From Candidatus Methylomirabilis sp. (lineage in GTDB: Bacteria > Methylomirabilota > Methylomirabilia > Methylomirabilales > Methylomirabilaceae), in contig JBGQJI010000016.1 of the NCBI GenBank assembly GCA_041498975.1, forward strand, positions 1 through 28,697: 28,697 nucleotides of DNA, given 5' to 3'. Under the pieces are notes generated by a model. That model had not been told where the DNA came from, made no database searches, and saw nothing but the letters and a program-made list of their open reading frames with translations. The translations under genes were made by a program, and so were the position numbers. Shown here one piece after another: positions 1-28,697 of the stretch; position 1 is the first letter of the stretch; each line of letters opens with the position of its first letter.

Positions 1-118
1 ATACCTGGCTCGTGACGCTGATTATTGCAAGGAGATACTAGGCAGATAAGTCCTCGTCCTTACAGCCTTATGCGCCGACGCAGGTAGGTTTCGAGAGGGC
101 CGCCCCAAGCAACAACGC

Positions 119-152
119 AGAGGCGGCGGGTCACAGTTGACCCGCCGCCTCT
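119..152 (-). terminator. Hairpin, probable intrinsic terminator downstream of the surface-protein gene
   Basis: Perfect 15-bp inverted repeat AGAGGCGGCGGGTCA-cagt-TGACCCGCCGCCTCT about 30 nt after the stop at 181; only a weak U-rich tail (GCGTTGTT) on the minus strand. Confidence 0.7.
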
Positions 153-180
153 AACAGACCACCGTCAAAGTTATTTCAGC

Positions 181-2259
181 TTAGCGGAGCGACCTCCGGG
201 CTCGCAGCAGCCATGCCATTCCGCCCAGGAAGGCCAGTCCAAGCCCTGTCATCCCCCAGGGGCCAGCGGCAGGTATCCGCGTGAGGAGCGTGGTGGTCGT
301 GAGCTGCGGGAGCGTTGTGGTCGTCGTTTCCAGTTGCGGCAGCGTGGTTGCCGTGATGCTAGTAGTCGAGGTGCTGATCGAGGTGGAGGTCGTGAGCTCC
401 TGCACCGTGCTGCTGGTGCTCGAGGTTGACGTGCTGCTGGTGCTCGAGGTCGACGTGCTGGACGTGCTGCTCGTGCTCGAGGTCGACGTGCTGGACGTGC
501 TGCTCGTGCTCGAGGTTGACGTGCTTGATGTGCTCGTCGAGGTGCTCGTGGTCGTTTCTGGCAGCGTGATACTCGTCGTGCTCGACGAGGTGCTGGTCGT
601 GCTTTCCGTGGTGCTGGTCGTGCTTTCCGTGGTGGAGGTCGTCGAGGGCTCTGTGGTGGAAGTCGTCGAGGTCGTCGTCGTAGTCGGGAAACACGCCCGG
701 GAGCAATCCGCAATCGTCCCTTCGGTCCCGACGTATGTCGGCAGCGTCGGCGCACTGGGACTACAAAGACCGGTCGTGGGCGGACCCGGAGTGGTCGCCG
801 AAGTACCATTGAATGGGAAGGAAGTACCAGTCGTATCCACGGTCCCGCAAGCTGTCAACGTGATCGTTCCACGCTGAGCTACTGGGACAGGGTGGGCGAC
901 ATCACCGGTGCCGGTTGGCCGGACATCGCCGGTCCCGCCTTGCCAGTCCAGGTTCCCGGTAAAGGACCGAATCGAGATCGTGCCGCCCGTTCCGAATCCC
1001 CCGCTCGCGTTGAAATCCCCTTCCGCGAACAGGACGGTCGCGGTATTGAGGTTAATATCCAAAGCGGCCTCGAGGGTCACCTGCCCTCCGTCGCCGCCAG
1101 GGCTGATTGCATTGGTCTGGAAGACCTGGCCGGTAGCAATGATCTTGCCGCCTACCGACTTGACGGTGATCTGCCCGCCATTATCGTTCGTCCCGGCGTC
1201 TCCGTTGGCGTGCACCGCGAAGGCAGGCGAAGCTGGACCGGTCACCGTGATGTTGCCATTCGCGAATAGATCAATCCACGATGTCCCACCGGATCCTCCC
1301 GAGCCGCCAGTATCGGCGTCGATCTCGCCGTGGTTTGCACCGGTACTGTCGATGGTTATGGTGCTGCTGGACCACACTTCCACGCAGGCCGTCGAATTCG
1401 ATGGCTTGCCAGGGCGGTTCGTGCCGTCGCAGTGGTTTGCCGGGCTGTTGGGAATCGCGTGACCGACGCCGGTGGATTGCACCAGGCCGTCGATTATGAC
1501 TGTGCACCCTTCGAGGTGCACGAGGTCTGCGCCGGGGTCTTGCCCCTCGCTGCTGATTTTGCCGGTGGGGCTGACGTTCAGCTCGCATCCCGCTTTGACA
1601 GTGATCGGCCCGCCCCCGGGGGCCTGTGTCGCCCCAGTCCCGCTCTTGGTACTCTTGGATTGAACGAGGCCGTCGATGTCGATCTTTGCGGGGGCCTGCG
1701 TCTGGATGAGGATTGCGCCGGCGGAGCACTTGCCTCCATTGGCGGAGATCACCGAGCCGTTCTGGGTGGTAATGTTGCCGACTGCAGTTAGGGTGATGGT
1801 GCCACCTGTGCCGTTGCAGTCACCCGAACTCTTGAGCTGGTCTGATGATATTTTCGCGCCCTTCGTCCCGCTGCCGTTCAGTGTGATGTCGCCGCTCGTG
1901 GTGATCGTGATCGGGCTGCCCGACAACGTTGCACTGTTGACGTCACCCGAGATGCCGTTCGTGCCCGTCGCCCCCGTTGGGACATCTATAATCAGATTCC
2001 CGGTGATATTCAGGGTAAGGCCCCCGGCCGTGTTCGTCGTGATCTTGCCCGCTCCCAGGATGTGCAGGGGGTGGGCGATGGCGAATGTGCCATTCTTGGT
2101 GAGCGCGGTGCTTACTTCACACTCCCCAGTCCCGACGTTGAAAAGCACAGCCGGGTCCAGCACGTCACAGTGGGGCTGGTCGGCGCGCAACTTCGACCCC
2201 CCGATGAATATCAGATTGGCCACCAGGAATGCTATCGCCAGGATGGTTCGTTGTTTCAC
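181..2259 (-). CDS. Secreted/surface-anchored Gly/Thr-rich repeat protein (adhesin-like) with Ser/Thr linker and IPTL-CTERM-like sorting tail
   Basis: 692-aa ORF, GTG start after GGAGGTG RBS; N-terminal signal peptide; repeated GGxITI/V motifs typical of beta-helical adhesins; about 135-aa T/S stalk; C-terminus IPAAGPWG + hydrophobic helix + RARRSLR. Confidence 0.8.
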   Translation of the reverse strand: MKQRTILAIAFLVANLIFIGGSKLRADQPHCDVLDPAVLFNVGTGECEVSTALTKNGTFAIAHPLHILGAGKITTNTAGGLTLNITGNLIIDVPTGATGTNGISGDVNSATLSGSPITITTSGDITLNGSGTKGAKISSDQLKSSGDCNGTGGTITLTAVGNITTQNGSVISANGGKCSAGAILIQTQAPAKIDIDGLVQSKSTKSGTGATQAPGGGPITVKAGCELNVSPTGKISSEGQDPGADLVHLEGCTVIIDGLVQSTGVGHAIPNSPANHCDGTNRPGKPSNSTACVEVWSSSTITIDSTGANHGEIDADTGGSGGSGGTSWIDLFANGNITVTGPASPAFAVHANGDAGTNDNGGQITVKSVGGKIIATGQVFQTNAISPGGDGGQVTLEAALDINLNTATVLFAEGDFNASGGFGTGGTISIRSFTGNLDWQGGTGDVRPTGTGDVAHPVPVAQRGTITLTACGTVDTTGTSFPFNGTSATTPGPPTTGLCSPSAPTLPTYVGTEGTIADCSRACFPTTTTTSTTSTTEPSTTSTTESTTSTTESTTSTSSSTTSITLPETTTSTSTSTSSTSTSSTSSTSSTSTSSTSSTSSTSTSSTSSTSTSSTSSTVQELTTSTSISTSTTSITATTLPQLETTTTTLPQLTTTTLLTRIPAAGPWGMTGLGLAFLGGMAWLLRARRSLR
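400..680 (-). repeat. Coding tandem repeats of the Ser/Thr stalk (STSTSSTS, TTESTTS units)
   Basis: Repeated GTGCTGCTGGTGCTCGAGGTCGAC-like units and GTGCTGGTCGTGCTTTCCGTG x2. Confidence 0.8.
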
Positions 2260-2442
2260 AGTTCACCTCCGATCGATAACAACTTCCAGGAAGTTGCTCG
2301 CCGGGATAGAGGCAGTCAGAAGTAGCTGATCATGGCTTGCAGCCATGAAGCCCATTTTGCCAAAAAGTGTAAGATCGCAAACAGTATGCCGAGAAGACCC
2401 GAGATTCAAACTCGCTCTCTCCCTAGGCAGAGTCCCTCGCGC

Positions 2443-2913
2443 TCAGGCGTGCGCGGGCTCGCCTCCCGTAGCAGGCAAGGTCAGGCTGGCGAGGCCAACC
2501 AGCTCCTCAAGCACCCTCGACAAGACCCGCCGCCTGGCCCATACTTCCCCCCGCTGCACGGCACGGATCGCCTTCGCGAGGTCGGTCCCCTCACCCTTCA
2601 CGACGTATCCCCTTGCCCCGTGTTTGAGCGCTTCCAGGACAACCTCCTCCTCGGTGTGGCCCGAGAGCATGATGACCTGCGTTTTCGGGCTATACCACCG
2701 GACCACACGAAGGACATCCAGGCCGCTCATTCCGGGCAAGTCGAGGTCGAGTGTCAACACGTCTGGAGCCAAGCGGCCCACAGCAGCGACCGCCTCCCAC
2801 GCGTCCTGCGCCTCCCCGACCACTTCCAAATCGGGCGATAGGCGAAGCTGTTCGCAGAGAAGCTCGCGGTACTGCGGGTGGTCTTCAGCGATGACGACCC
2901 GGGCGGACGTCAT
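2443..2913 (-). CDS. Response regulator, NarL-type receiver domain only (no HTH)
   Basis: VVIAEDH...DVLTLDLDLPG...IMLSG...GYVVKG receiver motifs; likely start is ATG 2913 (MTSARV), not the ORF-track start. Confidence 0.85.
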   Translation of the reverse strand: MTSARVVIAEDHPQYRELLCEQLRLSPDLEVVGEAQDAWEAVAAVGRLAPDVLTLDLDLPGMSGLDVLRVVRWYSPKTQVIMLSGHTEEEVVLEALKHGARGYVVKGEGTDLAKAIRAVQRGEVWARRRVLSRVLEELVGLASLTLPATGGEPAHA

Positions 2914-3244
2914 GAATGTGGCTCCCGTGCTGGTGTGCTTGCTATGCGGGGTCTCTGTTATCAGTTGTCGAAGCATCTTGGCGGGTCCAGGGTCCGTACT
3001 GATCGGGGCCTCTCATTCTCATTATCAGTATGATTTCCCACCCGTGAACGCCACGCCATCAACCGTCAGCTTCAAATCCAATAAGGTACACTACATTAGT
3101 GTACCCGGCGAAGCTACGATAGGCAATCGACCGTTCGGCGTATTTTTGGAAAAAACAGGACCTACGCCTTTGACGGATACTCATCGACCCCTGGGATGGC
3201 CATAAGCCCGCCAAAGTGCGTGGAGCATCAGGCGAGGGTAGTGA

Positions 3245-3898
3245 TCATTCGGTGTGATCCGCAATCCGATACAGGAGGAGCTGTAACCGACGGCTGACCC
3301 GTAACTTGCCGAAAATATTGCTCACATGCGTCTTCACGGTCTTCTCGCTGATCCCGAGCTGGGAGGCGATCTCTTTGTTCGTCTTCCCTTGCATGACCCA
3401 GGTGACCACCTCCTGCTCTCGATCGGTCAGGCTCTCTCGGGTCTCTGCGAGGGGCCCATGGAGGTCACTCACCTTCTTGCGCAAGTTTTCCAGGATCTGC
3501 GTCAGCACCCTGCGCTCTGCCCATATCTCCCCCGCGTACGTGGCATGGACGGCTCTGAGGAGATCTTTGTGGGTGAGCGTCTTCAGCAGATACCCCTTGG
3601 CGCCCAACTCCAAGGCCTTGGAAATGAACTCGTCCTCGGGAAAGCCCGAGAGGATCAGGACCTTCGTCATCGGGCATTTCGCGCGGATCCTGGGAAGGAC
3701 CTCGAGCCCACCCATCTCGGGCATCCGGACATCCAACAGCAGGATATCCGGTTGGAGGGATTCCGTCAGGCTCAGCGCTTGGAGGCCATCCGCCGCCTCG
3801 CCCACGACCATGATGTTGTTGTCCTGAGCGAGAAGCATGCGGAGGCCCTCTCGAAAGAGCGAGTGGTCGTCAGCGATGAGCACCGTGATCTGGTGCAT
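3245..3898 (-). CDS. NarL/FixJ-family response regulator (REC + LuxR HTH)
   Basis: VLIADDH...DILLLDVRMP...GYLLK receiver; LTDREQEV...GKTNKEIA...ISEKTVKTHVSNIFGKL LuxR HTH; start probably ATG 3898. Confidence 0.93.
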   Translation of the reverse strand: MHQITVLIADDHSLFREGLRMLLAQDNNIMVVGEAADGLQALSLTESLQPDILLLDVRMPEMGGLEVLPRIRAKCPMTKVLILSGFPEDEFISKALELGAKGYLLKTLTHKDLLRAVHATYAGEIWAERRVLTQILENLRKKVSDLHGPLAETRESLTDREQEVVTWVMQGKTNKEIASQLGISEKTVKTHVSNIFGKLRVSRRLQLLLYRIADHTE

Positions 3899-4165
3899 CG
3901 GGGCCTCGTGCGTCACGCCTGCTTGACGCGGTGTCGGAGGGTCACCCCTCCTGAGTCGGCGTTGGCGTCTCTCGCCGGCGCCTAACGCCTGGATACCTGC
4001 TGGTTCGTGTACGGAGCGAGAAGCGGTAGAGAATAGCCCCGGGCTTGTCCGGGCGCACTCCTGAGAATACACCAACTTCAGGCCGGTTCTCGCCGCCAAC
4101 GGCTGGACGGCATGTCAAACCGCCTGATTTCAAAGTGGATATACAACCTTATTGAAGTGGCCGCC

Positions 4166-4194
4166 ATCATAATCAGGGGCCCATGATCTGTCAA
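4166..4194 (-). promoter_or_regulatory. Sigma70-type promoter for the response regulator
   Basis: Minus strand TTGACA-17 bp-TATGAT. Confidence 0.6.
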
Positions 4195-4268
4195 GAAAAA
4201 TAAGCAGTTGTAAGGTAACGTGGCCGGGGGACGAACGAAGAATTTCAGGTTTTCTGGCCCTCGCGCTT

Positions 4269-4436
4269 GCCCAGAACAGAGATAGACTTACCAACGGCCT
4301 GAAGTATCTGTCATTGCGAGCACCCAAAGGGTGCGCGGCAATCTAAAAGCAAAAAGGCGAGATTGCGCAGCCTGCCCCGAGCAGTGGCGAGGGGTCTCGC
4401 TCCTCGCAATGACGATTCCTATCTCTGTTCTTGGGC
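4269..4436. mobile_element. MITE-like palindromic element with a GTCATTGCGAG...CTCGCAATGAC REP-like core
   Basis: Terminal IRs GCCCAGAACAGAGATAG (4269-4285) / CTATCTCTGTTCTTGGGC (4419-4436); internal GTCATTGCGAG..GCAATCT..GAGATTGC..CTCGCAATGAC; related motifs at 10973-11153. Confidence 0.65.
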
Positions 4437-4450
4437 GCCTCGGTAGTGGG

Positions 4451-4615
4451 TCAATTTGAATCCAGCAAGCCTACGATCTCCTCTATTGTCCATACATGGT
4501 AGGAAACTCTCGCCTGCATCGCCGGGGTCACTCGAAGGGTTTGGTGGATTCTCCCGAAGTTGTACCACATGAAATGAAGGGCTACGGCAGCTTCTAGGTT
4601 CTTGACCTTTTCAAA
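4451..4615 (-). pseudogene. C-terminal remnant of an IS1-family-like transposase
   Basis: Manual translation FEKVKNLEAAVALHFMWYNFGRIHQTLRVTPAMQARVSYHVWTIEEIVGLLDSN*, ending inside the TIR; N-terminal part absent. Confidence 0.8.
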
Positions 4616-4661
4616 CTAAGGGTATGGCTTGAGCGGTCAAGCATATCAAGGGAAAAATGAC

Positions 4662-4707
4662 TTGACAGAATGAATATCTGGACTAATATTCGGACAGGCT
4701 GTATAGT
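4662..4707 (+). promoter_or_regulatory. Sigma70-like promoter(s) for the cargo genes
   Basis: TTGACA (4662) with TAATAT 16 bp downstream; also TGGACT-17 bp-TATAGT (4679-4707). Confidence 0.45.
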
Positions 4708-4742
4708 ATTTTGCCCTATTGCGAAAAGAATGCGAGGAAGCC

Positions 4743-4979
4743 ATGCTCGACCGAGAATTTGAGTATTATAAAGCTCACGAAAACGAGCTTGTGGAGCGCT
4801 ACAAGGGCAAATTTATTGCTATTGTAGGCGAAGAAGTCGTGGGGGTTTTCGAGTCTGAACTAACAGCCTACCAGCAGATGAAGGAAAAATACGGATTAGG
4901 CAAGTTCCTCCTTCAACACTGTGTGCCCCTCAAGGACCGCCTTATCCAACGCTACCATTCGCGTGTAGCGTTCCGCTAA
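4743..4979 (+). CDS. DUF5678-like small protein
   Basis: MLDREFEYYKAHENELVERYKGKFIAIVGEEVVG pattern typical of DUF5678; GAGGAAG RBS before ATG 4743. Confidence 0.75.
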   Translation: MLDREFEYYKAHENELVERYKGKFIAIVGEEVVGVFESELTAYQQMKEKYGLGKFLLQHCVPLKDRLIQRYHSRVAFR

Positions 4980-5012
4980 TCGTCTGATTCATTCGTACAT
5001 CTAGGATCCGCC

Positions 5013-5597
5013 GTGAAGTTCCACCCCAATCTCAGAGCGTTTACCACCAAATCCACTGGGATTGTTAGGGAACTGGTGAATGAGATTTATCTGTGTGAAG
5101 CATACGACCCAGCAACCGGCCAACCAGGGCCAGTTAGACGGCCATACAAGGCCGTCTGGGATACTGGGGCCACTGGGAGTCTCATTGGCCCAAAGGTTGT
5201 GCAGGAACTAAATCTTCAACCCAGCGGCAGAGAAAATGTTCACGCTGTTGGTGCTGACAATCAGGGTCATGTATACGAAACTAATACCTACCTGATCAAC
5301 ATTTATCTGCCCAATGATGTCGGGATTGTTGGTGTTCGTGTTGGCGAGGGAGGACTTGGCGATAATGATGTTCTCCTTGGAATGGACATTATTTCTTTTG
5401 GCGACTTTGCGATTTCAAACTACAACGGTCAAACGTGGTGGACATTTAGAACGCCGCCAAATGAAGCCGTTGATTTTGTTGAAGAAATTAATGAGCACAA
5501 CAGAAAACGTGGAATCCGAATGGTACCCAGCGCGGAGGAAAAGCGGAGACAAAGAAATAGGGAAAAAAGCAGGAGGCGAAAAGCTAAACACAAATAG
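5013..5597 (+). CDS. Retropepsin-like (clan AA) aspartyl protease
   Basis: AVWDTGATGS catalytic motif and DVLLGMDII closing motif; very basic C-tail. Confidence 0.85.
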   Translation: MKFHPNLRAFTTKSTGIVRELVNEIYLCEAYDPATGQPGPVRRPYKAVWDTGATGSLIGPKVVQELNLQPSGRENVHAVGADNQGHVYETNTYLINIYLPNDVGIVGVRVGEGGLGDNDVLLGMDIISFGDFAISNYNGQTWWTFRTPPNEAVDFVEEINEHNRKRGIRMVPSAEEKRRQRNREKSRRRKAKHK

Positions 5598-5602
5598 AAC
5601 GC

Positions 5603-5845
5603 TTACCTTTCTACTCCTTTCCACCTAACATGAGCTGCCTTTCTAGCAATTTTGCTCCTCTCCTTAGGCGTCAGTTTTTCTGCCCTAGCCTTTCCACCTT
5701 TCAGCCCACCTAGCCGGCCAAGAGCAACAGCCGCTTCATGTACACTCGCGCTCACTGAAGGCTTGCGACGGGTTGCTGCCCGAACAATAGATGCAGCGAG
5801 AACGTTGATATCGGATGGTTGCTTCTTGCTTGTGCGCTTAGGCAT
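5603..5845 (-). CDS. Small basic KGG-motif protein (often annotated histone H1-like/RNA-binding), IS-associated
   Basis: MPKRTSK...AAVALGRLGGLKGGKARAEKLTPKERSKIARKAAHVRW; begins just inside the right TIR. Confidence 0.8.
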   Translation of the reverse strand: MPKRTSKKQPSDINVLAASIVRAATRRKPSVSASVHEAAVALGRLGGLKGGKARAEKLTPKERSKIARKAAHVRWKGVER

Positions 5846-5851
5846 GCCATC

Positions 5852-5880
5852 AGTATAGGTATGCCCGAGTCTCCTGTCAA
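5852..5880 (-). promoter_or_regulatory. Near-consensus sigma70 promoter abutting the right TIR
   Basis: TTGACA-17 bp-TATACT; the ATG at 5845 lies 7 nt after the -10 box. Confidence 0.7.
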
Positions 5881-6051
5881 GGCTTGCTAGATTCAAACTG
5901 ACCCACTACCCGCGCTTCCTCCGCCTTGACACCTCTTCGACCACGTGGTACGGTCGCCGCACGTTGCAGTAGATCGGACCGAAGCCCACCACTATATGGC
6001 CCCATTATCCAGACCTGAAACGCATCCGTTGAACTCAACGCCGATATCCAG

Positions 6052-6990
6052 ATGACCGGGCGCTGGAAAGGCACCGATGGGCATGCCACCATCGATCTTC
6101 CGACCGTTGCCCTGCTTGCCTCCTTCTGCCTGGTGTGGGGCGGCGCCATGGTGGCGATCAAGGTCGGCCTCTCTGGCGCCCCGCCGTTGTCCGCCGCGGG
6201 CATTCGTTTCGCCCTGGCAAGCCTGACCGTCCTGTTGCTGGCGTCAGTCCGTGGGAAGGGCCTTTCCCTCGGGGTCGGCTCCCGGCGGCCCGTGCTCCTC
6301 CTCGGCCTTCTGCTGGTTGTGCAACACGGCCTCTTCAACCTTGGCATCAACCTGACCACAGCCAGCCGCGCCGCGGTCTTCCTCTACACCCAGCCGGTCT
6401 TCGTCGCCATCCTGGCCCATCGGTTCATCTCGGCTGACCGGCTGGATCGCACCAAGCTGCTGGGTATCAGCCTGTCCTTCCTTGGGCTGCTCGTCGTCTT
6501 CGCGGAGCGGTTGCAGACTTTCGACCCTCGGGTTCTATTCGGGGATGGCTTAGTCCTCCTCTCTGCGTTGTGTTGGGCGATCGGGACGATCTATCAGAAA
6601 GATCTGCTGGTCTTCATCGAGCCCTCCGCCCTGGTCTTCTACCAGATGGTGGTGGCCTTCCCCATCTTTTTCCTGTTGAGCCTGTTCTTCGAACCGGCCC
6701 TCATCATCGCGCTGGACGCAAAGATCGTGCTGGCGTTCCTCTATCAGGGCGTCATCGCCGCCGGCTTGACCTTTGTGGCCTTCGCGGCCCTCCTCAAGCG
6801 TCACTCTGCCAGCCTGCTCTCCTCTTTCATCTTCCTGGCGCCGATCTTCGGTGTTCTGCTCGGACATCTGATCCTTCGGGACCCGCTGACATCCTACCTC
6901 GGGGCAGGCCTGGGCCTGGTGGCGGTCGGCATCTTCATTGTGAATAGACCGAAGAAAAGAAGTTCACGGTTCAAAGTTCAAGGTTCATAG
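6052..6990 (+). CDS. EamA/DMT family transporter
   Basis: About 10 TM helices in two repeats; LVWGG, AGIRF, YTQPVFVAILAH, GDGLVLLSALCWA, APIFGVLLG motifs. Confidence 0.92.
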   Translation: MTGRWKGTDGHATIDLPTVALLASFCLVWGGAMVAIKVGLSGAPPLSAAGIRFALASLTVLLLASVRGKGLSLGVGSRRPVLLLGLLLVVQHGLFNLGINLTTASRAAVFLYTQPVFVAILAHRFISADRLDRTKLLGISLSFLGLLVVFAERLQTFDPRVLFGDGLVLLSALCWAIGTIYQKDLLVFIEPSALVFYQMVVAFPIFFLLSLFFEPALIIALDAKIVLAFLYQGVIAAGLTFVAFAALLKRHSASLLSSFIFLAPIFGVLLGHLILRDPLTSYLGAGLGLVAVGIFIVNRPKKRSSRFKVQGS

Positions 6991-7047
6991 TCCAAAAATC
7001 GCTGAACCTTGAACGCAGAAGACTCCGAACGCCGAACTCCGAACTAC
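6961..7047. repeat. Heptamer tandem repeats (GTTCAnn / CTCCGAA) between convergent genes
   Basis: GTTCACG GTTCAAA GTTCAAG GTTCATA ... CTCCGAA CGCCGAA CTCCGAA. Confidence 0.75.
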
Positions 7048-7757
7048 GAACTGCGTTGGGTCCCGCGCTCCCACAGGACAAGCCCGAGGGTGACCAGGAC
7101 TAAGAGGACCAGCGAGGCATACGCGTAGTCGCGAGAGGCAAACAGGATGAGGTCGTCGAACCGGCCGATGACCAGCGACATCCTGGCCATCACGGTATAG
7201 CCAAAGCCTGCGCCGAAGTTGATCATCAGGAAGTAGACTCCGATCCTGGCGGAGATCTGGATCACTCCTTTGTGCTCGATCGAGAAAAAGAAATAGATCA
7301 GGACCGTGATGACGCCTGCGAGGATCAAGAGGGTGTTGAACTGCGTCATCCCGAAGGGACGCTGTCCGGCGTTCAGGATCGGCTTCAACGTCCCCTGCAC
7401 CTGTTGGAGGATGTTGGAGGAGATGATCCGGGGGATGGCCACGCCGGAACCGAAGCCCACGATCACTGCGAATGAGATCCGGCTCAGCCAGCTCACTTTC
7501 GGGATGAAGCGCGTGAGCACTAGGAGGCCCAGAAGCGCGGGGATCACAAGCCACCATTTTCCTTCCTGGATCATTGGGCTGTAGAGGCTCTTGACCATCA
7601 CGTCGTAGTGGATCCGGATGATGATGTACCCCATGGAGATTCCCACGTAGAGGTGCTCCCCGAACCTGAAGAACGGGTTGTCCTTGTACAGGAAGCTGAA
7701 CATGAACAGTGTCAGCCCAGCAGCCACCCAGCCCCCGATGAAGACCGAAGCGGCCAT
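7044..7757 (-). CDS. Conserved hypothetical multi-pass membrane protein of the GlmL/DUF6754 cluster
   Basis: About 7 TM helices; SFLYKDNPFFRFGEHLYVG and FGAGFGYTVMARMSL motifs; TGATG overlap with upstream gene (TTG 7760 is an alternative start). Confidence 0.8.
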   Translation of the reverse strand: MAASVFIGGWVAAGLTLFMFSFLYKDNPFFRFGEHLYVGISMGYIIIRIHYDVMVKSLYSPMIQEGKWWLVIPALLGLLVLTRFIPKVSWLSRISFAVIVGFGSGVAIPRIISSNILQQVQGTLKPILNAGQRPFGMTQFNTLLILAGVITVLIYFFFSIEHKGVIQISARIGVYFLMINFGAGFGYTVMARMSLVIGRFDDLILFASRDYAYASLVLLVLVTLGLVLWERGTQRSS

Positions 7758-8614
7758 CAACGCCGCACCTCTTCAGGCGAGCCGCGTGGGACTGCCGTCC
7801 GCGGGGAAATGAAATAGAAAAGGTTGCAGAGCAGGATCAGGAGGATGATGACAAAATGCGTGGCCGATTGCGCATCCATGCCGGCCACCCCTTTCCCCTT
7901 CATCCCGATCAGGGTTTCGTACTCGGCCGCCCCACGCAACCCGCCGATCAGGCCGTTGATCTGACCGGTGTTGAGGAACGGATAGAGCCCGGGCGCGATG
8001 ACGGCCGTCACCCCTCCGGCCAGCTCGAACCCGTACTTCTCCTTGCCATAGACGTACCAGCTTTCGACACCGGGGGTCCCCGCGGCGAGGCTCACGACAT
8101 AATTCACCTGCCTCAGCGACCGGACCCCGCGCAGGGCCGGGAGGTCTGCAGTCCGCTGGCCGTAGTAGTCGGTGGGGAACGTGGCGGTCAGGTCCTGGCC
8201 CATGTTGATGATCACGTTGGCCCCCCCGGGCGAGTAACCCAGGAAGGCGTAGTCCATCCCTCGTCGCTTCCCATACTCCATTGCGACCCCGCTCACCACC
8301 TTTTCGGCCATCCCGGTTCCTGTGACCCACAGGGTCATGCCGATCACCCGCAGATCCCGCTTGAAGGCGTGTTTGAGCAGTGCAACCGCCATCGGGTAGA
8401 GTTCCGGCTTCGACGCCGGATCGAAGTCAAGCGACAGCAGAAACACGGACCCGGGCGGAAGCGACTCGATGTGGTCATGGACGGCCTTTACCTCGGGCGA
8501 GATCCGGATCGGCAACCCAATCGGGTGAAGGAGCGGGAGCAGCGTCGCAAGCGCAATCAGGACGAAAATCGCCCGACGGTCCAGGCGCAGCAGTCTGCCC
8601 GCTAGCGCTCTCAC
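7757..8614 (-). CDS. Conserved hypothetical membrane-anchored protein of the cluster
   Basis: N- and C-terminal TM helices flanking an alpha/beta domain; YPFLNTGQINGLIGGLRGAAEYE and GMDAQS motifs. Confidence 0.8.
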   Translation of the reverse strand: MRALAGRLLRLDRRAIFVLIALATLLPLLHPIGLPIRISPEVKAVHDHIESLPPGSVFLLSLDFDPASKPELYPMAVALLKHAFKRDLRVIGMTLWVTGTGMAEKVVSGVAMEYGKRRGMDYAFLGYSPGGANVIINMGQDLTATFPTDYYGQRTADLPALRGVRSLRQVNYVVSLAAGTPGVESWYVYGKEKYGFELAGGVTAVIAPGLYPFLNTGQINGLIGGLRGAAEYETLIGMKGKGVAGMDAQSATHFVIILLILLCNLFYFISPRTAVPRGSPEEVRR

Positions 8615-8649
8615 TCGCGACCCCCCAGGTATGATCGCTCGATCTCCAA

Positions 8650-8676
8650 AGAGGGCGCAGCAAGCAGCGCCCCTAC
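8650..8676 (-). repeat. GTAG-type REP-like palindrome between duplicated gene ends
   Basis: Minus strand GTAGGGGCGCTGCTTGCTGCGCCCTCT, flanked by 33-bp direct repeats at 8611-8643 and 8685-8717. Confidence 0.7.
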
Positions 8677-8684
8677 CTTGTCCC

Positions 8685-9323
8685 TCACTCGCGGCCCCCC
8701 AGGTACGAGCGCTCGATGCCGAAGATGATCTTGATCGAGGTGGCGATCCCGCCGAGGCTGATCCCGATAATGATGCCTCGCCGGGCGGCGGTGTTCAGGA
8801 CGTTCAGCAGCCAACCGGCCAGTGGACCGGCGGCGGGGACCAAATATTCGCCCAACGGTACCCGACCGAACATCATGACGATCGCCGCCACCAGCAGAAC
8901 CGCAGCCTCCTTGCTCCTGGCCCGGAAGGCCCGGAATGCGGCCGAGGCGACGAAGAATCCCAGCGTGGCAAACATCGTGCCCTGCAGCGCCAGCAGGGTG
9001 TAGGTGTAGATCCAGCCAAATCCTGTTCCCTCCTCCTGTCCGCCTGCCCATAGGCCGATCACGACCGTCGCCAGCATTGACACATAGACCACCACGCTAT
9101 ACCCCCAGCCTGCGACTCGTGTCCGGATCTTTGCATAGTGGACGTGGCAGAGGCTCGCGACCCCGAGGATCATGGCAAACCCGAGGATGATCCTGAGCCA
9201 GACGGAGACCTCGGTGAGCGCCGCCTCCGAGAGCGGGTGGGGGATGTAATACTGGATGGCGAAGGCCACGCCAAACAGGAAGGTGAGGAACAGCGGGAGC
9301 GTCCGTCGCAGAAACAGAATCAT
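8685..9323 (-). CDS. Conserved hypothetical membrane protein (about 6 TM) of the cluster
   Basis: TMFATLGFFVASAAFRAFRARSKEA, LNTAARRGIIIG, IFGIERSYLG motifs. Confidence 0.82.
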   Translation of the reverse strand: MILFLRRTLPLFLTFLFGVAFAIQYYIPHPLSEAALTEVSVWLRIILGFAMILGVASLCHVHYAKIRTRVAGWGYSVVVYVSMLATVVIGLWAGGQEEGTGFGWIYTYTLLALQGTMFATLGFFVASAAFRAFRARSKEAAVLLVAAIVMMFGRVPLGEYLVPAAGPLAGWLLNVLNTAARRGIIIGISLGGIATSIKIIFGIERSYLGGRE

Positions 9324-9372
9324 CGAAACACCCTACTGCGCACGCCGTACCTCGCACTTCGCACCTCGCACC

Positions 9373-10647
9373 TCACTTGAAGTCGCGGAACAGTTGCAGC
9401 ACGGGCGCGAATAGCTGGGTCCCGGCGACCGCGCCGATGGTCGCCAGGATGGTCCCGATCACCATCGAGATCAGGAGAAACGCCTTCCCAAAGTCCTGCC
9501 CGCGCAGGGTGCCGACCAGCACCGGCTCGCGCGAGAGGTACGCGCTGGCGGCATACAGCTCCTCGCCGATCAGGGTGTAGTCGCACGTCGTGATGAAGAA
9601 CGGCAACTGCAGGTCGGCATCGGTCCCGGCGATCTGGATCGCGCCGGTTCCAGCGCCGGTCTCCGCCAGGAGCAGCGCCTCAGCATAGTAGAAGCCCATG
9701 AAGAAGTTGGCCGCCGGCCTCTCTCGCAGCATGATCCCATCGACCGCAGCCGCGTAGCTGAACTGATCCGAGGTGATAAAGAAGTTCGAATCCTCCCGAT
9801 ACGCATCGGGCCGCCCGGCCTCCAGATACGACTCCTTCACGATCTCCTGACAGATGGCCATCACGATCGGGTCACGGTGCGGGACCTTGAGTTGCGTGTC
9901 GTACGCTGCAGTCCGCTTGGCCACCTGCCCAAGGATCACCGTGGCCGCGATGGTCGAGAGGCTCGACATGTCGTCCGAGCCGGTCAGGTAGAGGATCGGC
10001 CGCCCCATCTCCGTGGCTCGGCCGATCGCCTCCTCCACTGCATCGAGACCCGGGATGCGGCGCAGGAAGATATTGGGCCGCCGCTTGGCATGGGCGATCG
10101 CGACCAGGACAAGGGCTGAGAAGAGCACCATCAGGAGGAAGTTGTTTGCCTTTGCCCAGTTGAAGAAGTTCGGCTCAGGGACCGCCGATCGGATTGGCCC
10201 TTCGACGGTCTGCGTTCCGTCGGTGACGGCCACCTTGAAGAAGTAAGGCCGCCCGTTTACGAGGCGGAGGTCCCTGGTCGATTTGACCTGGTAAAAGTGG
10301 AAATTCTTGGTCCGGTCCCAGCTCCACCAGGGCCGATCGACATCGCTCTTGTAGCGGGTGTTGGCGGGGAACTCATCGAGTAGTGTAAAGGGGCCGCCCT
10401 CCTGATCGGCGATGGAGATCCGATAGCGGAGCGTCGGCGCATCGAAGGGGGCGGATCGCCACGCAAGCCCGACGCTCCCTCCACCATCACCGGGCATGTC
10501 GAAGGCTTCGAACTGCTCGGGTGGAGCGAGGGGGAATGCCAGGGTAGAGGGTACAGGGTAGAGGGTGAACAAGAGAACAAGAAGGAGGATCACCTGTGAA
10601 CGGCGCCCACAGTTCGGAGTTCGGAGTTCGGAGTTCGGAGTTTTCAA
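9373..10647 (-). CDS. Fibronectin-III-like extracellular domain + DUF6754-like membrane domain protein
   Basis: Signal peptide; AFDMPGDGG...LVNGRPYFFKV FN3-like region; TM; then LRRIPGLDAVEEAIGRATEMGRP...AEALLLAETG...IQIAGT...LIGEELYAASAYL. Start uncertain (TTG 10647, GTG 10593 or ATG 10734). Confidence 0.8.
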   Translation of the reverse strand: MKTPNSELRTPNCGRRSQVILLLVLLFTLYPVPSTLAFPLAPPEQFEAFDMPGDGGGSVGLAWRSAPFDAPTLRYRISIADQEGGPFTLLDEFPANTRYKSDVDRPWWSWDRTKNFHFYQVKSTRDLRLVNGRPYFFKVAVTDGTQTVEGPIRSAVPEPNFFNWAKANNFLLMVLFSALVLVAIAHAKRRPNIFLRRIPGLDAVEEAIGRATEMGRPILYLTGSDDMSSLSTIAATVILGQVAKRTAAYDTQLKVPHRDPIVMAICQEIVKESYLEAGRPDAYREDSNFFITSDQFSYAAAVDGIMLRERPAANFFMGFYYAEALLLAETGAGTGAIQIAGTDADLQLPFFITTCDYTLIGEELYAASAYLSREPVLVGTLRGQDFGKAFLLISMVIGTILATIGAVAGTQLFAPVLQLFRDFK

Positions 10648-10761
10648 GTCACCGTCGATGATCGACGAACTCTGGACTATGAACGTCCTGACTGATGGAC
10701 GTTGGCAGTTTAGGTTTGACCGATTTCGGTTCATAGTTCGTTGTTTACAGTTCGTGGTTTC

Positions 10762-10945
10762 TAGGGTCCCGAATCAGAAATTCGCGCAATAAGATCCCCT
10801 CGCCCCCAGTGGGGGAGAGGGAAAAGGGTGAGGGGTGATTCGCGCCGGAAGGACCCTCACCCACACCCTCTCCCAGAGGGAGAGGGGAGAAGAAAGGCTC
10901 AGATCGTGTCCGGAAATAGTCATCGGATTTCCGACTCGGACACTA
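10762..10945. mobile_element. MITE-like element containing CCCTCTCCC/GGGAGAGGG REP palindromes
   Basis: Imperfect TIRs TAGGGTCCCGAATCAGAAATTCG / CGGATTTCCGACTCGGACACTA with TA at both ends; internal CCCCTCGCCCCC-GGGGGAGAGGG and CCCTCTCCC-GGGAGAGGG hairpins. Confidence 0.6.
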
Positions 10946-11207
10946 TAGCAAGCGCATTAAATGGTGTTACATTGTCATTGCAAGCGACCAACGGGCCTGC
11001 CCTGAGTCTCATCGAGAGAGCGCGGCAATCCGACACGCAGTGTCGTTGCGAGCGAAGCGAAGCAATCTCGAACTCGGCACGATGGTAGGATAGATTGCTT
11101 TGTCGCTCCACTCCTCGCAATGACGGACGAGGGATCTCGTTCCTCGCAATGACACGGGTCGGGGGACTTTCTGGGCAATGACACTTTTCTTGGTGCGTTT
11201 GCTATAG
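10943..11207. mobile_element. MITE-like element containing several GTCATTGCGAG/CTCGCAATGAC REP motifs
   Basis: TIRs CTATAGCAAGCGCATTAA / TTGGTGCGTTTGCTATAG (15/18); internal GTCATTGC, GTCGTTGCGAG..GCAATCTC and CTCGCAATGAC x2. Confidence 0.65.
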
Positions 11208-11268
11208 ATTCCGACAGGACATCTATGAACTCTGGACTATGACGGGCTTTGTCCGCGTCGGCGCCACG

Positions 11269-12408
11269 TCAACTCTCCAGCAGCTCGACGTTTGCGCGGG
11301 GGACCAAGACCCGTTGTCCATCCTCAAACTCCGCCTCCAGGACGCGCACCTTGCTCCCTGTAGGAAGAAGCCGAAGGTCGGCGGGAAGAGCGGCCACCTT
11401 GCAGATCCGGCCGAAGTGCGGCTCCCGGATGATCCGGATGTGATCCCCGACCCTCAGGCCACCCCCGGCTTTGGATACTTCCTTTTCCGACCGCTGACCG
11501 CTGACCGCTGACCGCTCTCCCAACGGTATGATCACCTCCGGCCTGATGACGCCGGCCCGGATCTGCGTGGCCCCTGAACAGGATGCGCGGCGGCCAACCT
11601 TGGAAGCCAGGAGGTCGAAGGTCCGCGTGGCCATGGCGATTCGGCCAAATCCCTCGGTGATGATCAGCGTAAAGCCAACCTGCTCCGTCCCGGTGATGGC
11701 GACACCGAGGTCGCGTCCGAGCAGCGCCCTCAGGTCGGGGTCGTCTATTCCACCGACGACGATGGCCCTGACGCCGACCTGCTTCGCCCTGGCGAAGCCA
11801 TCGCGGCCGATCAGCGATCCGCCAACCAGGACCGTTCCCCGATCGGCTTCGGTGATACGCTCCGGCGTGAGCATCTCCTCCGGGTCGGCCGCGCCCATCG
11901 CGATCGTTCCGACGGCCTCCCCGCCGATCCCGAAGATCCCCTGCACCAGGCTGCACGCCGTTTCTACTGACGCTCCCTGGCCCGGGAAGGTCTCGACCAC
12001 GACGCCATCCAGGTAGGCGGAGAGCGCGAGCGGCTTTGGCGGCTCCCGGAGAAAAACCTGCCCGGTCACCTCGGAGATGCTCTCGACGGTTCCGGTCACA
12101 GGGGCAGGCACGCGGGTCTTCAGCCATTTGATGAATGGCCGGTTCTCGGCTATCGGTTCGCCCTCCAGGACCGGATCGCCCTCTCGCTTCAGCATGTACC
12201 GACGGATCTCTTCCGGAGAGATCCCGAGGAGGTTGACCACGTTAACGGTGTGCACCCTGCCGGGCAGATCGGTCTGGGCGATCACCGTGGTCGCCGTGAC
12301 AGCCTGTCCTTCCTGTACAAGGACCTGACCGGGGATCGGCAGGATCCGCCGCTTCCGAACGACGGTTCGCGGCGTGACGCGCAGCCCTGGTGTGTAGGAA
12401 TGAGCCAT
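11269..12408 (-). CDS. Conserved hypothetical GlmL-associated protein (barrel-sandwich-hybrid-like repeats, C-terminal KOW/SH3-like domain)
   Basis: MAHSYTPGL start at 12408; GQVLVQEGQAV, APVTGTVESI, QGIFGIGGE, LIITEGFG, GATQIRAGVIRPEVII, LRVGDHIRIIREPHFG motifs. Confidence 0.8.
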   Translation of the reverse strand: MAHSYTPGLRVTPRTVVRKRRILPIPGQVLVQEGQAVTATTVIAQTDLPGRVHTVNVVNLLGISPEEIRRYMLKREGDPVLEGEPIAENRPFIKWLKTRVPAPVTGTVESISEVTGQVFLREPPKPLALSAYLDGVVVETFPGQGASVETACSLVQGIFGIGGEAVGTIAMGAADPEEMLTPERITEADRGTVLVGGSLIGRDGFARAKQVGVRAIVVGGIDDPDLRALLGRDLGVAITGTEQVGFTLIITEGFGRIAMATRTFDLLASKVGRRASCSGATQIRAGVIRPEVIIPLGERSAVSGQRSEKEVSKAGGGLRVGDHIRIIREPHFGRICKVAALPADLRLLPTGSKVRVLEAEFEDGQRVLVPRANVELLES

Positions 12409-12486
12409 GTTTACCCCAATGTTTCGCGTTCCGCGTTTCGGGTTTCGGGTTCTAAACTCGGAACTCGGAACCCGAAACTCCAAACT

Positions 12487-14292
12487 TCATTCTGGGTAAA
12501 GATCGACGGCCTTTGCCCAGGCGCGCAGTTGCGCGGCCCGTTCCGAAGGCTCCGCTGGCAGGACCAGCGGGCGACCTCGGGCATCCAGGATCAGCCCGAC
12601 CACGCCGCCTTTCGCCTTCAGTGCCACTGCCTTGCCCTTGCCAGCGCCCAGGTCAAAACCCCTCGCAGGCTCGGCCTGAAGATCGGCCTCCTCCCCCAGT
12701 GCGAGCTCGATGCGAAGAAGACCCCCGAAACGGAGCGTCCCTCCCGCTTCCCGCCCGCCCGCGAACCGGACGGTATACGCGAAACAGGGCTCACCCGGCT
12801 TCGCGCTCCCCTCAGCAGCAAGGCAACTTCCAAGAGGAATCAAGCAGTCCTTCAGGAAGACCTCGGTGGCGGCCTGCTCATTCACCTGGGACAGTACGCC
12901 CAGATGCGGCATCATGAAGATGCTGTCCACAGCCAGCACCGTGAGGCCCAGCGGCTGGTACGCGTCGATCATCATCATCATCGCCTGGACCCGGCGCGGC
13001 GCGTGTGAGAGGATCCCGCCGCTGCCGATGATCAGGTCGATCCGGTACAGGTCGATGAGGCTCTTCGCGCCTTCCTCCTGCTCGAACGCATCAGCGATGG
13101 TCCGCTCCTGCTGAACGCCTTTCAAGCCGACCGCAAGCGCCTTGTGTTGCTCGAGGGCCAGGCGCAGCGCCTCTCGGGCCACCGCCTGCTCCAGGGCCAG
13201 GTCCTCCTGCGTCTGAGGGACGGTGGTGGGACGGATCATCTTATTCTTGATCCGGTTTCGCACGTCCTGCTCCGGAAGCGACAGGGGAAGCCATCGCTGG
13301 ATCTTCTCGAGGCCGGCCTCGGCCAGGACGTTGCTGATGCTGTAGCTCATCCCAAGATTGGCGCTGACCGTCCGTGTGAACTGCCCGTCCACGACCGAGA
13401 AGACATCGGTCGTGGCGCCCCCGATGTCCACTCCAAGCAGGTTCAACCCCTGCTGCTTCGCCGCTTTTTCCATGATGACACCGACAGCGGCAGGCGTCGG
13501 CATGATCGGCGCTCCGGTCCAACCGATCAGGACCCCATATCCGGGCGCCTGGGCCATGACATGCTCCAGGAAAAGGTCGTGAATCTTGTGACGGGCGGGC
13601 GCCAGGTTCTCACGCTCCAGGACGGGACGGATGTTGTCTGTAATGACGAGGGCGGTCCGGTCGCCCAAAATCTCCTGGATCCGGCCACGGGCATCTCTGT
13701 TGCCCGCGAAGATGACCGGCAGCTTAAAACCTCCGCCAAGGCGGGGCTTCGGGTCGGCCGCCCGGATATACTCCGCGAGCTCCACGACGTGCGAGATGGT
13801 TCCGCCGTCGGTCCCGCCCGACAGCAGAATCATATCGGGCCGCAGATGCCGTATCCGCTCGATCTTCTCGTACGCGGCCCTGCCATCATTGCTGGCCATA
13901 ACGTCCATGACGATGGCCCCGGCCCCGAGGGCGCAGCGCTGGGCGCTTTCGGCGGTCATGGCCATCACCACGCCCGCCACCATCATCTGGAGGCCGCCGC
14001 CCGCGCTGCTTGTGGAGACGTAGATATCGACCCCGCGATTCCCGTCCGCGGGCGTCAGGATCTTCTCCCCCTCCAGGATCCTCCGCCCCGATAGCTCCTC
14101 CACCTCCTGGATGGCATTCAGGACACCTCGCGTCACGTCGTCGAATGGAGCCTCGACCGTGGTCGGCGCCTCGCCCCGAAACGTCTGCCGGTACTCGCCG
14201 CCCACCCTCTCGATAAGGATCGCCTTGGTCGTCGTACTGCCGCAGTCGGTGGCCAGGATCGTCGTCATCCCAAGGCCTGTCGAGCTAGTCAT
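12487..14292 (-). CDS. GlmL/MutL-like (glutamate mutase L family) actin-like ASKHA ATPase
   Basis: Phosphate-1 motif TDCGSTTTKA, SSAGGGL, LSGGTDGG, MPTPAAV, phosphate-2 motif VDIGGATTDVFS, RTVSANLGMSYS, IGSGGILSHAP. Confidence 0.88.
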   Translation of the reverse strand: MTSSTGLGMTTILATDCGSTTTKAILIERVGGEYRQTFRGEAPTTVEAPFDDVTRGVLNAIQEVEELSGRRILEGEKILTPADGNRGVDIYVSTSSAGGGLQMMVAGVVMAMTAESAQRCALGAGAIVMDVMASNDGRAAYEKIERIRHLRPDMILLSGGTDGGTISHVVELAEYIRAADPKPRLGGGFKLPVIFAGNRDARGRIQEILGDRTALVITDNIRPVLERENLAPARHKIHDLFLEHVMAQAPGYGVLIGWTGAPIMPTPAAVGVIMEKAAKQQGLNLLGVDIGGATTDVFSVVDGQFTRTVSANLGMSYSISNVLAEAGLEKIQRWLPLSLPEQDVRNRIKNKMIRPTTVPQTQEDLALEQAVAREALRLALEQHKALAVGLKGVQQERTIADAFEQEEGAKSLIDLYRIDLIIGSGGILSHAPRRVQAMMMMIDAYQPLGLTVLAVDSIFMMPHLGVLSQVNEQAATEVFLKDCLIPLGSCLAAEGSAKPGEPCFAYTVRFAGGREAGGTLRFGGLLRIELALGEEADLQAEPARGFDLGAGKGKAVALKAKGGVVGLILDARGRPLVLPAEPSERAAQLRAWAKAVDLYPE

Positions 14293-14735
14293 CGGCGACC
14301 CGCCTCCTCCTCCCGGGCTTCGCGACCGTGTCGTGAGCCGGGCCGAGGCCTGCGCTGAGCCCGGTCGAAGCGGGCCTGCCCTGAGTCCAGTCGAAGGGCG
14401 CCGTCGAGCGAGCGCAGCCGGTCGGCAAATATCGCCGGGGCCTCCCGGCGTTCCAGCAAACGGGCGAGCCGTTCGATGTCATCGGGTGGGGCGATCATTC
14501 CCATGATCGGTGCCAGGGCATGGACGAGCTGGCTTCCGGCGAAGCCAAGCGGGGCGAGAGACTCCACGAGGAAGATGCCGGGCGTCGCGAGACCGCGATC
14601 AGCCAGCAGGCGGGCGAAGCGATCCAGGAGCGCGAGATCGTCCTCGTCTAACTGGTCGGGCTGCCCATTGAGGGCAAAGGCATGACCGAGGCCACGCAGC
14701 AGGCGGCCCCAGACCTGTCGGTCAAAGGCGTTCAT
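14289..14735 (-). CDS. Conserved hypothetical protein (first gene of the GlmL cluster)
   Basis: LLDRFARLLADRGLATPGIFLVESLAPLGFAGSQ core; ATGA overlap with the GlmL gene; C-terminus runs through a palindromic repeat. Confidence 0.7.
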   Translation of the reverse strand: MNAFDRQVWGRLLRGLGHAFALNGQPDQLDEDDLALLDRFARLLADRGLATPGIFLVESLAPLGFAGSQLVHALAPIMGMIAPPDDIERLARLLERREAPAIFADRLRSLDGALRLDSGQARFDRAQRRPRPGSRHGREAREEEAGRR

Positions 14736-14838
14736 AGTTCGTAGTTCATGGTTCGTAGTTCATGCTTTTCTAGAGTCAACCTACGTACCCCTAAGCCATG
14801 AACTCTGAACGGTGAACTCTGAACTGTGAACCATGAAC
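14731..14838. repeat. Inverted pair of heptamer arrays (GTTCATA/GTTCGTA versus TGAACTC/TGAACTG)
   Basis: 5 units on the left and 6 complementary units on the right; can form an imperfect hairpin. Confidence 0.75.
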
Positions 14839-14843
14839 GCTTA

Positions 14844-15215
14844 TTACTTAGGGGCGGGAGGGGCCTGTCCCGGAGGCGACGGTTTTCCGGCAGGGGGTGC
14901 TGGCGGCGCCGGAGTTCCGGCGGGAGCTGCGGGAGCTGGAGCAGCCTGTTTGGCCCGCTCTTCTGTGATGACGGACGAGGCAGCCCTGCGCCCCGAATAA
15001 ATGGCAAGAACGAGGGACGAAACCATAAAGAGAAAAGCCGCCGCCGTGGTCATCTTGCTCAAGAAGGTTGCGGCGCCTCGGCCCCCGAAGACGGTCTGGC
15101 TCGAACCCCCGCCAAAAGCCGCGCCAATATCGGCGCCTTTGCCGCTCTGAAGCAGGACCACCAGGATGAGGACAAACGCCAGGACCAGATGCACGACTGA
15201 AAGGGTAATGAACAT
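14844..15215 (-). CDS. secG: Preprotein translocase subunit SecG
   Basis: VVLLQSGKGADIGAAFGGGSSQTVFGGRGAATFLSKMT; AGGAGG RBS; canonical position after tpiA. Confidence 0.96.
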   Translation of the reverse strand: MFITLSVVHLVLAFVLILVVLLQSGKGADIGAAFGGGSSQTVFGGRGAATFLSKMTTAAAFLFMVSSLVLAIYSGRRAASSVITEERAKQAAPAPAAPAGTPAPPAPPAGKPSPPGQAPPAPK

Positions 15216-15302
15216 CTCTACCTCCTAAATGCGTTCATGGTTCATAGTTGATAGTTCACAGTTCATGGCTCACAGAACACACTTAGTGCCCTGGTTCATA
15301 AG

Positions 15303-15919
15303 TATGGCAACGTATTCTTCGGGAGACCCGTCCCCCGCTCGCCCTGAGGAGGCCCGTAGGGCCAAATCCCGTTCATCCTGAGGAGGCGCGGTGTTTTCGC
15401 GCCGTCTCGAAGGACCTGTCCTGAGGCATCTCGAAGGATCGAAGGGCCGTGGTTTGTTCTCGTCCTCTCATCGGAACGGCTTCCGACGTTGAGCCAACCG
15501 CGATATGTCGGCCCAATTGCCTCGCACCAACGCCTCTTTCTTCTTACGACTCCACCCCTTGATCTGACGTTCCGCGGCCAATGCTTCCTCGCGGGAGGCG
15601 AACTGTTGCGTAAACACCACCCGAACGGGCCGGCGGGTTGAGGTGTACCCGCGCAACTCACCCCGTTCATGCTGTAGGACGCGCTTCTCCAACTCGTCGG
15701 TGTGCCCAACGTAGTAGGATCGATCGCCGCACTGGAGCATGTACACCCAAAAGAGCATCACGCGTCTTCCTGGACTGACGCGGTGATCGAAATCCAAACG
15801 CCCGGCGGGAGCGCCCCCCGTCGAGACGCCGCTTAGCCACCCATCGAGACGGCCCTACGGGCCTCCTCAGGGTGAACGGAACCCACGTTTCGCCGACACA
15901 CACAAGACTACGTTGCACA
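15303..15919. mobile_element. GIY-YIG cassette flanked by inverted REP-like palindromes, inserted between tpiA and secG
   Basis: Left CCCTGAGGAGGCCCGTAGGGCC and CCGTTCATCCTGAGGAGGCG..CGTCTCGAAGG; right, in inverted orientation, TCGAGACGGCCCTACGGGCCTCCTCAGGGTGAACGG; outer IRs GCAACGTATTCTT / AAGACTACGTTGC. Confidence 0.65.
15468..15758 (-). CDS. GIY-YIG nuclease family protein (UPF0213-like)
   Basis: FWVYMLQCGDRSYYVGHTDELEKRVLQHERG...YTSTRRPV...EALAAERQIKGWSRKKKEAL. Confidence 0.92.
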   Translation of the reverse strand: MLFWVYMLQCGDRSYYVGHTDELEKRVLQHERGELRGYTSTRRPVRVVFTQQFASREEALAAERQIKGWSRKKKEALVRGNWADISRLAQRRKPFR

Positions 15920-16103
15920 CGTCGCTATATTTTTGCTGGAGTGTAGGTAGTGAAGGCTGGCTCCACTCCAGACCGTCCTCTGCTATGAACCTCAACTGGG
16001 GGCCGTGAACTCTGAAGCGTGAGTGTTCATAGTTCACAGTGGATAGTCGATAGATTCTTCGATAAAGCCCGGCGGTTCTGAGCTATGAACTCTGAATGCT
16101 GGA

Positions 16104-16865
16104 CTATGGACTGACTGCGGCTCTGGCGATCGAAGCGAACGAATCGGCCTGCAGACTGGCCCCACCAACCAGCGCGCCGTCGATCTCCGATCGTCTGAGC
16201 AGCTCCTTGGCGTTCTCCGGCTTGACGCTTCCCCCATAGAGGATGCGGGCGCCCTCCGCGACGTCGTCGCCGAACAGGCCGGCGATGGTCTTCCGGACAT
16301 GGGCGTGCATCTCCTCGGCCTGGCTCGGGGTGGCGGTTTTTCCCGTGCCGATGGCCCAGACCGGCTCATAGGCGAGCGTGAGTGCTCGAACCTGCTCCGG
16401 AACGAAGCCAGACAGCGCACCCTTCACCTGCGCCTCCACGACGCGGGAAGCGCGCCCCGCCTCCCGCTCTGAGAGAATCTCTCCAACACAGATGATCGGG
16501 GTGAGGCCGCCTGCCATCGCGGCCAAGCTCTTCCGGTTCACGCTCTCATCGGTCTCTCCGAAGTACTGGCGTCGCTCGGAGTGGCCGACGATCACATAGC
16601 GGCACCCGGCATCCCGGAGCATCTCTGCTGACACCTCGCCCGTGTAGGCCCCCTCCTTGGCCCAATGCAGGTTCTGCGCGCCCAGGCCGATCTTCGACCC
16701 GGCGATGACCTGGCGTACAGCCGCAAGCGCCGTAAATGGCGGGCAAACGACGACCTCGAACCCGTCGGGGGCGGACAACTCCTTCAGCACCGCCCCGGCC
16801 AGTACGACCGCCTCGGAGGGCGTCTTGTACATCTTCCAGTTGCCGGCAATAAGGGGTGTCCTCAT
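16104..16865 (-). CDS. tpiA: Triosephosphate isomerase
   Basis: IAGNWKM, GAYTGEVS, IVGHSERR, AYEPVWAIGTG, LYGGSVKP, LVGGASL. Confidence 0.98.
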   Translation of the reverse strand: MRTPLIAGNWKMYKTPSEAVVLAGAVLKELSAPDGFEVVVCPPFTALAAVRQVIAGSKIGLGAQNLHWAKEGAYTGEVSAEMLRDAGCRYVIVGHSERRQYFGETDESVNRKSLAAMAGGLTPIICVGEILSEREAGRASRVVEAQVKGALSGFVPEQVRALTLAYEPVWAIGTGKTATPSQAEEMHAHVRKTIAGLFGDDVAEGARILYGGSVKPENAKELLRRSEIDGALVGGASLQADSFASIARAAVSP

Positions 16866-16874
16866 TTAGATTCC

Positions 16875-17001
16875 TAGGGTGGAGGGTACAGGGTTTAGGG
16901 TAAATGCCCTGAAAGACCCTCCTGAGCCCCATGCCCTGCACCCTCTACCCTCTACCCTATCCCCTTTACCCTTTCCCCTATACGCTATACCCTCTACCCT
17001 A
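16875..17001. repeat. Inverted heptamer arrays (AGGGTnn / nnACCCT) between pgk and tpiA
   Basis: TAGGGTG GAGGGTA CAGGGTT TAGGGTA ... ACCCTCT ACCCTCT ACCCTAT; near-identical family at 19892-19995. Confidence 0.75.
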
Positions 17002-18186
17002 GCCTTTATCCACGAGCGCGGCAATCCCGGGCAGCTCCTTCCCTTCCAAAAACTCCAGGGAGGCGCCACCCCCCGTCGAGATGTGGGTCATTTTTTCCGC
17101 GACTCCGGCTTGAGCGACCGCGGCCACCGTGTCACCCCCCCCTATGACAGACTGGGCGCCGGAGGCCGCCACCGCCCTGGCAAGAGTGAACGTCCCCTCT
17201 CGGAAGGGAGCCATCTCAAAAACGCCCATCGGCCCGTTCCAGAGGATCGTCCTGGCCTGTCCGACTTCCCGGACGAACCGGCCGAGCGTCACGGGACCGA
17301 TGTCGAGCCCCATCCACCCGCTCGGGATCGCCCCCTCGACCCGCCTTGTGGGCGCGGCCGCATCAACCCGCTCGGCAATCACGTGGTCGGTGGGCAAATG
17401 AATGGCGACCTTCGAGCGCCCGGCCCGCTCCATTGCCTCTTTCGCGACCTCCAGCCGATCGACCTCCACCAGAGAGCTGCCGACATCCTGCCCCTGAACC
17501 TTCAAAAAGGTATACGCCATCCCTCCGCCGATCAGAAAGCTGTCCACCTTTGAGAGCAGGTTGGCCAGGACACCGATCTTGTCCGAGACCTTGGCCCCAC
17601 CCAGAATGGTCACGAAGGGCCGTTTCGGCGATTCGAGCAGCACCCCCAGGTGCTGGAGCTCCGTGCGCATGAGAAAGCCGCACGCCGCCTGCTTGACAAA
17701 CCTCGTTACGCCGACGGTGGACGCGTGAGCACGGTGAGCAGCCCCAAACGCGTCGTTGACAAACAGGTCACACAACTCCGCCAGTGCCCGGGCAAACGCC
17801 TGGTCGTTCTTCTCCTCCTCCGGGTGAAAGCGGCAGTTTTCCAGCATCAGCACCTGGCCCGAGGCCATCGCGTCGATCCGACCCTTAACCGCTGGGCCAA
17901 CGCAATCTTCCGCCATCTCCACCGGACGTTGCAGCAATGCTGAGAGGCGCACCGCCACCGGCCTGAGGCTCAATTTCGGGGAGGGGCCACCCTTGGGCCG
18001 GCCAAGATGAGAGATCAGAAGGACCTTCGCTCCATGCTCGACCGCGTAGTTGATCGTGGGGAGGGCAGCGCGGACGCGGGTGTCGTCGGTGATGGTCCCC
18101 TGCTCGTCGAGCGGGACATTGAAATCGACCCTGATGAGGAGCCGCTTCCCCTTCAGCTCCAGGTCATCGATACACAGCTTCGGCAT
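16999..18186 (-). CDS. pgk: Phosphoglycerate kinase
   Basis: [61 protein letters not shown]. Confidence 0.98.
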
Positions 18187-18240
18187 GGCCTCACCGTGCG
18201 AGGTGCGAGGTGCAAAGTGCGAGGTGCGGGCCTGATCGCG

Positions 18241-19311
<1,071 letters not shown>

Positions 19312-19413
19312 TCACCGGGGGCGAAAAGAAAAATCCGCCCGTCGTGAGCGCTCGACCGGGATTGTCGTAAGCCCGATCAACCGACTCCCCACAACGCAGC
19401 GAACCCTCGCTTT

Positions 19414-19442
19414 CTTATACGGCCTTTAGCTCAAAAAGTCAA
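19414..19442 (-). promoter_or_regulatory. Sigma70 promoter of the gap operon
   Basis: Minus strand TTGACT-17 bp-TATAAG about 170 nt upstream of gap. Confidence 0.6.
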
Positions 19443-19553
19443 TAGGGTTCACGGTTGACGGTTCACGGTTCAGAATCCAATGTGCAAAGTTCTAGGTTCA
19501 AAGTTCAGAAGTGGTAAGGTGAAGGTCAAACCCTTTGCCGTCCGAACTCTGAA

Positions 19554-19871
19554 CTATGAACGCTTTATTTTTCGAGCTGCACGAGCTCGTTCGACCAGAT
19601 AGTCCAGCAGCGGTTGGAATATCTCAGGAATGGACGCCTCATCCATCTCGACCTTTTTCACCCGAGTCCCATCCTCGATTGCCACCCGGTATTGGAACTG
19701 ATCGGGGCGTTGGGTTGTCGACTTCAGCGACGCGGGAAGATCGAAGAGGGCAGCGGAGACAATCAAACGACGGAGGCGCTCCGCTTCCTCGCGGGGGAGC
19801 ATCTCGGTGTCGAGTGTCGCCGTCAGGCGTATCCCCGCGACTCCCCCGCTCCGAGAAAACTCAACCTTCAC
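19554..19871 (-). CDS. Protealysin inhibitor emfourin-like protein
   Basis: FSRSGGVAGI...DQFQYRVAIEDG...LLDYL; directly downstream of an M4 protease. Confidence 0.88.
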   Translation of the reverse strand: MKVEFSRSGGVAGIRLTATLDTEMLPREEAERLRRLIVSAALFDLPASLKSTTQRPDQFQYRVAIEDGTRVKKVEMDEASIPEIFQPLLDYLVERARAARKIKRS

Positions 19872-19992
19872 TTTTCACCTCATGAAGAAAGGGTTTAGGG
19901 TGTAGGGTAAAGACCAAGAAAGGCCCGCTGACCCCTCGACCCCCTGCACCCTATACGCTATACCCTTTACCCTAGACCCTATCCCCTCTACC

Positions 19993-21066
19993 CTATGCCT
20001 TAAGCCCGACGGCGGCCCATCCTTCTCGGACCGCTTTCTGCTCGAGGCTTACGGCGCCGTACAACTCCTTGGCCGCTGCCATTGTCCACCGCGCAGCGCT
20101 TCTAAATGACGAGGTCGGTCGAAGCTTGTCTCTCAGCGTGACATACCAGATTTGTCCCGCCTTTGCCCAGGCATTGCCGCCCAGCCGAATCGACGTCTCA
20201 TAGAAGGCCCGGTTCGGGATGCCCGAATTGATGTGGACCCCGCCATTGTCGTCCTGGGTTCTTACATAGTCTTTCATGTGCCCCGGCTGTGGATCTTTCC
20301 CCAGGATGTCATCGTCATAGGCGCTGCCGGGCTCTTTCATGGAGCGGAGCGCTTTCCCTCTGACCCCCGGGGCGAAGAGCCCCTTCCCGATCAGCCAATC
20401 CGCCTGCTTCGCGGTTTGTCGCCGTTTGTACTGCTTGACCAGCGATCCAAACACATCCGAGAAGGATTCATTTAGCGCGCCCGATTGATCTTGATACTCC
20501 AAGCCAGCCTCGTACTCCGTCACTCCGTGTGTCAATTCATGGCCGATCACATCGACCGCGACGGTGAATCGATCGAACAGTTCGCCATCGCCATCCCCAT
20601 AGACCATCTGCTGGCCGTTCCAAAAGGCGTTATCATACTTGCGGCCATAATGGACGGTGGAGTCCAGACGCATTCCCCGCTCGTCGATCGAGTTCCGGCC
20701 ATACACGTTGAAGTACAGATCATACGTCGCTCCCGACCCATCATAGGCCTCGTTCACGGCCGGATCTTTAGTCTTGGGGTCGCCCTCTCCACGCACCAAC
20801 CGACCGGGCAGGGTCGAGCCATTTCTGGCATCATAAATCGTCCGACGTTTTGTGCCGGTGGCGGTCGTCCCCATCGCGGCGATGACGGAGAGCGCTTGGC
20901 GTTGACCCCGCATCTGCTCGGAGATGGTCAGCGTCTGCCAGGCCCACACTTGTTGTCTGGCGCTTCCTCGTTTCGCGATCTCCTTGAGCATGTGCGGCGG
21001 AACAATGCAGTAGATCGGGCAGAAGTTCGAAGAACCATTCGCGCCCCGCTCGCCTGGCATCAGCAT
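19993..21066 (-). CDS. Protealysin-like M4 family metallopeptidase
   Basis: Short propeptide CIVPPHML; NAFWNG, HELTH zinc motif, GALNESFSD, DNGGVHINSGIPN. Confidence 0.95.
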   Translation of the reverse strand: MLMPGERGANGSSNFCPIYCIVPPHMLKEIAKRGSARQQVWAWQTLTISEQMRGQRQALSVIAAMGTTATGTKRRTIYDARNGSTLPGRLVRGEGDPKTKDPAVNEAYDGSGATYDLYFNVYGRNSIDERGMRLDSTVHYGRKYDNAFWNGQQMVYGDGDGELFDRFTVAVDVIGHELTHGVTEYEAGLEYQDQSGALNESFSDVFGSLVKQYKRRQTAKQADWLIGKGLFAPGVRGKALRSMKEPGSAYDDDILGKDPQPGHMKDYVRTQDDNGGVHINSGIPNRAFYETSIRLGGNAWAKAGQIWYVTLRDKLRPTSSFRSAARWTMAAAKELYGAVSLEQKAVREGWAAVGLKA

Positions 21067-21285
21067 TTTTTGATCTCCTCTTCCCTGGATGACATTTGGA
21101 CTTCGAGGCCGGTAACCCCGCGGGCACTGTGACAGAGTTTAGACAGCCTCCTTCAGGAAGACAAGCAGAACCTCTTCGAACAGAATGTCTTTGTGCGAGT
21201 AGGGGCAGGAGACACTCCCGCAATCCCTCCAGCGGATGGGCAGAGGCTGGGAAGTGGCGCCCAGGCGCGGCCCAGCCGGGCTACC

Positions 21286-22485
21286 CTAGCGAGGTGGAGG
21301 GATTGGAGGATGGGAAGGGATCCCCGGCAGCGACAGCGGTTGGCGCCCGGCAGGTGGAGCAGGTGCCAAGCCTGGCCCGGCGGTAACGCGGATGTGTCTT
21401 GAGACGGCGGCCGAACGTCCGGTCGTACTCGTTGCCAATGCTCTCAGCTCCCATTCCCCTGGAGTCAGAGTTCCCGATGGCAACACCTCCCGGTAGGTGA
21501 ACGAAGGGGTGGGAAGACCTGTAGACCGTACGGGAATCGTCTTCACAGCCCGGTACGGTCCTGAGCCACCGCGCTGCCGTACCCCGATCTCGATCCGGTC
21601 CAGCCCGCAGCCGGGATCAGACGCCGGCCCGCTGACGGTGAGGGAATTCACCGTCGAGGCTTGCTGTCCATCACCTGGCTGATCCATCCCGATCGTCGGA
21701 GGAGCATCCCCATCTAAGGTGAAGGTGGTCCCCCTAGCGAGTCGGTTTCCTACCCAATCCTCTGCCTCGAAACCTGCGCTGATCACGCCGCTACGGGGGG
21801 GATCAGACAGCCCGACCGCAATCGTAAAGGTATGCCTCGGCTCCAGAGCTGTGAGCACGTGGGGCTGCCGCCCCAAAGGACCGAGGTCATGTGTGAGGCT
21901 CCTGATCCCAATGTCATCGGAGGCCGTCAGCCGCAGATCAATGCTCGTTCCGGGCCTGATGCAGGCTCCCGCAGACGGGGCGTGAATTTCGATTCCAGGC
22001 GGTCCGCAGTCAAGGAATACCTTCGTTGCGGGCTCAGGAGACGCAACATTACCCCTTTCACTCGGAGTCCCACCCCTGAATTCCGCCACGGCGCGCAGGT
22101 TATGCCTGCCACATGAGAAAAGATCCGCAGCGAGGCTTACTCGCTCGTTAACAGCAAGGAGGCGTACGTTGCCCGTTGTTGGCTGTCCGACAGTCACCCG
22201 GGGACCAATGGGAGAGGGGAATTCTCCGGGCCTCACCTGTTCGCCCACCCAGACCGCTTCAACATTCTCCGGCCTGAACAGGCGGTTCGAGCCATCGACA
22301 TTGATCCCCACCTCTAGGGTAGACCCCTGTCTAATGATATAGGCTTGCCCTCCCTCAGATGTTGGAACCGGACCCGTGGGGCGAAGAACGCGCAGAGATA
22401 CCGGAGATTGCGCCTCTACTAGAACGGCCGTACCAAGCATGGGTAGCGCCACCGCAACACTCACAAGATAACTATAAATCTTCAT
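21286..22485 (-). CDS. Secreted protein with bacterial Ig-like domains and Pro-rich tail
   Basis: GAAGGAGG RBS + MKIYSYLVSVAVALPMLGTAVLVEA signal; DxxPPxI..P, ASDDIGI, AEDWVGN, VSGPASDPGCGLDRIEI Ig-like motifs. Confidence 0.75.
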   Translation of the reverse strand: MKIYSYLVSVAVALPMLGTAVLVEAQSPVSLRVLRPTGPVPTSEGGQAYIIRQGSTLEVGINVDGSNRLFRPENVEAVWVGEQVRPGEFPSPIGPRVTVGQPTTGNVRLLAVNERVSLAADLFSCGRHNLRAVAEFRGGTPSERGNVASPEPATKVFLDCGPPGIEIHAPSAGACIRPGTSIDLRLTASDDIGIRSLTHDLGPLGRQPHVLTALEPRHTFTIAVGLSDPPRSGVISAGFEAEDWVGNRLARGTTFTLDGDAPPTIGMDQPGDGQQASTVNSLTVSGPASDPGCGLDRIEIGVRQRGGSGPYRAVKTIPVRSTGLPTPSFTYREVLPSGTLTPGEWELRALATSTTGRSAAVSRHIRVTAGPGLAPAPPAGRQPLSLPGIPSHPPIPPPR

Positions 22486-22930
22486 TGAGCCCTCCTTCAC
22501 GGGCCATCTTATCAACCCGGTCGTCTGGATCCGCTGAGACGGAAGCTTGGGACGATTACCGGCGCTCCTCCAGCCGAAAGGTTCGATCAATGTTGCTCGG
22601 CCACTTGGCGTCCTCCTGGGCGCTCATGCCGATGCAGTAGGTGTTGCCCTCCCGACTTTGTCCCCCTTCGGGAATTGCAGGGTATTCCCGAAGCCCGGCC
22701 AGGAAGCCATGACAGCACCAAGGATGAAGAAGTCGAGATCTCGTGGCTTAACCCAGCGGGGCGATTGCGTCCCAACTACCTGTCATTCACGGTGGGCGAA
22801 AACCGCTCCACCTCACTGCACAGGCGCCGCTATTCCTCTTGAAGCTTTCGTCTCCACCTCACGGGGCCAGACCGTTTATCATCCAGTCTTTCTCTCCCGC
22901 TTCCCATAACCGGCCGCGCGATACGTTCGG

Positions 22931-22967
22931 TCACCTGGTCTCTCGCTCGACCGGACGGGAGGGTTCA
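22931..22967 (-). promoter_or_regulatory. ECF-type promoter copy 1
   Basis: TGAACC-N16-CGAG-AGACCAGGTGA. Confidence 0.65.
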
Positions 22968-23026
22968 CGCGTAACCGGTTCGCGAAGCGGTGAGACGGGA
23001 AGGGGCGGCTGCCCGCCCCTCTCGAC

Positions 23027-23602
23027 CTACTTGGGCCAACTGGTATTGATCTGCTGCCCGGTCAGCTCCATCCGGTTGTTGTTCCGGTTACAGTCATCGT
23101 TCTTCGGATTCGCGTCGATGTAGATATCGGGGTCGTACGTAAGCTGCAGCACGTACTTTGGAGGGAACTCTGTAGCAGTGTTCCAGGCAGTTTCGTAATG
23201 GAGCATGATCGTGGCGCCGGGATCGAGGCGAGGGATGTCCTGCTTCGCCTTGACGCTTGCTGGTCCGCTCGCCGGCGTCTCATAAAGTTGGGCGCTGGCC
23301 TGTCGAGGGTCAGACTCAAACACCGCGTTCCCTACATTCTTCACGACACCCTCAATCCGGATCCGCCCCTGCGTCGTTGGCCACTTCGGGTCCTTGGCGA
23401 CAACCTTGTACTTCAGGCTGAAGGCTGCAGGATCCCGGCACTCCTTGACGACCGGCGGGATCGTCGGGCGTATTCCGGGAATCGTCGGCGTTGGGATTGG
23501 TTTTAGAATCGTCGGCCCCGGGCCTACCGGGCCCCCTGCCCATGTCAGGCTCCCAACGATCAACAGACCTATGCTTAAGGCGGCAATCCATCCACTCTTC
23601 AT
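23027..23602 (-). CDS. Secreted CARDB-like domain protein
   Basis: AAGGAGGAGG RBS, signal peptide MKSGWIAALSIGLLIVGSLTWA, Pro-rich linker, VKNVG...IPRLDPG...DDCNRNNN. Confidence 0.78.
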   Translation of the reverse strand: MKSGWIAALSIGLLIVGSLTWAGGPVGPGPTILKPIPTPTIPGIRPTIPPVVKECRDPAAFSLKYKVVAKDPKWPTTQGRIRIEGVVKNVGNAVFESDPRQASAQLYETPASGPASVKAKQDIPRLDPGATIMLHYETAWNTATEFPPKYVLQLTYDPDIYIDANPKNDDCNRNNNRMELTGQQINTSWPK

Positions 23603-23760
23603 GAACCTCCTCCTTCCTTTCGGGTTACCGAAGGTTGCTACAGCGTCCTCGTGTATGCAGGACCTTGAGTGGCCCGCGTTTCGGTGCATACCTGGCCTCG
23701 GTGTCTCGCGCCTGATCATCCCCCCTTTCGCGCTCCATTGATTCAACACCCACATCTCCC

Positions 23761-23797
23761 TCACCCTGTCCGTCGCGTCAAAACATGGAATGGTTCA
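23761..23797 (-). promoter_or_regulatory. ECF-type promoter copy 2
   Basis: TGAACC-N16-CGAC-GGACAGGGTGA. Confidence 0.75.
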
Positions 23798-24171
23798 CGA
23801 ATGTTTCAGCCCATCATGCTCTGCCCACGCTCGAACCTTCGCGTCTGAACTGTCCGCAGCCAGCTCCCCCGAATGGCTTGCCGAAAAAGTCCCCTCGCTG
23901 ATTCAGAGATCCTACCCCCTCCTACCGAACCCCCCGACCCAACAACTGGATTACCCGCGAAATTGAGGTCCTGGATTGGTGGTCACCGGCGCCACGGAAT
24001 CCGAATCCAATCGTTCAGGCGGCGGCCGGTGGCGTCATATAACTTGATGCCAGAACGCACCACTGGCGACATCCATCATCAGTTTCCACCTCTCGTGATC
24101 GACGGCGCTGAACCCCCAGCCCTTCGAGAGCCAATTCATCGCTGTCCTACCCCTGGGGTGAATTGCTCGCC

Positions 24172-24206
24172 GATCAGTTTGTCGCTCGATGGAGCCCCCA
24201 GGTTCA
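24172..24206 (-). promoter_or_regulatory. ECF-type promoter copy 3
   Basis: TGAACC-N16-CGAC-AAACTGATC. Confidence 0.6.
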
Positions 24207-24516
24207 TTATACCCTGGCGCCCGGCTCAGGCGATGTCATTTCATCAGAGGCAAGGAGAGTGGCCCCGGCTTCCACGGGCCTGATTTCGGCCAGTCGCGAG
24301 GAACACGCCACAGCGCTCCACCTGCTGAGGCAGCTTGAGGAGCTCAGCGTCCCGCTGTTCACTCTGCCCCTGCTCGAATCCGCCCCGTGTCGGCAGGCAT
24401 AGATGAGAGCGACCCATCCCCTGCCAGTCGCTTTTTCCAGGAACCAGATACGCCCGCAGTTTGGTCTTCCCAGCTTCCAGCCTCACAACCCGCGAGCGCG
24501 CCTCGGAACCGAGCGT

Positions 24517-25248
24517 TCATGGCTTGCCAAACACAAAGGTATTGTTGTTTTCGTTCGATTCGGCAACCTCTTTCTTGCAATCCGCCGTCAGGAGCAATCC
24601 CCCCGCTGGGTCCAGCCCCGATGGTTTCAATACAGCATCTACTGAGACAGATGAATAATGTTCAGAACCTGCAGCTATTGAGGGCACGGAAACCTCTACA
24701 GACTTACCTGCGCCACCGGAGTAGGATATGCATAAGTGAGAGGGCCCGGCATTCCCATTCCCCTTGTTGGCGATCGTGACCACCAAGAAGACAGGCCCGA
24801 CCTCCGCATCTTTGACCGCCAAATCCGGCTGCTTCGTCGAGCAGACCACCTTAAAGTTGGCTTTGCTCGATTCCATCTGGCGTGGCGACAGGATCTTAAT
24901 GGCTACCCATCCCGTGTACGTCGGTGGTACCTTTATGTCCCCTAGCGTCCAGGTGGTCGTCACACCTTGCGTCCCAGCGGCCGTAAAGGTCAGGGTTTTG
25001 GTGACTGTGTCTACCCCTCCATCGCTTCGGGCAAAGATATACTTGACAGTCCCTGGCCCGTTTGCGTCAATGTGTCCATTAAATGTGATTTTTGCCGGAC
25101 ACACACCGTCGTAGGCGGTGGGGGTTGCATTAAGGATTGCACCCGTCACCACGAATGGCGCCGCAAAGGATAGGGACACCATGGCCGCCACCAAGCTGAG
25201 CGCCACCGCCACTACGCTGCAACTCCTGATCGCTGGTTGCCACATCAT
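24517..25248 (-). CDS. Secreted two-domain protein (Ig-like + CARDB)
   Basis: GGAGGG RBS, signal peptide MMWQPAIRSCSVVAVALSLVAAMVSLSFA; QPDLAV...VTIANKGNGNAG...EVAESNENNN CARDB signature. Confidence 0.8.
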   Translation of the reverse strand: MMWQPAIRSCSVVAVALSLVAAMVSLSFAAPFVVTGAILNATPTAYDGVCPAKITFNGHIDANGPGTVKYIFARSDGGVDTVTKTLTFTAAGTQGVTTTWTLGDIKVPPTYTGWVAIKILSPRQMESSKANFKVVCSTKQPDLAVKDAEVGPVFLVVTIANKGNGNAGPSHLCISYSGGAGKSVEVSVPSIAAGSEHYSSVSVDAVLKPSGLDPAGGLLLTADCKKEVAESNENNNTFVFGKP

Positions 25249-25301
25249 CTTGCCCTCCATGCCTTGATCAAGTGTGCGTCTTATGTTGGATTGCTTCAGC
25301 C

Positions 25302-25338
25302 TCGCTCTGTACGTCGCCCACACGCCCGTCAAGGTTCA
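25302..25338 (-). promoter_or_regulatory. ECF-type promoter copy 4
   Basis: TGAACC-N16-CGAC-GTACAGAGCGA. Confidence 0.78.
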
Positions 25339-25624
25339 TCGACCCGAGAGATTCCCTCTCGATCCTCTTAGCGACGGGAGCACCTGGTGACACAGGATTC
25401 ATGGAACATCACTCTCTTGATGTCGCGCGGCGGCTGTCCGGCGACCGGTGAGCCGTCGCGAACGATGAGCCGGGCGTCGCCACCCTCGTGGCCCACCTAG
25501 AGCTCCTGCCGCCGCCACTGATCGTCCTGGAGGCCACCGGCGCTCGAAGTCCCCCTCACGGGCTCGCGGATCTCATAACTCGCTAAACCTCGCTGCGAGC
25601 CTCTAGAAAAAACCGGCCCGAGCA

Positions 25625-26032
25625 TCAGTAGCATGAAAAGCCGGTTTTTGCGGGACTACAATTGGTTGTTCCTTGTGGGAAATACCGCATCACAGGCCAC
25701 TTCAAACCATATATCGAATACTCACAGACGAGCGCTTTCCCGACAATGTGATCTAATCTTACGTTTACCAAGTTTCCTACTAGAGGTGTAGTCCACCAAG
25801 ATGCAGGGAGAGGGGTCGTGATTTCTACCCTGATCGACTCCAACGGACACTTGACAAACTGTTGAAAACCAGGCGGAATCTTATTCGGGATCGGGGGTAG
25901 CTTCTCGGGGATTTGGCGCGGTTGCTGCTCCATGATGCGAGGAGGGTCGGCGGCGTGAACCGGCGTGACGCCCAACATGGCCAAGGTCAAGGCCAGCATT
26001 ACGATCGTGACGAGCAGGCGACGTCCTCTCAT
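25625..26032 (-). CDS. Small secreted 4-Cys hypothetical protein
   Basis: TAGGAGGAG RBS, signal MRGRRLLVTIVMLALTLAMLGVTPVHA, Pro-rich linker, four Cys in the mature domain. Confidence 0.75.
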   Translation of the reverse strand: MRGRRLLVTIVMLALTLAMLGVTPVHAADPPRIMEQQPRQIPEKLPPIPNKIPPGFQQFVKCPLESIRVEITTPLPASWWTTPLVGNLVNVRLDHIVGKALVCEYSIYGLKWPVMRYFPQGTTNCSPAKTGFSCY

Positions 26033-26118
26033 CAGCGTACTCCTCCTAACGTATGAGACTGCGTTGATGAAGTGGATCCCTTCAGTCCAACTCAAGAGGG
26101 TTAGCAAGTCATCAGGCT

Positions 26119-26155
26119 TCACTCTGTATGTCGGCCGCACCTCCGTCAAGGTTCA
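26119..26155 (-). promoter_or_regulatory. ECF-type promoter copy 5
   Basis: TGAACC-N16-CGAC-ATACAGAGTGA. Confidence 0.78.
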
Positions 26156-26208
26156 CCGACCCGAAAAGGACTCCCGGTTACTTGACGAGGGATCGGCTCA
26201 GATTATTC

Positions 26209-26243
26209 ACCCTCACCCGAACCCTCCCTCAAGGGAGAGGGAA
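26209..26243. repeat. CCCTCACCC..CCCTC-GGGAGAGGG REP-like palindrome
   Basis: Same family as 10854-10888; not present at the equivalent position of the paralogous segment near 27640. Confidence 0.65.
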
Positions 26244-26279
26244 TCCGTCCCCCCCCCGCCTTTGGCCTCTCTCCCACGC

Positions 26280-26650
26280 CTACTGGGCGACCAGGTCCAC
26301 GAAGCGTATGATTCCAGCGTGCCCGCGAAGTGCGCGCAGGGCCTGCTCGGACGACTTCACGGAGCCGCCGTCAAGGGGCACGTCGATCAGGTAGAAGCCC
26401 GCCGTCGTGGGACCGTCCTCGATTATGGCTTTCATCTGACCCAAGGCGGCCCGGATCGCCAGCTCAGGCGCATCCTCCTTGAAGGCAACCAGAGGGCGGA
26501 TAAGGGGGCCAGAGAACTGCCCAGCGGTGGTCGTCTGGCCGGCGAGCGCCGACACTCGGTACACCCCCCTGACGGTCCTCTCCCTAGTAGACCCACTATG
26601 ACGGCGGGAGGAGCCGGAGTCACAAGTCGAGCGGGCACACCGAGGGCGAG
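26280..26650 (-). pseudogene. Truncated, frameshifted duplicate of the anti-sigma factor 3' half
   Basis: VAFKEDAPELAIRAALGQMKAIIEDGPTTAGFYLIDVPLDGG matches VAFKEEAVEKAIRAALGELRAIIVDGPSPAGFYLIDVPLDGG; the upstream AVIVGLLGRGPSG lies in another frame (1-nt deletion near 26550); zinc-finger half missing. Confidence 0.85.
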
Positions 26651-26766
26651 GGGCACGCTCGCCGCCATTTCCTGTCGTCAGCGTATCCCCATCGGGAACG
26701 TGTCGCGCCCTGCGAAAGGATCGTCACGCCCGGCATCGCCGTCGGCAGCGAGACTCGCGGGCGGTT

Positions 26767-27114
26767 CTACTGCTGGCACCAGTACGAGTCCACGTAGGAG
26801 GTCGCCCCCTTCTTGGCACCCTTGCACGGGAATTTATAGACGATGTTCGCGATGTCGCCGCGTTGGCTCTTGTAGAAACATTTGACGTACTCACCGTCGA
26901 TGCTTGAGCCGGTGATTTGCAGGGGTACTTGGTTGATGTTGACGAATGACGCGCTGCTGTCAACGCTGCTCTTCAGGTAGCTGTCAGTGAGTTGCACATC
27001 CACGGTCACCTGCTTGGCGCAACTCCGGGCCACGGCCGCCTGCGCTGTCACGAACCAGCACAAGAGACCGCACACCACGCTTACAACCGCCAAGATCGTC
27101 TTCAGGTTCTTCAT
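26767..27114 (-). CDS. Small secreted 4-Cys hypothetical protein
   Basis: GAAGGAGG RBS, signal MKNLKTILAVVSVVCGLLCWFVTAQA, four Cys in the mature domain. Confidence 0.78.
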   Translation of the reverse strand: MKNLKTILAVVSVVCGLLCWFVTAQAAVARSCAKQVTVDVQLTDSYLKSSVDSSASFVNINQVPLQITGSSIDGEYVKCFYKSQRGDIANIVYKFPCKGAKKGATSYVDSYWCQQ

Positions 27115-27134
27115 AACGGCCTCCTTCTCAAAAG

Positions 27135-27470
27135 TTTTGACGGTGTTGTTGTCGTTCGACTCCCTGACCTCTTTCTTGGTTCTGCGCATGTCAGTCCTTC
27201 ATTCCAAGACACTCGAAGTTCTCGCTCCACGCACTCGTGTTTGATGAGAATTTGGTGTGCAACTAAGGCAGTTCCACTTGCCTCAACCTGACATCACGGG
27301 TAGTCAGAGGAAGTGGTCGAGCATTACCCCAGAGGCCTCGTGGAGTTTGAAGACCACGGACATTGTTCCTGCCATCAAGCTGAGTGTTAGCGCCTCCATG
27401 CTGCAACTCTTGACCACCGATTCCAACACCGTCTTGCCCTCCATTCTCTGGATCAAGTGTGCGCCTACGC
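27135..27470 (-). pseudogene. Decayed, internally deleted paralog of the 24517-25248 CARDB gene
   Basis: MEGKTVLESVVKSCSMEALTLSLMAGTMSVVF (from 27444) versus MEGKMMWQPAIRSCSVVAVALSLVAAMVSLSF; KKEVRESNDNNT (about 27140-27177) versus KKEVAESNENNNT; shared leader GCACACTTGATC. Confidence 0.7.
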
Positions 27471-27556
27471 CCCCTTCCCTGGGCTCGGAACGATGTCAGG
27501 GTTGCACTCCCGGGGCCCCCCTCTCGGGCTGGAATGCATCAGCGACTTCCCTAACC

Positions 27557-27593
27557 TCACCCTGTCTGTCGCATGGACCCCCGTCAAGGTTCA
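27557..27593 (-). promoter_or_regulatory. ECF-type promoter copy 6
   Basis: TGAACC-N16-CGAC-AGACAGGGTGA. Confidence 0.78.
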
Positions 27594-27720
27594 CCGACCC
27601 TAGAAGAACCCACGCCTATTTCGACGAGCGAGGGTGCCAGATTATTCACCTTCCTCCTCCCAAAATGGTGCGCGGCCGACCTTCCCGGCAAGAGAGACAC
27701 GCTGGCCCACAGCTCCCTTC

Positions 27721-28434
27721 CTACTGGCCGGTTAGTTCCGCGAATCGAATGACTTCGTGCCGCTCGCGGAGCGTCCGCACGGCCTCCTCAGGCGTCCGTA
27801 CGGCGCCGCCATCGAGTGGCACGTCGATCAGGTAGAAACCTGCCGGCGAGGGCCCGTCCACGATTATGGCCCTCAGCTCACCCAGTGCCGCTCGGATCGC
27901 CTTTTCGACGGCCTCCTCCTTGAAGGCGACGCGGAGGCGAGCCCGCGGTCCAGAGGGCTGCCCGGAGATCGTGGGGCCAGTCAGTGTCCGATACTCGAGG
28001 CTGCGCCCGGACGGGCCTCTTGCCACCAAGCCCACGATGACGGCGACCTGGAGGGCGATAAGAACGAGGGCGGCGAGGGCCCAGCCGGGCCGAAGGGCCG
28101 GTCGGATCCGATCGACAAGCCAGGCCCACGTCGAGCGATCCTGCTGGCCACCGGTCCTTGGCGCCGATCGGTCGGTGGCTGCTGGAGCCTTGGCGATCTG
28201 TCCCTTGACCTTCTGCCAGAGGGCCGCTGAGGGGTCCGGCGCCTCGGCCAGGCTACGGCGCAAGCCTGCCTGAACCTTCAGCAGAGCTACCAACTCATCC
28301 GGGCAGATTGCGCACGAGGCAAGGTGATCTTCAACGGCCCGCCGTTCCTCCTGAGTTAATGTCCCGTTGACATACCAGGGGAGCAGCGTGGCCGCCTCAT
28401 GATCGCATGGTGCGGCCTGGTCGGCGTGCCTCAT
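27721..28434 (-). CDS. zf-HC2 (ZAS) anti-sigma factor with single TM and extracytoplasmic C-terminal domain
   Basis: LLPWYVNGTL...VEDHLASCAIC (HxxxCxxC), TM WALAALVLIALQVAVIVGLV; ATGA overlap with the sigma gene. Confidence 0.92.
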   Translation of the reverse strand: MRHADQAAPCDHEAATLLPWYVNGTLTQEERRAVEDHLASCAICPDELVALLKVQAGLRRSLAEAPDPSAALWQKVKGQIAKAPAATDRSAPRTGGQQDRSTWAWLVDRIRPALRPGWALAALVLIALQVAVIVGLVARGPSGRSLEYRTLTGPTISGQPSGPRARLRVAFKEEAVEKAIRAALGELRAIIVDGPSPAGFYLIDVPLDGGAVRTPEEAVRTLRERHEVIRFAELTGQ

Positions 28435-28697
28435 GTCACCTCCCTGGAAAAGATCGCACTCAACACCTCCCGCAGGCGTCGCTTCGCGTGGAACATCCGC
28501 GTTTTCACCGTATTGACGGGGCACCCGGCGACCTCCGCAATCTCCTGGTAGGAGAAGCCATGCATGAAGGTCAGCTCCACGACCTGCCGATGCTCTGGCG
28601 TAAGATGCTCCATAGCAGCCCGGACATGAGAGGCCCTCTCTCGGCGAGCGATCTCGTCTGCGGGTCCCGGGGCTGGATCCTTGAGCTGCGCAATCAT
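28431..28697 (-). CDS. ECF RNA polymerase sigma factor (3' part, region 4; 5' end outside window)
   Basis: LTPEHRQVVELTFMHGFSYQEIAEVAGCPVNTVKTRMFHAKRRL. Confidence 0.93.
   Translation of the reverse strand: MIAQLKDPAPGPADEIARRERASHVRAAMEHLTPEHRQVVELTFMHGFSYQEIAEVAGCPVNTVKTRMFHAKRRLREVLSAIFSREVT

Follow-up and report, generated by a model that had tools for sequence, protein, structure and literature searches.

Two questions arise from this locus: does an ECF sigma factor control the run of secreted-protein genes that lies behind it, and what would set that sigma free? The window (the whole stretch analysed, a contig of 28,697 nt from Candidatus Methylomirabilis sp.) ends in a sigma/anti-sigma pair, and a sequence-only reading had proposed that this pair governs a clustered secretome through six copies of one promoter motif, in response to an extracytoplasmic cue. 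The explanation that fits best, with a probability of about 0.7 taken as a whole, is an ECF33-type local regulon joined to a prodomain-based protease switch. Features are collected in Table 1; the domain matches listed there agree with the earlier labelling of the pair as ECF sigma and zinc-finger anti-sigma.

Table 1. The sigma/anti-sigma pair and the array behind it, in order of transcription
Feature	Positions	Strand	Evidence or remark
ECF sigma gene, 3' end (88 codons, region 4)	28431..28697	-	Sigma70_r4_2, 60.6 bits
Anti-sigma factor, 237 aa	27721..28434	-	zf-HC2, 35.2 bits
Anti-sigma outer domain, residues ~160-237	27724..27957	-	beta-alpha-beta-beta-alpha-beta; AF2 pLDDT 85-92
P1 promoter motif	27564..27593	-	TGAACC at 27588-27593; 128 nt after anti-sigma stop; identical 30-mer at same place in closest congener, G009 (L020:5801)
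Remnant of gutted Ig+CARDB paralogue, in leader between P1 and first gene	27144..27466	-	self-blastn
Small secreted 4-Cys protein A, 115 aa, signal peptide	26767..27114	-	ORF
Partial duplicate: anti-sigma 3' half + promoter	26119..26606	-	68% nt identity over 502 nt to 28045-27557
P2 promoter motif	26126..26155	-	TGAACC at 26150-26155; paralogue of P1, P3
Small secreted 4-Cys protein B, 135 aa, signal peptide	25625..26032	-	ORF
P3 promoter motif	25309..25338	-	TGAACC at 25333-25338; paralogue of P1, P2
Secreted protein, C-terminal CARDB domain	24517..25260	-	CARDB, 35.8 bits, residues 159-242
P4 motif copy	24177..24206	-	TGAACC at 24201-24206; lacks downstream ACAGGGTGA-like extension; no gene of its own before next copy
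P5 promoter motif	23768..23797	-	TGAACC at 23792-23797; unrelated spacer; orthologous site in G009 (L020:7843) reads TGGACC-N16-CGACAGACAGGGTGA
Secreted beta-sandwich protein, 191 aa	23027..23602	-	predicted model, strands at 61-156
P6 motif copy	22938..22967	-	TGAACC at 22962-22967; CGAG for CGAC; unrelated spacer
Secreted Big_7 Ig-domain protein, 399 aa, last array gene	21286..22485	-	Big_7, 35.5 bits

The pattern TGAACC-N16-CGA(C/G)-NN-AC matches the window six times, always on the minus strand and co-oriented with the genes, exactly where the earlier reading had placed it; shuffles give an expectation of 0.01, and none of 100 reached six matches. The spacing is 16 nt in all six copies, as had been claimed, and five continue with the extension (A/C)(G/A)(G/A)G(T/C)GA, the exception being the copy at 24201. 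Each of the five signal-peptide genes does have at least one copy upstream; in two cases the leader is about 450 nt long (27588 to 27114; 22962 to 22485). The genome as a whole (2.68 Mb) holds seven matches, the six of the island and one at C73:5886 that sits within long ORFs, so the motif is essentially confined to the island and does not occur at background frequency. A looser form, TGAACC-N16-CGAS, has 42 genome matches, or about 0.04 expected per strand of 6.6 kb; TGAACC-N15-17-CGAC has 35, of which five are in the array, two on contig C206 of the same bin, and most others inside long ORFs.

The copies might be accounted for as relics of duplication, or as sites for some other regulator or another ECF sigma. 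Self-blastn makes P1, P2 and P3 plainly copies of one segment, and their spacers have GGTCG(G/A)TGAACCTTGACGG in common; the earlier statement that several spacers are unrelated therefore holds for P4, P5 and P6 and fails for these three. Sigma region 2 is matched 12 times in the genome, and the link from motif to promoter is computational. Yet in P4, P5 and P6 both boxes persist at a distance of exactly 16 nt despite unrelated spacers; with three copies paralogous and three unrelated, there are about four independent occurrences. The motif is not palindromic and all copies face genes. P4 is the weakest promoter candidate among the six, and no counterpart of P6 was found in G009.

Relatives weigh further against the relic account. 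Three congeners (G009, G010 and G013; NC10, Methylomirabilota) have the motif around their own orthologous sigma/anti-sigma pair, and there the boxes of orthologous and paralogous sites are kept while the flanks have diverged; over 21 sites from the four genomes, TGAACCtt and CGAC-A-N-AC carry high information and the spacer little. The strict pattern occurs zero to three times per genome in 40 relatives, and the matches of these three congeners are all on the island contig. Array content varies among the relatives compared, and a copy directly behind the anti-sigma gene is kept in all four islands. The contig ends inside the sigma gene, so a site upstream of sigma is not visible in the window; the autoregulatory copy that the earlier reading had asked after is found in G009, 43 nt ahead of the sigma start, and C206 likewise has one ahead of its sigma copy. 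The sigma-proximal site of G010 and G013 has CTAC or CCAC, with an ATG just 2 nt behind, and is doubtful as a promoter. Among 75 distant loci, the region from -260 to +30 of the sigma start has TGAACC on the coding strand in 42 and on the other strand in 15. The motif is also the same as the promoter published for the corresponding ECF group, described next. Taken together, these points leave the relic or other-regulator account very improbable, and the motifs are, with good probability, the cognate promoters of the adjacent sigma. With the six copies so read, the array would be that sigma's local regulon: a real, locally confined ECF regulon, as computation supports through motif confinement, orientation, the autoregulatory copy and the group match. 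The proposal that the sigma drives a local secretome stands to that extent.

The window holds the sigma 3' end alone; this C-terminus is 79% identical to that of the 194-aa G009 orthologue, which passes the TIGR02937 sigma70-ECF model at 96.7 bits (cut-off 42.9), and the end of the sigma gene overlaps the beginning of the anti-sigma gene in an ATGA. The ECF group that compares best is ECF33, whose supplementary description (Casas-Pastor et al. 2021, supplementary file 1) gives an 'extensively conserved' -35 box TGAACCTTT, a -10 region with conserved AC, a zinc-finger anti-sigma with a single TM helix at +1, and, in subgroups s2 and s3, a subtilase at +2; the supplement also infers autoregulation. 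All of these likenesses are found here or in the relatives. The terminal pair would accordingly be of ECF33 type, an assignment that rests on promoter and gene context since the sigma falls below all specific NCBIfam cut-offs (best PRK12515, 178 vs 236 bits) and the group's taxonomic range is given there as 100% Proteobacteria.

What would release the sigma is suggested by the anti-sigma factor, laid out as an N-terminal zinc finger (H37-x3-C41-x2-C44), a TM helix at about 116-138 and an outer C-terminal domain. By Foldseek the outer domain is closest to the Tk-subtilisin propeptide (2z58_B; TMt 0.74, rmsd 2.5), with 1spb_P, 1scj_B, POIA1 and EpiP also among the best matches. Fold alone does not discriminate, as VIA-align puts propeptides at Z ~7, tied with the ferredoxin-like folds eEF1B, ACT, AsnC and NikR. 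Sequence profiles go further: when 78 anti-sigma C-domains are aligned by hhalign with 50 prodomains from adjacent S8 genes, the probability is 81% (E 1.2e-5, 55 columns) with a reversed control at 0.4%, and the two kinds of domain share a C-terminal V-x-F-A-E/Q-P signature. Of 30 family members, 16 match PF22148 (Fervidolysin_NPro-like), two of them above cut-off (the G013 orthologue at 23.8 vs 21 bits and a Lysobacter relative at 21.8), and a six-frame PF22148 scan of 21 genomes found, outside S8 genes, the G010 anti-sigma domain alone. The window's own anti-sigma has no PF22148 match; in G013 the anti-sigma and its S8 show no significant BLASTP similarity, and a profile search of PDB sequences with the anti-sigma returned relatives of the N-domain and none of the outer domain.

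A skeptic might hold that the outer domain is a generic ferredoxin-like sensor, prodomain-like by convergence, with a non-protease ligand in NC10 such as one of the array's own secreted proteins. The tied Z scores and the missing Pfam match in the window's own copy suit this account, as do two Nitrospirota relatives in which a caspase-domain protein replaces S8 behind the anti-sigma, and the array genes that fill this position in NC10. It is hard to reconcile with the profile-profile match and its clean reversed control, the two above-cut-off members, the shared signature, or a complex prediction that passes its controls: the G009 S8 catalytic domain with the G009 anti-sigma C-domain scores 0.64, the best of three controls 0.00. 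Solved complexes attain that mark in 116 of 157 cases and mismatched pairs in 2 of 215; the runs share at least 94% of their contacts, and the partner's pLDDT is 85 or more. Since subtilisin-propeptide complexes are already solved, the prediction speaks for likeness and is not proof of binding. Convergence is accordingly rather improbable, and the domain is, with good probability, genuinely homologous to prodomains and linked to a protease. A literature search found no paper describing a subtilase-prodomain-like anti-sigma outer domain; the homology is new here, hints at a protease-operated switch, and narrows the 'extracytoplasmic cue' of the earlier reading, which had not noticed it, to a sensor of this kind.

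Gene order points the same way. In the best 80 of 372 related loci, drawn from many phyla (Acidobacteriota, Nitrospirota and others), the sigma gene lies directly upstream of the anti-sigma in 76 and the C-domain is present in 77. An S8 catalytic domain follows on the same strand, starting within 1600 nt, in 66 of these 77; one has S8 upstream, six are cut off and four lack it. The three loci without the C-domain all lack S8. Of 71 informative loci, 67 thus have both the outer domain and an adjacent S8, and in 3/3 both are missing, a pattern that favours a functional link of the protease to the anti-sigma. Each of G009, G010 and G013 encodes, immediately upstream of sigma, an S8 subtilase that has a prodomain of its own (Asp and His motifs in all three, the Ser motif in G009). 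C206 is a counterpart of the upstream half of the G009 locus, with a gene of no Pfam family at the S8 position. This genome's assembly (84.9% complete) yielded no island-type S8, so the partner in this organism stays putative; the assembly's sole S8, on contig C51, has no motif upstream. In NC10, then, the protease is upstream or missing from this assembly, and a promoter-bearing array occupies its usual place.

A third perspective accepts the regulon and locates the switch within the cell: the zinc-finger domain would be a sensor of thiol oxidation or singlet oxygen, like RsrA and ChrR, while the outer domain tethers, inhibits or chaperones a protease without sensing. ChrR is the nearest solved N-domain (E 6.7e-6; RslA and RsiW are also near), H-x3-C-x2-C is invariant or nearly so in the family alignment, and the assembly lacks the island-type S8. 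The ECF33 summary (Casas-Pastor et al. 2021) also suggests singlet-oxygen resistance, after EcfQ of Bradyrhizobium japonicum, the one studied member. EcfQ is ROS-inducible. It has no linked anti-sigma, however, and is for that reason a poor model for this subfamily; the co-occurrence of outer domain and S8 also tells against the account. Many membrane zinc-finger anti-sigmas, moreover, are not redox sensors. An intracellular redox switch is on balance unlikely, though less so than convergence of the outer domain.

In the preferred reading, that of the prodomain-based switch, the zinc-finger domain of the one-pass anti-sigma would hold the sigma at the membrane while the outer domain docks on its cognate S8 subtilase. 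The docked subtilase would be the likeliest agent to cut the anti-sigma, after which an M50 site-2 protease, of a class present in the genome, would free the sigma; that such cleavage is the activating step is tentative, somewhat short of an even chance. Free sigma would read TGAACC(TT)-N16-CGAC-A-N-AC and transcribe its own operon together with five or six promoter-bearing cassettes, whose products would be Sec-exported beta-sandwich (CARDB, Ig) and small Cys-containing proteins.

Labels given earlier to these products mostly survive. Big_7 confirms the Ig-like label of the last gene, whose product is 66% identical to G009 L020:9571-10725, and the CARDB label of 24517-25260 is correct. The same label for 23027-23602 finds no such support: this protein has no Pfam match even at E 10, and is modelled as a beta-sandwich whose fold matches, Fn3/ApaG-like, are weak (best E 1.2e-3). 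Alone among the array members, it has a homologue in every one of the four islands (tblastn, 69% identity to G009 and 31-33% to G010 and G013). The 4-Cys proteins A and B match no Pfam or NCBIfam family and show no detectable similarity to each other.

The array has grown by segmental duplication carrying the anti-sigma 3' half: a unit of this half, promoter and first gene would be copied and then decay. In the partial duplicate the upstream part is frameshifted and a 94-codon ORF (26280-26564) over the prodomain-like domain is intact; the duplicated anti-sigma segment retains 61% amino-acid identity (dN/dS 0.34), with a PF22148 match of 12.7 bits (E 0.18). Another gene copy is gutted, leaving 27466-27371, which resembles 25281-25187 (78%), and 27178-27144, which resembles 24577-24543 (83%).

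Among known systems, Bacillus subtilis sigmaX, sigmaW and sigmaM use an AAC-containing -35 box, a 16-17 nt spacer and a CG-containing -10 box. The earlier comparison with them holds for general ECF geometry; the -35 box here is TGAACC(TT), not TGAAAC or TGTAAC, and ECF33 fits better. From ECF33 as its summary describes it (Casas-Pastor et al. 2021) the locus differs in three respects: the carriers are NC10, with non-proteobacterial phyla among the relatives; the summary makes no mention of a prodomain resemblance; and in NC10 the subtilase is upstream or was not found, while a multi-promoter array stands behind the anti-sigma.

Regulated proteolysis of one-pass anti-sigmas is familiar from RseA (E. 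coli; DegS/RseP), RsiW (B. subtilis; PrsW/RasP) and RsiV (signal peptidase). These share with the present case a membrane anti-sigma, a cytoplasmic sigma-binding domain, an outer sensor and, here too, an available site-2 protease; they differ in that the first protease here would be a subtilase and the sensor a prodomain copy, cleavage being inferred. We know of no bacterial system with either feature, and a literature search found none. With subtilase prodomains and I9-type inhibitors (BPN'/E and Tk-subtilisin propeptides, POIA1, PF22148) the outer domain has in common its order of strands and helices, the profile matches and the predicted docking on the S8 catalytic domain; it differs in lying C-terminally on the anti-sigma rather than N-terminally on the protease, with a tail of 3-8 residues after the last strand, shorter than the S8's own linker.

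In eukaryotes, SREBP and ATF6 are cut by the subtilisin-like site-1 protease and then by an intramembrane metalloprotease (PMC8019017, PMC12067269). The regulators are not homologous, SREBP has no prodomain decoy and the bacterial step is hypothetical; by analogy only, both arrangements would have a membrane-bound transcription regulator released by a subtilisin-type first cut.

The island, a sigma/anti-sigma pair with five genes for signal-peptide proteins at 21286-28697, is a real feature. A search with TGAACC-N16-CGAS-NN-AC returns six matches, all on the minus strand, with -35 boxes at 27588, 26150, 25333, 24201, 23792 and 22962 (P1 to P6), exactly where the sequence-only reading had placed them; shuffled sequence is expected to give 0.01. 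Five of the copies continue into a ACAGGGTGA-like stretch, as it had also reported, and P4 does not. Its description of several spacers as unrelated holds for P4, P5 and P6, in which two identical boxes stand at exactly 16 nt despite unrelated spacers; it fails for P1, P2 and P3, which have common flanks and a common spacer start and are copies of one segment. The island thus holds about four independent occurrences of the motif. The number expected on one strand of 6.6 kb, estimated from 42 genome hits of a looser pattern, is 0.04. The genome-wide scan that had been proposed as a check gives seven strict matches, six of them in the island and the seventh inside long ORFs; the genome is a bin of 2.68 Mb in 241 contigs, 84.9% complete, and the window is the entire contig C16. 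A consensus scan for other signals was uninformative (no terminator-like site and one sigma-70-like site, below shuffles), and no Rfam family reaches its gathering score in 21000-28697.

Genes of the island and its downstream flank
Feature	Coordinates	Strand	Basis
ECF sigma gene, last 88 codons (region 4)	28431-28697	-	domain search
Anti-sigma gene, start overlapping the sigma stop as ATGA	27721-28434	-	ORF
Signal-peptide gene, 4 Cys (A)	26767-27114	-	ORF
Signal-peptide gene, 4 Cys (B)	25625-26032	-	ORF
Signal-peptide gene with CARDB domain	24517-25260	-	domain search
Signal-peptide gene, beta-sandwich	23027-23602	-	predicted model, fold matches
Signal-peptide gene with Big_7 Ig domain	21286-22485	-	domain search
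M4 protease, protealysin-type (Peptidase_M4 + M4_C)	19993-21066	-	domain search
Emfourin (PF20242), inhibitor of M4 protease	19554-19871	-	domain search
GAPDH	18241-19242	-	ORF

CARDB (PF07705) scores 35.8 bits in the protein so labelled (cut-off 22.7), and in the arrays of two congeners, G010 and G013, eight proteins match it at E <= 0.001, five of them above the cut-off. The same label had been given to the beta-sandwich protein (191 aa) and is not borne out: PF07705 has no match there at E <= 10, pairwise comparison finds no significant similarity to the CARDB protein, and the best fold matches of the predicted model are weak. Nor do the 4-Cys proteins A and B resemble each other in pairwise comparison. 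Directly downstream of the array lie the M4 protease gene and then that of emfourin, an order kept in G009, the closest congener; no copy of the motif stands in front of this pair in the window.

What is left of the sigma gene in the window matches Sigma70_r4_2 at 60.6 bits and Sigma70_ECF at 27.5 bits. The full-length orthologue from G009, 79% identical over the common part, scores 96.7 bits against TIGR02937 (cut-off 42.9), in line with the ECF (group 4) type, which has regions 2 and 4 only in about 190 aa and passes the sigma70-ECF model. No specific NCBIfam family reaches its cut-off, the best being PRK12515 with 177.7 against 236 bits. The upstream region of the sigma gene is unreadable here, as the contig ends within the gene. 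Full-length orthologues of the anti-sigma factor occur in three of the 19 congeners searched (G009, 77% identity; G010, 41%; G013, 42%). In all three, the motif lies on the gene strand directly behind the anti-sigma gene and also precedes further genes for secreted proteins. At L021:11915 (G010) and L022:9549 (G013), the first three letters of TGAACC are the anti-sigma stop codon, TGA. The autoregulatory copy for which a search had been suggested is present in G009, where it lies 43 nt before the sigma start with a ribosome-binding site behind it; a long operon that ends in genes for a subtilase (S8), sigma and anti-sigma has a copy ahead of it in G010 and G013. When 21 sites are aligned, the information lies at TGAACCtt and CGAC-A-N-AC and not in the spacer. 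Genomes of 40 relatives contain 0-3 matches each to the strict pattern, and those in G009, G010 and G013 all lie in the island contig. Among 75 distant loci, TGAACC upstream of sigma is found on the coding strand in 42 and on the other strand in 15, typically followed by GGGACATAC or GGTATTGAC. The reading of the motif array as a sigma-driven regulon is supported in silico. At eight loci in mostly gammaproteobacterial relatives (L043, L045, L053, L069, L081, L082, L092 and L100), TGAACC-N16-(A)CGAC also occurs 60-120 nt ahead of the anti-sigma start, still inside the sigma gene's 3' end; the site may act as an internal promoter that serves the genes for anti-sigma and S8.

The array bears traces of its own growth. 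Self-comparison shows that the segment 28045-27557, containing the 3' half of the anti-sigma gene and P1, is duplicated at 26606-26119 (68% identity, 502 nt), and that P2 and P3 share 84% identity across 49 nt. A gutted paralogue of the CARDB gene survives in the 450-nt leader that follows P1, with its 5' end at 27466-27371 and its 3' end at 27178-27144. Two uncommonly long leaders, of about 450 nt, separate a motif copy from the next start, at 27114-27560 and 22485-22940 (both minus strand); the first is explained by this gutted copy, and the second is without conservation in G009. The duplicated piece of the anti-sigma gene is frameshifted upstream, in the transmembrane part, and intact over the extracytoplasmic outer domain as a 94-codon ORF (26280-26564, minus strand), which is identical to its parent at 53 of 89 residues with a dN/dS of 0.34. 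As this ORF has no signal peptide, we take it to be probably a relic; as a prodomain-only product, it may be a leftover of the duplication process or a free working decoy. Comparison of gene content among relatives, another of the checks proposed, bore out the idea of an expandable island. In G009, the array is bounded by the same neighbours, with S8, sigma and anti-sigma before it and protealysin, emfourin and GAPDH after it, and differs in its own genes; G010 and G013 have other gene sets, with each promoter ahead of a paralogous CARDB gene. From the differing arrays and the duplications, the island, by its sequence, is variable and expands cassette by cassette, and the array is a clean and testable example of regulon expansion through duplicated promoter-plus-gene cassettes.

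No family of signal-responsive sigma factors in bacteria is larger than the ECF family, yet few of its groups have a known input signal. One way to understand the input here is through the inner part of the 237-aa anti-sigma factor. Its N-terminal helical anti-sigma domain contains H-x3-C-x2-C, the signature of class I ZAS-type proteins, with H37, C41 and C44 nearly invariant in 30 sequences; profile matches are to ChrR, RslA and RsiW, and zinc binding is predicted. A cytoplasmic redox input through this zinc finger is a live rival to any extracytoplasmic cue, favoured by the fact that ChrR is the nearest solved N-domain and by a report that the studied member of group ECF33 responds to reactive oxygen species.

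A second perspective starts from the outer domain. In the AlphaFold2 model, a helical N-domain and one transmembrane helix are followed by a C-terminal domain of beta-alpha-beta-beta-alpha-beta order, predicted with confidence, whose best Foldseek matches are subtilisin propeptides and I9 inhibitors. The propeptide 2z58_B superposes on it with an rmsd of 2.3-2.5 over 62-75 positions; by VIA-align, propeptides reach a Z of about 7, as do other ferredoxin-like folds. In profile searches, PF22148 (Fervidolysin_NPro-like) has no match in the window's own anti-sigma factor; it scores 23.8 in G013 (cut-off 21), 17.5 in G010, 14.4 in G009 and 21.8 bits, above the cut-off, in a Lysobacter relative, and it matches 16 of 30 family members at E <= 10. 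Its four matches in a six-frame scan of 21 genomes fall in three S8 genes and in the anti-sigma domain of G010. A first, shallow hhalign comparison of the C-domain with prodomains gave a probability of only 37%; with 78 anti-sigma C-domains and 50 prodomains of neighbouring S8 proteins, it rose to 81% (E 1.2e-5, 55 columns; reversed control, 0.4%). BLASTP between anti-sigma and S8 was not significant, and the anti-sigma family profile found no prodomain among PDB sequences. A complex predicted from the S8 catalytic domain and anti-sigma C-domain of G009 scored 0.64, a mark that 116 of 157 solved complexes and 2 of 215 mismatched pairs attain; the best of three controls scored 0.00. Since solved structures of subtilisin-propeptide complexes already exist, the score is a sign of likeness and not of binding. 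At least 94% of contacts recur between runs, with a partner pLDDT of at least 85. On these profile and model comparisons, the outer domain is best read as a homologue of subtilase prodomains.

Gene neighbourhoods tie the family to subtilases. Among genomes chosen as species representatives, 372 loci spread over many phyla encode a relative of the anti-sigma factor. Among the best 80 of these, sigma is directly upstream of anti-sigma at 76, and 77 have the C-domain: an S8 catalytic domain starts within 1600 nt downstream on the same strand at 66 of them, S8 lies upstream at one (G009 itself), six are cut off by a contig end and four are without S8. None of the three loci that lack the C-domain has S8. 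Stop-to-stop ORFs had suggested fusions of anti-sigma and S8; none of the same 80 is fused. In G009, G010 and G013, the S8 gene is upstream of sigma and encodes PKD repeats, its own prodomain and the Asp and His motifs, with the Ser motif matched in G009 only. The anti-sigma family is thus widespread and almost always encoded with a subtilase, which suggests a protease-operated release of sigma not described so far; culturable carriers (Lysobacter, Dyella, Sphingomonas and Pelagibius) make the module directly testable.

Some relatives have other neighbours. In Nitrospirota (L029:2118-4322 and L032:8676-10901), a protein with Peptidase_C14 (caspase domain) and DUF4384 is encoded behind the anti-sigma gene, with no S8 there, and in L032, TGAACC-N16-CGACAGACAGGGTGA stands on the divergent strand ahead of DUF4384, DUF928 and WD40 genes. 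In Xanthomonadales (L052, L060 and L079; Dyella and Lysobacter), a Gcw_chp (PF09694) gene follows the sigma/anti-sigma/S8 operon, and L079 has three further S8 genes downstream.

No S8 gene of the island type was found in this genome's assembly; the partner may lie in the unassembled 15% or have been lost. An S8 gene on contig C51 of the same bin has no motif upstream and was dropped as a regulon member. Contig C206 of this bin (L108:1-3477) corresponds to the upstream part of the G009 locus (its upstream half), with motif, secreted-protein gene, motif and sigma copy in that order; the secreted protein has 392 aa, and the motif before the sigma copy has N15. It is unlikely to be the missing upstream half of the window's locus: where the two sigmas overlap, over 83 residues, they are only 65% identical, and the copy has a degenerate region-4 helix. 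Only one such sigma is present in each of G009, G010 and G013. C206 is probably a divergent paralogue or second copy, a mis-binned relative or a contig-end error.

Sequence and models best support reading the module as an ECF switch coupled to a protease. On this reading, the outer domain would dock on the S8 enzyme in the manner of a prodomain; its cleavage, followed by intramembrane cleavage, for which the M50 proteases present in this genome are candidates, would free sigma, which would then read its own operon and the array. The S8 enzyme could activate by cutting, or silence by binding and stabilising the anti-sigma factor, two options between which sequence cannot tell. In NC10, the switch would drive not just its own protease gene, as each cassette of an open-ended array would bring its own copy of the sigma promoter and new cassettes would arise through duplications seeded in the 3' half of the anti-sigma gene. 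To the full form of this reading, that the outer domain is a decoy prodomain bound and cut by a dedicated secreted protease and that NC10 rewired the switch to an open-ended array, we give a tentative probability of roughly 0.3. The NC10 version would show that the module can lose or relocate its protease gene and take on other targets. Within the open-access literature searched, anti-sigma factors with a propeptide or subtilase sensor receive general mentions only; neither the NC10 arrangement, with a displaced protease and a multi-promoter array for exported beta-sandwich proteins behind anti-sigma, nor array growth through duplications including the anti-sigma 3' half was found in print there, nor was the prodomain nature of the sensor, there or in the supplement to Casas-Pastor et al. 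2021 as far as it covers this group. If the decoy switch is true, it would give bacteria their first counterpart of the 'site-1' step that a subtilisin-type protease performs in SREBP signalling.

The closest published system is ECF33. Searching the literature for TGAACC in an ECF context brought up nothing of relevance, PMC7826278 and PMC7776599 have no motif strings in their main texts, and the motif was found only in the Casas-Pastor et al. 2021 supplement. Its account of ECF33 gives a -35 box TGAACCTTT that is 'extensively conserved', a -10 region with AC usually conserved, an anti-sigma factor at +1 with one transmembrane helix and a zinc finger, a subtilase at +2 in subgroups s2 and s3, and a taxonomic range of Proteobacteria 100%. 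The 21-site consensus here has the same -35 box and the AC in the -10 region; the anti-sigma gene overlaps sigma as ATGA, and its product has zf-HC2 and one helix, at 116-138 in the model. The range, a descriptive and not a defining feature of the group, differs, as the closest named relative of the window's proteins is annotated NC10/Methylomirabilota. Because motif recurrence, the published ECF33 features and gene context agree, we take the six copies to be promoters used by an ECF33-like sigma factor, one that stays below the specific NCBIfam cut-offs. The regulon can then be read from the DNA, with a published promoter type before each of the five secreted-protein genes and, in relatives, before the sigma operon. 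Sigma/anti-sigma pair, promoter type and subtilase neighbourhood match ECF33 as the supplement describes it, and the NC10 carriers would extend its taxonomic range.
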